From NCBI GenBank assembly GCA_040220235.1, contig JAVJTO010000051.1: a DNA stretch of 64,000 nucleotides. One strand, given 5' to 3'. This DNA is from Coleofasciculus sp. B1-GNL1-01. GTDB lineage: Bacteria > Cyanobacteriota > Cyanobacteriia > Cyanobacteriales > Coleofasciculaceae. This document shows, piece after piece, positions 1 through 64,000 of this stretch. The stretch's first letter is position 1. Each line of letters opens with the position of its first letter. The notes under the pieces are model-generated. The model was not told where the DNA came from and made no database searches. It saw only the letters and a list, made by a program, of their open reading frames with translations. Position numbers and translations under genes: made by a program.

Positions 1-250
1 AGTCACCGAACATTATATTGATCCGTTGCATTTTCGCGATACACTAAATAGTTATTTAGGCAGTGCGTTTTCCGTGGAACCGATTCTCACGCAGTCGGCT
101 TGGTTTCGTCCTCATAATCGGAGTGAGGATATTCCGAATCTCTATTTTGTGGGGGCGGGAACGCATCCGGGGGCGGGATTACCGGGGGTGATGAGTTCGG
201 GAAAAATTGCGGCGCGGTTGATTGAAGAAACTTATACGGTGCGGGTTTAA
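1..250 (+). CDS. crtI: Phytoene desaturase (CrtI family), C-terminal part; gene starts upstream of the window
   Basis: Open frame from window start ending ...[44 protein letters not shown], the typical CrtI C-terminal signature. Confidence 0.85.
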
Positions 251-269
251 TCGAGTTTACGATTGGGTT

Positions 270-308
270 GGGCGCACGTCGGTGGGCGCACGTCGGTGCG
301 CCCCTACA
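270..308. repeat. REP-like palindrome with tandem duplication (gggcgcacgtcggt x2, then gcgcccctaca)
   Basis: Near-identical copy at about 53677-53720; ends in the CTAC tetranucleotide typical of REPs. Confidence 0.75.
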
Positions 309-347
309 GCTTCTGGATATAAGCGTCATCCATTAAATCAGGTGTGT

Positions 348-378
348 CGTAGGGTGCGTTAGCGAAGCGTAACGCACC
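348..378. repeat. GTAG-type REP palindrome (gtagggtgcgtta...taacgcacc)
   Basis: Inverted arms ggtgcgtta/taacgcacc; related hairpin ggtgcgttaa...ttaacgcacc at about 4702-4728. Confidence 0.7.
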
Positions 379-991
379 ATTGATAATGCTGATGCAAGAT
401 ATCTTTTTGACAAAGATGATGGCTGTGCGCTCTCTACTAAATTTTAGGCAATCGGTAATTGTTATAATTAGAACTCAAGAAATATTTTTCCCGCCCAATA
501 AGCTTTACATCACGATAAAGCTATCGCCAGAGGTGGCTATTTTGCACGTCTACTCAAATGGGGCGGATGAATATGCGTTATGGGGAGGTAACGCGGTGGC
601 TATGTTGTCACAAACCGAGCCAAAAAAGGCAGAATGTCGGGTGAGCAAGCATGATAAACCTGGAAACGCTTCTATTCTCGTTGGTGGCTCTAGACTCCCC
701 TACGGTAATACCATGGAGGTTTATGTTCAACTCATCAGTCGTGAAGATTTGGGCAATAACCCAATACACTAGAACTATCCCCCAAGCCCCAAAACTGCCA
801 TGTCCAAGTTAGCCTGCTATCGTTGGGTTTCGTTCCTCAACCCAACCTACAAAGGTGACATGCTCCCAAAGTCACCCGCCTCACCTTGGTCGAAGGTTGG
901 TATGATTCAACAGAATATAAAGAGAGCGATCGCGTTCACTGTGATCTGTTCCCCAACCTTGTGCTAACGGCTCAACAGGTGCTAAACGGCA

Positions 992-1198
992 ATGTCATCT
1001 AACAACTTAGACCACTACTATAGAATACTGGGACTCGAACCCGGCGCTTCCCTCGAAGACGTGAACCAAGCCTACAAAGACTTGGCATTTATTTGACACC
1101 CCGATCGCGTCCCCGAGGACAATCAGCGCTTACGCCAGAAAGCCGAAGCCAAACTCAAGGAAATTAACCAAGCGCGAGATGAACTGCGATCGCGCTAA
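992..1198 (+). pseudogene. DnaJ (J-domain) gene relic with an in-frame TGA
   Basis: Manual translation MSSNNLDHYYRILGLEPGASLEDVNQAYKDLAFI*HPDRVPEDNQRLRQKAEAKLKEINQARDELRSR*; TGA at 1094-1096 sits where Trp (TGG) normally precedes HPD. Confidence 0.85.
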
Positions 1199-1407
1199 CC
1201 ACGAATGGCGGTATTATTAGCATCACCAGTGAGGATGCGATCAGGTTTTCCGGTTCGGGTTTAATGCAAACCCATGGCAGAAACATTATTCTCAGAGGAA
1301 GGAAGATTAAGGGGGGTGGGGTTACCCTGAATAGTGGTAACCCCATGGGTGAGGGGGGAGGTATTCATACTAACGCGAATTCGGGTGACTTGGCAATGGT
1401 AATCTGA
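1186..1407 (+). pseudogene. Start-less fragment resembling filamentous-haemagglutinin-type beta-helix repeats
   Basis: Frame starting at HIP1 reads AIALTTNGGIISITSEDAIRFSGSGLMQTHGRNIILRGRKIKGGGVTLNSGNPMGEGGGIHTNANSGDLA, with GGxIxI/GGxVTL motifs. Confidence 0.5.
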
Positions 1408-1580
1408 ATATTGACATAATCACCGCCCTATAAGTGCAGTGATTCCTCACCACGCCACCTTTTTAAGGGTGATCGCTGAATAGGGGTCAAACGGGCAGGC
1501 GCGAGTCATATCAGGGCGGACAAGAGAGGATGATAATAAAACAAATGCTAAAGCACTGACTACAAACAACAATTAACCAA

Positions 1581-2051
1581 ATGCACCATCACCCAACCCC
1601 CTGGTTCCGTCGTCGAGATATTGTCATCGCCTATACATTGCTGCGAATCGTTTTAGGCATAAACTTTTTTAACCACGGCTTTACACGCCTCGGTAATATT
1701 CCCGGCTTTGCCCAGTCGATGGTTGATTTATTTCAAGATACCTTTATTCCCGAACCTTTAGTCAGGGCACCCGCTTTACTGGTGCCAATTGTGGAATTTA
1801 TTGTCGGATTTCTGGTGACACTGGGATTAGCGACTCAAGCGGCGTTAGTCACCGGATTTGGCTTAATGATCGTGCTGATGTATGGGGTGACATTACTGCA
1901 AAACTGGGATACGGCAACAAGTCAATTGATTTATTGTCTGGTGTTTTTTATCTTAATTGCTGGCAATAGTTTTAATGACGTCTCCATTGATGCATGGTGG
2001 CAACGTCGGAAAACGCGATCGCAGCGTCTTGATCCCTCGGAAACGAATTAA
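1581..2051 (+). CDS. DoxX family membrane protein
   Basis: LLRIVLGINFFNHG motif, PIVEFIVG..LGLATQ, four hydrophobic segments, DAWW near the C-terminus. Confidence 0.85.
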   Translation: MHHHPTPWFRRRDIVIAYTLLRIVLGINFFNHGFTRLGNIPGFAQSMVDLFQDTFIPEPLVRAPALLVPIVEFIVGFLVTLGLATQAALVTGFGLMIVLMYGVTLLQNWDTATSQLIYCLVFFILIAGNSFNDVSIDAWWQRRKTRSQRLDPSETN

Positions 2052-2202
2052 GTAGGTGGACACAATTATAGTTAACGGTGGGGAGCGTTCTTTTTCTTAC
2101 TCGCTCCTGAAAGGAAACAAGCTAAGTTCTTCGTTTATGTAAGGGTTCGATGCTTATTTAAACAACTTAACACAGTACCGTTTTCTTTTGTCCAACTACT
2201 TA
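2049..2202. mobile_element. MITE-like element of about 154 bp with terminal inverted repeats bounded by TA
   Basis: Left end taagtaggtggacacaa, right end ttttgtccaactactta; homologous left ends at 34200 and 63835. Confidence 0.7.
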
Positions 2203-4559
2203 TTCCCTGTTCCCTGAAAAAAAGGATTAGTCGGCGAACCCACCCTAAATAGCAGAGTAAAAATATCATCATTTACCACCAAATTATTGCCAAAAGCGTC
2301 GCTGCCATAATCATAATCCTGATTTTGCCAATTCAGCGAAAGGGTTGGACTATTATAGCTTTCCCCCAATTTCCACAACAGACTTGCACCATAGCGCGAA
2401 CGACTAGAATTTTCATCAATGGGCGCAAAATAAGCAGACAAGCGCAGATTATCTAGGGGACGAATTGTGACATCAGCCAGGAGTTGATCGGCGTAGGAAT
2501 TGGGGAAAACATCGCCAAAGTATTTAGTTAACCCCAAAGACATGATTCCCCAGTTTAAACGACCGCTAGCGGTTAAGCTACTGGCGGGGGAAATACTCAC
2601 CACATCGCCAATCTGGGTTTCCCGATCTAGGGCATAATTAAAGCCCGTCGCTAAAATTAAATTCGCCTGTTCACCCAGGGAAATCCGTTTAGAAACACTG
2701 CCCCATAATTGACTATAATAGTCGCGATCGGGGTTAAAATAACCAACACCGCCAGCCCTAAACTTCCAACCGTTATTCGTGTTGCGGGTATAATCAGCGC
2801 CGAGATACCCCTTCACTTCTTCGGCGGCAATAATCCCGGCATAATAGCGAATTACATCCTGAGTTCCGCTAAAGTTTCCGGTGAAGCTAAAGTGAGGATA
2901 ATACTGGGTTTCTTCCTGATAAATACTCTCACTAATGTAGTTAACATCGGTGTTGAAAAAGTCTAAATAAATTTGGGTATAAAAATCTTGTAAATTAGCC
3001 GTGGAGAAGATATCATGGTTAACGGCAGAAACCAGTTCAATATCAGTATCAGCCCCCCCCTCTGCACCAGCACGGGCGATTGAGCGCGGCGCACTGGTGG
3101 CTTGATAAAAGAGTTCACCTGTGGAAAACGTGCGATCAATAACTGGAGAAAGACCGAGCCAAATACTATTATAATTAGCCGTAGGAATTTGACTCAGCTC
3201 AGTGATGTCAGGGGTTAAGCTTTCAGCGCGTCCAATTCCGGCGGAATAGATAGTAAAACTACTGGCTGGTAAGCGAGTATTATTGGCGGCGAGGAATAAG
3301 TTACGATTAATATTTCTATTCGCGGGATTGGTACTACCGTCTAAATCGGGAATGACATCGGGTAAAACCTGAGCGCCGAGTTGCAGTGTGGTATTTACTA
3401 GGCGGTTATCGTCGAAGGAAAACATCGTAATGCCGCGAATTGTCCGCCCTAAAACGGCTTCGGTGTCATTGGCTTTAACAATTTGTCGGACTTGGGAAAA
3501 GGTTCCGGTTATCGTGTAATCAATGTCTTCTTCTCTGTCTATTTCTGTTGCGTCACCGTTGTTATTGCGGGGAAATGTCCCTAAATTGGGGAAATAAAGG
3601 TCTAAGCCAATGTCTTGACCATTCGCACCCCGTTGAAAGCCGGGTAATTGCATCACCGCCAAAGATTCTGGCGTGACAACCTCGCCAACTTGAGAGGTTT
3701 GAAAGACGCGAGTGGGAACAAAAAATTGGGGATCAATACTATCACGATCAATGACTAAACCGGGAGTATAGGTACATTGTTCACCACCGGGAGAATTGGG
3801 TAGAATACAAGCCCCGGTTAAACTCATTTGTAATTCTAACCCGGTCATGGTTTGGGGTTCGGTGGTTGTAGTGGTAACGGTGCGTTGGCGGGGAACAGTA
3901 CGCAGTTGGAAATACCTACCTTTTTGGTCTACGGTATAAATATTGGTTCGACTTAAGCTTTCGACAACTTGACTGTCAAGTTTGATTGTGGTATTAAATG
4001 TAAAGTCGCTTTCTTGGGTGTCAGCAAAGGTTTTTCCAGCACTAAATTCCCAGTCAGTGAGGTGAGTAATTGGCGTGTCATTTAGGGGGATAGTGGTGGT
4101 TGAAGGATTGATTTGTTCCTGGGGAGCAATTCGCGGTGGACTAATATAATCGGGGTCAGAGGTGGGAGTGGGTTCTGTTTCTTGAGGGTTAGAAGAAGGG
4201 AGGGGGGAAGTATTAGGTTCTCTTTCTAAAGGTAGATGGGTGGGCGTCGGTTCAGGGGTTAAATTAGGTGAAGTGATTTTGAGATCGGCAGCATTAGTAG
4301 ACCAGTCGAGTCTTTCAGGTAAGCTGGGTTCTTCGGGCGTGACAGAAATAGTCGGAGTTGGCGAAGTTGGCGTATTAGGCTCAGAATGATTGGCAAGATG
4401 ATCTGAGTGGGGATGGGAAAGAGTCGGTGTTAGTGCTGAGGTTGAGTAAGGCAGACTAACGACCGATAAACTAACGATAAGAGTGCTATTGAGTGCGGTT
4501 TTCAGGTTTTGAGAAGGGAAGGTGTTTGGGGAGGGAAAGACAATCATGACAAGGAGCAA
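2196..4559 (-). CDS. Large exported protein with Pro/Thr-rich N-terminal linker and probable outer-membrane beta-barrel C-terminus
   Basis: 787-aa ORF; hydrophobic stretch ending STSA, PT-rich linker, aromatic-rich alternating strands in the C-terminal half; start uncertain (ATG at 4547 is an alternative). Confidence 0.65.
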   Translation of the reverse strand: MLLVMIVFPSPNTFPSQNLKTALNSTLIVSLSVVSLPYSTSALTPTLSHPHSDHLANHSEPNTPTSPTPTISVTPEEPSLPERLDWSTNAADLKITSPNLTPEPTPTHLPLEREPNTSPLPSSNPQETEPTPTSDPDYISPPRIAPQEQINPSTTTIPLNDTPITHLTDWEFSAGKTFADTQESDFTFNTTIKLDSQVVESLSRTNIYTVDQKGRYFQLRTVPRQRTVTTTTTEPQTMTGLELQMSLTGACILPNSPGGEQCTYTPGLVIDRDSIDPQFFVPTRVFQTSQVGEVVTPESLAVMQLPGFQRGANGQDIGLDLYFPNLGTFPRNNNGDATEIDREEDIDYTITGTFSQVRQIVKANDTEAVLGRTIRGITMFSFDDNRLVNTTLQLGAQVLPDVIPDLDGSTNPANRNINRNLFLAANNTRLPASSFTIYSAGIGRAESLTPDITELSQIPTANYNSIWLGLSPVIDRTFSTGELFYQATSAPRSIARAGAEGGADTDIELVSAVNHDIFSTANLQDFYTQIYLDFFNTDVNYISESIYQEETQYYPHFSFTGNFSGTQDVIRYYAGIIAAEEVKGYLGADYTRNTNNGWKFRAGGVGYFNPDRDYYSQLWGSVSKRISLGEQANLILATGFNYALDRETQIGDVVSISPASSLTASGRLNWGIMSLGLTKYFGDVFPNSYADQLLADVTIRPLDNLRLSAYFAPIDENSSRSRYGASLLWKLGESYNSPTLSLNWQNQDYDYGSDAFGNNLVVNDDIFTLLFRVGSPTNPFFQGTGNK

Positions 4560-4766
4560 AATCAGGGTGGAAGCAATGAGGTGTTGGAGATGAAAATCCC
4601 TGGTTTTCTGCGTTGAGTTGGGGTAGGAATTGGGGGTAGATGGTTTAATCGAGAGGCGGATTGAGTTGTGGGGGTGAAGACAGCGATAAAGGAAAGGAAA
4701 TTGGTGCGTTAATGGGGGTTAACGCACCTGGGAAGTTGAGAGTTGGTTAAAGGAGAAGCTAGACTG

Positions 4767-7214
4767 TTAAGCGATAGTGAAATCAGCTTCGGTAATCAGT
4801 GTCGCATCAGTTCTAAACAACGTGACTAAGGTTTCTCCCGTGTCAGCGAAGTTAATCTGAGTCCGACTGCCACGTTCGACAATATCTAGCTGTCCGAAAC
4901 TGAGACCACCGTCTAATTGAAGCAAGTCTACGCCATCTTCAAAGTCGTAGATGGTATCTGTACCCATTCCTGATGCTAGGACAAAGGTATCGCGTCCAGC
5001 ACCACCATAGAGGCGATCGCGACCTGCACCACCATTGAGGAGGTCGTCGCCTGCACCACCTTTGATGAGGTCGTTACCCATATCGCCAAGAAGGATATCG
5101 TTACCATTATCACCGTAGAGGCGATCGCGACCTGCACCACCATTGATGAGGTCATCGCCTGCACCACCATAAAGGATGTCGTTACCAGCATCACCGTTGA
5201 TGGTATCGTTTCCGGCATTACCGTAGAGGCGATCATTCCCAGCTAAACCGTTGATTTGATCTACACTGGCAGTACCCCGCAGCAAATCTCGGTTGGGTGT
5301 ACCGTACATTGTCTCGTCGATGTCATTAACATTGATAGTTAACGTCTCTTCGTAACTCTCTCCACCTTGGTCGGTAGTGCGAACACGGACGCTGTAGCTA
5401 CCTTTGGTTTCAAAGTCGGGGGAAGCATTGATTTGCAGTTGATCGCCGTCAAGGGTGAAGGCAGCGTTATCTGTATCACCTTCTCCTTCTACCAAGGTAT
5501 AAGTAAAGGTATCGCCTGTATCGGGGTCAGTGCTGCTGAAAGTGCCAACGACGGTGTTAGCGGCAACATTTTCATCAATGCTGTTGTTGCTCAGACCCAG
5601 AGCAGTGGGGGCTTCGTTGACATCATTGATCCTAATGGTCAAGTCTTTCTCAAAAGTACCACCTTTACCATCATCAGTTTGGACGCGGATGCTGTAGCTA
5701 TCTTTGGTTTCAAAGTCGGGGGAAGCTTTGATTTGCAGTTGATCGCCGTCAATAGTGAAGGCGTCGTTATCCCCGTAGCCTTCTATCAAAGTGTAAGTAA
5801 AAGTATCGTCTGTATCGGGGTCAATGGTGCTGAAAGTACCAACTGTGGTGTTAGAGGCAACGTTTTCATCAATGGTGTTATCACTGAGGCTGAGATCAGT
5901 GGGAGCGCTATTGGTGGGAGCGGCACTAATTTTGATCGCTTTACTATTTCCTAAGAGGGGATTACTACTATCGTTGTATGATACTAACAATGGATCGGGA
6001 TTATCATCGGCGTTTTTAATGCCGACTGTCGCACTAGCCCCACTGTTTTGATAATTATCACTATCCAAATTGATGTAGTTGAAAGTAATATTCCCTGCAT
6101 TTGTACCTGTATTTAACTGTAGAATGCTCTGGAAGTTTATGCTGCTGGGACTTGGTATCTCTTCATAGTAGAAGTCCAACTTAGGATAAGCATTGTAGTA
6201 GTCTTGCTCATTGTAGTAGTACGTTTCATTGTAGTAGTACGGTTCATTGTAGTAGTATGGTTCATTGTGGTACAGAAAGCTAAAGTGATGTTCATCTAGT
6301 CCGTAGACTTGATTCCACTCAATTACCAGTTGGTCGTTAGTGCCGTCGTTGTTGAGATCTTGGAATTGATAGAGAACTTGGTCATTTGTATTTACATAAG
6401 TTATCCAGTTATCCCACAAGGGGGCGATCGCTGCTTGACTGGGAGTAGAAGTGAACTCTGTGTTCCCAGAGTTGGAGTTACCACTACCAAAAGTAATCAG
6501 ACCATTATCACTGATATACAACGAAGAGTAGTTGGTGCCATAAAAGTTGAAAGTGTTGCTCCCTAAGCTGATTTCAGTAAAACTATTATCAGCGTTAGTC
6601 AGAATGGAGGTAACTCCAGTAGTATCGGGAATAAGATCGATTGCTTGGTATGTTATGTCTGTAGCCTTGTAGCCAAAGGCGTTGGCTAATACATAGTAAT
6701 AGTTCACCATTACCTTGGGTTGCAGCGCTAACTCTGGCTGCGTTTGGGCTGTCGTTACTTCTAACTCCCAGTTTCCACCTTTAGCAGCACTACCCGTCAG
6801 CGTCTTAGACGCCGCAATTTGTGCCCCAGTCAGAGTCTGCAACTTAGTAATAAATTCGGCACCCGCATCGCCAGCCGCAACGTTACAACCATAGAGAAGA
6901 AGATTATCAACATCCCACTGTTGCAGTTGCGTCGCATAACGGTTGAAAGTATCTAAACTCAGTTGGCTATCCCCCAAATACAAACAACCAGGCGCACCGT
7001 GGGAAACAATATGTACTTCGTCAACATCCTGACGCTGTTGTAAAACCTGGCTAATTTGCACAATGCCATCAGCCGCTCTATCTAAGACAAATACTTCAGC
7101 GCTGGGAATAACCCCATCAACTAATTGCTGGTAATTATCAACACCAGCATCAATAAAAACAAGCGTAGCGACTTGATTGGAAGGCGTTAGGGTGGAATGT
7201 ACGGTTGATTTCAT
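4767..7214 (-). CDS. DUF4347 / nidogen-like / 2x cadherin / RTX Ca-binding secreted adhesin
   Basis: LVFIDAGV..HIVSHGAPG..LLYGCNVAAG..GGNWELE (DUF4347); ISDNGLITF..IAPLWD (nidogen-like); NSAPTDLSLS..DFETKDSYSIRV twice (cadherin); GGAGDD/GNAGND nonapeptides (RTX). Confidence 0.9.
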   Translation of the reverse strand: MKSTVHSTLTPSNQVATLVFIDAGVDNYQQLVDGVIPSAEVFVLDRAADGIVQISQVLQQRQDVDEVHIVSHGAPGCLYLGDSQLSLDTFNRYATQLQQWDVDNLLLYGCNVAAGDAGAEFITKLQTLTGAQIAASKTLTGSAAKGGNWELEVTTAQTQPELALQPKVMVNYYYVLANAFGYKATDITYQAIDLIPDTTGVTSILTNADNSFTEISLGSNTFNFYGTNYSSLYISDNGLITFGSGNSNSGNTEFTSTPSQAAIAPLWDNWITYVNTNDQVLYQFQDLNNDGTNDQLVIEWNQVYGLDEHHFSFLYHNEPYYYNEPYYYNETYYYNEQDYYNAYPKLDFYYEEIPSPSSINFQSILQLNTGTNAGNITFNYINLDSDNYQNSGASATVGIKNADDNPDPLLVSYNDSSNPLLGNSKAIKISAAPTNSAPTDLSLSDNTIDENVASNTTVGTFSTIDPDTDDTFTYTLIEGYGDNDAFTIDGDQLQIKASPDFETKDSYSIRVQTDDGKGGTFEKDLTIRINDVNEAPTALGLSNNSIDENVAANTVVGTFSSTDPDTGDTFTYTLVEGEGDTDNAAFTLDGDQLQINASPDFETKGSYSVRVRTTDQGGESYEETLTINVNDIDETMYGTPNRDLLRGTASVDQINGLAGNDRLYGNAGNDTINGDAGNDILYGGAGDDLINGGAGRDRLYGDNGNDILLGDMGNDLIKGGAGDDLLNGGAGRDRLYGGAGRDTFVLASGMGTDTIYDFEDGVDLLQLDGGLSFGQLDIVERGSRTQINFADTGETLVTLFRTDATLITEADFTIA
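6191..6272 (-). repeat. In-frame 18-bp tandem repeat encoding (YYYNEP)-like units
   Basis: cattgtagtagt.. unit repeated about 5 times; protein reads YHNEP YYYNEP YYYNET YYYNEQ DYYNA. Confidence 0.9.
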
Positions 7215-7266
7215 CTTCAGGGTTTCCGTTTGATACTTGAATTGTGGACAAAAAATTCCCCCTTCC

Positions 7267-7314
7267 TGAGGATCTCGCCTTAACTCTGTAGGAAGAAAGT
7301 CGGTGAGATCCTCA
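7267..7314 (-). other. Intergenic stem-loop between the small secreted protein gene and the adhesin gene
   Basis: tgaggatctcgcc ... ggtgagatcctca, 13-bp arms with one mismatch. Confidence 0.55.
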
Positions 7315-7387
7315 AGTAATGTCTGAGAGGGAATAAAATTAATTAACTGGCTTGGGTTGACTGATTAGTTAACAACTTGCAGCAGTT

Positions 7388-7828
7388 CTACAGATCGGTA
7401 TTAGTATTAGTCTCAACAGGAGCTGTAACTACCGATTCACCACTTGCAGTGCCAATTTCGATGCTGAACCCTTCAGTGAAGCTATTTCTTTGCAGCTCTC
7501 CAAGTGCAGGATCTTCACCTCCTGTGAGGGAAGCCATAGACGGATCACCAATTGCGTCAGCAGAAATTACGCCAGCACTACCTAAAGAGAATGCTGAGTT
7601 TTGTACGTCTGGTGTTCCCCCCCCGGCGTAGTTAAACGCAGCTGCAGCAGCATCTTGTTTACCAACAGCAGCGGAGACAGCCACGCCAGTCACATTACCT
7701 CCATCCACAGTGAAAGCCGCAGCACCCGCGACACCCCCTTCACCCGCACGAGCGATAGAGGTGAAACCAACAAGACTAACAGCAGTAGCAGCAAGAGCAA
7801 CGGAAGCTTTAACAGTTTGGAATTTCAT
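7388..7828 (-). CDS. Small secreted Gly/Ala-rich protein (146 aa from MKFQTVK)
   Basis: Sec signal peptide ending IARA, then GEGGVAGAAAFTVDGGNVTGVAVSAAVGKQDAAAAAF; the upstream 73-aa extension in the ORF track looks non-coding. Confidence 0.75.
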   Translation of the reverse strand: MKFQTVKASVALAATAVSLVGFTSIARAGEGGVAGAAAFTVDGGNVTGVAVSAAVGKQDAAAAAFNYAGGGTPDVQNSAFSLGSAGVISADAIGDPSMASLTGGEDPALGELQRNSFTEGFSIEIGTASGESVVTAPVETNTNTDL

Positions 7829-8148
7829 GGGATATTTTCTCTCAAAAAACAAGGACAACAGTTGATGAAATACAGAACTCATAGTTTGCCAACGCCTTAT
7901 TAATGGAGTGAGAAACTCATGGCGTTCTGTATGTGATAGATCCCCCGGTGACCAAGCTAGAAAACAGGAACAGCATTCAGGAGTAAGCAAACCTCTAGTT
8001 TTCAAACCACCCGAAACAATAGCTAATCGTTTTAGGGAGGTTATCACTCCTGAGCGTCAATCTAACTCTTGATTGATTCAGAAGTTGGCTTCACCGTCTG
8101 GCTTTCTGCCTTCTTGTCTCTATCATTACCTGTCTTTTTGTAAATGTC

Positions 8149-8183
8149 AGTCGGAAAAGTCCGGATTTTAAGTCAGAAAAGTC
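8149..8183. promoter_or_regulatory. Direct repeat AGTC(G/A)GAAAAGTC with 22-bp period in a divergent promoter region
   Basis: agtcggaaaagtc at 8149-8161 and agtcagaaaagtc at 8171-8183, about 50 bp upstream of the HTH-REC gene. Confidence 0.45.
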
Positions 8184-8235
8184 GAATGATAGATTAAAGC
8201 AATATTGTTGAATCGATACCAGTTGTGCAAAACGA

Positions 8236-9396
8236 ATGAATTGTGAAGACGCGATAAAATTTGTAGTCGCAATAGTTAAATCCAAAACAGGTAAAACCCT
8301 GACACCGCTACAACAAGATATCCTCAAAGCATCTTGGCTTAACCAGAAGTACAGCGCAATTGCTGAAAGATTCTACTTAAGTGAAGGTGCTGTCAAGGAT
8401 GCAGCATATCGTTTATGGAAACTTCTATCAGAACTTTTCGGCGATAAAATTACGAAAACCAATTTTAAGAAAATTATTGAGACCCAAGGTTTATCCTCTG
8501 CGAATATTCTTCAAGAAAACAGTGCTAATGTCAAAGAACAGCCCACGCAAGCCACTATATTAATCGTTGATGATTTTATCGATAACCTCAACGTTTTATC
8601 GGTTTTATTAAAGAAAAAATGCTATGGGGTTCACACAGTTACCAACGGCAGAACGGCATTGAACCTAGCCCGCACGAATCCCCCCGATCTAATTTTGTTG
8701 GATATCAAGATGCCGGAAATGAATGGGTATGAAGTGTGTGAGACTCTCAAACTTGATGAAGCCACCTGCGACATTCCCGTGATTTTCTTAAGTGCGTCCG
8801 ATGAGCTCTTTGATAAAGCTAAAGCCTTCAAAGTTGGCGGAGTTGACTATCTAACTAAACCTTTTGATGTCTCAGAAGTAATTATCCGCCTCGAAAATCA
8901 ACTATCAATTAAACGAGAAAAAGCTTTCTTGCAAGAGAAAATTAAACAAGGTCAACAAGCCGAGGAAGTTCTCCACCAATCCCGCGCATTGCTTACCAGT
9001 GTATTGAATTCTTGTCAAGAAGGTATTGCGGCAATGCAAGCAGTTCGGGAATCGACAACCGGAGAAATTGTAGATTTTCAATGTGTGGTTGTCAATAGGG
9101 TGATGGCTCAATTCCTCGGTGGCAAAAAAGAATATCGGACAAGCAAATTTAGCTTCAAAAAATTCCTTGACCAATATGACCCGTCTCTGTTTGATGACTT
9201 TGTGCGGGTGGTGGAAACCGGAGAGCCAATGGACTGCGATTTTTGTTATGAGCCAGACAATACTCAAACTTGGCATCGCGTTAGCGCCCTAAGATTAGGG
9301 GATGGTTTTTCAATGACACTCTATGATATTACTCAAATAACTGGGCGTTTGACAAGCCGTAAAGGGATAGATTATTTCGTTGAAATCCTGGATTAA
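8236..9396 (+). CDS. Response regulator: N-terminal HTH (vWA-MoxR-associated type), REC domain and PAS-like C-terminus
   Basis: LTPLQQDIL..SW..KYSAIA..LWKLLSELFGDKITKTN (HTH); ILIVDD..DLILLDIKMP..DYLTKPF (REC); IVDFQCVVVN..GDGFSMTLYDIT (PAS-like). Confidence 0.85.
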   Translation: MNCEDAIKFVVAIVKSKTGKTLTPLQQDILKASWLNQKYSAIAERFYLSEGAVKDAAYRLWKLLSELFGDKITKTNFKKIIETQGLSSANILQENSANVKEQPTQATILIVDDFIDNLNVLSVLLKKKCYGVHTVTNGRTALNLARTNPPDLILLDIKMPEMNGYEVCETLKLDEATCDIPVIFLSASDELFDKAKAFKVGGVDYLTKPFDVSEVIIRLENQLSIKREKAFLQEKIKQGQQAEEVLHQSRALLTSVLNSCQEGIAAMQAVRESTTGEIVDFQCVVVNRVMAQFLGGKKEYRTSKFSFKKFLDQYDPSLFDDFVRVVETGEPMDCDFCYEPDNTQTWHRVSALRLGDGFSMTLYDITQITGRLTSRKGIDYFVEILD

Positions 9397-9430
9397 AGAA
9401 CAAAATAATTTGATTTTTGATAAGAAAAAA

Positions 9431-9493
9431 AGGGGCGGGTTTAGTTAAGTTATCAGTTTGTGCCACAACATTCTTAGTAAAACCCGCCCCTAC
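9431..9493. repeat. REPIN-like inverted repeat ggggcgggttt...aaacccgcccc with variable spacer
   Basis: Related arms at about 11717-11780, 14686-14748 and 51571-51633, each with a different spacer. Confidence 0.75.
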
Positions 9494-9665
9494 ACCTCGG
9501 CTTTCCACCAATGCAAGCCTTGCACGCCTACAGACGCCCGCATCTGTGTTTCTTCTCGATTAAGCAGAACAGGTATCGCATGTTTGGCAAATGACCAAGG
9601 ACTAATAACAAAGGACAAATCTGCTGTAGACTATCTCTAGCCCAAATGTAATTGCCCAAGTTAGC

Positions 9666-11663
9666 GTGTTCAGCCAATCCAGTTCTGACCCTTCCCCAAA
9701 GAGTTTGCCCAATCAACGGTGGCAAATAGCCTCCGCTAACCCAGAAAAAGCCAACCAACTCGCCCAAGGGACAGGATTGTCACCCCTGCTGGGTCAAGTG
9801 TTACTTAACCGAGGATTCGACACCGTAGACCAAGCTATGGTCTATTTGTATCCAGAATCCCAGGCGATGCCCACCCCTATGGATGAATTTCCTGACTTGG
9901 CGATTAGTGTGGATATGCTCAAAGAAGCGATCGCAGAAAATGAGAAAATAGCGATCTGTGGGGACTATGATGCTGATGGCATGACCAGTACCGCCTTGTT
10001 ACTGCGGGCATTACGGTGGTTGGGGGCGGATGTGGACTATGCGATTCCTAGCCGGATGAAAGAGGGGTATGGGATTAATACTCGGATTGTGGAAGAATTC
10101 GCCAATGAAGGCGTGGGGCTAATTCTTACCGTAGATAATGGGATTGCAGCACACGACGCGATCGCCCGGGCTGTAGAATTGGGTGTAACGGTTATTATTA
10201 CCGATCATCACGACCTTCCCCCTGAACTGCCCAACGCCGATGCGATTCTTAACCCCAAACAGTTACCTGAATCTTCCCCCTATCGCAGTTTAGCTGGTGT
10301 CGGTGTCGCCTATATATTAGCCGTTACCCTCGCCCAAGACTTAGGTCAACTCCAGGGACTCACTAGCCAACTCCTAGAACTCTTCACCCTGGGTACGATT
10401 GCGGATCTCGCCCCCTTAACGGATATTAACCGCCGTTGGTTAAAACGAGGCTTGCAACGCCTACCTAAATCTCAACTGGCGGGAATTCAGGCTTTAATTC
10501 AAATGTCAGGCGTCAGTGAAGACCAAATCGCCCTGAAACCGGAAGATATCGGCTTTAAACTTGGACCGAGAATTAACGCCGTGGGGCGGTTAGCTGATCC
10601 GCAAATCGTGATTGAACTCCTCACCACCAGTGATTCTGGAATCGCCTTGGAACGGGCGATGCAATGCGAACAAATTAACCAGAAACGTCAACAGCTTTGT
10701 GCAGAAATTGAGGAAGAGGCGATCGCACTAATTGAAACAGAGGCGTTAAACTGGCAACAGCAGCGCGTTCTTGTCTTAGTGCAACCGGATTGGCATCATG
10801 GGGTGATTGGGATTGTGGCGTCGCGCCTGGTGGAACGGTATGGTGTCCCGGTATTTATTGGTACTTATGAAGACGAAAATCAGGAACATATTCGCGGTTC
10901 TGCACGAGGAATTCCCGAATTCCATGTCTTTGAAGCCCTACAATCGTGCCATGATTTATTAGGTAAATTTGGCGGACACCAAGCCGCCGGAGGCTTTACA
11001 TTACCCAGTGAAAATTTAACCGCGTTTCAAACTCAGCTGAGTCACTTTGCCCATCAATGTTTAGAACCGGAACATCTGAAGCCTTTAGTCGCTATTGACG
11101 CCGAGGCGAATTTTAATCAAATTAGCTATAATCTCTACCAACAAATTGACCGACTGCATCCTTGCGGAATTGGCAATCCCGACCCAATATTCTGGACGCC
11201 CAATGTGCGTGTGGTGGAACAAAGACTCGTGGGCAAAGGACATCTAAAGCTTACCCTGTCTGGATTTGATGGAACCAAGCAACTGAATGCGATCGCGTGG
11301 CGTTGGGGTGAATATTTCCCTCTACCCTCGAATATAGATATTGCCTATAAACTCAAAGATAATGCCTGGAATGGAAATGTGACAATTGAATTAGAATTAG
11401 TCGGCATTCGGGTGAGTAAATCCGCCCCATCATCGATTAAAAAAGCTGAATTTTACCACAACGAACGCCGCTATACCTGTAGCTTATGGGAATCGTTAAA
11501 CGAGTTGCGAATTAGGAATGCTGAAGGCAAAGTTCTGGTGGTTCAAAAAGGACAACGTACAGGGCTTTTAGGATTTAAGCGGGATGATGCGAAACAGGTA
11601 GATGTTACCCAACCTCATTACTATCATTTAATTAAAGCCGCAACTCGTGCTTTAAAGTTGTGA
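9666..11663 (+). CDS. recJ: Single-stranded-DNA exonuclease RecJ
   Basis: GDYDADG, TVDNG, TDHH, GTIAD, PRINAVGR, GSAR and GGHQAAGG motifs. Confidence 0.97.
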   Translation: MFSQSSSDPSPKSLPNQRWQIASANPEKANQLAQGTGLSPLLGQVLLNRGFDTVDQAMVYLYPESQAMPTPMDEFPDLAISVDMLKEAIAENEKIAICGDYDADGMTSTALLLRALRWLGADVDYAIPSRMKEGYGINTRIVEEFANEGVGLILTVDNGIAAHDAIARAVELGVTVIITDHHDLPPELPNADAILNPKQLPESSPYRSLAGVGVAYILAVTLAQDLGQLQGLTSQLLELFTLGTIADLAPLTDINRRWLKRGLQRLPKSQLAGIQALIQMSGVSEDQIALKPEDIGFKLGPRINAVGRLADPQIVIELLTTSDSGIALERAMQCEQINQKRQQLCAEIEEEAIALIETEALNWQQQRVLVLVQPDWHHGVIGIVASRLVERYGVPVFIGTYEDENQEHIRGSARGIPEFHVFEALQSCHDLLGKFGGHQAAGGFTLPSENLTAFQTQLSHFAHQCLEPEHLKPLVAIDAEANFNQISYNLYQQIDRLHPCGIGNPDPIFWTPNVRVVEQRLVGKGHLKLTLSGFDGTKQLNAIAWRWGEYFPLPSNIDIAYKLKDNAWNGNVTIELELVGIRVSKSAPSSIKKAEFYHNERRYTCSLWESLNELRIRNAEGKVLVVQKGQRTGLLGFKRDDAKQVDVTQPHYYHLIKAATRALKL

Positions 11664-11910
11664 TTGGTCATTGGTCATTGGTCTTATGTCCTTTGTCATT
11701 CGTCCTTTGTCATTTAGTCGGGGCGGGTTTAGTTAGATTTGGGTGCAACAGAAACGATAGTTGTCAAACCCGTCCCTACAACTGTCATCAGATGGCTTCC
11801 CTATCTCCCGGATCTCCCCCAGCTTCCAGACGTAGCATGCTACGTCTCTACATTGCTTCCCCGGCTCCCCCGGCTCCTGATAACTGATAACTGTTCACTG
11901 ATAACTGATA
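11664..11910. repeat. Composite repeat tract: heptamer STRR runs, a REPIN and ctccccggc-type repeats
   Basis: ttggtca/tttgtca runs at 11664-11715, REPIN at 11717-11780, ctgataa runs at 11877-11910. Confidence 0.8.
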
Positions 11911-11969
11911 AATCCCCCAGCTTCAATGCATCAGGGAGCAAGATGCTCCCACTACAAGCAAACAGACGG

Positions 11970-12095
11970 CTACAGGTCTCCCCTAAAAGCAGCCAGCAGA
12001 AAAATAACCACAGGACCAGCAATCACAATCGCCGCCAGCACGGTAAGCTGGGCAATCAGTTCCCAGTTAATATTCCCGATAAAACTTAAATCCAT
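11970..12095 (-). CDS. psb30: Photosystem II protein Psb30 (Ycf12); not in the ORF track
   Basis: Manual translation MDLSFIGNINWELIAQLTVLAAIVIAGPVVIFLLAAFRGDL (41 aa) with GGAGG RBS; matches the Ycf12 pattern NWExIxQL...GPxVIFLL..RGxL. Confidence 0.93.
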   Translation of the reverse strand: MDLSFIGNINWELIAQLTVLAAIVIAGPVVIFLLAAFRGDL

Positions 12096-12311
12096 CTATC
12101 CTCCCGATTAACCTAATTTAGATGATGTCGTTAAAAATTGCCGATTAGATTTTACTGGGAAATGGGTCAGTTTTTTTAATCAAATTAACAAAACTATACA
12201 AAAAGTAACAAAAATGTCATTTGTCCTGGGTCATCTGTCCTTGTCTATCCGACAGACGAAAACCCGTTATCCTAGAGAAGCTTGGAATCAATCGCTCGAT
12301 GGTGAAATGCA

Positions 12312-12662
12312 ATGGCAACTTGGCGTTGTGTAAAGCAATGTGGTGCGTGCTGTCATCTAGACCCAACCGAACGCCCTGGATTAGAAACCTATCTAACACC
12401 AGAGGAGTTAGACCAGTATTTGAGTATGGTGGGGGAAGACGGCTGGTGTGTCAATTTTGATCATGCGACTCGTGAATGTCGCATTTATGCCCATCGCCCT
12501 CGCTTCTGTCGGGTGGAGGCGGATATCTTTCACCAGATGTATGGGATTGAACCGGAGGAGTTAAACGATTTTGCGATCGACTGTTGTCGGGATCATATCG
12601 CGGATCTCTACGGCGATCGCAGTTTGGAGATACTACGCTTTGACCGGGAAGTGGGGATATAA
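12312..12662 (+). CDS. YkgJ family cysteine-cluster protein
   Basis: CxxxCGACC, CVNFD...CRIY..RPRFC motifs. Confidence 0.9.
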   Translation: MATWRCVKQCGACCHLDPTERPGLETYLTPEELDQYLSMVGEDGWCVNFDHATRECRIYAHRPRFCRVEADIFHQMYGIEPEELNDFAIDCCRDHIADLYGDRSLEILRFDREVGI

Positions 12663-12780
12663 AAGAGTATCCTTGTACCGCCTGACACTCTTTAAAGATT
12701 TTGTAAAGTCATTATCAATTTGTTTACATTGATGAAAACAGTCGTTTAAAATTAACCCAACTCTGTTTTATCGTCAAAAA

Positions 12781-13887
12781 ATGAAAAAAATTAGTTCGCT
12801 GTTATCGACAGTTGTGATGACAGCATTCGTGGCTTGGTTTTCTGATAGTTTACCTGCCCATGCCACACTCATTATTGGCAACACTGAAGGGAATAATGTT
12901 ATTTTATTTGATCAAAGCAATGGTCAATTTTTAGGTGAATTAATTCCATCGGGGACGGGAGGCTTACTCTCTCCCGATGATTTAAATTTTGGTCCTGACG
13001 GGAATCTATACATCACCAGTGGTACGACTCCAGAAACATCGGCTGTTCTCCGTTACGATGGCAAAACCGGAGAGTTCCTGGATCGTTTCGCGTCAGGACA
13101 TGGGTTATTTCGTCCCTATGGCGCAGCGTTTGGACCCGATGGTTATCTTTATGTCAGTAGTTTTTTGTCTGACCAAATTTTACGTTTTGATGCTATCACT
13201 GGAGCGTTTGTTGATGTTTTTGCCTCGGGTAATGGTCAACCAGGTGGCTTAAACGGACCGAATGATTTATTATTTGGACCCGATGGTTCCCTCTACGTAA
13301 CCACTCAAGGTAGTGTCGCGACAAATGGAGAACCTGATTTTAGTGCGGGGCTTCCTAGCCAAGTGCTGCGTTTCGACTTGGAAACCCAACAGTCTACAGT
13401 TTTCGTTGAACAGCCAACTCCATCACCTGATAGTTTTGGGTTTGTCAGTTTCCTTGGCTTAACCACCGGACCCAATAATGATTTATTTGTTAGTGACTTT
13501 GCTAATGATATCAGGCGTTATGACTTCGATACGGGAGAATTGGTGGCTACTTTATCCACAAATTACACCGGAACGATTCCGGCTAACAATTTCATCGGCA
13601 ACTTAGTGATCAGCCCGGATAATACTCTCTATACAGTCGGCTTTGATTTTACTAACAATAATTTTGGTGCTATTTTACGTTACAACAGTGTCACGGGAGA
13701 CCCCTTGCCGACACCAGGAAATGAAGGAGCGATTTTTGTAGATACAACTAGCCAAATGCAACGTCCCATTGGGGTTCTATTCACGTCGCAGCAATTTCCA
13801 GTTAGCGTACCGGAACCGACAGCCGGAGTGGGTTTAGTCGCACTTGGCATTAGCGGGATAATTTCATCAAGACAGCGTCAACATTAA
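12781..13887 (+). CDS. PEP-CTERM-anchored beta-propeller (NHL/Vgb-like) exoprotein
   Basis: Signal peptide (PAHA), repeated FGPDGxLY..VLRFD blades, C-terminal VPEPT plus hydrophobic segment plus RQRQ. Confidence 0.88.
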   Translation: MKKISSLLSTVVMTAFVAWFSDSLPAHATLIIGNTEGNNVILFDQSNGQFLGELIPSGTGGLLSPDDLNFGPDGNLYITSGTTPETSAVLRYDGKTGEFLDRFASGHGLFRPYGAAFGPDGYLYVSSFLSDQILRFDAITGAFVDVFASGNGQPGGLNGPNDLLFGPDGSLYVTTQGSVATNGEPDFSAGLPSQVLRFDLETQQSTVFVEQPTPSPDSFGFVSFLGLTTGPNNDLFVSDFANDIRRYDFDTGELVATLSTNYTGTIPANNFIGNLVISPDNTLYTVGFDFTNNNFGAILRYNSVTGDPLPTPGNEGAIFVDTTSQMQRPIGVLFTSQQFPVSVPEPTAGVGLVALGISGIISSRQRQH

Positions 13888-14237
13888 CAGCAAAGCTAGA
13901 ACACCAATCCAGTTAAATGGGGCGCAAGACTTGCACTCTTCAAGTTTATAGGCGTCATTCCAATCCATCAAATTAGAGACGTCACGCCCCTATAATTCCT
14001 TGGATACAAGGATAAGATTCCCAGTTAAGCTATTTGCCTTTATTTCTGCTGATGTTCACGGTCAAATAGTCAACGTTTTCTATCATCTAAAAACAGGAGA
14101 AACCCCAATAGAGGTTATTCGAGATACATACTGACCGACTCTCATATTGACTTCAGCGCAGATCGTAGTCAAATTTGTAAAGTTCTGCAAAGATGAATAG
14201 AATATGAAAAAAGATTGACGTAAACTGAGCAATCCCT

Positions 14238-14669
14238 GTGAAACTATCTTCCTTGCCCATCGTCGGTTTTGTCCTGACAGCACCCTTTTCCTCGATGAAT
14301 CCAGCCCCCAAAGATGTCTCTGATCCCTCTGAGTTACCAATTTCTCCCACTCCCACCAGTTTGCGTCCCCTCGTCAAGCGCCAACGGGGAATATGGGGTA
14401 TCTTTAGTTCCACCTTCCTAACCATTTTTCTGGCTGAGATTGGCGATAAAACCCAACTAGCTACACTGCTGATCAGTGCAGAATCTCAATCGCCGTGGAT
14501 TGTGTTTACAGGAGCCGCGATCGCACTCATTGCCACCAGCTTAATCGGTGTCTTGCTGGGAACCTGGTTAGCCAAGCGTTTACCGCCCAAAACCCTGGAA
14601 ACCGCCGCCGGGACATTATTACTCTTCATCTCTGTTATGCTGCTGTGGGATGTGGTGCAACTCGGATGA
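14238..14669 (+). CDS. TMEM165/GDT1 (UPF0016) half-size Mn/Ca transporter subunit 1
   Basis: Single EIGDKTQ motif and three TM helices; start uncertain. Confidence 0.88.
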   Translation: MKLSSLPIVGFVLTAPFSSMNPAPKDVSDPSELPISPTPTSLRPLVKRQRGIWGIFSSTFLTIFLAEIGDKTQLATLLISAESQSPWIVFTGAAIALIATSLIGVLLGTWLAKRLPPKTLETAAGTLLLFISVMLLWDVVQLG

Positions 14670-14770
14670 AACAATTTGGAGTGTGTAGGGGCAGATTTGA
14701 CTCCGATCATTTTGTCTTCACCCAAATGTGAACAAACCCGCCCCGACTGAATCACAGAGATTTGAAGATT

Positions 14771-15052
14771 ATGGATTGGCAATTACTAGGATTAAGTTTC
14801 ATTACCGTATTTCTAGCCGAAATTGGAGACAAAAGCCAACTGGCTGCGATCGCGCTTGGCGGTAGCCTCAAGTCGCCCCGTGCTGTATTCTTGGGGACGG
14901 TAGCCGCATTGCTGTTGGCAACGTTGATTGGCGTATTAGCTGGGGGAGGCGTAGCGCAACTATTACCCGTGCGAATGCTTAAAGCGATCGCGGCGGTGGG
15001 TTTTGCACTAATGGCTGTTCGCTTGCTGTGGCCCCATGAGAATGACGAATGA
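14771..15052 (+). CDS. TMEM165/GDT1 (UPF0016) half-size transporter subunit 2
   Basis: MDWQLLGLSFITVFLAEIGDKSQLAAIAL; single motif, pairs with the upstream half. Confidence 0.9.
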   Translation: MDWQLLGLSFITVFLAEIGDKSQLAAIALGGSLKSPRAVFLGTVAALLLATLIGVLAGGGVAQLLPVRMLKAIAAVGFALMAVRLLWPHENDE

Positions 15053-15093
15053 CAAAATGACAAATGACAAATGACGAATGACGAATGACAAAT
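15040..15093. repeat. STRR heptamer run (aatgaca/aatgacg)
   Basis: About 7 tandem units overlapping the stop of the preceding gene. Confidence 0.85.
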
Positions 15094-15097
15094 CTCT

Positions 15098-16354
15098 ATG
15101 GTTTCTCTCGCCCGGAAGAACTTACTTGAAGACATTCCCCGCTTTTTAGTCGCCCAAGCTGGGATTATGTTTGCGGTGAGTTTAGTTACCTTGCAAACGG
15201 GTATTTTTAATGGATTTACCCAATCCACGGCTCAGTTAATTTACAATTCTAGTGCGGATATTTGGGTAGCATCGGATAAATTGGTGCAACTTGAACTAAC
15301 ACTACCCATTCCCTTATCCCATGTTATTTCTGCCCGTAATGTGGAAGGCGTTGCCAAAGCTGAAGCCCTGATTTTTAGTGGCGCGTTGTGGAATCCACCC
15401 CAAGGAGAAATTACCCGCGTCAGAGTCGTCGGATTTGACCCCAATGGGCAACTCTTTCAACCCATCAATCTCGTTCAAGGCGATGTGAAGGACTTATCTG
15501 AACCCTATAACATTATCGTCGATGCAACCAACCAAGGTTCTCTAAATATTCAACAGATTGGGGATATTGCCCAAGTGAATTCCTTACCTGCAAAAGTCAT
15601 GGGTTTCACCCAAGGGAATGCATCGATTGTGTCCAATTCCTTCATGTTTACCTCCCTAACCAGTGCGAATGCGTTCTTAAAATCGGGTCAAAAGTCGGAA
15701 CTCTCTTGTAAATTGCCGTCAGGTTCAGAGGATTTAATTTGTACAAATACATATTCGAGAACCTCGGAAGCAGAACTTGAAAATCAACCGCCACCGCCAC
15801 CGAATCCATTAGTTGCCTCGGATCTGATTCAATATGTTTTAATTGCGGCGGAACCCGATCAGGATTTGTCACAACTGAAAGCACGATTAGAGAAAGCATT
15901 ACCCAATGTCAGCACCTATACGCGCCAGGAATTTATTAAAAGAAATCAAGACTTTTGGCAACAACGAACGGGTATTGGCTTTATCCTCGGAATGGGGGCG
16001 GTGGTTGGTGTTGTCGTGGGTGTGATTATTGTTGGTCAAATTCTTTATTCATCAGTTTCTGACCATATTACCGAGTTTGGCACGCTTAAAGCCATTGGCG
16101 CGTCAGATTGGCGCATTTACGGGGTAATTATTGAACAGGCGCTGTGGATGTCGATTCTCGGTTATCTCCCCGCCATGATTCTCTGTTACAGCGTAGCTTT
16201 GTGGACATCAGCAACTCAGGGAATTTTGATTCTGATCACCCCCGTATCCGCGATCGCGGTTTTGGCGATAACCGTGGGAATGTGCGTCGGTTCGGCTATT
16301 TTCGCGATTCAGAAAGTGACGCGCCTTGATCCAGCGATGGTATTTAATCAGTAG
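15098..16354 (+). CDS. ABC transporter permease, FtsX/DevC-like
   Basis: LARKNL..RFLVAQAGIMFAV..LQ; GQILYSSVSDHITEFGTLKAIGA; LDPAMVF. Confidence 0.88.
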   Translation: MVSLARKNLLEDIPRFLVAQAGIMFAVSLVTLQTGIFNGFTQSTAQLIYNSSADIWVASDKLVQLELTLPIPLSHVISARNVEGVAKAEALIFSGALWNPPQGEITRVRVVGFDPNGQLFQPINLVQGDVKDLSEPYNIIVDATNQGSLNIQQIGDIAQVNSLPAKVMGFTQGNASIVSNSFMFTSLTSANAFLKSGQKSELSCKLPSGSEDLICTNTYSRTSEAELENQPPPPPNPLVASDLIQYVLIAAEPDQDLSQLKARLEKALPNVSTYTRQEFIKRNQDFWQQRTGIGFILGMGAVVGVVVGVIIVGQILYSSVSDHITEFGTLKAIGASDWRIYGVIIEQALWMSILGYLPAMILCYSVALWTSATQGILILITPVSAIAVLAITVGMCVGSAIFAIQKVTRLDPAMVFNQ

Positions 16355-16387
16355 ATCATTATTCTTGACTTAACCTTGTTTTTGGTT

Positions 16388-16553
16388 GTAGGGGCGAGTC
16401 GCTGCATCAATAGATGGTGTGAGAATTAACCTGTCTCGACTCGCCCTTTTCTCAAAGTACGTGACGTCAGATAATTGCCGAAACCCCGTGGAGGGCGACC
16501 CAAACAAATTAATGGTTCGGTGGTGTAAATTGTGTGCGGCGGGTCGCCCCTAC
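16388..16553. repeat. Two REP-like inverted repeats between convergent genes
   Basis: gggcgagtcg...cgactcgccc and gggcgaccc...gggtcgcccctac. Confidence 0.65.
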
Positions 16554-16565
16554 CATGTTTATACA

Positions 16566-19373
16566 TCATTCCTGCTGATTTTGATTCACCAATAACGCCA
16601 CCGGAAAATCACTGAGAACATCTCGAATCCACAGCGTATCGTCGCCCTCAATTTCTCGTCCCGTCATCATATCCTGCCACATAGAGGACGAACTAGATGG
16701 TAAAGAAATCCGGGTTTCTTGCCAAACTTGTTCACCCATGGGATATTCGTCTGGCTTCACTAAACCCGTTAACAGCCGAGGTACAATAACAATCACGGTT
16801 GTATGATCCCAGGTTCGGGCAAAGGTGACTACATGATCCTTCAAACTACCAATAACAGTCAGTTTGTGGTAATCCCCTCGCTGGAATAACTCTAAATACT
16901 CGCGTCGGGTTTTTAGGGCTTGATAGATGACGAATAACTTAATTCGACCGTCTTCTGGACTCTGACAAAGTTCCTGAACTAAACCCAGCTTATCCGTTTC
17001 GCAGCGCTGCTTCAATTCTTGAACTAAAGCCAGCCGCTGTTCAAAATCCACCGGACGGCGATTATCGGGATCGACTAAACTTAGATCCCACAGTTCTGTT
17101 CCCTGGTAAAAATCCGGAACACCGGGAGATGTCAGTTTCAACAAAGCTTGGGAGAGACTATTAAAAATGCCGTAATGTTGAATTTTGCGTTGAAAGGGTA
17201 GAAACGCTTCTAAAAATGGATTGTCATGGATATCTTTGAGTAAGCGTTCCGCAAACCGAATAAACCCTTCTTCATAGTTGGTGTCGGGTCTCAACCAAGC
17301 GGTATGGACTTTTGCCTCTCGGATTGCCTTAATAATATAGTCTTTGATCCGCTGCACATAGCTAGGGAACTCCGTTTCATCAAAGGGAAAGGTTCCCAGT
17401 AAGGTTTGGTAAAGAAAATATTCGTCATTGGGATCAGGAATATCTAACCCATCAATACAATCCTTATGCACCGCATTGATTTCCTGCCATTTCCTCAACA
17501 TACTATCCCACTCGCCGGGGATTTCTGAGATAACATTAATTCTTGCTCTCACATCTTCACCCCGCTTGGTATCATGGGTGGCTGTTGTATTTAGTGTATG
17601 GGGCCAATAAGCGATGCGGTGTTGGTTAAACTCATGAAAGTCATCTAAGGAAACACCAAACTCACCCGGATTGCCACCCACTTCATTAAGAGAGATGAGA
17701 CGGTTGTAAATATAGAACGCCGTATCTTCTACTCCCTTTGCTGTCAGCGGTCCGGTAAACTGTTGTAGCCGCATAACAAAATAACGCCATTGTTCGGCTT
17801 CTTCGGGATTGAGTGACTCATCAACCTCCAGTAATAAAAACTTCTCAATAAACGTCAGTTCGTTAAAGAAAATTGGCGTATTTTCTTTGGCTTGGCTAAT
17901 GACAGACTCAATATAGTCCCGATCCGCTTGGCTCAAGCCTTCTGGACTAATGTAGGTTCGGTATACCGGAAACAGTGCCATGATTTCGACCAAAGCGGCT
18001 TTCAGCGCATAGATCGTAAAGTCACTAGCGTATCTGTACCGACCAGAAATTCGTTTGAGTAAATTGGCTAAATTATCGATATCTCCAGTCAAATGCTTGG
18101 CGATAATCAATCGCTTTTTCTCTTCTATGATGACTTGATAGGATATGGAATTTCCAATAAAGCGATAGTAAACGCTGTCAAACTTAGGCTGAGTCTGCTG
18201 ATGACAGAAAATGCCATTAACTTTGTTTAAGAAATCATACCCACTCGTCCCTTGTACGGGCCACGTTAGCGGCAAATCTTCATCCTCTTCCAAGATTTTC
18301 TCAACCACGATATACGCATCAGAGGCATGGTCTCGCAAGCGATTTAAATATTGAGCCGGATCGTACAGTCCATCGATATGATCGATTCTGACGCCGCTAA
18401 ATTTCTGTTCTTCAATCAGCTTGAAGATCAAAGCATGATTATGATTAAACACCCGTTCATCCTCGATGCGAACGGAAATCAGGTCATTAACCGTAAAAAA
18501 TCGCCGATAATTCAGTTCTTCATTACCTACCTTCCAGTAAGCGAGGCGGAAAAACTGCTCGGCTAATAATTGCTCTAATAAATCAAAACTTTCGGGTTTC
18601 CCGGGTTCTCCATTAAAGATTTGAATATTTTCGTCGATGAACTCCTTGATCTCTACGCTATCATTCCAGAGTTCCCACAACATGCTCTTGATAAAGCCAA
18701 TCTGATCATAGCGTTCCGTTCCTTCTTCGCCAGAGGGAATGTATTTTAGCGCATAGAGAGCGCCCAGGAACTTGACAAAATCGGGATGATTCCTGCCTAA
18801 TTTCCGGCGAATACGTGCCAAATCATAGGTTAAGACATTGGAGTAGGATTCGATGCGAATGGGAAACTGCAGGTCATAGTAATTAATCGTAAAACCGTCT
18901 TGGTTATACTGGAGTTTGAGTTCACCACTTTCTAAGCAATCGCCGCAGAATTTTCCTAAAAATGGCGCTAAAACTCGCTCTCGAATGCCCTCATAATGAT
19001 GTTCCCAATTAATATCAAAATAATCTTTATATTGAGAATTAGGACCATTCTCCAAGACTTCAACCAGCATGGGGTTTTGACTATCAAACGCCATGTGATT
19101 CGGCACAATATCCTGAAGCCATCCTAATCCGTGCTTTTGCACTTCCTCCATTAGAGAGTCAAAGTTCTCCAATCCGCCGAGTTCTGGGTTTATTTGATTG
19201 GGATCAACGACATCGTAGCCATGAGTGCTACCGGATCGGGCTTTAAATATGGGGGATGCATACAAGTCAGAAATTCCTAATTCAGCCAAGTAGGAAATAA
19301 TGGCTTTTGCTGACTCAAAGGTAAACTCAGGATTAAATTGAATTCTATAGGTGGCGAAGGGAATCCGCATCAT
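16566..19373 (-). CDS. treY: Malto-oligosyltrehalose synthase
   Basis: ATYRIQF, GSTHGYDVVD, DIVPNHM, LNYRRFF, RIDHIDGL, THDTKRGED, LVDPDNRRPVD. Confidence 0.96.
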   Translation of the reverse strand: MMRIPFATYRIQFNPEFTFESAKAIISYLAELGISDLYASPIFKARSGSTHGYDVVDPNQINPELGGLENFDSLMEEVQKHGLGWLQDIVPNHMAFDSQNPMLVEVLENGPNSQYKDYFDINWEHHYEGIRERVLAPFLGKFCGDCLESGELKLQYNQDGFTINYYDLQFPIRIESYSNVLTYDLARIRRKLGRNHPDFVKFLGALYALKYIPSGEEGTERYDQIGFIKSMLWELWNDSVEIKEFIDENIQIFNGEPGKPESFDLLEQLLAEQFFRLAYWKVGNEELNYRRFFTVNDLISVRIEDERVFNHNHALIFKLIEEQKFSGVRIDHIDGLYDPAQYLNRLRDHASDAYIVVEKILEEDEDLPLTWPVQGTSGYDFLNKVNGIFCHQQTQPKFDSVYYRFIGNSISYQVIIEEKKRLIIAKHLTGDIDNLANLLKRISGRYRYASDFTIYALKAALVEIMALFPVYRTYISPEGLSQADRDYIESVISQAKENTPIFFNELTFIEKFLLLEVDESLNPEEAEQWRYFVMRLQQFTGPLTAKGVEDTAFYIYNRLISLNEVGGNPGEFGVSLDDFHEFNQHRIAYWPHTLNTTATHDTKRGEDVRARINVISEIPGEWDSMLRKWQEINAVHKDCIDGLDIPDPNDEYFLYQTLLGTFPFDETEFPSYVQRIKDYIIKAIREAKVHTAWLRPDTNYEEGFIRFAERLLKDIHDNPFLEAFLPFQRKIQHYGIFNSLSQALLKLTSPGVPDFYQGTELWDLSLVDPDNRRPVDFEQRLALVQELKQRCETDKLGLVQELCQSPEDGRIKLFVIYQALKTRREYLELFQRGDYHKLTVIGSLKDHVVTFARTWDHTTVIVIVPRLLTGLVKPDEYPMGEQVWQETRISLPSSSSSMWQDMMTGREIEGDDTLWIRDVLSDFPVALLVNQNQQE

Positions 19374-19874
19374 AAGCTTTTCAAGGGGTTAAAGAACTGA
19401 CAGAACGTTGGCTCTGGGACTAGATTTAAAAATTGCTTGTTAACAAAGATGTCAAACCGTAGGGTAGTGGCGTTGAACGTAATGCTTAAATCATAGCTTA
19501 ACATTAGTTAATTATACAGGGATTAGCTCTGAGCAATACCAAAAGTACCGGACAAGAAAGCTCCAAGGCAGATGGTTTCCAGGAAAACGAACCTCAAGGG
19601 ATAAAGGGGGTGACAAAAGCGAATTTGATATCAGCCACCAAGATTGACAAATAAACCAATACATGCATTATCTCTAGGTAACACCTTATTTGTTGATAAT
19701 GGTATGATTTTGACTGGGCTTACATCCCCTTTTGGGCGGATTGCGCCTCTTTCTGACGACTGAACCGAGGCTAGTGTCACTGAGTTAACGGGGTGACAAA
19801 CTAGCTGAAGTGTTGAGCCATCCTGCTTTTATCCCTTTTCTTCTTGTCACAGATAAGGTCAAAGATAGCAGTTT

Positions 19875-19950
19875 TTTCTGGGGGACTAGCCCCCCAGACC
19901 CCCCAATGGGGGACGAGCGCCTCCCCCATACCCCCTGCGCAACGCTTCGC
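19875..19950. repeat. GC-rich hairpin element (gggggactagcccccagaccccc...), resembling non-autonomous element ends
   Basis: Tandem G/C-run hairpins in the treZ-treY spacer; no transposase gene present. Confidence 0.45.
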
Positions 19951-20078
19951 TTGAATATATCTGCTCAGGTGGTCTTCATCTGTCAATAAGGGTGTCAATA
20001 AGGCTTCATCTTTGGAGATACTAATGTCACTTAAAACCTGATTTTAAAAGGTTTTGGACGGCTTGTCACCCCTTCAGG

Positions 20079-21908
20079 TCACTGAGCATATAAGGAAAAA
20101 CTCAGAGGAGCAAGGGTTAAGGATTGTCCAGCTTGTAGCTGTTGGGGAAGTTGAGATCCCTCACCCATCCATTCCTTATCCGCCGAGTCAATCACTTTGG
20201 AGAAGTTCCCTGGGGGAATCTGAGGCGAAACGGTTACCGCATTTTTGCCAAAGTGCATCAAAGCGAAGATTTGGTTCTCTCCAGTCTGGCGATGGGTCAC
20301 GATAACTTTTTCTGGGGACAAGCTAGAAACGTTGAGAGCTTGGCGATCTAGATTAGCTAAAGCTGGGGTTTCTTTCCGTAGCTGAATTAACTGTTTGTAC
20401 CAGCGCCGCAATACGGCATAGTTGTCTTGGTCTATCTTCTCCCACTGTAGTTTTGACTGCTCAAAGACTTTTGTCCCTTGGGGATCAGGGGCGTTGTCCC
20501 AACCAAACGCTTTAAACTCTTCCGCTCTCCCGGTACGCACCCCTTCAATTAAATCGGGATCACTGTGACTAACAAAATACTGAAACGGTGCCTCTTCACC
20601 ATATTCTTCACCCATAAATAACATGGGAACATAGGGAGAAAGCAATACCGCCGCTGCCGCTAACTTCAACCCCTGAAAGTCTACCAAAGTGGATAAGCGA
20701 TCGCCAATTAGCCGATTACCAATTTGATCGTGGTTCTGGATACAGACGACAAACTGTTCTGCTGGGCGATCCGCTGCTGAATTGCCATGGTTGCGTTTGC
20801 GGAAGCTGGAATATTGTCCACTATAGATATAGCCTTCGCGCAGAGCGACTGCCAACTGCTCAATTTTGCCAAAATCTTCGTAATATCCCGATAGTTCGCC
20901 CGTTAACAGACTGTGCAAGATGTGGTGAAAGTCATCGCACCATTGAGCATCATGACCAAATCCCCCGTCTTCCCTGGGTTTAATCACGCGCACGTCATTG
21001 AGATCACTTTCGGCGATGACGTATCGTTGCACTGGCGTGGTGCGATTGAAATTAGCCACCGCATCTCCTAACTCTTGTAGAAAGGGTTGAGCGCTCATAT
21101 CGTAAATCGCGTGAACTGCATCAACTCGCAGGGCGTCAATGTGGTACTTGTCTAACCAGTACAGGGCATTCTGGATAAAGAAATTCCGCACATCATTACT
21201 ATAAGCACCATCAAAATTAACTGCATTGCCCCAAGGGGTACGGTATTGATCCGTAAAGTAGGGACCATACGCCCATAGATAGTTGCCTTCGGGTCCTAAA
21301 TGGTTATACACCACATCTAAAATGACCGCGATCCCCGCCTGGTGGCAAGCATCCACGAGCTTTTTCAACCCCGCAGGTCCCCCATAGGACTCTTGCACAC
21401 CATAGACATAAACCCCGTCATACCCCCAGTTGCGGCTTCCGGGAAACTGGGCAACGGGCATAATTTCAATCGCGGTTATGCCTAAATCCTGAAGGTAACT
21501 CAAGCGAGGAATAATCGATTCAAAGGTTCCCTCTGGGGTAAAAGTACCGACGTGGAGTTCGTAAATAATTAGGTCTTTGAGGGGAATTCCTTGCCAGGAA
21601 TTATCCGTCCAGTCAAATTGGTGATCCACCACCTGAGAGTAACCATGGACTCCCTCTGGTTGGTAATGGGAGGCGGGATCAGGTCGTTCCAGTGACCCAT
21701 CGAGTTGGTAAACGTAGAGGGTTCCGGGGTCAGCGTTTACCGTTTCCTGCCAATATCCCCATTCATCCTGTTGCAGAGGAATCACTTGATCGTGGGGAGA
21801 GACGATGTGAACGGCGACGCTGTCCCGGAACGGCGCCCAAACTCGGAATTCACATTGACCCTTACCCAGGTAGTTGCTGCCAATTTTCATATCACCCATA
21901 AAAATCAT
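20079..21908 (-). CDS. treZ: Malto-oligosyltrehalose trehalohydrolase (GH13)
   Basis: FRVWAP, YELHVGTFT, NWGYDGV, DVVYNHLGPEGNY, RVDAVHAI, QNHDQIGNR. Confidence 0.96.
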   Translation of the reverse strand: MIFMGDMKIGSNYLGKGQCEFRVWAPFRDSVAVHIVSPHDQVIPLQQDEWGYWQETVNADPGTLYVYQLDGSLERPDPASHYQPEGVHGYSQVVDHQFDWTDNSWQGIPLKDLIIYELHVGTFTPEGTFESIIPRLSYLQDLGITAIEIMPVAQFPGSRNWGYDGVYVYGVQESYGGPAGLKKLVDACHQAGIAVILDVVYNHLGPEGNYLWAYGPYFTDQYRTPWGNAVNFDGAYSNDVRNFFIQNALYWLDKYHIDALRVDAVHAIYDMSAQPFLQELGDAVANFNRTTPVQRYVIAESDLNDVRVIKPREDGGFGHDAQWCDDFHHILHSLLTGELSGYYEDFGKIEQLAVALREGYIYSGQYSSFRKRNHGNSAADRPAEQFVVCIQNHDQIGNRLIGDRLSTLVDFQGLKLAAAAVLLSPYVPMLFMGEEYGEEAPFQYFVSHSDPDLIEGVRTGRAEEFKAFGWDNAPDPQGTKVFEQSKLQWEKIDQDNYAVLRRWYKQLIQLRKETPALANLDRQALNVSSLSPEKVIVTHRQTGENQIFALMHFGKNAVTVSPQIPPGNFSKVIDSADKEWMGEGSQLPQQLQAGQSLTLAPLSFSLYAQ

Positions 21909-22100
21909 AGTTTCAGGGACTTGTCAAGGTTTTCGCCGTGCGATCGCCTGACTCGGAATCAGCCAATAGGCGGGGTATCCGCACACGATCCGATAACCCC
22001 ACAGGTTATAACGTTTAAATCTAACATCTGGTCTGACCTCTCTGGAATAGCCGACTCAAGTCGCCTATGCCTACCTTCTTAATTCGACCAGCCAGATTGT

Positions 22101-22116
22101 TGTAACAACTATTACA
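22101..22116. promoter_or_regulatory. Candidate NtcA-binding site
   Basis: TGTAACAACTATTACA matches TGTA-N8-TACA, between divergent treZ and psbQ; no canonical -10 box at 22 nt was found. Confidence 0.5.
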
Positions 22117-22418
22117 CGCTTTTGTAACAATGAGATCCCTCTTAAGAAAGAGGCGTCAAGGAGGGAGAAGGCAAATATGGGAAAAGCGCCTGGGAGTCTT
22201 GCCGTGTTTCGACCCCAAGCGCCTTTTCCTTTTCCTCACACACACAACCTAAGTATACTCAATTTGTGGGAATTGTCCAGTCCCAAATCGGAAAAAGCTT
22301 GTCACCCCTTCAGATTGGCAACACCCCCTATAATACCTCTAGTTAGGTTTGGGTTGAGCTATAACCCAATGTATTCGTTTGTCTATATCAAGATCAAGGA
22401 TTGTATACGAGGAAACTC

Positions 22419-22892
22419 ATGCTGATCAGAAGTTATCGCTCCATTCTGGCGTTGATGCTGGCGCTGGTGACCACCTGTCTGGTAAGCTGCGGGAGTCCTG
22501 CGGCAACTGCACCGCCCCCAGCTTATACATCTCAGCAGGTTGAGCAGATTCAGCGCACGGTGTCTAACCTCTCGGAACTGCGGGGAAAAATGCCCGTTCT
22601 GAAAACGAAAATTGATAACCGTGACTGGGTTGATGTTAGCACTTATATTCATGGTCCATTGGGCAGTCTGCGGCGAACCATGAGTTATCTGACACGCCAA
22701 TTGGTTTCCCAAGACCAAAAGGCAGCCAGTGAAGCGGCAGACGACTTGTTTGAACATTTGCAGCAAATCAACACTGCTGCTGAAAACCGCAACTATCAAC
22801 TTGCTATCAACAATTATCAAGAGGCGTTAATCGACTTTGATCGGTTCTTAAAGCTGATTCCGGATGCCAGTAATGTAGCTGGAGTTGCCTGA
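22419..22892 (+). CDS. psbQ: Photosystem II lipoprotein PsbQ (CyanoQ)
   Basis: Lipobox LVSC, PPAYT..Q, DWVDV..YIHGPLG.LR; GAGGAA RBS before ATG 22419; followed by an FAD oxidoreductase as usual. Confidence 0.92.
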   Translation: MLIRSYRSILALMLALVTTCLVSCGSPAATAPPPAYTSQQVEQIQRTVSNLSELRGKMPVLKTKIDNRDWVDVSTYIHGPLGSLRRTMSYLTRQLVSQDQKAASEAADDLFEHLQQINTAAENRNYQLAINNYQEALIDFDRFLKLIPDASNVAGVA

Positions 22893-24011
22893 ATGACTCA
22901 TGTTGCCATCATTGGGTGTGGGATTGTTGGTGCCGCGATCGCTTATGAACTAAGTGGCGTTCCGGGGCTACAGGTGACTGTGTTAGATCGCCAACCACCC
23001 GCCCAAGGGTCAACTGGGGCAGCATTGGGTGTCTTGATGGGTGTAATTAGTCAAAAGGTTAAGGGAAGAACATGGCAGTTGCGCCAAGGCAGTATGCAGC
23101 GCTATGAAACCCTGATTCCGGAATTGGAAACGTTGACTGGGCATCACATTCCCTTTAACCGTCAAGGCATTCTAATGCTGGCGTTTGAGAACGATGATTT
23201 AGCCCGTTGGCAGAATTTAGTCAAAATTCGCCAATCTCAAGGATGGCAACTGGAAATTTGGAACCCCTCTCAGGTTCAATCCCACTGTCCTCAGCTTAAT
23301 CTGGAGAATAGTATCGGTGCGATTTATTCTCCCAATGATCGACAAGTTGAACCCACCGCCCTCACTCACGCCCTAGTCTCTGCCGCCGAAAAAAGGGGGG
23401 TAACGTTTAAGTTTGGTGTTGATGTTGAAGGGGTGGAATCCATACCTGCCAATGGTTCCAATCGGCGAATTTGTCAACAAATTCACACAAACAGGGAAAC
23501 TTTGGCAGTGAATTGGCTGGTAATTGCGGCTGGATTAGGTTCGGCGCAATTGGTCAATTTTCTGCTACCCCCACTTGATCACTCGTCTTCGATTAAGCTG
23601 AAACCCGTTCTCGGTCAAGCGTTACAATTACGCTTAGAAAATACAATCGGAAATCCCGATTTCCAGCCTGTGATTACCGGAGATGATGTGCATATTGTGC
23701 CAATCGGTGGCAGTGATTATTGGGTGGGGGCAACGGTTGAGTTCCCTGATGGCGCTGAAGTGGTAGCAGAACCTGCGTTACTTGAACAGGTTAAGGAAGA
23801 TGCGATCGCCTTTTGTCCCGCTTTAGCCCAAGCCACAGTGGTTCGCACTTGGTTAGGAAAACGTCCTCGTCCAGAAGGACAGCCTGCTCCGGTTATTGGT
23901 AAACTATCAGGTTATGATAATGTCTTGCTGGCAACGGGTCACTATCGCAACGGTGTTCTCCTCGCCCCAGCTACCGCCCAAGAGATTCAAGCAATAATCT
24001 GTGGCGTCTAG
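22893..24011 (+). CDS. FAD-dependent oxidoreductase (glycine/D-amino-acid oxidase family)
   Basis: GCGIVG Rossmann motif, GKRPRP, GHYRNGVLLAPATA. Confidence 0.9.
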   Translation: MTHVAIIGCGIVGAAIAYELSGVPGLQVTVLDRQPPAQGSTGAALGVLMGVISQKVKGRTWQLRQGSMQRYETLIPELETLTGHHIPFNRQGILMLAFENDDLARWQNLVKIRQSQGWQLEIWNPSQVQSHCPQLNLENSIGAIYSPNDRQVEPTALTHALVSAAEKRGVTFKFGVDVEGVESIPANGSNRRICQQIHTNRETLAVNWLVIAAGLGSAQLVNFLLPPLDHSSSIKLKPVLGQALQLRLENTIGNPDFQPVITGDDVHIVPIGGSDYWVGATVEFPDGAEVVAEPALLEQVKEDAIAFCPALAQATVVRTWLGKRPRPEGQPAPVIGKLSGYDNVLLATGHYRNGVLLAPATAQEIQAIICGV

Positions 24012-24057
24012 AATCTAGTGCAGGGCTTGGTTTATTTAAGATGACGGTGAAGACGAC

Positions 24058-24954
24058 GTGTACCAACAAGAGCAAATTCAAGAGTTATTTGGAAAGCAAT
24101 TTCTCGATTATCTAAAAAACAAAAATAAAGGGGGAATAGTCAACGAAAAAAGTAATACTTATGAGAATTTTTTTGTCGTATATAAAATATCGGTTTTGTC
24201 CAAAGATGTCTTAGAAAATGATAAAGAAATATTCTTTGCTAGTCAAATCATGGCATTTGTTGATGACTTAATTATTAACGACATCCAGGAGAATATTTAT
24301 CAGCACTACCAGTTGAAAAATACTGCAAGTTTAAGATGGGGAAGTGGATTACGCTCAATTGCTGACGATTTTGTTAAACAATACAACTTAAATCAAACTA
24401 TATCAAAGCAATCAGAAATGACATTAGTTGTTTCTAACTTCCAACTCAGAGACAGGTTGGCAAATCAAATACCTCAGCAAATTGCCGAGTTTAGTAAAGT
24501 TGATTACTTTTACTTTGCCCCTAGTTTACCAAAAGTTCTTCAAGAAGAACAGGAGTTTAGCCAAGCGGTGGCATATCTTTGCGCTTTTGACAATCCTGAA
24601 CCCGATAAAATTGAATGTGTAGCTAGTGTGATTCTAGGCGCGTGGCTTTCCAGCGATAAATCTAATGTCTCTCTTAGGGAAATTTTGGAAAAATCTCGAC
24701 AATCGCAACCTTCTTATATTCGTTACTTTGGTAGCCAAGATGTGCAAATCGATCCAGAGGTTAAAAAAATTCTTGCTAAAATACAAGGGTTTACATACAG
24801 CATATCTAAAGGTTTTTTGCAATGGCAATTTGCGAATGGACTGGAAGAAGGAACTTTGCCATACAGTATAGAGACTGAAAACTTTAGACGCTTTCAAGAA
24901 CGAGTTAAGCAAAATAAACCAATGACATTTGATGAACTTGAAATTTACTTTTAA
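24058..24954 (+). CDS. Hypothetical protein with a putative N-terminal PD-(D/E)xK-like nuclease domain
   Basis: GG..NEKSNTYE..F..Y / FVDDLII / HYQLKN resembles Cap4/DUF4297-type nuclease motifs; AT-rich. Confidence 0.55.
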   Translation: MYQQEQIQELFGKQFLDYLKNKNKGGIVNEKSNTYENFFVVYKISVLSKDVLENDKEIFFASQIMAFVDDLIINDIQENIYQHYQLKNTASLRWGSGLRSIADDFVKQYNLNQTISKQSEMTLVVSNFQLRDRLANQIPQQIAEFSKVDYFYFAPSLPKVLQEEQEFSQAVAYLCAFDNPEPDKIECVASVILGAWLSSDKSNVSLREILEKSRQSQPSYIRYFGSQDVQIDPEVKKILAKIQGFTYSISKGFLQWQFANGLEEGTLPYSIETENFRRFQERVKQNKPMTFDELEIYF

Positions 24955-25037
24955 AGAAATTAAATTTTTAGAGTAAATATTTATGAACTTGCATAAAAAT
25001 TATACAATTATTTATTTTTAGTTATACAAAATAGGAG

Positions 25038-25769
25038 ATGATTGGTATGCAATTTACAACTAAAATAAACTCAAGATACTATACAGAATTAGCCGATACG
25101 GAAACAAAAAAATTTCTCGATAAGTTAGCAGATAAAAGCACATCTCCTGAAGCCTATCGCTCAGTTATGTTTAATCTAGGAGTAAAACTTGGCAATTCAA
25201 TTTTAAGGTCTATTAATAGTCAAAGCAATGTATATGTAGCTTGTACCGTTGAAGATGCGGATTTTTTAGCCAAAGGAATTCTTACGACTTTAGAACCTAA
25301 AGTTTCAAAACTTGCCTTCGCTTGTTTTTGGAATCAACGATTTTCCCCCTTTGAGATAAACGAGTTAAAAGTTGCTCCGATACTCAAAAAATATCAAGAG
25401 CCTGTTAATAATGATATTGTTCAGTATTTAATCGTGATTAAGTCCATTATCTCTGGTGCTTGTGTTGTGAGGACAAATCTAACTAATCTAATTCAAAAAA
25501 TTGAACCCGAAAAAATAATTATTGCTGCACCAGTCATTTATAAAACAGCAGAAGAAAAGTTAAGTAGTGAATTCAACAAGGATATTTACAGTAAATTTGA
25601 GTTTTTCTACTTTGCTAAAGATTCCACACGAGATGATAAAGGTATAGTTCTACCTGGTATTGGTGGTAGTGTGTATGAGCGGCTAGGTTTTGAAGGTCAA
25701 GATGAAAAGAATAGATATATTCCTGAAATCGTTAAATCTCGACGTCACAAGCTTATTCAAAAAATTTAG
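25038..25769 (+). CDS. Atypical phosphoribosyltransferase (UPRT-like fold)
   Basis: LADKSTSPEAYR (cf. UPRT LRDxxT..xFR), degenerate PRPP loop VIKSIISGAC, RDDKGIVLPGIGG (cf. UPRT GYIVPGLGD); AGGAG RBS. Confidence 0.65.
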   Translation: MIGMQFTTKINSRYYTELADTETKKFLDKLADKSTSPEAYRSVMFNLGVKLGNSILRSINSQSNVYVACTVEDADFLAKGILTTLEPKVSKLAFACFWNQRFSPFEINELKVAPILKKYQEPVNNDIVQYLIVIKSIISGACVVRTNLTNLIQKIEPEKIIIAAPVIYKTAEEKLSSEFNKDIYSKFEFFYFAKDSTRDDKGIVLPGIGGSVYERLGFEGQDEKNRYIPEIVKSRRHKLIQKI

Positions 25770-25778
25770 AATAGTGGT

Positions 25779-27989
25779 TTAAGTCTGGTTAGGTTTAAGA
25801 TTTAGGGGAATCTCTACAATAAATGAGGTTCCTTGTCCTGGATGAGAAACGCAACGAAGTTGACCGCCGTGTTTTTCCACCACAATCTTATAACTAATGG
25901 ACAGTCCTAATCCCGTTCCCTTTCCCACGGGCTTGGTGGTAAAAAATGGGTCAAATATATGCTCAAGGACATTTTGACTCATGCCATAACCATTGTCCCC
26001 AATCTGAATCACTGCCCAATCAGTCGCTTTTTCCGTTGAACTCCAGGACTGAACCCGATGAGTTTGGGTGCGAATCACAATTTGTGGCTCTCTGAGAGGA
26101 GCATCCGTTTGCGTCGCAGCCTCTGATAAGGCTTCAATCGCATTAGCCAGCAAATTCATAAACACTTGATTTAAAAGGCTAGAATAACATACCACCAACG
26201 GCAGTTGACCATACTCTTTAACGACCTTAATTTCAGGACGATTCTTCTGCGCTTGGAGTCGATGCTGCAAAATGAGTAGAGTATTATCAATTCCCTGATG
26301 AATATCGGCGGGTTTTAGTTCATCATCATGGCGTCTAGAGAAGCTGCGTAGCGATAAAACGATCTGCTGGAGACGTTCAGCGCCAACCTGCATCGATTGC
26401 ATCAATTTTTGCCAATCCTCTACTAGAAAATCTAACTCAATCTCCGACGAAATCTGGCGAATTTCTGATGTGGGATTGGGATAGCTCTGCCGATATGCTT
26501 TAATGAGGCGTGTCAAGTCTTCAAAGTATTGCTTGGTATAGTCAAGATTACCTGCAATAAAGTTAACGGGATTGTTCAATTCATGGGCGAGTCCGGCTAC
26601 CATTTCTCCGAGAGCCGACATTTTAGCCGCTTGGACGAGTTGGGCTTGAGTGTCTTGCAATTCCGAGAGAGTCGTTGTTAGCTGTTGCGCCTTTTGACGC
26701 TCTCGGACTTCCGATTGGCGTAGCGATTCTTGCGCCTGTTGGTGCTGGTTGGCTTCTAAGACTAAGGACACTAAATCGCCACTGGAACGAGCGAAATTCT
26801 GTTCTTCTGACGTCCAATGGCGCTCTTGACCCACCTGTTCATGGCATACAACACCCACGGTTTGACCCCCGATTCGGATGGGAGCATCCATCATCGAAGC
26901 AATTCCCAAGGGTGTTAAGTAAACAGACGAAAATTCGCCAGTTCTCGGGTCAGTGTGGGCATTGTCTGCTGCAATGAGTTGGTCAGCCATTAACGCTTGA
27001 AAATAGTTGGGATAATCAACGGCTGTCAGTTCGGTTCCTTCATTATGTTGGCGGCTACTGAGTTCAAACAGGTCAAAGCATTGAATCTGAGTTCGGTTCG
27101 AGTCAAACAGCCAGATACTTACCCGTTCAATGTTAAGGGTTTGAGCAGTTGCTTCTGTGATGGCTTGGAACGCTTCCTGCAAGTTTCCCTGATGCAGTGC
27201 TTTGTTTTTAGCCAGTTCCATTAACACCCGGTTTTGATGGTGCAATTTGTTGACACGTTGTTGTAGTTCTTGATGGGACTCAGCTAAGTTGGCTTGGGTC
27301 GATGACCGTTGGGTGTACTGATTGGGTAGAAGGAGATAGGCTTGTCTGGCAGCCAACCACACAACCCCATAGAGTAAGGTAAAAATGGAAACGGCAGCTA
27401 TTACAATTGTCCTCTGGGTGTGTTCAATGCGCTCTACTAAGGGAGTCTCATCCGTATAAAGTTCAAAAATACCTATAATTGGCTCACTGGCATTCTCAAG
27501 CTGGATGGGAATGTAGCTGGAAAAAAGCTGGCGGTCTGTAATTTTTCCGTTAATTCCCTGGAACTCTTGGTGCTGATTGTGTAATGTTAAGGTTTGACCG
27601 TTACGGGCAATGAGAAAGTCTTGGCTATTGGTTATTTTGCCAATCTCAGAGGGTTCCGTGGAAAAAATGGTGCGCCCTTGGTGGTTAGACAGTTTGACTT
27701 TAACCACGGATAGACCTTTGATCTCATTGATAACGGTGCGATGAAGTCTAGCGATTTCCTCCGATGATAGCAATTGCTCATCACTCAGTTTTTCGGCTGA
27801 TTGCAACAAGGGAGCTAAATCTGAACCCCAGGCATTGGCAAACGCTTGGGTTAATGCCACATTGTTACTTTCTCCCATCGCGACCAAATCGCCATGAACT
27901 TTCTGATGGTAAATGAAGCTGATAAAGACTGTGGCTAAACCAAAAGCGATTAAACTGATAATTGAAAAAGAACGGAGACGGTTTAACAT
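25779..27989 (-). CDS. Membrane sensor histidine kinase (periplasmic sensor, GAF, HisKA/HATPase)
   Basis: Two TM segments; ERVSIWLF..MDAPIRIGG (GAF); AGLAHELNNP; NQVFMNLLANA; FDPFFTTKPVGKGTGLGL. Confidence 0.93.
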   Translation of the reverse strand: MLNRLRSFSIISLIAFGLATVFISFIYHQKVHGDLVAMGESNNVALTQAFANAWGSDLAPLLQSAEKLSDEQLLSSEEIARLHRTVINEIKGLSVVKVKLSNHQGRTIFSTEPSEIGKITNSQDFLIARNGQTLTLHNQHQEFQGINGKITDRQLFSSYIPIQLENASEPIIGIFELYTDETPLVERIEHTQRTIVIAAVSIFTLLYGVVWLAARQAYLLLPNQYTQRSSTQANLAESHQELQQRVNKLHHQNRVLMELAKNKALHQGNLQEAFQAITEATAQTLNIERVSIWLFDSNRTQIQCFDLFELSSRQHNEGTELTAVDYPNYFQALMADQLIAADNAHTDPRTGEFSSVYLTPLGIASMMDAPIRIGGQTVGVVCHEQVGQERHWTSEEQNFARSSGDLVSLVLEANQHQQAQESLRQSEVRERQKAQQLTTTLSELQDTQAQLVQAAKMSALGEMVAGLAHELNNPVNFIAGNLDYTKQYFEDLTRLIKAYRQSYPNPTSEIRQISSEIELDFLVEDWQKLMQSMQVGAERLQQIVLSLRSFSRRHDDELKPADIHQGIDNTLLILQHRLQAQKNRPEIKVVKEYGQLPLVVCYSSLLNQVFMNLLANAIEALSEAATQTDAPLREPQIVIRTQTHRVQSWSSTEKATDWAVIQIGDNGYGMSQNVLEHIFDPFFTTKPVGKGTGLGLSISYKIVVEKHGGQLRCVSHPGQGTSFIVEIPLNLKPNQT

Positions 27990-28830
27990 TTAATAAAATA
28001 GGAAATACTTTGCAGAAATAATTTTAGACATTATAGCATAAATGCAAATAATCTAGCACATTGTTTGGTTTTGGAATCGCCAAAATTAAATACAAATACT
28101 ATTGGCAGCAAATAATTTAGCAATTTATTATTCACTTGATCACAAATAAGCACAATTAACTTATTTTTTGATTTATTTTTCAAAAAAGTCTTTTATTGTT
28201 ACCCAGCAAAGCAAGGCAAATGACAGCTATTTAAATAACTTGATTATCAGAATAAACTATTCCTTAAGCAAAAAAAAATGATGCCTGGTAATATTTGGAT
28301 AAATCTGGCGTTGTCTAGGTTTTGATCATCCTGCACCAGGAAGTACCAACGCCTATACAACGGCTGTACCCAGCAAGCCGCCGATCATTAAATCAGTTGG
28401 GTTAGCCATGACAGGTAAGGAGAGGATTAGATTGGGCGCGATCGCAACATTGGTTCTGACGGTAACCTCTCTTCTCCTATCCCTGACAGGAACAGGGTTT
28501 GCCACTATCTCGTGGCTTGTAACCATGGCGTACTCTTATCGGAGCTTGTTACCTTGGAGAGTAGCAGGGTGATTAGCACTACCTTATGATACGCTCATCA
28601 GCAGTAACAGGCTATCCCCTAATCCTACCAATGTAATCGGGTGAGCCTGAGAATTAGTGTAAATTGGCAGGACGTGTCTTCCCAATGACGAATAATAATC
28701 TTTTGCTTGATTCTATACTACCAAACGTGACGCGATCGCGACCCATGAACCTACTCAAGTTTTCTAGGCAAAGGCAAGTCTTCATTCAACAACTATTCAA
28801 CCTAATCAATCTAGAGATTGGAGTAGATTT

Positions 28831-29721
28831 GTGGCAATTGTAATTTCATTTATTAACTTTAAGGGAGGTGTGGGTAAAACAACAACCACCGTCGCCGTTG
28901 CTGAGATGCTGGCTGGGGTATTCCATCGCAAAGTTTTGGTTATTGACCTTGATCCGCAAACCAATGCCACATTAATGCTGATTGGCGAAGAACGATGGGA
29001 AGAACTTAATGAAAATCGTCACACCTTAGCCCAACTGTTTCTGGATGCGATCGCGCCAGAACATCCTAAGTTTCATCTGCAGAAAACCTTGCAAAAGCAA
29101 GTCTCTAATGTTAAAGATTTAACCAGTTTAGATTTGCTGCCGTCGAGTTTAGATCTAATCAATGTGCAAGATCGGCTAGCGACTATTCCCGCCGGACGGT
29201 TTTATGCCGCCAGTCCGATTAACATCTTGCGGCGAGGAATTCGCTCCTTAATTGACTCTTATGATTATATTCTCATCGACTGCCCACCTAATTTGGGTAT
29301 TGTGACACTCAATGGATTACGAATTTCTCAAGGTTATATCATTCCCACCATTCCGGATATTCTCTCAACCTATGGAATTCCCCAAATTACCAAAACTATT
29401 CATGAGTTTTCTGAAACGATTGCTGAACCGATTGTTCCCTTAGGCATTGTTATCTGTAAATATAATGCTGGCATGACACTTCACGATCGCGTGATTAAGG
29501 ATTTACGGCGATATAGTAAAGATGCCCGTGTCTTTGAAACCCAAATTCCGCACAAACAACAAATTGCTGAAACCGTTGAATTCAATCAAGCCGATAAGTT
29601 TTCAACCTTGCGACAAAAATGGGGATATGCGGGTCAGTTTGAACAATATCTAAATTTGGCAAAAGAAATCCGACTCGCGGCGAGTCAAATTATCAAAGAT
29701 AAGCCATCTTACTTCAGTTGA
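28831..29721 (+). CDS. ParA/Soj family ATPase
   Basis: KGGVGKTT deviant Walker A, IDLDPQTNAT, LIDCPPNLG. Confidence 0.92.
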   Translation: MAIVISFINFKGGVGKTTTTVAVAEMLAGVFHRKVLVIDLDPQTNATLMLIGEERWEELNENRHTLAQLFLDAIAPEHPKFHLQKTLQKQVSNVKDLTSLDLLPSSLDLINVQDRLATIPAGRFYAASPINILRRGIRSLIDSYDYILIDCPPNLGIVTLNGLRISQGYIIPTIPDILSTYGIPQITKTIHEFSETIAEPIVPLGIVICKYNAGMTLHDRVIKDLRRYSKDARVFETQIPHKQQIAETVEFNQADKFSTLRQKWGYAGQFEQYLNLAKEIRLAASQIIKDKPSYFS

Positions 29722-29736
29722 ACGTGGAGACATTGC

Positions 29737-30138
29737 ATGAGCCTTGACAAACTTATGGCATTGATCAAACTCCTAGACGAAGTTCGTCCTGATCCCCAGG
29801 CGACTCTGACTAAATACCAACATGATCCCGACTTTGCCCAAGAGATTGATTCCTTATTTCAAATCTTATCGACAAAAAGCAAATCTCGGTCGAAAAAACG
29901 CCGCACTCGCCGACGTACCAGTGTTTTCGATCCGGTTGAACTCTATCACCAGAAAGGAGAGAAACATTTACGCGAACAGTTGCAGCAACTTGAGGTTGAA
30001 CAACTTAAAGATATGATTGCCGAACATGGGATGGATTCCAGTCGGCGGGCAATGCGCTGGAAAAAACGCGATCGCCTGATTGAGTTGATTGTCAAAACCG
30101 CTAGCTGTCGCGCCCGTAAAGGCGATGCCTTTCGCTGA
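29737..30138 (+). CDS. Small basic hypothetical protein, partner of the ParA-like ATPase
   Basis: 15 bp after parA, GGAG RBS; KSKSRSKKRRTRRR basic tract and a helical C-terminal domain. Confidence 0.75.
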   Translation: MSLDKLMALIKLLDEVRPDPQATLTKYQHDPDFAQEIDSLFQILSTKSKSRSKKRRTRRRTSVFDPVELYHQKGEKHLREQLQQLEVEQLKDMIAEHGMDSSRRAMRWKKRDRLIELIVKTASCRARKGDAFR

Positions 30139-30234
30139 GAGAGAGCGATTTTTATTTCTATCGTCAGGGTACGGCTCGTTCTACAATAGTTTTCTGGTCT
30201 AAAAATTTTAAGTTAATCCGTCTTTTCAAATCTT

Positions 30235-31224
30235 ATGCCTATGTTTCCCATTCATCGTCCTCGCCGTCTCCGCCAAACCACCCAGTTGCGTCGCATGGTG
30301 CGTGAAAATGTGGTCACAACCAGCGATCTGATCTACCCCTTGTTTGCTGTACCCGGTGAGGGAATCGCCCAAGAGGTCAAATCTATGCCAGGAGTCTACC
30401 AACTATCAGTAGACAAAATCGTGGCAGAGGCGAAGGAAGTTTACGATCTGGGGATTCCCTCGATTATTCTATTTGGTATCCCGGATAATAAAGATGTCGA
30501 AGCCACGGGCGCATGGCATGATTGTGGCATTGTCCAGAAAGCCGCCACAGCCGTTAAAGAAGCCGTACCCGAATTGGTGATTATTGCCGATACCTGTTTG
30601 TGTGAATACACCAGTCATGGACATTGTGGGTATCTGGAAGTGGGTGATTTAAGCGGACGAGTTCTCAATGATCCTACCTTAGAACTGCTGAAGAAAACCG
30701 CCGTCTCTCAAGCCAAAGCTGGGGCAGATATTATTGCGCCATCGGGGATGATGGATGGTTTTGTCCAGGCAATTCGCACAGGATTGGATGAAGCTGGATT
30801 CCAGGATACGCCGATTTTGTCGTATGCGGCGAAGTATGCCTCTGCCTATTATGGACCCTTTCGGGATGCTGCTGAGTCAGCGCCACAGTTTGGCGATCGC
30901 CGCACCTATCAAATGGACCCCGCCAATAGTCAGGAAGCCCTCAAGGAAATAGAACTGGATATTGCTGAAGGGGCAGATATGCTAATGATTAAGCCCGCAT
31001 TAGCGTATATGGATATTATCTGGCGGGTGAAGGAGGCTACGAATTTACCCGTTGCCGCGTACAATGTATCGGGTGAATATTCCATGGTGAAAGCGGCTGC
31101 CCTGAATGGCTGGATTGACGAACAGAAGGTGGTGATGGAAACATTAACCGGATTCAAGCGATCGGGTGCTGACTTGATTCTGACGTACCATGCCAAAGAC
31201 GCCGCCCGTTGGCTACAGGATTGA
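30235..31224 (+). CDS. hemB: Porphobilinogen synthase (ALA dehydratase)
   Basis: [49 protein letters not shown]. Confidence 0.98.
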
Positions 31225-31271
31225 TTGATCAAGTAAGTAGGGGCACGAGATGTCGTGTCCCTACCGTGGAA

Positions 31272-31598
31272 TTATTGCAGAATTCGTTCGACATCACTTT
31301 TGAGTTTGGGTAGCTCATGTTCTACAATTGACCAAACAATATCAGTATCGACTCGAAAATATTCATGAACTAAAATATTCCTAAAATCGGCAATATCTTG
31401 CCAAGGAACTTCGGGATACTGGGTAATAAAGGATTCTGAAATAGACGCAGATGCTTCTCCAATAATTTGCAAGTGATGGATTATCCAAATCTGGATGAGT
31501 TCATCATTTTCAAAGACTTGCTTTCCGCGCACGGCATATTTTTCAATCTTGGCGATCCCGTCTTGAATATCTCGCAGTCGTTCGCGATCATCCCTCAT
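31272..31598 (-). CDS. HepT-like HEPN ribonuclease toxin (DUF86)
   Basis: Start MRDDRERL overlaps the antitoxin stop (ATGA); IIGEA, PEVPW and RNILVHEY (RX4HXY). Confidence 0.9.
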   Translation of the reverse strand: MRDDRERLRDIQDGIAKIEKYAVRGKQVFENDELIQIWIIHHLQIIGEASASISESFITQYPEVPWQDIADFRNILVHEYFRVDTDIVWSIVEHELPKLKSDVERILQ

Positions 31599-31888
31599 AG
31601 CGGTATTGCCTCTTTTAGCACCCGTTCGCGGATGCGTTCTTTCAAGCCTTTTTCTGTGACGACATCGACGTTGCGACCTAGCAATTTTTCTAAGTCTCGA
31701 ATGAATCGCACCGGAAACCAAGGGCTAAGGTTTTCTCCTAAATCAATCAGAAAATCAATGTCGCTGTCTTGGTCGGCTTCTCCCCGTGCTACCGACCCAA
31801 AAATCCGGATATTACAAGCACCGTGTTGGGTAGCAAGGTTTAATATTTCTTCTCGCTTTTGTGTGATTAATTCTTCCAGTTCCATCAT
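31595..31888 (-). CDS. Minimal nucleotidyltransferase (MntA-like) antitoxin
   Basis: FGSVARGEADQDSDIDFL (GSX10DXD), LGRNVDVV. Confidence 0.92.
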   Translation of the reverse strand: MMELEELITQKREEILNLATQHGACNIRIFGSVARGEADQDSDIDFLIDLGENLSPWFPVRFIRDLEKLLGRNVDVVTEKGLKERIRERVLKEAIPL

Positions 31889-31937
31889 TTTCTAAGGAAT
31901 CGGACAAAATAAAGTTTTACCTGTGAGCAGTATACCT

Positions 31938-32272
31938 TCATGAAGCAGCAGCAAGGCGTTCTCGAATACTGGGTGAACGAAAGCCCAGAACAATATCTTG
32001 TTTGGGGATGCCACGTTGAATGAGTTCGTGGTCGATGACAATCTCAGTGCTATTGTGCTGAATCCAGACTTTGCCATCAATACACTGACAAAACTTTTCA
32101 CTTCTACTGCAATTTTACGACCTTCTTTTTCGGCAGCGATCGCTTCTTGTGCTGCAAGGTCTATATAAATGTCAGCAATACCATAGCGCAAACGATAGGG
32201 GTCATGGGTGATTGTCCAGCTGTCCTTTTGTAGAGCCAGTTTCACAATATCGTGAAAAATATCTTTTGCCAT
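31938..32272 (-). pseudogene. xisH'-'xisI deletion fusion, out of frame
   Basis: MAKDIFHDIVKLALQKDSWTITHDPY..IDLAA..IAVEVKSF (XisH N-half); from about 32084 another frame gives IDGKVWIQHNSTE..LIQRGIPKQDIVLGF (XisI C-half). Confidence 0.88.
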
Positions 32273-34080
32273 TACCGCCACCCCAACCAGCGCAGTACAG
32301 GAACCAGCAGATAACAACTGACGCCTAACCAAAAGCCTATCGTAATCCCAAGTAAACCAAAAAAACTAATGGTATTGATAAAATCTAACCAACTGCCATC
32401 GGAGAAGGAAAAGATGTGAATTAATACCTCCAATGGCAAAATATTTAACCGAACTAAGCCGGAAAATATCACACCCGTACCCGCTGCGGCTACGGCGGCA
32501 TGAACCAGGTAATGACTGGGTAAACCTAATCCTAACACCAAGGGAATAACCGCAATAGCTGTGACTAAACCCAGTAACCGATCCGCGATCGCATACGATA
32601 ACGATACCTGCAAAAAATCCCCCAATCCTGTCAATTGTTTCCTAGCTAAAGCGGAGATCGACGCCTGCCAAATAAACCAACCCACACCATAGCCGAAAAT
32701 CCCGGTTATCCCAGCAATAATCCGCCGTTTTTGTTGACCGAATCCTCCCGCCTCCGTTAATCCCCAAGCCGTCCCCAAACCCGCACAAGCGAACATCAGC
32801 AGTTCCCGCCAGGGGATAATTTGAATTTCGGGAACGATTAACGTCCATTGTCCGATCATCCAATCGGCAAAGCGATCGCCTATAATCGTCCAGTTAATCA
32901 AAGCAAATCCCGCGATCGCGCCAAAGGCTGCACCCATTCCCGCCATAACCATTTCCCAGGTGGTATCTAAACAAGCCAGAACCATGCTGATAAAGACTCG
33001 CCACATCCAACGCACTAGGCTAAAGATAATTTCAGCGCAGGTAATCAGAACCCGACTAGAAATCTCCTGTGCTGTTCCGGCAGCTTTAGCCAGCGTCTGA
33101 GATAATGAGGAAGACGATTTTCCTTTAAAACGGCAACTGACAACCAAACGCCGTTGAATCTCGGCAGCTTTAGTGGGTCTATGGTGAGGATCAAGGCGAA
33201 TCATACTATCGAGTAAGTTAGCTAAACCCCGACGGACTTTAGTGCGATCGCGCCAGTGAAATTCTCCCGTCGCTGGATCTTGTAACTCTGCCAAATCTTG
33301 ACCCGTGAGTAATTGAATCATGGTACGCCCTAAGGCATAAAAATCAGCCCTTGGTCCCACTACATCCCCCGCAATCTGTTCAGGGGGACTGTAACCCGGA
33401 GAAATTAAGCGGGTGGAACGATTCTCTTTCCCCACAGGTATTGCACCAATTTGTTTCGCGCCGCCAAAATCAATCGCCACCAACTGACCCGTTCCCTCTC
33501 GTACCATTAAGTTTGAGGGTTTAATGTCACGGTGAATAATTCCCAAATCATGTAACTCCTGGAGAATATCAGCCGCTTGATACAGCCAATTCATAATCAA
33601 CATCTCCGGACACCCCTGAGGGTAACGGTTTAAGATCGCCTCCAGCGTCTGACCATTTATTTTTTCCATAACCAGACAAGGGAGTACGCGCTGTGGGCAG
33701 GATCTCAGACGTATAGTGAAATAGGCATCAGACTCCACTTTAGGTACACCCGGATGTTGCAGACGTTGCAATACGGCTGCTTCTTGTTCGAATAGCTGCA
33801 ACGCCTTGGGTGATGTTTCTACCAATACCTTCAATACTTTTTCCGTTTGATCCTGCTGATCCCAAATCGTGTAAATTGCCGCAAATCCCCCTAAACCCAA
33901 ACGCTGAAGAGGAATGTAGCGATTATTTAGCCGCAGCATCGATCCACAACTGCTACAAAACTTAAAGTCCCCAGATTGAGGATAAGGACGGGGGCAGTCG
34001 GGATTAATACAATAGACCGACTCGATAAATAACTGATGCACGATCACCAGCGATAGACGGTGCCTCTTGATTCTACACAA
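32272..34080 (-). CDS. Ser/Thr protein kinase with N-terminal 4-Cys motif and a multi-TM C-terminus
   Basis: YCINPDC..FCSSCG, LGLGGFA, HRDIKPSN, IDFG, GYSPPEQ; exact start uncertain. Confidence 0.92.
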   Translation of the reverse strand: MCRIKRHRLSLVIVHQLFIESVYCINPDCPRPYPQSGDFKFCSSCGSMLRLNNRYIPLQRLGLGGFAAIYTIWDQQDQTEKVLKVLVETSPKALQLFEQEAAVLQRLQHPGVPKVESDAYFTIRLRSCPQRVLPCLVMEKINGQTLEAILNRYPQGCPEMLIMNWLYQAADILQELHDLGIIHRDIKPSNLMVREGTGQLVAIDFGGAKQIGAIPVGKENRSTRLISPGYSPPEQIAGDVVGPRADFYALGRTMIQLLTGQDLAELQDPATGEFHWRDRTKVRRGLANLLDSMIRLDPHHRPTKAAEIQRRLVVSCRFKGKSSSSLSQTLAKAAGTAQEISSRVLITCAEIIFSLVRWMWRVFISMVLACLDTTWEMVMAGMGAAFGAIAGFALINWTIIGDRFADWMIGQWTLIVPEIQIIPWRELLMFACAGLGTAWGLTEAGGFGQQKRRIIAGITGIFGYGVGWFIWQASISALARKQLTGLGDFLQVSLSYAIADRLLGLVTAIAVIPLVLGLGLPSHYLVHAAVAAAGTGVIFSGLVRLNILPLEVLIHIFSFSDGSWLDFINTISFFGLLGITIGFWLGVSCYLLVPVLRWLGWR

Positions 34081-34199
34081 TAAATTCCCCAGTCCTGTCC
34101 GTCATGGGGACTTAACGCTTTAATTAAAAATTAAAAGTAATAAATTTATATTATATCATCCCAGGGCATCTCCGATTTTAGCGGCTAAAAGTTTTGTTA

Positions 34200-34240
34200 T
34201 AAGTAGGTGGACAAAATTAAAGTTAAAGGTGGAGAACTCG
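34200..34240 (+). mobile_element. Left end of the taagtaggtgg MITE family; right end not found
   Basis: taagtaggtggacaaaattaaagttaaaggtggag matches the copies at 2049 and 63835. Confidence 0.6.
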
Positions 34241-34773
34241 CTGCCTGAAAAAAAGTAAGCTACGTCCTTTGGAGATCCAGCATTTCAAACCCCCCTTTTT
34301 AACGATGGGCTTTCTTTACTCCTTCTGTCTTTTGCCTGATGCCGACCCAAACAAGATAAGTTAACCTGCGTTGATTATCAGGGGAGCATCCTCCCCAGTT
34401 CACCCGACAATAATATATCTGCCAAAAGAAAAGAAAGATTGCCTCTTGTTGCTCATCTTCACATTATTTTCACAATTAAAGGCTATAGTCTGCGCTTTCT
34501 TGCAGCTAAAAGACAGAAAACACCATCAATATAAAAGAAAGATAAATTACCGTCTAGCAATAGTATAAAGATTGCGTATAGATTTTTTTACTTTACGAAA
34601 ATCAAGAAAGATTAATGTTATTAATTTAAATAAGCGAATCGATTGTGAAGTTTAGATGAGTCATAGTCGATTTTAGTGTGTATGCCGCTCCTTGTGGTCA
34701 GCGATCGCGAATAGCCATCCAAAGATGACTGCTTTCTGGAAACTAACTGATTACACTGATTAATCCAAACGTT

Positions 34774-37700
34774 ATGCAACTAGACGCCAACCTCGCTGGG
34801 ACTGACGATACATCAATGATGAGTATGCAACATAATCACAATCTTCCTCATCAAGACCATCCAGGCAAGCAAACCGAACATCTAGAACTATTGGATTTAG
34901 TTCCTCATTCAGCCGCAACTCATGTCGCTATAAACGATGGGTCATGGTTTGATCCAAATACATGGGAGCAAGGTCAAGTTCCTGGAACTGATGCTAAAGT
35001 CGTCATTTCTGAAGGCGTTCATGTCACCTACGACGCCGAGAGTGACACTCGTCTAGAAACCGTGCGCGTGGACGGAACATTGGAATTCGCCCACAACCGC
35101 AATACCAAAATCGTCGTAGACACATTTATCGCATCACCGACAAGTACATTAACGATTGGTAGTGAAGCCAATCCGATTCAAGCCAATAAAACTGCCCGAA
35201 TTGTCATTGCCAACGATGGAGAAATTGATGCCAATTGGGACTCCACACTCATTAGTCGTGGCGTTATCACTCACGGTCAAGTTAGAATCCATGGTGCAGA
35301 AAAACTCGATTTTATATCGCTGCAAACAGACGCATCAGCCGGTGATAATGAACTGGTGTTAAATCTGCCCGATGGCATGACTACACCTGCTGGCTGGCAA
35401 GTTGGGGATCAATTAGTCTTAGGTGGAACATCCTACAATCCCGACGGTTCGGATGAAGATAACAGTCGGTTCCAAGATGAAGTCCTAACCATCACCGAAA
35501 TTAACGGCAACCGGATTCAATTTACCAACAACGACATTACTTCTGGTGATAACACCGTACTCCGATTTGACCACCAGCGCCCCGAAGGATTCGAGGACGA
35601 GGACTTAAACCTTTACATCGCCAACACCAGTCGGAACGTTATCTTCGAGACCGAAAACGCTGAGACAGTCCCCACTCAGCAACGGGGTCATGTGATGTTC
35701 ATGCATAACCCCGATGTCGAGGTACAAAACGCCGGATTTTACAACTTGGGACGGACGGATAAAAATCAGCTTGTTGATGACCCAGGAGAAAATGTCGATG
35801 GTTCGCCCGGTTCCGGAACCAATCCCCGTGGGCGATATGCATTGCATCTGCATCGCACTGGGGCTGAGGATATCAACAGTACACCGTCTCTAGTCAAAGG
35901 TAACGCCATTGTCGGCAGTCCGGGGTGGGGAATTGTGCATCATGACAGCCACGCCGTCTTGGAAGACAATGTGGTGTTCGATGTTGTTGGGTCTGGAATT
36001 GCCGCAGAAGCCGGAAATGAACTCGGTGCATGGCGCAATAACATTACCATCAAAACTACAGGCGATGACCGTCCCCAAGGAGATTTAGATAACTCAGATC
36101 GTGCTGCTTTCTTTGACTTCGGCTTTAACGGTGAGGGGTACTGGGTGCAAGGAGCTGCCCAAGTGGAGATGGTTGACAATATTGCCATTAGTGCAGCAGG
36201 TAGCGGGATCAATATTTTCAGTCATGCGAATGGTATAAGTAGTGTCAGAGATGCTGATAATGTCGCAATCGCTAACTTGCCCCCAGAACGACAATTTCTC
36301 TACCAAGCTTTTGAGGGTAATGATGATCCCAATACAATCGATGTGGCGAATGTACCCCTGCGTCGGTTATCAGGCTTCGAGAGCTATAACTCGGATGTGG
36401 GGATCATCTTCTGGAAACACATGTGGAACAACGATGGTCAGTTGGCGTTTCAGGCTGGCGGTTTGAAAGAACCTCATGATGCTCGTTCCCTGGTTGATAA
36501 TTTCAAACTTTGGAATATCCATGGTGAAGGGATTTTTACTAAGTACAGCACACAGATTGATTTTGTCAATGGGCTGATTGTTGGTAACGTTGAGAAACCC
36601 GTTTCCGTGGAATGGAGATCTCAGAACGCAGGTCGTGGTCACGGTATCAGTGGCAACACTCCTGCTCAAGACTTTTTGTATAAAAATCTTCGCATTGAAG
36701 GCTTCGAGCAAGGGATTCGCTTACCGCGAGAGGGAGATTACAACAATCCGATATCATTCCTTGGCTCACGTCTTGAAGACAGCTATTTAGCAAACAACAC
36801 CAATAACCTATCAAAGAAGCGGCATTCCTTTGGTGACCCAAAGGCTTTCCCGGATTACTTTGAGATTGTAAACACTCAGTTTGAAAGTTCTGCTTCTAAC
36901 CTTGCTCCCACTGCTGCTTTCAGTTATGAGTCCGTTGGTGATCAAGGTGTTGTCACCTTTGATGCTAGCGATTCATTCGACAGCGACCCATCCACCTCAC
37001 TGGAACTTGCTGGTAACGCGATCGCGAGTTACGGTTGGGATTTTGATAATGATGGAAGTATCGACGAATTCGGTCGCCAAGTCAATCACCAATTTGACTC
37101 AATCGGTTCTCACAATGTCAGCCTGACGGTTTGGGATAGCCAAGGCGCAACCAGTACCCTAACTCAACAGGTTCAGGTCATCCCAACACCTTATCCAAAC
37201 TTAATCACAGACAGCACCTTTAGCGTTTCTCAGGAATTTGGTGGAGCTGGCCATGCCTTTAACAGCTCACGCGCAGGAGAGGGTTGGATTGCCTCGAGAT
37301 GGTCACTAGATCCTGACATTGGCGATGATGGTGCTGCTGTTGTCTCAGGGGGTCCTGCGAATGTGGGAATCGGTCAAATATTTCTGGATAAGGGTGTTCG
37401 GCGGGGTCAGCAGAGTCTGAGTATTGATATCAAAAACACCGAAGGCACAGATAAGGCAAATGAAATTACGGTTAGTGTCTGGGGTGTTGATGGAGAATTT
37501 AATAATAAAGTATGGCGTCTTGATGGTCCAAACCAAGCGGGAGCAATTCCGATGACCAAGGAGATGCTCTTACAGCAAACTGTCGGGGGTTCAACTTTCG
37601 ACTGGACTACTTTCAACTGGGATGTGGACTTCGGTGAGGGGTATCAATTCCTAGTGTTCCAAGTGGCTGTCGATGATCCTGACCTAGAGAAAGGCGACTT

Positions 37701-39525
37701 CATTGCCATTGACAATATCTCTATCGACGATGATCTTCCTACTAATAGTAGCGGGAATGGTCTAAAAGCCGAATATTACAATAACCGCGATTTTACCGAC
37801 TTAGCCTTAACTCGCACTGATGAAACTGTGGACTTTAACTGGGGTTCAGGTTCACCCGATGCGACGATAGACGCCAATACCTACTCGGTACGCTGGACAG
37901 GTTCAGTCGCACCTCTCTACTCAGAAACCTACGAATTCTTCACCAATTCTGATGATGGTGTACGCCTGTGGGTGGATGACCAACTACTGATTGACAATTG
38001 GACAAATCACGCGGCGACAGAAAATAGTGGCACAATTGACCTGCAAGCGGGTCAACAGTATGACATCCGCATGGACTACTACGAAAATAAAGGCAAATCA
38101 GTAGCACAATTATTGTGGTCAAGTGAGAATCAAAGTAAGGAGATTATTCCGGAATCTCAGCTTTATTCTCCTGCTGTTGATACGCTCAGTCCAGATGTGA
38201 GTGGTAACAGTCAAGATAAGGAGATTGTTCCGGAAGCTCAGCTTTATTCCCCTGCTGTTGATACTCCCAGTCCAGAGGTTAGTGGTAATGGTACAGGGTT
38301 AACAGCCGAATACTACAATAACCGCGATTTTACCGACTTAGCCCTAACTCGCACCGATGAAACTGTGGACTTTAACTGGGGTTCAGGTTCACCCGATGCG
38401 ACGATAGACGCCAATACCTACTCGGTACGCTGGACGGGTTCAGTCGCACCCCTCTACTCAGAAACCTACGAATTCTTCACCAATTCTGATGATGGTGTAC
38501 GCCTGTGGGTGGATGACCAGCTACTGATTGACAATTGGACAAATCACGCGGCGACAGAAAATAGTGGCACAATTGACCTGCAAGGGGGTCAACAGTATGA
38601 CATCCGCATGGACTACTACGAAAACAAAGGGAAATCGGTAGCACAATTGTTGTGGTCAAGTGAGAGTCAAAGTAAAGAGATTATTCCGGAATCTCAGCTT
38701 TATTCTCCTGCTGTTGATACGCCCAGTCCAGATGTGAGTGGTAACGGTACAGGTTTAACTGCCGAATATTACAACAACCGCGATTTTACCGACTTAGCCT
38801 TAACTCGCACTGATGAAACTGTGGACTTTAACTGGGGTTCAGGTTCACCCGATGCGGCGATAGATTCCAATACCTACTCGGTACGCTGGACGGGGTTTGT
38901 GGAACCGCTTTATTCCGAAACCTATCAGTTCAAAACCTCTTCTGATGATGGGGTGCGATTGTGGGTAAATGACCAGCTACTGGTTGATAATTGGACAGAC
39001 CATGCGGTTACCGATAATCGTGGCACGATTGACCTAGAGGCGGGACAACAGTACGAAATTCGCATGGAGTATTATGAAAACTGGGGGAAATCAGTGGCAC
39101 AACTGGCTTGGTCGAGTGCGAGTCAATCGGAGGAGATTATCCCTCAAAGTCAGCTTTATGCGGCTAATTCCAGTGATTTTTCGGTGAATGCAATGATGCA
39201 AAATACTGCTGATTCTTTGACAACGGTTGCGTCGGGAGGTGACGAACTTTTAGGCAATACAGGTGTTGAGGGTTTCGACAATGATGGACATTCGCATCTG
39301 CTTGTAACTGAAGAAAATGGCAGTCAGGAGAGCTTTGATCCTTCAACTGAACAAATGACTTTAGCTAGTCATCAAGATGTATCAGACTCGTTTACTGCTA
39401 GTGAAGTGACGCCGATTAATCTGACAAACAGCATCGGTATCGGAGATCCTTTCACGAATGAGACTGTTGAATCTCTGATTGAAATGCCTCAAGCTGAACT
39501 GCTGACGGTTCCAACGCTTGTGTAA
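34774..39525 (+). CDS. Large extracellular protein: G8 domain, parallel beta-helix, PKD and 3x PA14
   Basis: GSWFDPNTW..VPG (G8); GRYALHLH..GIVHH (CEMIP/TMEM2-like beta-helix); APTAAF..FDASDSFD..SYGWDFD (PKD); three GLxAEYY..SVRWTG..SDDGVRLWV domains (PA14). Confidence 0.88.
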   Translation: MQLDANLAGTDDTSMMSMQHNHNLPHQDHPGKQTEHLELLDLVPHSAATHVAINDGSWFDPNTWEQGQVPGTDAKVVISEGVHVTYDAESDTRLETVRVDGTLEFAHNRNTKIVVDTFIASPTSTLTIGSEANPIQANKTARIVIANDGEIDANWDSTLISRGVITHGQVRIHGAEKLDFISLQTDASAGDNELVLNLPDGMTTPAGWQVGDQLVLGGTSYNPDGSDEDNSRFQDEVLTITEINGNRIQFTNNDITSGDNTVLRFDHQRPEGFEDEDLNLYIANTSRNVIFETENAETVPTQQRGHVMFMHNPDVEVQNAGFYNLGRTDKNQLVDDPGENVDGSPGSGTNPRGRYALHLHRTGAEDINSTPSLVKGNAIVGSPGWGIVHHDSHAVLEDNVVFDVVGSGIAAEAGNELGAWRNNITIKTTGDDRPQGDLDNSDRAAFFDFGFNGEGYWVQGAAQVEMVDNIAISAAGSGINIFSHANGISSVRDADNVAIANLPPERQFLYQAFEGNDDPNTIDVANVPLRRLSGFESYNSDVGIIFWKHMWNNDGQLAFQAGGLKEPHDARSLVDNFKLWNIHGEGIFTKYSTQIDFVNGLIVGNVEKPVSVEWRSQNAGRGHGISGNTPAQDFLYKNLRIEGFEQGIRLPREGDYNNPISFLGSRLEDSYLANNTNNLSKKRHSFGDPKAFPDYFEIVNTQFESSASNLAPTAAFSYESVGDQGVVTFDASDSFDSDPSTSLELAGNAIASYGWDFDNDGSIDEFGRQVNHQFDSIGSHNVSLTVWDSQGATSTLTQQVQVIPTPYPNLITDSTFSVSQEFGGAGHAFNSSRAGEGWIASRWSLDPDIGDDGAAVVSGGPANVGIGQIFLDKGVRRGQQSLSIDIKNTEGTDKANEITVSVWGVDGEFNNKVWRLDGPNQAGAIPMTKEMLLQQTVGGSTFDWTTFNWDVDFGEGYQFLVFQVAVDDPDLEKGDFIAIDNISIDDDLPTNSSGNGLKAEYYNNRDFTDLALTRTDETVDFNWGSGSPDATIDANTYSVRWTGSVAPLYSETYEFFTNSDDGVRLWVDDQLLIDNWTNHAATENSGTIDLQAGQQYDIRMDYYENKGKSVAQLLWSSENQSKEIIPESQLYSPAVDTLSPDVSGNSQDKEIVPEAQLYSPAVDTPSPEVSGNGTGLTAEYYNNRDFTDLALTRTDETVDFNWGSGSPDATIDANTYSVRWTGSVAPLYSETYEFFTNSDDGVRLWVDDQLLIDNWTNHAATENSGTIDLQGGQQYDIRMDYYENKGKSVAQLLWSSESQSKEIIPESQLYSPAVDTPSPDVSGNGTGLTAEYYNNRDFTDLALTRTDETVDFNWGSGSPDAAIDSNTYSVRWTGFVEPLYSETYQFKTSSDDGVRLWVNDQLLVDNWTDHAVTDNRGTIDLEAGQQYEIRMEYYENWGKSVAQLAWSSASQSEEIIPQSQLYAANSSDFSVNAMMQNTADSLTTVASGGDELLGNTGVEGFDNDGHSHLLVTEENGSQESFDPSTEQMTLASHQDVSDSFTASEVTPINLTNSIGIGDPFTNETVESLIEMPQAELLTVPTLV
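37768..39160 (+). repeat. Three tandem PA14-coding DNA repeats
   Basis: Units begin at gccgaata 37768, 38305 and 38761 (offsets 537 and 456 bp); units 1 and 2 are nearly identical at DNA level. Confidence 0.9.
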
Positions 39526-39555
39526 TATCAGATTCGGTTCAGTCTACTGCTAGAA

Positions 39556-39582
39556 TAGGGCACGGCAATGCCGTGTCCCTAC
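39556..39582. repeat. REP-like hairpin between convergent genes, possibly acting as a terminator
   Basis: tagggcacggcaatgccgtgtccctac; sister copy gtaggggcacgagatgtcgtgtccctac at 31237 after hemB. Confidence 0.65.
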
Positions 39583-39590
39583 CCTTCTAC

Positions 39591-40427
39591 CTAAATATGG
39601 GGATCTAAAGCGTCTCTTAAACCATCTCCGAGTAAATTAAAGGCTAAAACAGTTAGGGTAATAAACAAACCAGGAAACAAAATTGTCCAGGGAGATGATA
39701 GGGAATAGCCGCCCTTAAATGCATCGGATAACATCGTTCCTAATTCCGGCGTGGGAGGTTGTGCGCCTAACCCTAAAAAACCTAATCCCGCTGCTTCTAA
39801 GGTAGCCGTACCAATAGAAAGAGTGGCTTGAACAACTAAAGGACTTAAGCTAGCTGGTAAGATATGATAAACAATAATCCGTCCCGACGTAGCACCAAAC
39901 GATCGCACGGTTTGCACAAAGTCCTGTTCCCGCAAGGATAGCACCATACTGCGAGTCAAACGGATAAAGATGGGGACTTGCACCACACCCACAGCAATCA
40001 TCACACTGGAGATACTAGGACCGGTTACCGTGACGATCGCGATCGCAAGTAGAATTGAGGGAAAGGCTAACAGAATATCAGTGAACCAGCCAATCACGGT
40101 TTCTAACCCGCCTCGAAAATAACCCGCGATTAACCCCAACACAACTCCCACAATTAACCCTAATCCCACGGAAACTAAACCGATAAACAAAGACGTGCGT
40201 AACCCATACCATACCAGGTCAAGAATATCTCGTCCTAAACCATCAGTGCCAAACCAATGATCCAAGCTGGGGGGTTGTAACCGGGCGGTATAATTGCGAT
40301 CTGTTGCGGGATTATAAGGATTGAGAATCGGTGCTAGCAGCGCCAATATGATGATGGTGAACGTGATTCCTAGACCAATTTTGCCAGATGTTGATTGCCC
40401 AAATCGTTTAACGGCGTTGTTTTCCAT
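39591..40427 (-). CDS. dppC: Dipeptide/oligopeptide ABC permease (DppC/OppC)
   Basis: HWFGTDGLGRD, AFPSILLAI, GLGFLGLGAQPPTPELG, FNLLGDGLRDALDP. Confidence 0.9.
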   Translation of the reverse strand: MENNAVKRFGQSTSGKIGLGITFTIIILALLAPILNPYNPATDRNYTARLQPPSLDHWFGTDGLGRDILDLVWYGLRTSLFIGLVSVGLGLIVGVVLGLIAGYFRGGLETVIGWFTDILLAFPSILLAIAIVTVTGPSISSVMIAVGVVQVPIFIRLTRSMVLSLREQDFVQTVRSFGATSGRIIVYHILPASLSPLVVQATLSIGTATLEAAGLGFLGLGAQPPTPELGTMLSDAFKGGYSLSSPWTILFPGLFITLTVLAFNLLGDGLRDALDPHI

Positions 40428-40568
40428 GGATGCTGGTAAGGGGGAACGGGAAATGGAGAGTCGGTGTTGTAGTTTTACCTAATCACCCCACACTCCATAC
40501 CGTGACTACTGTTTAAGTAGCTTACCTGTCCTTTTTGGTTTATGGCGCTAAAGCGCAACTACGAACAA

Positions 40569-42302
40569 TCAATAACGATTGCCTGATTTGCGGTGATGTA
40601 CGGCCGTCATCCCGGTTGATTGCAATACTTTACCATTATCAACAACCGCATAGACTAACCAGTGATCGCCGCAGTCCATCCGACTCTTAACCGTACATTC
40701 TAAATAAGCCAGGGCATCTTTAATAATCGGACAACCATTTTCCGCTGTTTCCGTCTCTAACCCCGCAAATCGATCATCCCCTGGGGCAAAGGATTGCAAG
40801 AAGTGTCGCCGGACATTCATCCCTTCTTTTAAGATATTCAGGACAAAACTATCTCCCGTATGCGTCAGAGATTCAACTGCCCGATCTTTGGCGATCGCAA
40901 CAGTAATTCCTGGCGGATTGAATGAGGCTTGCGTTACCCAAGAGGCTAACATACCACTGCGGACATTCCCGCGCTGCGCCGCGACAACACATAATGATCC
41001 GACAATTCGTCCCACCGCCTGCGCCGTTCGGTCAATTTGGGCGCTGCTGACGGCTTGTTTGGGGGCGCGGAATTTCTTGGATTTTTTCAGCGCCTGGGCA
41101 AAATCTGTGCCGACTTCTTTACAATATTGAATTGTCTCGTCGTCAGGTTTAAACTTAACTCGAATCGGTTCAAATCCCAGGCGATACCCCGCATCTAAGA
41201 GTTTACTTTCAATTTCATCAACGGCTTCGCCACTCCAGCCATACGATCCAAACACCCCAGCCAGTTTGGTTTTGGCAGCATTGGAGAGGACAATCCCTAA
41301 CGCCGTTTGCACTTGAGTGGGGGTATGTCCGCCTAGGGTTGGGGAACCAATTAAAAAGCCATCACTGCGTTGAATTGCGGCTTCAATATCAGTCGGTTCG
41401 GCAAATTCACAGTTAATCGATTCGACAGCTGCACCAGTTTTGGTGATTCCTTTGGCGATCGCTTGGGCTAAGGTTGCGGTATTTCCATAAGCTGATGCAT
41501 AAATTAGCGCCACTGTCAAGTCTTGTTCGGTTTGCTGCTGACCCCATTGGCGATAATCATGGATGAATCGGCTGAGGCTATAACGAACAATCGGACCATG
41601 ACCCGGGGCGTACATTTTCGCCGAGAACGTGGCTAGTTTGTTCAGGGCGACGTCTACCTGTCGTGCTTGGGCGGCATGGAGACAATCATAATAGTAGCGT
41701 CGGTCTTCGTCTAAGCGTTTCCAGTTTTCGTCAAAGAGTTCATCGCCGCAGACATGGGCGCCAAAGAGTTTATCGGTAAATAGGATACGACTTTGGGGGT
41801 CATAAGTACATTGTCCATCGGGCCAACGGGGTGTGGGGATGGGAATGAATTGTAGCTGATGATTTTGACCTAAATCTAAGGTTTCCTCGCCTTTAGGTAC
41901 CCAAACATTACATTGGTGTTCCCGTAAGGCATTTTGTAACGCAACTGCCCCGGCTTTAGAACAAACAAAGGTAATTTGCGGGGCTAAGTCTAGCAAGGCT
42001 TTCAGCGTCACCATTCGGTTGGGATTAACGTGACCTAAAATCACATAATCTAATTGCTGCACATTTAGGCATTGCTGCAATTGAGTCAGGAAGATTTCAG
42101 TAAACGATTCCCCTGGCGGATCAATCAGCGCTGTTTTATCGGCTTGGATAAGATAAGAGTTGGCAGTAGTCCCCCGTTGTAGGGAATATTCCACCTCAAA
42201 CTTGAGTCTATCCCAGGTTCGCGATCGCAAAACCGTTGTATCCGTTCCTTCGATGGCGACAACTTGGACATCACGGGGTTTAATATTAGGTATTGTAGTC
42301 AT
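40569..42302 (-). CDS. flv2: Class C flavodiiron protein of the Flv1/Flv2 type, most likely Flv2
   Basis: Beta-lactamase-like, flavodoxin (SAYGNT) and flavin reductase domains; non-canonical HVNPNR in place of HxEPDH; a PsiE-type gene directly upstream as in the flv4-sll0218-flv2 operon. Confidence 0.65.
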   Translation of the reverse strand: MTTIPNIKPRDVQVVAIEGTDTTVLRSRTWDRLKFEVEYSLQRGTTANSYLIQADKTALIDPPGESFTEIFLTQLQQCLNVQQLDYVILGHVNPNRMVTLKALLDLAPQITFVCSKAGAVALQNALREHQCNVWVPKGEETLDLGQNHQLQFIPIPTPRWPDGQCTYDPQSRILFTDKLFGAHVCGDELFDENWKRLDEDRRYYYDCLHAAQARQVDVALNKLATFSAKMYAPGHGPIVRYSLSRFIHDYRQWGQQQTEQDLTVALIYASAYGNTATLAQAIAKGITKTGAAVESINCEFAEPTDIEAAIQRSDGFLIGSPTLGGHTPTQVQTALGIVLSNAAKTKLAGVFGSYGWSGEAVDEIESKLLDAGYRLGFEPIRVKFKPDDETIQYCKEVGTDFAQALKKSKKFRAPKQAVSSAQIDRTAQAVGRIVGSLCVVAAQRGNVRSGMLASWVTQASFNPPGITVAIAKDRAVESLTHTGDSFVLNILKEGMNVRRHFLQSFAPGDDRFAGLETETAENGCPIIKDALAYLECTVKSRMDCGDHWLVYAVVDNGKVLQSTGMTAVHHRKSGNRY

Positions 42303-42343
42303 AGAGAATCAGTTGGATGAGATTAATGTTGACGGTTTAAATT

Positions 42344-42433
42344 AGGACTTACGCAAAGGATCTATATGTAGGGTGGGGAGAGCGTAGTGTAACGCATCTT
42401 AACCAATATATAGGGTGTGGCTGCGTAAGTTCT
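42344..42433. mobile_element. Short MITE-like element with AGGACTTACGCA / TGCGTAAGTTCT ends and an internal GTAG REP remnant
   Basis: 12-bp inverted termini with one mismatch. Confidence 0.65.
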
Positions 42434-42477
42434 GAGATTAGGAAAAAGGGAACAGCAAATAACGTGATATTCGGAAT

Positions 42478-43065
42478 TCAGTGACCTCTTTTATCTGCCA
42501 CAACAGTCGTCTTGGGGTAAGGCGTTAACGGGTTATTATTAGAGTCATTAACCTGATGCTGAGTCGGCTGTTTATATCGAATAGAGAACCGTTTCTCCGG
42601 ATCAATCCCATCGAATGTTGGCGGCAAATAGACTCGTACAATTAATAAGGCTGCCATCACAATTAAGAACGCACAGGCAGCTAAAATTTGAATCCACGAG
42701 GTTTCCAAGACTCCTCGCACAATCACCTCCCGCAGAACGGAGACAATGGAAACTTCTACCGCGACGCCTATCGATACCCTTTGTTCTTGTAAGTAAATAA
42801 TCAGCAGTCGAAATAATTCAACCAAAATCAGCAAGAACAGAATATCTGACGTTACGCCAGGGAAATCTAAGGGCGGTAGCAACTCCACAAACATCTCTCG
42901 TAGCTGAATCGCCATAAAAGCAAATAAGCCAACACAGAGGGAAATGATAAATAAGTCTTGGATTGTTTCCAGCGCCCGGACAATGTGATTCCGCTTAACC
43001 TGTTCGTACCAGTTTGGCGGCGAGGATGGTAGAGGCTCGTGCATGGGAGGTTCCTTCTGTATCAC
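42478..43065 (-). CDS. PsiE family membrane protein (Sll0218-like)
   Basis: DILFLLILVELFRLLIIYL..VAVEVSIVSVLREVI; four TM helices; ATG at 43044 is a likely start. Confidence 0.82.
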   Translation of the reverse strand: MIQKEPPMHEPLPSSPPNWYEQVKRNHIVRALETIQDLFIISLCVGLFAFMAIQLREMFVELLPPLDFPGVTSDILFLLILVELFRLLIIYLQEQRVSIGVAVEVSIVSVLREVIVRGVLETSWIQILAACAFLIVMAALLIVRVYLPPTFDGIDPEKRFSIRYKQPTQHQVNDSNNNPLTPYPKTTVVADKRGH

Positions 43066-43167
43066 TAGCTCCTAGATTACATTGTTAACGCTTATCACTG
43101 CAACATTTTTTTATTTGCAAATTTAATGTATTACATCAACAGATTATAGAGGGAGAGAGGCTAACGA

Positions 43168-43253
43168 TTAAACCTTAAATATCAATAATGACGCCATACT
43201 TGTAGTACGAGCATCTTGCTCGCTACTCGTACCCAATTTAAATACATGACAGA
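43168..43253 (-). mobile_element. Degenerate copy of the REP-carrying MITE at 53746-53847, in inverted orientation
   Basis: ttaaaccttaa..tgtagtacgagcatcttgctcgctac..tacccaatttaaatacatgacag aligns with the reverse complement of 53746-53847. Confidence 0.7.
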
Positions 43254-44186
43254 TTAATGGGCAAACATTGGTGTACTCAGATACCGTTCTCCACCACTGG
43301 CTTGAATCACCACAATTAGGCGATCGCGATTTTCGGGACGACAACCTATCTGTAATGCAGCATACACCGCCGCCCCTGTAGAAATGCCACTGAGAATTCC
43401 TTCATCCTGCGCCAACTGACGCCCGATTTCGTAGGCTTGCGCCTCATTCACCTGCATAATTTCGTCAATCAAATTCACCCGCAACACGTCAGGAACAAAC
43501 CCCGCACCAATTCCTTGTAAATTATGGATTCCCGCAGGTTTGCCACTTAAAACCGCACTCTTAGTTGGCTCAATTGCCACAATTTTCAATTGGGGTTTTT
43601 GTTGTTTGAGATAGCGCCCCGCCCCGGTGAGTGTCCCCCCTGTGCCAACGCCTAGCACAAGATACTCAATTTGTCCATCTGTCCCTTGCCAAATCTCTGG
43701 TCCCGTGGTTTGATAATGGATTTTCGGGTTAGCGGGATTACTAAATTGTTGTGGGGAAAACGTATTTGGGAGAGTCGCCAGCAACTCATTCGCCCGGGCG
43801 ATCGCGCCAGCCATATCTGCTTTAGCAGGTGTCAGCATAACCTCCGCACCGTAGGCTTTCACCAATTGCTGACGCTCACGGCTCATATTTTCTGGCATGG
43901 TTAAAATTAAACGATATCCCTTAGCCGCACAAACCATGGCTAAACCAATACCCGTATTCCCCGATGTCGCCTCAATAATCGTCGAAACTCCCGGCTGAAT
44001 CAATCCCGCCTCCTCCGCCTCCGCAACCATACTAATCGCGATTCTGTCTTTAATCGATTTGGCTGGATTCATCCCCTCCAGTTTTAAGACAATTGTGGCG
44101 ACGCAGCCGTGACGTTGAGGAAGGCGTTGAAGTTGCACCAGGGAAGTGCTACCGATAACATCTGTAATATTCGAGTAAATTTTCAT
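43254..44186 (-). CDS. cysK: Cysteine synthase A
   Basis: KLEGMNPAKSIKDR, EATSGNTG, GVGTGGT, QGIGAGF, GERYLS; ATG of MKIY at 44186. Confidence 0.93.
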   Translation of the reverse strand: MKIYSNITDVIGSTSLVQLQRLPQRHGCVATIVLKLEGMNPAKSIKDRIAISMVAEAEEAGLIQPGVSTIIEATSGNTGIGLAMVCAAKGYRLILTMPENMSRERQQLVKAYGAEVMLTPAKADMAGAIARANELLATLPNTFSPQQFSNPANPKIHYQTTGPEIWQGTDGQIEYLVLGVGTGGTLTGAGRYLKQQKPQLKIVAIEPTKSAVLSGKPAGIHNLQGIGAGFVPDVLRVNLIDEIMQVNEAQAYEIGRQLAQDEGILSGISTGAAVYAALQIGCRPENRDRLIVVIQASGGERYLSTPMFAH

Positions 44187-44226
44187 AGATGGCAGATGGA
44201 AGTACAATTTCACTTACTATAAAGTC

Positions 44227-44628
44227 TTAGGGAAATAAACCTAAACGAATCCATAGTTGCCTTGCTGTTACTTGTGCTTGACTGTTCATCTCTAAATACG
44301 CGATCGCGACTCTTCCAATAGGTGTTTTCGCCACCAATTTTCCCGAATCGCTGTCTACTTGGAAATGATCATCCCACAAGTCTTGTCTGGGATGAAACAG
44401 ACGAACTTCCCGATTGGATTCAGGATCGAGTCCACTGATACGAGTTCCTTTACGCAGATTGCAGGAGCGACAAGCAAGAGCCAGATTGAATTCAGCATTA
44501 GCGCCGCCTCGGTAAAGGGGTATGATGTGTTCGACTTCAAACGGAAAGTTGAATACCAGTTCAGGAGCATGACAATATTCACAGCGATGAAAGGCACGAT
44601 CAGCAACTAGAGTATAGAAAGGATTCAT
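44227..44628 (-). CDS. HNH endonuclease (small, toxin-like)
   Basis: RAFHRCEYCH, EVEHIIP..GG, NLALACRSCN, RLFHPR; ATGA overlap with the upstream gene. Confidence 0.9.
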   Translation of the reverse strand: MNPFYTLVADRAFHRCEYCHAPELVFNFPFEVEHIIPLYRGGANAEFNLALACRSCNLRKGTRISGLDPESNREVRLFHPRQDLWDDHFQVDSDSGKLVAKTPIGRVAIAYLEMNSQAQVTARQLWIRLGLFP

Positions 44629-44987
44629 GGGTTCAGTTGCTGTATCAAAGCGGCGGTTCGGGCTGTGGCGGCTTTCAATTCAGCCTCGACAAGACTATCT
44701 AACTCCGCTTGTTGTTCTGGAGGTAGCGTCTGTCCCTGATCGCGGGCTGTTCGCCACCGATTTATCAACTTAGATAAACGCTGTTGCTCAACTTCACTAA
44801 AAAACCAGTCAGGACGAAAGCTTTGGAGAATCAGTAGAGTACCTAATTCACCTCCTTCTAGCTGGGCGGTCAATGCATCTAACGCTTCACCTGCGGTTTT
44901 ACCAGTGGATTGCTTATCACCTGCAATCGCTCGATAAAGCCTCTCACCGCTTGCATCGGATACTGGCAAGATAGCAACTGTAGTCAT
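44625..44987 (-). CDS. Small hypothetical protein coupled to HNH (putative antitoxin)
   Basis: MTTVAIL..GKTAGEALDAL..QQRLSKL..EQQAELDSLVEAEL; 4-bp overlap with the HNH gene. Confidence 0.75.
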   Translation of the reverse strand: MTTVAILPVSDASGERLYRAIAGDKQSTGKTAGEALDALTAQLEGGELGTLLILQSFRPDWFFSEVEQQRLSKLINRWRTARDQGQTLPPEQQAELDSLVEAELKAATARTAALIQQLNP

Positions 44988-45074
44988 GTCTTTACTTGAG
45001 AGTCTCTTGCTCACTAATTATAGTTTATAGTTGGTTCGTCATTGCGCTGTCTTCGCTTACCTAAACACTGAAAT

Positions 45075-47732
45075 TCACCCGATCATTAATTGAAAGAAAA
45101 CCACGGTAAAACCAGCCATCAGCACCAAATGAGGTAAATTGTTCCAGAACGGACGTTGGGTAATTTTTAACAACGGATAGATACTGAACGCTAAAAGTGA
45201 AAGCAACGTCACCCCCTGTAAAAAACTCGCCACATCCATACTCCAGGTTAACGTTGGCCAATTCACCCCAGAATAGCCAAAAGTACGAGCCATAACAGGT
45301 AAAATTTGACCTGCTTCCGTAATTCCGGCTGGCACATAATAGGCTAAGTTCGCCGCTAACACCATGGGCAGATAGGCATAAATGACCCTTAAATAATCCG
45401 GCATTTCTTGGTCAAATAGACGCGCCAGTTGATGGGTCAAATAGGTCGCGACAAAGGGAATCAGCAGCAATAACGTCACCACAGGGAACGCCGTCAATAA
45501 ATGCTCAGAATCTAAGGGTATATTTCCCAAACCCAACCACCCCAGAATCCGGTGCGAATAGTGCATAAAGACGCCGCCAAATAAGAGCAACATCAATGCC
45601 ACTTCTGCCCAAAATCCTTGATGATTCTCCAATAAATCCGCCGCCGGAAATCGCAAATTGAATTGCGCTGAACGGTTCGGACAAGCCTTAAGACAGGTCA
45701 TACATAACACACAATCTCGATTATCCTGTAACTGAGCCGGATGAGAATAGAGAGGACATCCTCCTGTGGCTTGTCCTTCATTCGGTAAGGGATTCCTAAA
45801 ATTAACGGGTGTCGCCTCACTACCTTTATAACAACCAAACGTACTGCATTGACTCCCACAAACTTGCTGAACCGATCGCACTTCAATCATAGAAAGTTTG
45901 GCAAACATCCCATTCATCCCACCAATGGGACAGAGATAGCGACACCAGAGGCGGCGTTCATAAATGACACTACAAATCACCGCACCCGCAGCAATGGCGA
46001 CTAATAGCCAAGAGGACAGGTAAGGCGTATGAGGTAAATCCCAGAGTTTCTCCCACAAATAAATCGCCACAAATCCGGCAAATAACACCCAAGCGCCCCA
46101 TTTATTTAACCATTTCGTGGACCACGGTAAGAGTTGGCGCGGAAATATCCACAGGGAGACTTTTCTAATCCATTCCCCTGTAATCATAAACGGACATATT
46201 GCACACCAAAGGCGACCGACAAAGGCAAATAAAAAGAGGTAGAGGGGCCACCACCACGCCCAGAAAAAATTCAACGTAATACTGGCATCTCGGCTTTGCG
46301 GACCGATATATCCCATCACTGTCACTGGGATAAAAATTGCCATGACGATAAACCAGAACCGTTGGGGCCACCAGTCACTTAAGAGAAATTTACGTAACCA
46401 AGGTAGTTGGTTGAGTAAATCGACGCGGAAGGCATTTTTCTTTGATTCTACAGACCAAAGAACCTGTTCTGGAATCACCGATTGTCCGGCGGGTGTCATC
46501 AAGACGGCGCGTTGCAGGATTCCTGCGAGTTCGGCAATATTTCCGGGATAATCATAACTGATTAATCGGCGCAAATTGGCTTGATCCAGTTGCAGGATTT
46601 CCTCGCGTTGGCGACAGAATTTATGGAGGAAATAGCGAGCAAATTCGGGAATATCTCCTTTACGTTGGGGGAGGCTAAAGAGTTTGATGGTATGAACATC
46701 TACCCCAGACAAGGCGATTTTTTGGGGACTGGCGAGGATCAGGCGCACCCAGGATTGGACAAGGGGTGGCGGTGAGGATTCCTCAGGTTCGGGGTTGGGA
46801 TTGGGGGTAAAGCTGCCTGTTTTGATAAAGTGAATTAGGCGATCGCGCTCTTGAGGGGTTAAGAGATGGACATTATCAATCAGTAAACTCCCCCGTTCAA
46901 GTAGTTCAATCACCCCCAGTTGTTCTCCCTGTTTACCAAATAGGGCATCGGTATTCACGACACCCGCTTCAGTTTTGGGTAACTCAGCGCAGTCAATTTC
47001 GGCAAACTGACGGTTTTGCAGGGATGAACCAGCATGAATTAACCCCGCCAAGAAGGTTTTGCCACTCCCGGCTGGGGCTTGAAACATGACAGGTTTTAGG
47101 TCATCCTGGGCTTGTTGAATCTGCGATCGCAGTTTTTTGGTGGCTTTACTCGTACCGATGATATCTTCTCCCCTGGGTACGGGCTGAATATAGCGCTGTA
47201 ACCCCTGAATTCTCGCCTGTTCCTTTGCCATTCGCATGGCAAAGTTGGCTAAGTCTTGCGCCAATAGGGTATTAATTGCCCCTTGAAAGTCTGGATAGGT
47301 GCGACAGAGGGTACGAAACTCAGTTTGTCCGAGGAACCAAATTTCACTCTTCGTCAGGGCGACGGCGCTGGCGCGATAGCTAGCGGTGTCTTGGTTTTCT
47401 ACTAATGGCACATAGCCAAAGGTTTCCCCCGCATTGCGATAAGTAATATGGGTTCTACCCACCAGAGAATGGCGATAAATCTCCACAGTTCCCCATTTGA
47501 GTAGATACAAACCCGCTGGCTGTAATCCTTGGCGATAGATTTCGCGATTCGGTTCCACTGTCAAGGGTTTAAAAGCCCTCGCCATGGCTTGAATCGCAGC
47601 GTCGCTAAGTTCTCCCCAAACTCGGTGAAAACTCAACCAGTTACAGCATTCCTGAATTGCTTGATCATCTAGAGTAGTTCCGACATCATGGGTAGGTTGG
47701 AGAGGGAGTTGTTCAATTGGGCTGGCTGACAT
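45075..47732 (-). CDS. cNMP-binding / sigma54-activator-like AAA+ / membrane 4Fe-4S (NapH-like) fusion protein
   Basis: GLYLLKWGTVEI..GETFG (cNMP); IIGTS..GSGKTFLA..YDYPGNIAEL (AAA+); GRLWCAICP, WCRYLCP, CVLCMTCLKACP. Confidence 0.88.
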   Translation of the reverse strand: MSASPIEQLPLQPTHDVGTTLDDQAIQECCNWLSFHRVWGELSDAAIQAMARAFKPLTVEPNREIYRQGLQPAGLYLLKWGTVEIYRHSLVGRTHITYRNAGETFGYVPLVENQDTASYRASAVALTKSEIWFLGQTEFRTLCRTYPDFQGAINTLLAQDLANFAMRMAKEQARIQGLQRYIQPVPRGEDIIGTSKATKKLRSQIQQAQDDLKPVMFQAPAGSGKTFLAGLIHAGSSLQNRQFAEIDCAELPKTEAGVVNTDALFGKQGEQLGVIELLERGSLLIDNVHLLTPQERDRLIHFIKTGSFTPNPNPEPEESSPPPLVQSWVRLILASPQKIALSGVDVHTIKLFSLPQRKGDIPEFARYFLHKFCRQREEILQLDQANLRRLISYDYPGNIAELAGILQRAVLMTPAGQSVIPEQVLWSVESKKNAFRVDLLNQLPWLRKFLLSDWWPQRFWFIVMAIFIPVTVMGYIGPQSRDASITLNFFWAWWWPLYLFLFAFVGRLWCAICPFMITGEWIRKVSLWIFPRQLLPWSTKWLNKWGAWVLFAGFVAIYLWEKLWDLPHTPYLSSWLLVAIAAGAVICSVIYERRLWCRYLCPIGGMNGMFAKLSMIEVRSVQQVCGSQCSTFGCYKGSEATPVNFRNPLPNEGQATGGCPLYSHPAQLQDNRDCVLCMTCLKACPNRSAQFNLRFPAADLLENHQGFWAEVALMLLLFGGVFMHYSHRILGWLGLGNIPLDSEHLLTAFPVVTLLLLIPFVATYLTHQLARLFDQEMPDYLRVIYAYLPMVLAANLAYYVPAGITEAGQILPVMARTFGYSGVNWPTLTWSMDVASFLQGVTLLSLLAFSIYPLLKITQRPFWNNLPHLVLMAGFTVVFFQLMIG

Positions 47733-47820
47733 AAATTCGCCCCGGAAAACCTTAAATACGTTTTAACTTATCGGTTATTGACAAAGGACCAATGACCAAT
47801 GATCAATGACAAATAACCCG

Positions 47821-48405
47821 TTACAATCGACTGTAACAGCGCTCAAACGCAGGTAAATGGCGATTAGCGGAAGCGTCACGCAATTGGGAGAAAGCTGCAA
47901 CGATATCAGGTTCCTGGACAAAGGATAAGAAGCGATCGTACATTTTGAGATTCTCGATTTCGCCGTCTATGCTGATTTGACAGGCGGTTTTTAGGCTATC
48001 GGGTGCCTCAATCGTTCCAGTAAACGTATCTGCTGGTACTGGCACTCCATACTTCATGAACAGGGCTGCCAATCGTTGAGCGTGTCTGGCTTCGGCGTGA
48101 ACAATATTACTAAATGGTCGCACACTACCGAACTTATTGATAACCGCTTCGTAGAAAGCGCGGGCTTTATATTCATCTTCGATGGCTTCAACCAACGCGG
48201 CTTGGGTTTCGGAGTTGAGTTGATTCACAACATGACTGGGTTGTGAAAAGCCTCTCTCCTTGCAGGAGAGAGGTTGTCTAGATCCCGTCAAAAGTAAGGG
48301 GAATCGACACCCTCTGCGTCGTCGCCCATGGTTGCCCGTCTCCAGGGTTGTCTGACGATACCGACAATGCCTGTGCTGCCGTTGGTTATGGTGAAGGTTA
48401 TTCAT
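47821..48405 (-). CDS. Ferritin-like (DUF2202-type) protein with an Arg/His-rich N-terminal extension
   Basis: EAIEDEYKARAFY..PFSNIVHAEARH..GEIENLKMYD..ASANRHLPAF. Confidence 0.82.
   Translation of the reverse strand: MNNLHHNQRQHRHCRYRQTTLETGNHGRRRRGCRFPLLLTGSRQPLSCKERGFSQPSHVVNQLNSETQAALVEAIEDEYKARAFYEAVINKFGSVRPFSNIVHAEARHAQRLAALFMKYGVPVPADTFTGTIEAPDSLKTACQISIDGEIENLKMYDRFLSFVQEPDIVAAFSQLRDASANRHLPAFERCYSRL
48247..48298. repeat. Dispersed palindromic repeat (cctctctccttgcaggagagagg) inside the ferritin-like ORF
   Basis: Same element is intergenic at 50633-50697, including the shared caaaagtaag tail. Confidence 0.85.
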
Positions 48406-48529
48406 GGAGGTTTTCCTATCTATATCTCTATCGTTGCCTGATCCAGGAATCGACGAGGCATTACTGTAAATTTTCTTCTAATTATTTTATATCACTATAA
48501 AGTTATTTAACAATCTTATTGTTTCATAC

Positions 48530-49990
48530 TTAATCTCTCCCATCTCCCCTATCTCCCCCATCTCCCCCATCTCTTAACGTTTCCGTATTCCGGCGTTCGA
48601 TGAGTTTTAGGAGGATTTCGCCATGGAAGGAACGACTAATCGGATAGAAGTACGCCCAAGCTAAACCGCCCATGAGGACAATAGCGGGAATCGGACCAAT
48701 CAGCAGACGAATCGTCCACAACGCGGATTCTGGTTGAGTCGTGGGTAACTGTTCAGATGTGCTGGAGATAAACCCCGACATATCTAGGGCTTTACCCACG
48801 AGGAATAGTGCGATCGCGACGGCAATTTTGTGTATTTGTACCACTAACCCATAGAAAATACCCTCCCGTCGTTGTCCGGTGTTGAGTTCGTCGAAATCAA
48901 CAACATCGGGAAGCATTGACCAGGGTACAATGTAAGCCGTGGACAAACCCAGCCCCACAAATACCGCCAGAACATACATTAATCCCACTTGATTGGGTTG
49001 TAAGAAACACAGTCCCAGCAACGCGCATAAGCTAAACGGGATACCCATGCCATAGATAGCCCGTTTACCCACACGTTTCGCGATCGCACTCCAGACAAAT
49101 GTCATGCTTAGGGCTGTCCCTTGAACGGTTAGGGCGGTTTGGGTAAAGTGGTGATCCGGTAATCCCATCCAATGAATCACAAAATAGGGCAGAATCGCCG
49201 CCGTTGTTTGCAGACTTAACCAAGAACACAAATAAATCCCAATTACACAAATAAACGGGAAGTTACTGAACGCAATCCGAAACTGTTGGGTGATGGGTAA
49301 AAACGATACTTGAGTCACGGATTCCCGTTGGGCTTCAATTTGCTTATAACGCTTATACGTTCCCCAAACACACAGGAAAATCGCTAACGTGGCGACGATT
49401 GCACAAATTGTTCCCAGAATCCGATACTCTTGAGACGGATCATCAATCTGGGCAAAAATAATCTGGGCTAAACCCAGCGAGAAAATACTTGCACCGATAC
49501 TAAACGCGGCTTTAACGCCAATTAAACCAATGCGCTCATCATAGCTTTGAGTGAGTTCAGCCGCTAACGCATTATGGGTGAGAACAACCGAGGTAAACGC
49601 GGCATAAAATAGAATCCCAATTCCGCCATAATAGGCAAACAGTAGCCATTGATTTGAGGTAGGCGGAACAAACCACTGTAAGCCAAAGCCAATCCCCAAG
49701 GGAATCGCCCCAATCAGCATCCACGGGTAACGCCGCCCTAACGGGGAACGAGTGCGATCGCTCAAATACCCGATCATCGGATCATTAATCGCATCCCAAA
49801 CCTTGCCAATCAGCAAAACACTCCCCGCCAAGGTGGGATTTAACCCCGCGACATTGGTGAGAAAAAACAGCAAGAAAAAGACTAAGATGTTACCCGGAAT
49901 CTCTCCTCCCAGTTCTCCAACTCCATAAGCGAGTTTGGTGGGCAAATTCAAGGGTTCACTGGGAGTTTTCTGGGGAAAAGGGTTAGCCAT
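48530..49990 (-). CDS. MFS transporter, GPH (MelB/glucuronide) family
   Basis: KLAYGVG, WDAINDPMIG.LSDRT..GRRYPW, AELTQSYDER, WSMLPDVVD..GQRREG; the tail is formed by ggagatggg repeats. Confidence 0.92.
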   Translation of the reverse strand: MANPFPQKTPSEPLNLPTKLAYGVGELGGEIPGNILVFFLLFFLTNVAGLNPTLAGSVLLIGKVWDAINDPMIGYLSDRTRSPLGRRYPWMLIGAIPLGIGFGLQWFVPPTSNQWLLFAYYGGIGILFYAAFTSVVLTHNALAAELTQSYDERIGLIGVKAAFSIGASIFSLGLAQIIFAQIDDPSQEYRILGTICAIVATLAIFLCVWGTYKRYKQIEAQRESVTQVSFLPITQQFRIAFSNFPFICVIGIYLCSWLSLQTTAAILPYFVIHWMGLPDHHFTQTALTVQGTALSMTFVWSAIAKRVGKRAIYGMGIPFSLCALLGLCFLQPNQVGLMYVLAVFVGLGLSTAYIVPWSMLPDVVDFDELNTGQRREGIFYGLVVQIHKIAVAIALFLVGKALDMSGFISSTSEQLPTTQPESALWTIRLLIGPIPAIVLMGGLAWAYFYPISRSFHGEILLKLIERRNTETLRDGGDGGDRGDGRD

Positions 49991-50102
49991 CAGGGAAGTT
50001 TACCACTCATTTTGAGCGATCATCTCACTTCTGATGGCAGATGACAAGGTTGTCCTTTGTCCGTCGTCCTTCGTCCTTTGTCCTGAGTTCACAGGTTATC
50101 AA

Positions 50103-50438
50103 TTAATTATCATGCATTTCTGCGACTTCGTGCAGCGACTTTTCAAATTCCATGCGCTGTTGAGCATTGCGGAGAAAGTAACCGCTCATCATCGCAGAAA
50201 CTAATAACCGACTCAGATTTTCGCGGTTGGTCGTAACAGTGACATTAAAATGTTCGTGAGGGAGTGCGCCTAACATTCCGATTAGGTTACGTTCCATCAC
50301 CTGAACCACTTCCGGATCGGGTTTAGAGAGTTGGGCGACGGTTTCTGGATGCAGAGACTGGACATATTGCCAGAGTAAGTTACCGCCTTCGCCGTCGTGA
50401 TCAAATAATTCTGGAACTCGATTGGGCAGATTGTTCAT
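50103..50438 (-). CDS. DUF760 domain protein
   Basis: NLLWQYVQSL.PE..GMLGALP.EHF.V...RENLSRLL.SAMMSGYFLRNAQQR. Confidence 0.88.
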   Translation of the reverse strand: MNNLPNRVPELFDHDGEGGNLLWQYVQSLHPETVAQLSKPDPEVVQVMERNLIGMLGALPHEHFNVTVTTNRENLSRLLVSAMMSGYFLRNAQQRMEFEKSLHEVAEMHDN

Positions 50439-50699
50439 GGTGATAATCGAATTTGGGTAGTGTCGTTTGTTTTCCTATCTCTTATCTATTACTTTAAACA
50501 ATCTTCTAGTCCTCGCCTAGTGAGTGCAACCGAACACCTGTGGCGGATTTTACGACGTGATGAACCCTAGACGCACATTAGCCCAGCATAGACAATCTAA
50601 CATCTAATCAGACAACTTCCAATACGGAATTCAAAGCCTCTCTCCTTGCAGGAGAGAGGTTTGGAGAGAGGTTTTCCAAATCTCGACCAAAAGTAAGTT

Positions 50700-51527
50700 T
50701 TACAACTCCATCTCCCCCAAGACAACACCCCTCACCACTTCCGCCCAACCCTGAGAACCGGGTGCGGGTGCGACTTGCCATCCTTTACCGGATAATCCGG
50801 GATGAATCCCTTTATTTCCGGGAACAATGATGGGAATATCCACCGCTTCCAGCATCTCCAAGTCATTGGGACTATTGCCTAAACCCAGGGTAGTAATTTT
50901 GGCATCGGGTTGAGCAGATTGGTAGGAATCTACCAACCACTGTACCGCTTTTCCTTTACCTGCCCCAGCACCAATCAAATGACAGAAGCGATCGCCAACA
51001 ACTATCCGGTATCCTAAGTCTTGTACAATCTCGTTCAGGCGTTCTGGTGTCGTTTTGTCTGGAGTCAGAAAGGGTTCGGTAAACTCCCGCGCCTTGGCTT
51101 GTTTGGCTTCATCCCAGGACAATCCTGTCAAGTGACAAATTTCGGCTTCACTCATATCCCCAAATCCCCGCAAGGGTTCATTGAGAACGGTGGCTATTTT
51201 CTCTAATCCCCGTCTTGCTTCAGCATAAGTACAACCTAAGCGATGCAGATGATAACCCGCCCATGGGTTACTTTTGGGTAAGGTTAAGGGGTTATAATCG
51301 AGGGGAACAAAGATACCGCTACCATTTTCCACAATAAACGGATGATTGAGTTTCAGAGATTGGCATAGCGTTTCGACTTCTAGGCGTGTCTTACTGGTAA
51401 CCGGAATAACCGGAACCTGATTATCCTTTAAGGTATTGAGAACAGGAATAGCCTTCTGATAACTATAAGTTTCAGAATCCAGAAGTGTGCCATCTAAGTC
51501 GGTAAAAATAATTAAAAATTTTTTCAT
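50700..51527 (-). CDS. HAD-IIB mannosyl/glucosyl-3-phosphoglycerate phosphatase (GpgP/MpgP-like)
   Basis: FTDLDGTLLD, TSKTR.E, VENG, REFTEPF, GNSPNDLEML. Confidence 0.88.
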   Translation of the reverse strand: MKKFLIIFTDLDGTLLDSETYSYQKAIPVLNTLKDNQVPVIPVTSKTRLEVETLCQSLKLNHPFIVENGSGIFVPLDYNPLTLPKSNPWAGYHLHRLGCTYAEARRGLEKIATVLNEPLRGFGDMSEAEICHLTGLSWDEAKQAKAREFTEPFLTPDKTTPERLNEIVQDLGYRIVVGDRFCHLIGAGAGKGKAVQWLVDSYQSAQPDAKITTLGLGNSPNDLEMLEAVDIPIIVPGNKGIHPGLSGKGWQVAPAPGSQGWAEVVRGVVLGEMEL

Positions 51528-51796
51528 CTTTCATCCTATCAATTCTATTGTAGGGCTAGGTCTAGGAACTGTAGGAGCGGGTTTATCAACTTAAATCAGC
51601 TAATCAGAAATAACGGAACAACAAAACCCGCCCTTGTCAGAAATAACAAAACAAAAAAACGCCCTGATTCATCAGTCTTAAGTCATAAAATACGGAATTA
51701 AAAATTGTAAACTATTTCAATCCATCCAGGATAGGAGCATCACCGAAAACGTTCAGGAGTCAACTGATATACTTAAGAGAACTTAACCACAGACAT

Positions 51797-53509
51797 CTAC
51801 TCACCACCCTGAATGAAATCAGCCTGACGAAGCTGCGCGATCGCGACTCGGTTTTGCTGTAGATTATCTTGGTGTGATTGCTCCTCCTGCATCATCTGTT
51901 CAATATCTTCCTCTTCCCGTTCTAGCTGTGCTTGTAAGGCGGTGATTTGGGATTGGATAATCGCTTTCTGGCGGACAAAATCACGGCGCTTGCGCTCAAA
52001 TTCCTGTTTTCGAGTCACGTTCACGGCTTTTTCTTTTTCCTCTTGAATCCTTCGCGCCGTACCCGTCAGCACCATCCCTTCTCCCAAATAGACATCGACT
52101 AACTCGACTCCCTGCTTGGTTAATTTTAATTCCCGCACCTGATTGGAGTGTTGCATTCCACGAGATTTGAGGATAAAAAATACACGATTGCGTTCGCCAT
52201 TACTCTCCACAAAGCGCACCTCCAGCCAGGTATCCATTAACGAGGAAACGCCGATCTCAGTCTGCTCAACAGGCATCCCCCCTTGGATTAAATTCGTCAA
52301 AAAAACCGTAATTTGTTGGGATTTAAGCAGATCAATCAGACGGAAGAGAAAGGCTTTTGCCTGTAAGAGAGTACCGCCCATCGTCAGATTACTCATCGGG
52401 TCAATAATCACAACCGTGGGCTGAAACTCTTGAATTAAACTGTGGATTTGTACCAGGTGCATTTCTAAGCCATAAGCCGTCGGACGTCTCGCCTGAAACC
52501 GTAACAAGCCTTGGTTGACAAATTCCGGTAAATTAATGCCAACCGATTGCATATTGCGGATAATTTGCTGCGGGGCTTCTTCAAAGGCAAAATAGAGACA
52601 GCGTTCACCCCGCCGACAGGTGGCTTCAGCAAAATGTGCCGCCAACGTCGTTTTTCCCGTTCCCGCTGTACCTGTGATCAGAATACTGCTACCACGAAAA
52701 TATCCCTCTCCTCCCAGCATAGTGTCGAGGCGTTCAATCCCACTCGATATCCGTTCGTGGATTACGGTATGATCTAATCCCACGGATGTAATCGGCAATA
52801 CAGTAATCCCGTCTGAATTAATCAGAAAGGGATAGTCATTTGTCCCATGACTAGACCCCCGGTACTTGACAATTTGCAACTTACGGGTTGAAATATCTTC
52901 GTAGAGACGGTGATCAAGGCGAATCACGCAATCAGAAACATACTCTTCAATGCCATAACGAGTCAGAGAGTTCTCCCCTTTTTCCCCGGTAACAATTGCC
53001 GTAACCCCTTTCGTTTTCAACCAGCGAAATAACCGCCGCAACTCTGCCCGAACAATCGCGGTATTGGACAAGCCAGAAAACAGCACTTCAACGGTATCCA
53101 GGACAACTCGCTTGGCATCGATGGCGTCAATGGCACTACTGAGGCGAATAAATAAAGCTTCTAAATCATAATCCCCAGTTTCTTCAATCTCCTGCGGATC
53201 AATATAAACATAATCAATCAAGAGTTTTTCCGTTGCCGTCAATTCTTCTAAATCCCAACCTAAAGAGGCGACATTTTGCGTCAATTCTGCCGCTGTTTCT
53301 TCAAACGCCATGAACACACCCGGTTCTGAGTAGTCTAGGATACCTCGTACTATAAACTCCATCCCCATTAACGTCTTTCCACACCCGGCTGTTCCACAAA
53401 CCAGAGTTGTTCGTCCTAAAGGCAATCCGCCATCAGTAATTTCGTCTAATCCTTTGATCCCGGTTGGGCATTTGCAAAGTTGATTTTTGGCTAATGTAGT
53501 TTTTGACAC
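51797..53509 (-). CDS. kaiC: Double-domain KaiC homolog (KaiC2-like) with C-terminal coiled coil
   Basis: Two Walker A motifs (GTAGCGKT, GTAGTGKT), FEE twice, EEYVSD, VSSLMD (SS at the phospho-sites), KSRG; Gln/Glu-rich tail. Confidence 0.92.
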   Translation of the reverse strand: MSKTTLAKNQLCKCPTGIKGLDEITDGGLPLGRTTLVCGTAGCGKTLMGMEFIVRGILDYSEPGVFMAFEETAAELTQNVASLGWDLEELTATEKLLIDYVYIDPQEIEETGDYDLEALFIRLSSAIDAIDAKRVVLDTVEVLFSGLSNTAIVRAELRRLFRWLKTKGVTAIVTGEKGENSLTRYGIEEYVSDCVIRLDHRLYEDISTRKLQIVKYRGSSHGTNDYPFLINSDGITVLPITSVGLDHTVIHERISSGIERLDTMLGGEGYFRGSSILITGTAGTGKTTLAAHFAEATCRRGERCLYFAFEEAPQQIIRNMQSVGINLPEFVNQGLLRFQARRPTAYGLEMHLVQIHSLIQEFQPTVVIIDPMSNLTMGGTLLQAKAFLFRLIDLLKSQQITVFLTNLIQGGMPVEQTEIGVSSLMDTWLEVRFVESNGERNRVFFILKSRGMQHSNQVRELKLTKQGVELVDVYLGEGMVLTGTARRIQEEKEKAVNVTRKQEFERKRRDFVRQKAIIQSQITALQAQLEREEEDIEQMMQEEQSHQDNLQQNRVAIAQLRQADFIQGGE

Positions 53510-53725
53510 GGATTGCCCCTCCTCAGATTTTTGTTAGTCGTGGACTGGTGAAAATGAGCCACCATTATCCCTCACCTTATCCTATATAGAAAACATGAGG
53601 AATTTATGACGATTGGAGGTAGGAGGCAGGAGGAAATGATGACGGGCAACAAGGAACATAATATTACCATTAAATCGGGCGCACGTCGGTAAATCGGGCG
53701 CACGTCGGTGCGCCCCTACAGATAT

Positions 53726-53746
53726 TACTGAACTGATTCTTTATAA
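53726..53746. repeat. 21-bp direct repeat of the 3' end of the kinase gene (other copy at 55170-55190)
   Basis: tactgaactgattctttataa vs tactgaactgattcttgataa, 20/21 identical. Confidence 0.8.
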
Positions 53747-53847
53747 GCTGTCACGCATTTAAATTGGGTATAGGTAGTGAGCAAGATGCTCACACTACGA
53801 CAAGGATTTGGCAATTTTTGACATTAAGGTTTAAATGCCGAACAGCT
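53746..53847 (+). mobile_element. MITE-like element with an internal REP hairpin
   Basis: Termini agctgtcacgcatttaaa / tttaaatgccgaacagct; internal gtagtgagcaagatgctcacactac; second copy at 43168. Confidence 0.72.
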
Positions 53848-53901
53848 GAGACTGGCAAAGTAAGATAAACTTCTAAACTCGTAGACTATTCCCATGCCCC
53901 A

Positions 53902-55038
53902 ATGACTCGATTTCCTCACGACCAATTCGCCAAGGACTATCTTGACCAACTCTTGTCCCCTATCGGAAAAGTGGAAACCAGTCGCGACATTGCTGGGGAA
54001 GTGCGAGAGGTTGACGTTTTATTTATCCCCACCTCTATCTCAAATGACTACCTCCTCTCTCTGGGACTTTTAGGGCGCTTTGTCACAACTCCTGCTGTCT
54101 TTGAACCTTTTCGCAACGCCGTCACCGCCGATCAAATTTGTGATTGTCTGGCTAAACTGTTTGACCTACATCGGGAATTAAGACGACGCGCCAGACGGGA
54201 GTCCACTTCCATTAATCTGAGTGAACTCTCCCAATTATGGATACTCACCCCCACCGCCTCAACACCCTTACTCGATAGCTTTGGAGCCTTCAGTGATGAG
54301 CAAAACTGGTTAAGTGGACTCTACTTTCTCCCCCAAGCTTTCCGAACAGCCATCGTCGTCATTCACCAACTCCCCCGTACCCCCCAAACCCTATGGTTGA
54401 GACTTTTGGGAAAGGGCAGAGTCCAACAGCAAGCCATCGAGGAGATCACCGCATTACCCGAAGACAGCCAACGGCGGGAGTCTACGCTAGAGTTATTGTA
54501 TAACTTGCAAGCCAACTTACAAGCCAATCAAGAACAACCCTTAGATACAGAGGAGAGGGAGTTAATTATGGCATTAGCACCCCTTTATCGGCAACAACTG
54601 GATGCGGCTCGGCAACAAGCCAGGGAAGAAGCTATGCAACAGGGATTACAACAAGGATTACAACAGGGTCTACAACAGGGTCTACAACAGGGACAACGGC
54701 TGATTATCGAAAACGTTCTCCAGACTCGCTTGGGACAGTTAACCTCTACCCTCGCTGCTTTAATCACTCCCTTATCGGCATTGCCCTCTCAGCAGTTAAC
54801 TCCCTTTCTACTGCAACTGTCTCAACTCGAAAATAGTGAATCAGGAATTCAACAGGCACAACGTTTCATTGTCGAAAATTTACTCAGAATTCGTTTTGGA
54901 GAATTGGACGCTCAACTCACCGCACTGGTTACTCCTTTATTAGGATTACCCCCCCAAGACTTAAGCCAATACCTCTCACAATTGTCTCAACTATCCCGTG
55001 AGCAACTCCTGGCTCGATTTCCCCAAGCCAGTTCTTAA
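53902..55038 (+). CDS. Rpn/DUF4351-like cyanobacterial multicopy protein with QQGL repeats
   Basis: MTRFPHDQFAKDYL..EVDV..FEPFR; (QQGL)n; duplicated IxENxL..RxGxL C-terminal module. Confidence 0.8.
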   Translation: MTRFPHDQFAKDYLDQLLSPIGKVETSRDIAGEVREVDVLFIPTSISNDYLLSLGLLGRFVTTPAVFEPFRNAVTADQICDCLAKLFDLHRELRRRARRESTSINLSELSQLWILTPTASTPLLDSFGAFSDEQNWLSGLYFLPQAFRTAIVVIHQLPRTPQTLWLRLLGKGRVQQQAIEEITALPEDSQRRESTLELLYNLQANLQANQEQPLDTEERELIMALAPLYRQQLDAARQQAREEAMQQGLQQGLQQGLQQGLQQGQRLIIENVLQTRLGQLTSTLAALITPLSALPSQQLTPFLLQLSQLENSESGIQQAQRFIVENLLRIRFGELDAQLTALVTPLLGLPPQDLSQYLSQLSQLSREQLLARFPQASS

Positions 55039-55165
55039 ACGTTCCGTTGTCGTTTCCTCAGAGGAGCGAGCTGGGGGAAGTTTGACCCTTCTTAACCCTC
55101 GAGGGCATGGCGCGTGAATTTTGAGTCTTGAGTTCGCAAAGATAAATGATACAGCAAATTTCAGG

Positions 55166-56701
55166 TTAATACTGAACTGATTCTTGATAAACTGGCAACG
55201 TAAAATAAAAGGTACTCCCAGAACCTAGGGTACTTTCCGCCCAAATTTCCCCCCCATGTTGCTGGATAATGCTGCGGCAAATCGCCAATCCTAAACCGGT
55301 ACCTCCTTTTTGGCGGGAATCGGAAACATCGACTTGCTGAAATCGCCCAAAGATGCGTTCAAGGTGTTCCCGGGGAATTCCTCGTCCTTGGTCGGTAACT
55401 TGAAATAAAATACAATCTGACTGATGTTGCACACCCACGGTGATCGTGGTATTTCTCTCAGAAAACTTGATCGCATTACTCAACAGATTCGTCAGGGTTT
55501 GAATAATAGTATCAGGGGCAACATAAACTTGAGCCGTTAGGGGAGTCACCTGGATAGCAATTCCCGCCGCCTCTGCGATCGCATCTATCGCTTCCACGGA
55601 ATGGTTGATTAAATCTGCCACATCGCAGACTTCCTTGACTAAGGTTACTTGACCAGAATCCAAGCGTTCTAAACTGAGGATGTCATTCACCAACCGCCCT
55701 AAGCGATCGCAGTCTCCCGCCGCTATATCTAACATCCGTTTGGCTTTGTCAGGTTGATCATCATAGACTCCCATCTTAAGCAAACCCAGAGAACCGCGCA
55801 TTGAGGTGAGTGGGGTGCGAAGTTCATGACTCACCAGGGAGATGAATTCATTTTTCATCCGTTCCACCGCTTGACGCTGGGTAATATCTTCGCCAATACT
55901 CATCAATCCTGCGATCGCGCCAGTAATATCTCGGAGTACGGTATTATTCCACGCAATCAGTCGTTCTTCACCGGATTTAGTCCGAATGGAGTTCTGGTAG
56001 TAGGTGTGGCTATTGTGGTATAAAAGTTCATGGAAAACCTGCTTCAGTTGCGGCTGATCGGAGGGTGGGATAAATAGGTTGAACCAGTTTTTGCCAACAA
56101 CTTCAGCCTGAGTATAACCCATTAAACCTAAACCAAAGGGATTCATATACTCCACATTCCCCTGCCAATCTAAGCCAATAACCAGCAGTTGCACATTCTC
56201 CAAGAGCGATCGCCATCGACGTTCCGTTTCTTGCAGGATCTGTTGGGTTTGATGATGCACGCGAATCTCTTGCTGTAAACGGGTATTTTGTTCGGTGAGT
56301 TGCTGGGTTAACGCCCGCAGTTGCAGGTGAGTCTGGACGCGAAGTAACACCTCTTCAAGCTGAATTGGCTTGCTGATATAGTCTACAGCACCCAGCTTTA
56401 GCCCCTTAATCTTGTAACTAGGATTGGCGCGATCGGCAACGGCTGTCATAAAAATAACTGGAATATCTTGGGTTTCCTCCTGCGCTTTTAAACGACGACA
56501 GACTTCAAACCCGTCCATTTCTGGCATCACCACATCCAACAAAATTAGATCCGGTGAGGTTATTGCCACAATTTTTAACGCTTGGACGCCACTTTTAACC
56601 GCGAGGACGTTAAATCCTGCTTTCATTAACCAATCTGAGACTAATTGCAGATTAGCCACAGTATCATCAACCAATAAGATTTGGGGCAATTGGGAATACA
56701 T
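55166..56701 (-). CDS. Hybrid sensor kinase (REC-PAS-HisKA-HATPase)
   Basis: ILLVDD..DLILLDVVMP..DYISKP; PAS ending GEDITQR; SHELRTPL; NLLSNAIKF; GTGLGL; ATG of MYSQL at 56701 preferred. Confidence 0.93.
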   Translation of the reverse strand: MYSQLPQILLVDDTVANLQLVSDWLMKAGFNVLAVKSGVQALKIVAITSPDLILLDVVMPEMDGFEVCRRLKAQEETQDIPVIFMTAVADRANPSYKIKGLKLGAVDYISKPIQLEEVLLRVQTHLQLRALTQQLTEQNTRLQQEIRVHHQTQQILQETERRWRSLLENVQLLVIGLDWQGNVEYMNPFGLGLMGYTQAEVVGKNWFNLFIPPSDQPQLKQVFHELLYHNSHTYYQNSIRTKSGEERLIAWNNTVLRDITGAIAGLMSIGEDITQRQAVERMKNEFISLVSHELRTPLTSMRGSLGLLKMGVYDDQPDKAKRMLDIAAGDCDRLGRLVNDILSLERLDSGQVTLVKEVCDVADLINHSVEAIDAIAEAAGIAIQVTPLTAQVYVAPDTIIQTLTNLLSNAIKFSERNTTITVGVQHQSDCILFQVTDQGRGIPREHLERIFGRFQQVDVSDSRQKGGTGLGLAICRSIIQQHGGEIWAESTLGSGSTFYFTLPVYQESVQY

Positions 56702-56894
56702 GAAAGGATTGGCATGACTGAATTTGACAAAAAGCGGCAAATTGCCATTTTCATTTTTGCATAATTTGGCTGGTCTGAACTCAGACCTGGCAGCGTTTTC
56801 AGTCCGCCTATTTCATCTAGCTCAATCCTTATCGGTTTGATCAATAATCTTATCGGTCAAACCCGTCCCAACAATTATAATTTTGTTTGAATCT

Positions 56895-57803
56895 TCACTT
56901 TGTCAAAAGCTGAACCAATTCCTGAGTGATGGGAAAACCCGTTTTAGACTCGACATGTAAAAACATCGGGCTAGGATTTGCCTCTAAAAATACATACTCA
57001 CCCTGGGGACTCAGACGCCAATCAATGGCTGTCCACTCCAGCATTAAGGCTTTGGTAATAGCTAAACACTGCTGTTGAACCCTGTCTGGTAATTCGACTG
57101 GACGTAATTCCGCCTGTAAGTCTTGCCGAAAGTCCAAAGCCGGAGAGCGAATTTCCACAGAATAGACAGATCCATTAATCACATAACTGCGAATATTTGT
57201 TCCGGGAATATATTCTTGTATTGTAACTGGCGAAAGACCGAGAACTAATTGCAGTCGTTCCGGTTCTAAGTGAGATTCTTTAAGCAACTGAGTATGTGTC
57301 CCGCCATAGACGGGCTTAAAAACTAGCATGGGCTGAGATTGAGCGAATTTAAGGACTTGCTCTGAATCATTACTAATTAAAGTCGCTGGAATCGCTATTC
57401 CTAATTGTTTGACTCGACTCAATTGGAGAGGTTTTTCTTTGTGAAATTGATAGGCTTGCCAAGAATTAACCCAACGAGCTGGGCAGGCTTGTATTAGAGT
57501 TCGCAGCGCACTCATTGAATCATTCAAGGCAATTCTTTGCTGTTCTGGCTCCAGATATGAGGGCAGATCAATACTGGAAAGACTACGCCAAAATACGCTA
57601 TGAATATCTTGAAAGTCTAACTTAACACCTTCAGGTAAGTTTAAACAACCCAACTGAGTATCAGGTTGCCAAGACATTTTTAACTGAGTAGGAAATAAGT
57701 GAGTATCTAAATAATAGACGGTTGCTCCTGCCTGGGTGAGCGCATTTTTCAGGTGTACAGCATGGACATCTTCAGAGTTGCCGAGGATTAAAATATTCAT
57801 CAA
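56895..57803 (-). CDS. RimK-like ATP-grasp ligase, probable graspetide synthetase
   Basis: SVFWR, WVN..AYQFHKEKPLQL..A.P.TLISND, KPVYGG, IQEYIPG, DFR, AIDW..YVFLEANPSP. Confidence 0.88.
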   Translation of the reverse strand: MMNILILGNSEDVHAVHLKNALTQAGATVYYLDTHLFPTQLKMSWQPDTQLGCLNLPEGVKLDFQDIHSVFWRSLSSIDLPSYLEPEQQRIALNDSMSALRTLIQACPARWVNSWQAYQFHKEKPLQLSRVKQLGIAIPATLISNDSEQVLKFAQSQPMLVFKPVYGGTHTQLLKESHLEPERLQLVLGLSPVTIQEYIPGTNIRSYVINGSVYSVEIRSPALDFRQDLQAELRPVELPDRVQQQCLAITKALMLEWTAIDWRLSPQGEYVFLEANPSPMFLHVESKTGFPITQELVQLLTK

Positions 57804-58065
57804 TCAAATCGGAATTCTCGATCAGGTGAGTTAGGAAAGATACCAATTAAGCCAATCAGTGTTGAATGTAATATCTACCTTAACTCACCAATTATAAGCC
57901 TTTAGCGCTTGCTCAATCATCTCTAAACTATGAAGCCGCAGTTAGAGAAATATCTGGCAACTTCATAATTTCTCTGACTGTTGACTGGGGAGGTATTTCT
58001 GCCATCTTATAGGAGAGTGTTGGCTGGCGTAACCCCAGTTCAATGACCAACAGTATGCTGATGTT

Positions 58066-58332
58066 CTAGATGAATGTAGACCAATCTAGGTCTCCACCCT
58101 CTTCACCTAACGCTGCACTTGTAACCCCTCCAGCATCAACGGGAAGCTTGGGAACGGTAAAGGGAAGGGGAAATCGTCTTGGAGGCTGCATATAACCGCC
58201 TTCTTCACCCACTGCCATAGTTGTAGCTTGTGCTGTTCCTCCTGTCACTTGTGAATTGTCTTCACTTATAACATCTTCCAGGTCATCAAGATGTTCTAAG
58301 TCCGAAACGTCTAGTTCAAATGGATGTTTCAT
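58066..58332 (-). CDS. Graspetide (omega-ester peptide) precursor with two cores
   Basis: Acidic leader ending SQVTGG; cores ATTMAVGEEGG and VTSAALGEEGG; co-oriented immediately upstream of the ATP-grasp gene. Confidence 0.82.
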   Translation of the reverse strand: MKHPFELDVSDLEHLDDLEDVISEDNSQVTGGTAQATTMAVGEEGGYMQPPRRFPLPFTVPKLPVDAGGVTSAALGEEGGDLDWSTFI

Positions 58333-58564
58333 GATTTTCTCTTAAACTCTAATATTAGATAATCATATTTTTGCCATCAACACATGCCAATTTGGCAGTA
58401 AAATATTATAAATCTACCTTTAGTAAATTTTACCCGATGATAATATTTGCGCCTTAGGGTCAGAGTGTACAGCAAAAGCGTGGGACGATCATCTCTCTTC
58501 AGGAGGGGCAACACCCCACACCCCACACCCAGTCTCTCTACCCTTCAGTGCGTGACAGCCAACC

Positions 58565-60715
58565 TCAAGCACCGATGGCTTGGCGTAACCATTGAACTTG
58601 ACTCCATTGTTCTGTTTTATGACTCAACGTGATCGGAATTTCAATCACAAACTCTGTGCCGATACCCACTTGAGAATTACAGGTAATTTTTCCTTTGTGT
58701 TTCTCAATAATTTGATAACTTACGGCTAATCCCAATCCTGTCCCTTGTCCAACAGGTTTCGTCGTGAAAAACGGTTCAAACAAATGCTCTTGCAGATGAT
58801 CAGGAATACCTAAACCATTATCGGAAATCCGAATAATGACGGTTGAGTTTAACTCAGCTATTTCCGTACTAATCCTAATCTGGGGTATAAAGGAATCATT
58901 CTGCTGGCTTTTTTCGTCTAACGCCTCAATCGCATTACCAAGAATATTGATAAACACTTGATTAATTTGACCCGGATAACATTCAATTTTAGGCAACTGA
59001 CCAAATTGTTTATTCACTTCAATAGCTGGTCGGTTGGGTTTTTTGTTGAAGCGATTCTGTAAAAGTATCAAGGTACTCTCCAACCCCTGATGTAAATCAA
59101 TTGTCTTCATCTGTGCCTCATTCAGGTGGGAAAAATGCTGGAGCGATCGCACAATGTCTTGAACCCGAACAACGCCTTCGCGAATCGAGTTGAGGGCTTT
59201 GGGAAAGTCTGTCCTGAGAAAGTCAAGCTCAACCGCTTCCATTTGATCTTGAATCGCGGCAACAGGGTGAGGATAATACTGTTGATAGAGATCGATCAAT
59301 TTGAGCAGATCACACCCATATTGATGGGCAAAGCCAACATTTCCGGAAATAAAACCAATGGGATTATTAATCTCATGGGCAATTCCCGCCACTAACTGTC
59401 CCAAGGATGCCATTTTTTTGGTTTGGACTAACTGCGCTTGGGCATTTTTTAGTTCACACAAGGTAAGTTCTAACTGATACGCTTTTTTCCGTTCCCGCGC
59501 TTCTGACTCTCGCAAAGCCTCCTCCGCTTGTCTGCGATCGCTAATATCCCGATGAGTCCCTGTCATCCTTAGTGGGTTCCCGGCTTCATCCCACTCAAAG
59601 ACTTTACCACGAGACAAAATCCACTTCCATTCCCCTGTTTTACATCGCATCCTAAATTCGACTTCATAGATAGGAATTAATCTATCTATATAAGCATTTA
59701 ATACGGCTTTCACTCTTGAGAAATCCTCAGGATGTACTAATTCTTCAAATGCCTGAAAATTATCGTCGATTTCGTATTCTGCATACCCCAGCATCGTTTT
59801 CCACTGCGGATTAAAATAAATATCTCCAGTGATTAATTGCCAATCCCATAATCCCAAATCACTACCAGATAACGCCATTTGCAATCGTTCTTCGGAAATG
59901 CGTAAGGCGGATTGGGTTAACACCTGTTCCGTAATATCATTGAGGGTTCCTGTGGTTCCCGAAACCGTACCATCGGCGGCAAAATTTATCCGCGCATGTA
60001 CCTCCAACCAGCGAATGTCACCCGATTTTGTCAGGTAGCGTACTGTAGGGCGACAGGATTGTTGGACTCCAGTAATCAGCGCATCAAAGTTGTCTCGCCC
60101 CTTTTGCCAGTCATCCGGATGAATACCGTTTAAAAAGGATGTTCCGATACTTTCAGCGATTGAAAAGCCAGTAATTTCTGTCCAAGCCCGATTCAGGAAT
60201 GTCCAGTGTCCGTGAGTATCGGTTTGGAAAATGACTTCTTTAACATTATCGATAACCGACTGATATTTTTCCTGATTCAGACGTTGGCATTCTTGGCGTT
60301 GCTGACTGTCAATCGCATGACGAAATGCCCGAATTAAGCGGTAACTTTTGAGATTTTCGGTCACCTGATCATCCGGTGTCCCCGCTTGGATAACTTGCAG
60401 GCTTAAGGGTTCATCCTGGTTCGCCCTTAATCCGAGAATTGGTAGCGTTAAGCCTAACTGTTTGATTTGAGTAACCGTATCGAAAACGTGAGGATCAGCG
60501 TGGGACAAATGAACGACGATAAGATCAAATGTTTCCTGACTTAATCGGCTTAGGGCTTGACAACTCTGCCTAACTTGTTGAATAATAAACGAATATCTAA
60601 TTTCAGAACATAATCCTTCTCCCAGTAGTTTTATCGTTTGGTAACCATCTTCGACGATGAGAACCTTCAGCGATATAGTGTTGGGGTTTTGCGTAGGGTC
60701 TAGCACCGATAACAT
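58565..60715 (-). CDS. Cytoplasmic histidine kinase (pseudo-REC, 2x PAS, HisKA/HATPase)
   Basis: VLIVED..DLIVVHL (phospho-Asp position is His); IHPDD and VHPED PAS/PAC; AGIAHEINNP; FTTKPVGQGTGLGL. Confidence 0.92.
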   Translation of the reverse strand: MLSVLDPTQNPNTISLKVLIVEDGYQTIKLLGEGLCSEIRYSFIIQQVRQSCQALSRLSQETFDLIVVHLSHADPHVFDTVTQIKQLGLTLPILGLRANQDEPLSLQVIQAGTPDDQVTENLKSYRLIRAFRHAIDSQQRQECQRLNQEKYQSVIDNVKEVIFQTDTHGHWTFLNRAWTEITGFSIAESIGTSFLNGIHPDDWQKGRDNFDALITGVQQSCRPTVRYLTKSGDIRWLEVHARINFAADGTVSGTTGTLNDITEQVLTQSALRISEERLQMALSGSDLGLWDWQLITGDIYFNPQWKTMLGYAEYEIDDNFQAFEELVHPEDFSRVKAVLNAYIDRLIPIYEVEFRMRCKTGEWKWILSRGKVFEWDEAGNPLRMTGTHRDISDRRQAEEALRESEARERKKAYQLELTLCELKNAQAQLVQTKKMASLGQLVAGIAHEINNPIGFISGNVGFAHQYGCDLLKLIDLYQQYYPHPVAAIQDQMEAVELDFLRTDFPKALNSIREGVVRVQDIVRSLQHFSHLNEAQMKTIDLHQGLESTLILLQNRFNKKPNRPAIEVNKQFGQLPKIECYPGQINQVFINILGNAIEALDEKSQQNDSFIPQIRISTEIAELNSTVIIRISDNGLGIPDHLQEHLFEPFFTTKPVGQGTGLGLAVSYQIIEKHKGKITCNSQVGIGTEFVIEIPITLSHKTEQWSQVQWLRQAIGA

Positions 60716-61472
60716 AAGATTTGCCTAAGAACTTGCTTCTACTTAGTTTGACTGTTATTTAAGAGGCAAGATAGTGCTGTAGCGAATTAAACTGTGACAG
60801 TTTATCAACTGAACTACACCTTGCCTATCTATCCTCGGTATAATGCCTATTCAGACGGTTTTCAACGCTCTGCCAATTTGTTCAAATCCAGATAGTTGGT
60901 CTAATTTGTTCACTCTACAGAGAACGTCAGTTCGGTAATTGCCGTTAGAGGTTAAAATCCGTAAAAATTAATCCGGAAAACTTGGTCTTGTCTGTAGCTA
61001 TTGTTACTCGTTTTCAGGAACGTCAGCCGACAACTTTGATTACTGAACCGATTTTCTAAAGTAAACCAGATGACACCCATATAGTCATTCGAGAGTCTAG
61101 TCTTAGTGATGTGTACTCAGCAACCCGTTAAGTGAATTGATGAATGGTTCCTGGGTTAGGGCTGGTTACCGGGTCACTGCTTTTCACTGCACTACGCTAG
61201 TTCTTCCCTTAAACGTTTCTAGACGTTTTTTCCTGAACGTGATCGAAGTTGTGATTTCATGATAGTTAGGGATTCGACCCCCAATTCATATTTTTAATAT
61301 TAATTTAATTTATACTTAATATAAGTTAAAGATATAAATATCCGATTCGTTGTTCATTGTCATTTATCCGCAGTAGTTGACCCAACAAACCGAGAGCAGC
61401 GAGAATCATCAAAAGGAAGGATGGGCTAGTATAGCCACCTTTTTGTAGAATAACTCCACAGTCTAATTTTAA

Positions 61473-62036
61473 GTGGTTATGAACAGAATTCATCAACTCT
61501 TTAAACTCGTTGTGATCGCGATCGCCTTCACCCTAGTTCCCCTAATTTATACTCCATCTGCCTTCGCGCAAACCACACCACCGATGGCTCAAGCCATTAT
61601 CAAAAGCACCTCAGATCCCGCCCAAGTGATGGGGACTGTTAAGTTTACCCAAACCCAAACCGGAATGCAAATTGTTGCAGATATTGATAATGCGCCTCTT
61701 GGCACCCATGGGTTTCACATTCACGAATTTGGCAGTTGTCAAGATTCGGGTAAAGCGGCGGGTGGTCATTTCAACCCCGATGCGGTCAAACATGGTGATT
61801 TGGTTAAAGATGGGTTTACCAGCGCCCACGCTGGAGACTTAGGCAATATCTCGGTAGCGAGTAATGGTGATGGGGGCAAAAGTGTCACTGTACCCGGACT
61901 CACCTTTCATGGAAACCAATATGCGATCGCAGGTCGGGCTGTGATTGTTCACGACCAAGCCGATGACTTTGGTCAACCTACGGGTCATGCAGGCGGACGG
62001 ATTGGCTGTGGTGCGATCGCCCTCGTCGGGTCATAA
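61473..62036 (+). CDS. sodC: Exported Cu/Zn superoxide dismutase
   Basis: Signal peptide (AFA), HGFHIHE, AGGHFNP..KHG..HAGDLGN, IVH..DD..G.AGGRIGCG. Confidence 0.93.
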   Translation: MVMNRIHQLFKLVVIAIAFTLVPLIYTPSAFAQTTPPMAQAIIKSTSDPAQVMGTVKFTQTQTGMQIVADIDNAPLGTHGFHIHEFGSCQDSGKAAGGHFNPDAVKHGDLVKDGFTSAHAGDLGNISVASNGDGGKSVTVPGLTFHGNQYAIAGRAVIVHDQADDFGQPTGHAGGRIGCGAIALVGS

Positions 62037-62075
62037 TTTTAAGGGAAGCTCCCCCAGCTTCCCTTCAACATGTCC

Positions 62076-63470
62076 TTATTCCTGCATCCCAGAATACAAG
62101 AGTCGGGCAAATAAACGAGCGCCATCATCACGCTTCAACTCGTCATAAGTGGGAGGTTCCCGGTGATGAAGATCCTTTAGATCCTGAAGCAGTTCAGGAT
62201 GGAATTGACAGGTAAATGAACGGCGGATCAACTTACTCTCGAAATCTTTGTAGTTAATACAGGTTGCTGAACATTCTGTCACGACTTCCGTTTCGTCAGC
62301 CGTTGAACAAAGAATTTCCACCGCAAAGGGAAGCTGCATTAACCAAGACAAAGGACTCCCAGCTAAAATATGCCGATGGGAGATAATCGCATCATGCAGC
62401 AGGCGATATGCCCAATTCGCGAAGAGAATCGCTTCTTCATTCACTTCATCGGAGTGGAACATGGAAATATTTAATTCATGTTCATACTCAATCGACGTAT
62501 CGATTACCCCTTCAAATTCATCAGCCGTCACCTCATGGGCGATAATTACGTCTTCGGGAATGTTAGATGTGTCGCTATCTGGAGATTCATAATGCAACAA
62601 TTGGCGATCGCCCACTTCTTTCTTTTCATTGGGACCAACCGCAAATTCCGGATCATCCCAGTTTTTGGCAACCAGGTGTCCATTTTTCTTCTTCACCTGT
62701 AACGTAGTTCCCACCTGTTGAATATGCTGGCAGACTTTTTGCAAAGATTTTAGGGCTTTACCATTGCGATCGCGTGCCAGATACTCTAGGCTGAATACCT
62801 CATCCACTGCTCGTTTAATTAACCGAACGTGAGATTGTGCTGCCAATTGATGTCCCAAGCAAATAAATAAAGCAGGCGCACTGGTAGGCGATCGCGAAAG
62901 CAGTAGTTTATCGGTGAATCTGTGGAGTTCCTCTAGGGAAATTTTGGCATCGTTAAAGCTGCTAGCATCGCGCACCGACGGATCACCGCCTTCTACAACC
63001 ACCGCTAACCCCGACGTGATCAGCGGTACGACTAACTCTGGATCAAGCATACCCGACGACCAAAACGGGAACAGCAGTGAATCACAATCGGCAATTTTCT
63101 GCGCCAAATACGCCACATTCAGCGAAGCCCGTACCTCTTCACCAACGTGATTGCACCCGACGTGTTCCCAGGGTTCGATCACCGCGATCGCATTCCGGAA
63201 TAAGCTCGGATTCTTCATCAGGAATTCCAAATCTTCCTGAGAATTAATCACCTTTTCCAACGGCAATCCTTTGCCCCATTCAAAGCCTTCGTTTTCCATC
63301 GTCATGGATAGGTCAGGCAAGGGATCGTCTGAATGGCGATCGGCTAAAAACCGACCCAACAAAATATGAACGGATTCAAAATCAGATCCCCCTTCACACA
63401 AGTAACCGGGGCTGAGTCTCCAATCGTTGGTTGTTAATATTTGAGGCTTAACGGATGATGAGTTTGACAT
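62076..63470 (-). CDS. Class I glutamine amidotransferase-like protein, large and atypical
   Basis: VVVEGG, ICLGHQ nucleophile elbow, FHSDEV, QFHPE (Cys-His-Glu triad). Confidence 0.75.
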   Translation of the reverse strand: MSNSSSVKPQILTTNDWRLSPGYLCEGGSDFESVHILLGRFLADRHSDDPLPDLSMTMENEGFEWGKGLPLEKVINSQEDLEFLMKNPSLFRNAIAVIEPWEHVGCNHVGEEVRASLNVAYLAQKIADCDSLLFPFWSSGMLDPELVVPLITSGLAVVVEGGDPSVRDASSFNDAKISLEELHRFTDKLLLSRSPTSAPALFICLGHQLAAQSHVRLIKRAVDEVFSLEYLARDRNGKALKSLQKVCQHIQQVGTTLQVKKKNGHLVAKNWDDPEFAVGPNEKKEVGDRQLLHYESPDSDTSNIPEDVIIAHEVTADEFEGVIDTSIEYEHELNISMFHSDEVNEEAILFANWAYRLLHDAIISHRHILAGSPLSWLMQLPFAVEILCSTADETEVVTECSATCINYKDFESKLIRRSFTCQFHPELLQDLKDLHHREPPTYDELKRDDGARLFARLLYSGMQE

Positions 63471-63755
63471 CTATAATTTGACTCCTTAACACGTTTTTTT
63501 ATCTAGTCCACTCATCAACGAGTGACCCTGGTAATTGGCTATAGATAGCGTTTTCAAATGAGATGAAAGAAACCCTGAACACAATTCAACAATGAGGCTT
63601 GCAGACCTTTTTGGGTTTACAAATGATTTGTAAACGCTATATAATTTTGCAAGCTGATTGTCTGCTGTAAATACGGAATCAATATCGTCTATCTTTATCA
63701 TATTCGTTATTGAAAGTCAATTCCCATTTTTAACATTCAAAGAACTGACAAAAAC

Positions 63756-63771
63756 TGTAGTGTTGACTACA
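63756..63771. promoter_or_regulatory. Candidate NtcA-binding site upstream of the GATase-like gene
   Basis: TGTAGTGTTGACTACA matches TGTA-N8-TACA, about 290 bp upstream of the start. Confidence 0.55.
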
Positions 63772-63834
63772 AAAAAAATCTAAAAGTAGTGACGTGGCAA
63801 ATCTAGGGCTTGCTGTACAACTCGAAAACCCTTA

Positions 63835-63975
63835 TAAGTAGGTGGTAAACAATTAAAGTTAACGGTGGAGATCGTTATTTGTCATTTGTCAGATCCCAGC
63901 CCCTCACAGAACAACCCAAAACCTAATACCTAATACCTAATCCGGCATACATAACCCTTTTATGTCCAGATTCTA
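63835..63975. mobile_element. Third, degenerate copy of the taagtaggtgg MITE family, containing STRR/acctaat repeats
   Basis: Left end taagtaggtggtaaacaattaaagttaacggtggag; degenerate right end ttttatgtccagattcta. Confidence 0.55.
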
Positions 63976-64000
63976 GAAGACGTTGCATCCAAGGTCTCTA

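Follow-up and report, generated by a model that had tools for sequence, protein, structure and literature searches.

A group 2 (plesiocin-type) graspetide gene pair in the cyanobacterium Coleofasciculus sp. B1-GNL1-01 and its predicted product

Introduction

Plesiocin (PsnA2/PsnB from Plesiocystis pacifica; group 2a, PDB 7DRM) carries TTxxxxEE cores that are modified by a single ATP-grasp enzyme. PsnB phosphorylates Glu and forms the inner ring first and the outer one second, its Arg213 binds the ring-forming Glu, the DFR motif is essential, and the enzyme is efficient only on the native TTxxxxEE core (Song et al., 10.1101/2021.03.09.434688). According to the same study, R72, R213 and the D(F/W)R motif are common to all graspetide groups and mark the class, not the group, and the contacts R101, R181, Y171 and F203 are largely specific to group 2a. 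Ki values of 16 and 7.5 nM are listed for plesiocin in a review. In the Rheinheimera rcp system (RcpA/B/C, group 2), RcpC cleaves the precursor behind its GG, and elastase is inhibited by one of the products with an IC50 of 0.31 μM (PMC11626197). PsnB (10.1101/2021.03.09.434688) and RcpB (PMC11626197) both work alone. Gra-5 from Glaciecola, also of group 2, undergoes one dehydration only; plesiocin, RcpA and Gra-5 are the group 2 members with tests that we met. Another synthetase, MirB, uses Ser donors (PMC13097080).

In cyanobacteria, the plesiocin branch is represented by cluster434 of Makarova et al. 2022 (PMC8939145), which is assigned to gr_02 and Branch_Plesiocin, is marked 'known, 2020_Lee', and has 16 members, 13 of them cyanobacterial; Coleofasciculus is absent from the supplements of that paper. 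A RODEO survey of 2026 (PMC13097080) captured the gene pair described here, and row 2571 of its supplementary file 2 gives the identical 88-residue precursor as group 2 with one synthetase. That row is a computational entry, and in the portions of the survey available to us no experiment, mechanism or evolutionary analysis accompanies this precursor. A characterised product of the widespread cyanobacterial group 2 branch was not found in the literature searched, which lay outside subscription papers (Lee 2020, Ramesh 2021); further graspetide sources were PMC9576775, PMC10125368, PMC7823629, PMC10496146 and PMC9846622.

The pair lies in a window (the whole stretch of DNA analysed) of 64,000 nt on contig JAVJTO010000051.1 of assembly GCA_040220235.1. 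It shares with cluster434 the HPFxL leader, the GG, the TTxAxGEEGG cores and one ligase of ~300 aa, and differs in that its leader departs from the consensus before GG. With plesiocin it shares the TTxxxxEE core, the single ATP-grasp enzyme and R72/R213/DFR; however, it has two cores where plesiocin has four, and one of the two begins with TS; its leader carries HPF in place of LFIEDL, and its spacer is long and Pro-rich. Like the rcp system it combines group 2 core variants with one ligase and a GG site, which in Rheinheimera is cut by a C39 domain, but the exporter is inside the rcp cluster (PMC11626197), whereas none adjoins this pair. The microviridins (group 1, MdnA/B/C) have in common with it the enzyme superfamily, the host phylum and the MvdD pre-ATP-grasp domain; in contrast to them, the pair has no PFFARFL, no TxKYPSD and one ligase at the locus, and it falls on a separate branch.

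Organization of the gene pair

Both genes are encoded on the minus strand. The precursor ORF (88 aa) occupies 58066–58332 and the ATP-grasp ligase, a predicted graspetide synthetase with an intact frame, 56895–57803; the latter has 302 aa from a TTG start or 301 aa from the ATG at 57800. The preliminary description, made from the sequence of the window, had placed the precursor directly upstream of the ligase. It is indeed upstream and co-oriented, but the genes are separated by 262 nt (57804–58065; family median 215 nt), a stretch that is single-copy in the genome. A promoter scan yielded 4 sites versus 4.6 expected and is therefore uninformative. Histidine kinases flank the pair on both sides, in agreement with the earlier remark that no protease or transporter is adjacent. 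Elsewhere in the window, 51797–53509 and 61473–63470 hold a KaiC-family ATPase near the kinases and a Cu/Zn superoxide dismutase, as well as a protein of 464 aa whose sole match, a weak one, is to glutamine amidotransferases.

The ligase

In Pfam, the ligase matches both the MvdD pre-ATP-grasp domain (ATPgraspMvdD) and RimK above cut-off. The expectation that automated annotation would yield 'RimK + hypothetical' was only partly right, as Pfam also gives the MvdD domain and the pair was picked up by the RODEO survey. With the graspetide models of NCBIfam the scores are 115–161 bits, all under cut-off, versus 58 bits for rimK_fam and 37 for LysX, both far below the cut-offs of those models. The ligase alone has PsnB (7drm) as its best PDB match at E 2.5e-28, and a family profile of 30 sequences has the same best match at E 4.9e-40; the MdnC-type chain 5ig9 follows closely (93.2 versus 102.5 bits and 133.6 versus 140.8 bits, respectively).

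PsnB residues were mapped through the ligase–7drm alignment (offset 20, checked at DFR, F203 and V201). The equivalents of R72, R192, R213, DFR and the ATP-site K/E/N are invariant in 79 of 79 ligases taken from the best 80 of 115 relatives, and the ligase of the window keeps R72, R204 and D223-F224-R225. Arg204, the equivalent of PsnB Arg213, is encoded at 57189–57191 (minus strand), and the DFR loop, residues 223–225, at 57126–57134 (minus strand), where it had been noticed before. The group 2a contacts R101, R181, Y171 and F203 are not kept: the ligase has S, Q, F and I, respectively, with a poor alignment around R101, and the leader reads HPFELDV instead of LFIEDL.

A FastTree tree of 143 rows, in which two PsnB-like proxies stood for PsnB, itself not among the rows, put the clade of the window on the side of the proxies and apart from the MdnC-like rows, although the supports are modest (81 and 92). 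A true MdnC-like protein, which scores 530 bits on 5ig9, branches apart from this clade. A second FastTree tree omits L038, L057 and L060 (L denotes a relative's locus), which had no stop-free match of at least 250 aa; L107 and L109 represent a single gene. The nearest named relative, L001, has a ligase 95% identical to that of the window, and the identity is 67–70% with ligases whose precursors match cluster434 members.

The genome (G000) has a second graspetide-type ligase at G000:C115:31663-32634 (L127:664-1635; C denotes a contig), which scores 207 bits on TIGR04187, below cut-off. Upstream of it is a 72-aa ORF with a TxTxTxxxExxDxD-like core, which is catalogued under group 6 in row 3998 (PMC13097080).

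The precursor peptide

A profile made from the precursors of 68 relatives, with the one studied here left out, matched this ORF alone (E 1.9e-15) among the 258,360 stop-to-stop frames of the 8.66-Mb genome. Two [TS][TS]xxxxEE motifs within 60 residues occur in two frames genome-wide, and the precursor is the only one shorter than 260 aa. It has no Pfam or NCBIfam family, no meaningful PDB match and no ESM Atlas match at 0.9 or above. A genome-wide search gave 0 PFFARFL-like and 0 TxK[YW]PSD motifs, as the preliminary description had claimed for the locus.

The ORF has the leader and the two cores first reported for it. The leader (residues 1–32, 58237–58332, minus strand) runs from HPFEL (58312–58326) to VTGG (58237–58248), the predicted cleavage site, and fits the cluster434 consensus in these elements. 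Core 1, TTMAVGEE (residues 37–44, 58201–58224, minus strand), is an exact TTxxxxEE and is found in 2 of the 133 family cores. It is followed by GG and the Pro-rich inter-core spacer (58123–58200, minus strand), and GG also follows core 2, exactly as had been described; Pro-rich spacers are common among the relatives. In core 2, TSAALGEE (residues 71–78, 58099–58122, minus strand), Ser takes the position of the first, inner ring of PsnA2. The preliminary description had remarked that this core needs a Ser-Glu ester. The TS variant is there, but it is not special: TS starts 5 of the 133 family cores and is also present in other catalogued group 2 precursors, with TSAALGEE itself in two others of the PMC13097080 table.

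From the leader, the cores, the family profile and the enzyme with which it is paired, we regard the assignment of the pair to group 2 (plesiocin-type) as nearly certain.

Family-wide pairing

Relatives were collected by a GTDB scan, and all locus counts rest on the best 80 of 115. A matching precursor is nearby at 69 of these 80 loci, with 71 ORFs in total, of which 58 precede the ligase on the same strand and 13 lie beyond it in convergent orientation. The conservation of the small ORF beside ATP-grasp genes, which had been proposed as a check, is therefore seen across the family. Among the 11 precursor-less loci, six have less than 700 nt of upstream flank, L055 has a partial precursor, and L057 has a split ligase. 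In L004, L007 and L059, the precursors are elsewhere in a genome with a single ligase; because three such lone-ligase genomes exist, action in trans does occur in the family. In the same best 80 of 115, 125 of the 133 cores start with TT, 5 with TS and 3 with ST, GG follows 132 of them, and 41 read TTLALGEE and 27 TTLAIGEE. By eye, the precursors of L017 and L053 are near-identical to printed cluster434 members. The earlier proposal of a plesiocin-type ligase, neither microviridin nor housekeeping RimK, is borne out by this pairing together with the NCBIfam scores, the 7drm match and the tree, in which the placement suggested as a check gave the plesiocin side.

Several relatives have unusual precursors. 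In Nostocales (L032, L034, L038, L039, L041, L045–L048, L051, L054) the cores are lengthened, e.g. TTxxxTAxxGExxEEGG, and could hold three nested esters. The ligases of these loci form one clade (FastTree support 98), and this 'extended core' group of the second tree includes L049 and L056, though no precursor is visible there. As far as these files were available, the 2022 supplements (PMC8939145) contain no lengthened cores, the 2026 table (PMC13097080) lists them under group 2, and no study of their ring pattern was found in the literature searched. L071:3064-4032 encodes a protein-sized precursor with 8 cores in ~320 aa, and in L072:2564-3934 and L075:2128-3414 several cores are fused to a shared C-terminal domain that belongs to no Pfam family, in proteins of ~420 aa. 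Orphan precursors far from the single ligase are found in L110–L116 (genomes G041, G042 and G043), three of them in tandem in G041 and mostly beside a PEP-CTERM-like gene. In L008–L044, mainly from Microcoleus, C(I/V)x(A/H)PC is conserved between the cores (30 of the 71 precursors of the best 80 of 115 relatives), and in many precursors the last unit is YTKAWFEGG, within which one ring could form.

Leader and candidate exporters

The genome has nine C39 matches, none of which is on the contig of the window; eight are strong, and those keep Cys and His. Only 8 of the best 80 of 115 relatives' loci have a PCAT- or HlyD-like gene within ~4 kb. In two of ten extended relative loci the order is PCAT, HlyD, PPIase, ligase and convergent precursor, and a PEP-CTERM-like gene is next in one of these two PCAT-linked loci and in several other extended loci. 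The PCAT-HlyD-PPIase order recurs without ligase and precursor in G000, on C109 and on C115 with its probable continuation C104, and the PCATs of the ligase-linked loci have their best matches in this genome at C109/C115 (58–59%). These two PCAT-HlyD-HetP operons (G000:C109:82436-95470; C115:39144-45757 with C104:47-2953) carry small Ser/Tyr-rich peptides with GG or GR leaders, the PPIase, and convergent RTX- or PEP-CTERM-like genes. The exporter-operon peptide tested has no NCBIfam family; the name 'CTB family bacteriocin' may apply to these peptides but serves as no evidence here.

Double-glycine substrates have a leader ending in GG and hydrophobic residues at −4, −7 and −12. The leader of the window has GG, V at −4 and V at −12, with N at −7. 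It departs from its family at two of these positions, since −12 is L or I in 62 of 66 and −7 is A or S in 60 of 66, and it ranks 68th of 69 on a leader profile built with the other members included, i.e., among the most divergent of the family. It compares poorly with the ELxxVxGG leaders of the genome (ranks 61–64 of 67). Compared with the exporter-operon peptides it is the best of 67 (score 51; the others have a mean of 30 and an SD of 4; 0 of 2000 shuffles), and with four exporter-operon-type leaders of other genomes it ranks 1, 3, 5 and 5. We treat this likeness as a lead, as the test was post hoc and on 20-residue strings.

The genomic arrangement and the precedent of RcpC for a C39 cut of a group 2 precursor after GG (PMC11626197) make C39 export in trans, as the preliminary description had suggested, somewhat more likely than not. 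A more elaborate history, which is speculative and in our view rather unlikely, is that within the genus the pair left the C39-exporter operon in which some relatives keep it and its leader then shifted towards the ISDLNHLEVVxEDN type of the operon peptides, so that the peptide still reaches the exporter in trans. The leader would then be bipartite, with HPF serving the ligase and an export signal borrowed from the operon peptides. The pair would be the sole remaining intact copy of a cluster repeatedly lost in the genus, and among cyanobacterial group 2 graspetides its product would be the first to be characterised, with an inner ring closed naturally by Ser and Glu.

Loss in the genus and selection

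The pair is intact in one of the nine genomes of the genus. In six of the eight congeners (G002–G007), remnants at the same site are broken in different ways: G002 is missing the precursor and most of the first half of the ligase; G003 and G005 retain ~100–150 nt of the ligase; G004 retains the spacer alone; in G006 the precursor is cut after core 1 at a contig end, and an intact ligase is elsewhere; in G007 the precursor is cut and the ligase has an internal deletion. The interruption in G006 is presumably a transposase. G001 and G008 have only a short repeat. Between the ligase and the downstream kinase, G002, G003 and G006 have a 404-aa ORF, which we take to be a formamidase and which is absent from the window (56741–56894).

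The ligase has been under purifying selection, with dN/dS values of 0.24, 0.17 and 0.07 versus three congeners; the value for the neighbouring kinase is 0.17. The first 48 codons of the precursor give 0.41 and 0.55, on few sites. RNA-library runs (n = 8) gave a share of only 0.09, and expression of the intact pair was not found in them. Four of the eight runs contain a relative's allele in which the precursor is deleted and the ligase cut. Because its joints are about those of G002, these runs are neither expression evidence nor an independent loss.

These data could also mean that an ancestral pair is being lost from the genus and that the copy in the window, although unbroken, is silent or partly functional, for example with core 2 unmodified and a drifted leader. 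The different remnant in each of six congeners, the divergent leader, the precursor dN/dS and the four runs that hold only the deleted allele all fit such a decaying relic. However, both frames are open, every catalytic residue is kept, and the ligase dN/dS is low; the odd leader is common to the congeners and is therefore not private decay. Patchy loss is, moreover, usual for such gene clusters. We consider the relic improbable.

Proposed reaction and product

The best explanation, which we hold to be probable, is an intact two-gene group 2 unit in which the ligase staples the cores, an exporter encoded elsewhere cleaves the leader, and a protease-inhibiting peptide is secreted. By analogy with PsnB, the ligase would bind the HPF-bearing leader. 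In a complex prediction, the ligase dimer with precursor residues 1–48 scored 0.41 versus 0.01 for the best control (the runs agreed to at least 39%, and the pLDDT of the partner was 37 or more). Of 157 solved pairs, 116 reached the complex-score mark, as did 2 of 215 mismatched ones; with scores of 0.60 or below, it was reached by only 18 of the 157 solved pairs and by both mismatches. The prediction lends weak support to ligase–precursor binding, and its pass may reflect memorisation by the predictor because a like PsnB complex is solved.

In core 1, the ligase would phosphorylate Glu43 with ATP, join it to Thr38, and then form the Thr37-Glu44 link, again following PsnB. In core 2, Ser72-Glu77 would be followed by Thr71-Glu78, and the result would be a ring within a ring of side-chain esters. 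Core 1 is very probably bicyclic. Ring formation in core 2 is less certain, as the first-forming ring has Ser there instead of Thr, and the chance that all four esters are made is slightly better than even. A cNMP-C39-ABC exporter with HlyD, at G000:C109 or C115, would then cut after VTGG, as suggested by the Rheinheimera system and by synteny. The predicted product is a 56-residue two-hairpin peptide with a monoisotopic mass of 5834.86 Da unmodified and 5762.82 Da after four water losses. The preliminary description had envisaged a bicyclic hairpin in two variants; the two cores agree with this, but a single chain carrying two hairpins, as in plesiocin, appears likelier. The released peptide would be expected to inhibit serine proteases, an activity to which plesiocin and RcpA point and which we judge somewhat more probable than not.

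The esters might instead form in a product that is not a diffusible inhibitor, with the rings stiffening or protecting a secreted sheath or surface peptide co-exported with RTX-like and PEP-CTERM-like cargo. The relatives' loci do lie among RTX Ca-binding and PEP-CTERM-like genes, and the cores of L072 and L075 are fused to a C-terminal domain in proteins of ~420 aa. However, the tested group 2 products, plesiocin and the Rheinheimera peptides (for the latter, PMC11626197), inhibit proteases, and the core loop residues of the family are conserved as in plesiocin. A surface role seems slightly more improbable than a decaying pair.

Also conceivable is a ligase that needs a PpiC-type partner in trans, as MirB (group 21) needs MirC, so that the two genes alone make nothing. 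A PpiC-type gene, often after RTX-like genes, is directly 5′ of the ligase at 15 of the best 80 of 115 loci (L003–L007, L050, L055, L058, L059, L062, L064, L065, L069, L073, L079), among them those of the sister ligases L004 and L007; in NCBIfam this gene best matches TIGR04500, the family of MirC; the genome has two orthologues (60–62% identity); and the spacers are Pro-rich. However, TIGR04500 gives only 64 bits where its cut-off is 180. Of 41 genomes, 12 contain the PPIase but no intact ligase of the family, and 4 of the 7 whose ligase is intact lack a PPIase match at E 1e-50. The PPIase sits in the exporter operons of the genome and therefore tracks the exporter, and PsnB and RcpB, as noted above, need no partner. 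An obligate PPIase partner, none of which adjoins the pair, is rejected on distribution, with no strict co-occurrence over the 41 genomes, and we regard a partner of this kind as very improbable.

A housekeeping RimK/LysX or microviridin ligase beside an incidental small ORF, to which the Pfam RimK match and the close 5ig9 score would lend themselves, is refuted by the conserved precursor pairing and disfavoured by the NCBIfam scores, the lack of microviridin motifs genome-wide and the separate branch of the true MdnC-like protein, and is thus virtually excluded.

Implications

The pair is a real, correctly identified group 2 graspetide unit that is already catalogued down to its exact precursor. 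It had been foreseen that an exact match to a known group would take away the novelty and leave the identification intact; with the precursor in print as group 2, the novelty is gone and the identification stands. As a discovery its value is small, since the class, the cyanobacterial subfamily and the precursor are all catalogued. The intact two-gene unit nevertheless offers a small, clean test of whether Ser in the ring that closes first is tolerated by an enzyme of group 2. Synteny and the leader comparisons point to particular exporters, which bears on how graspetides without a clustered peptidase may be released.
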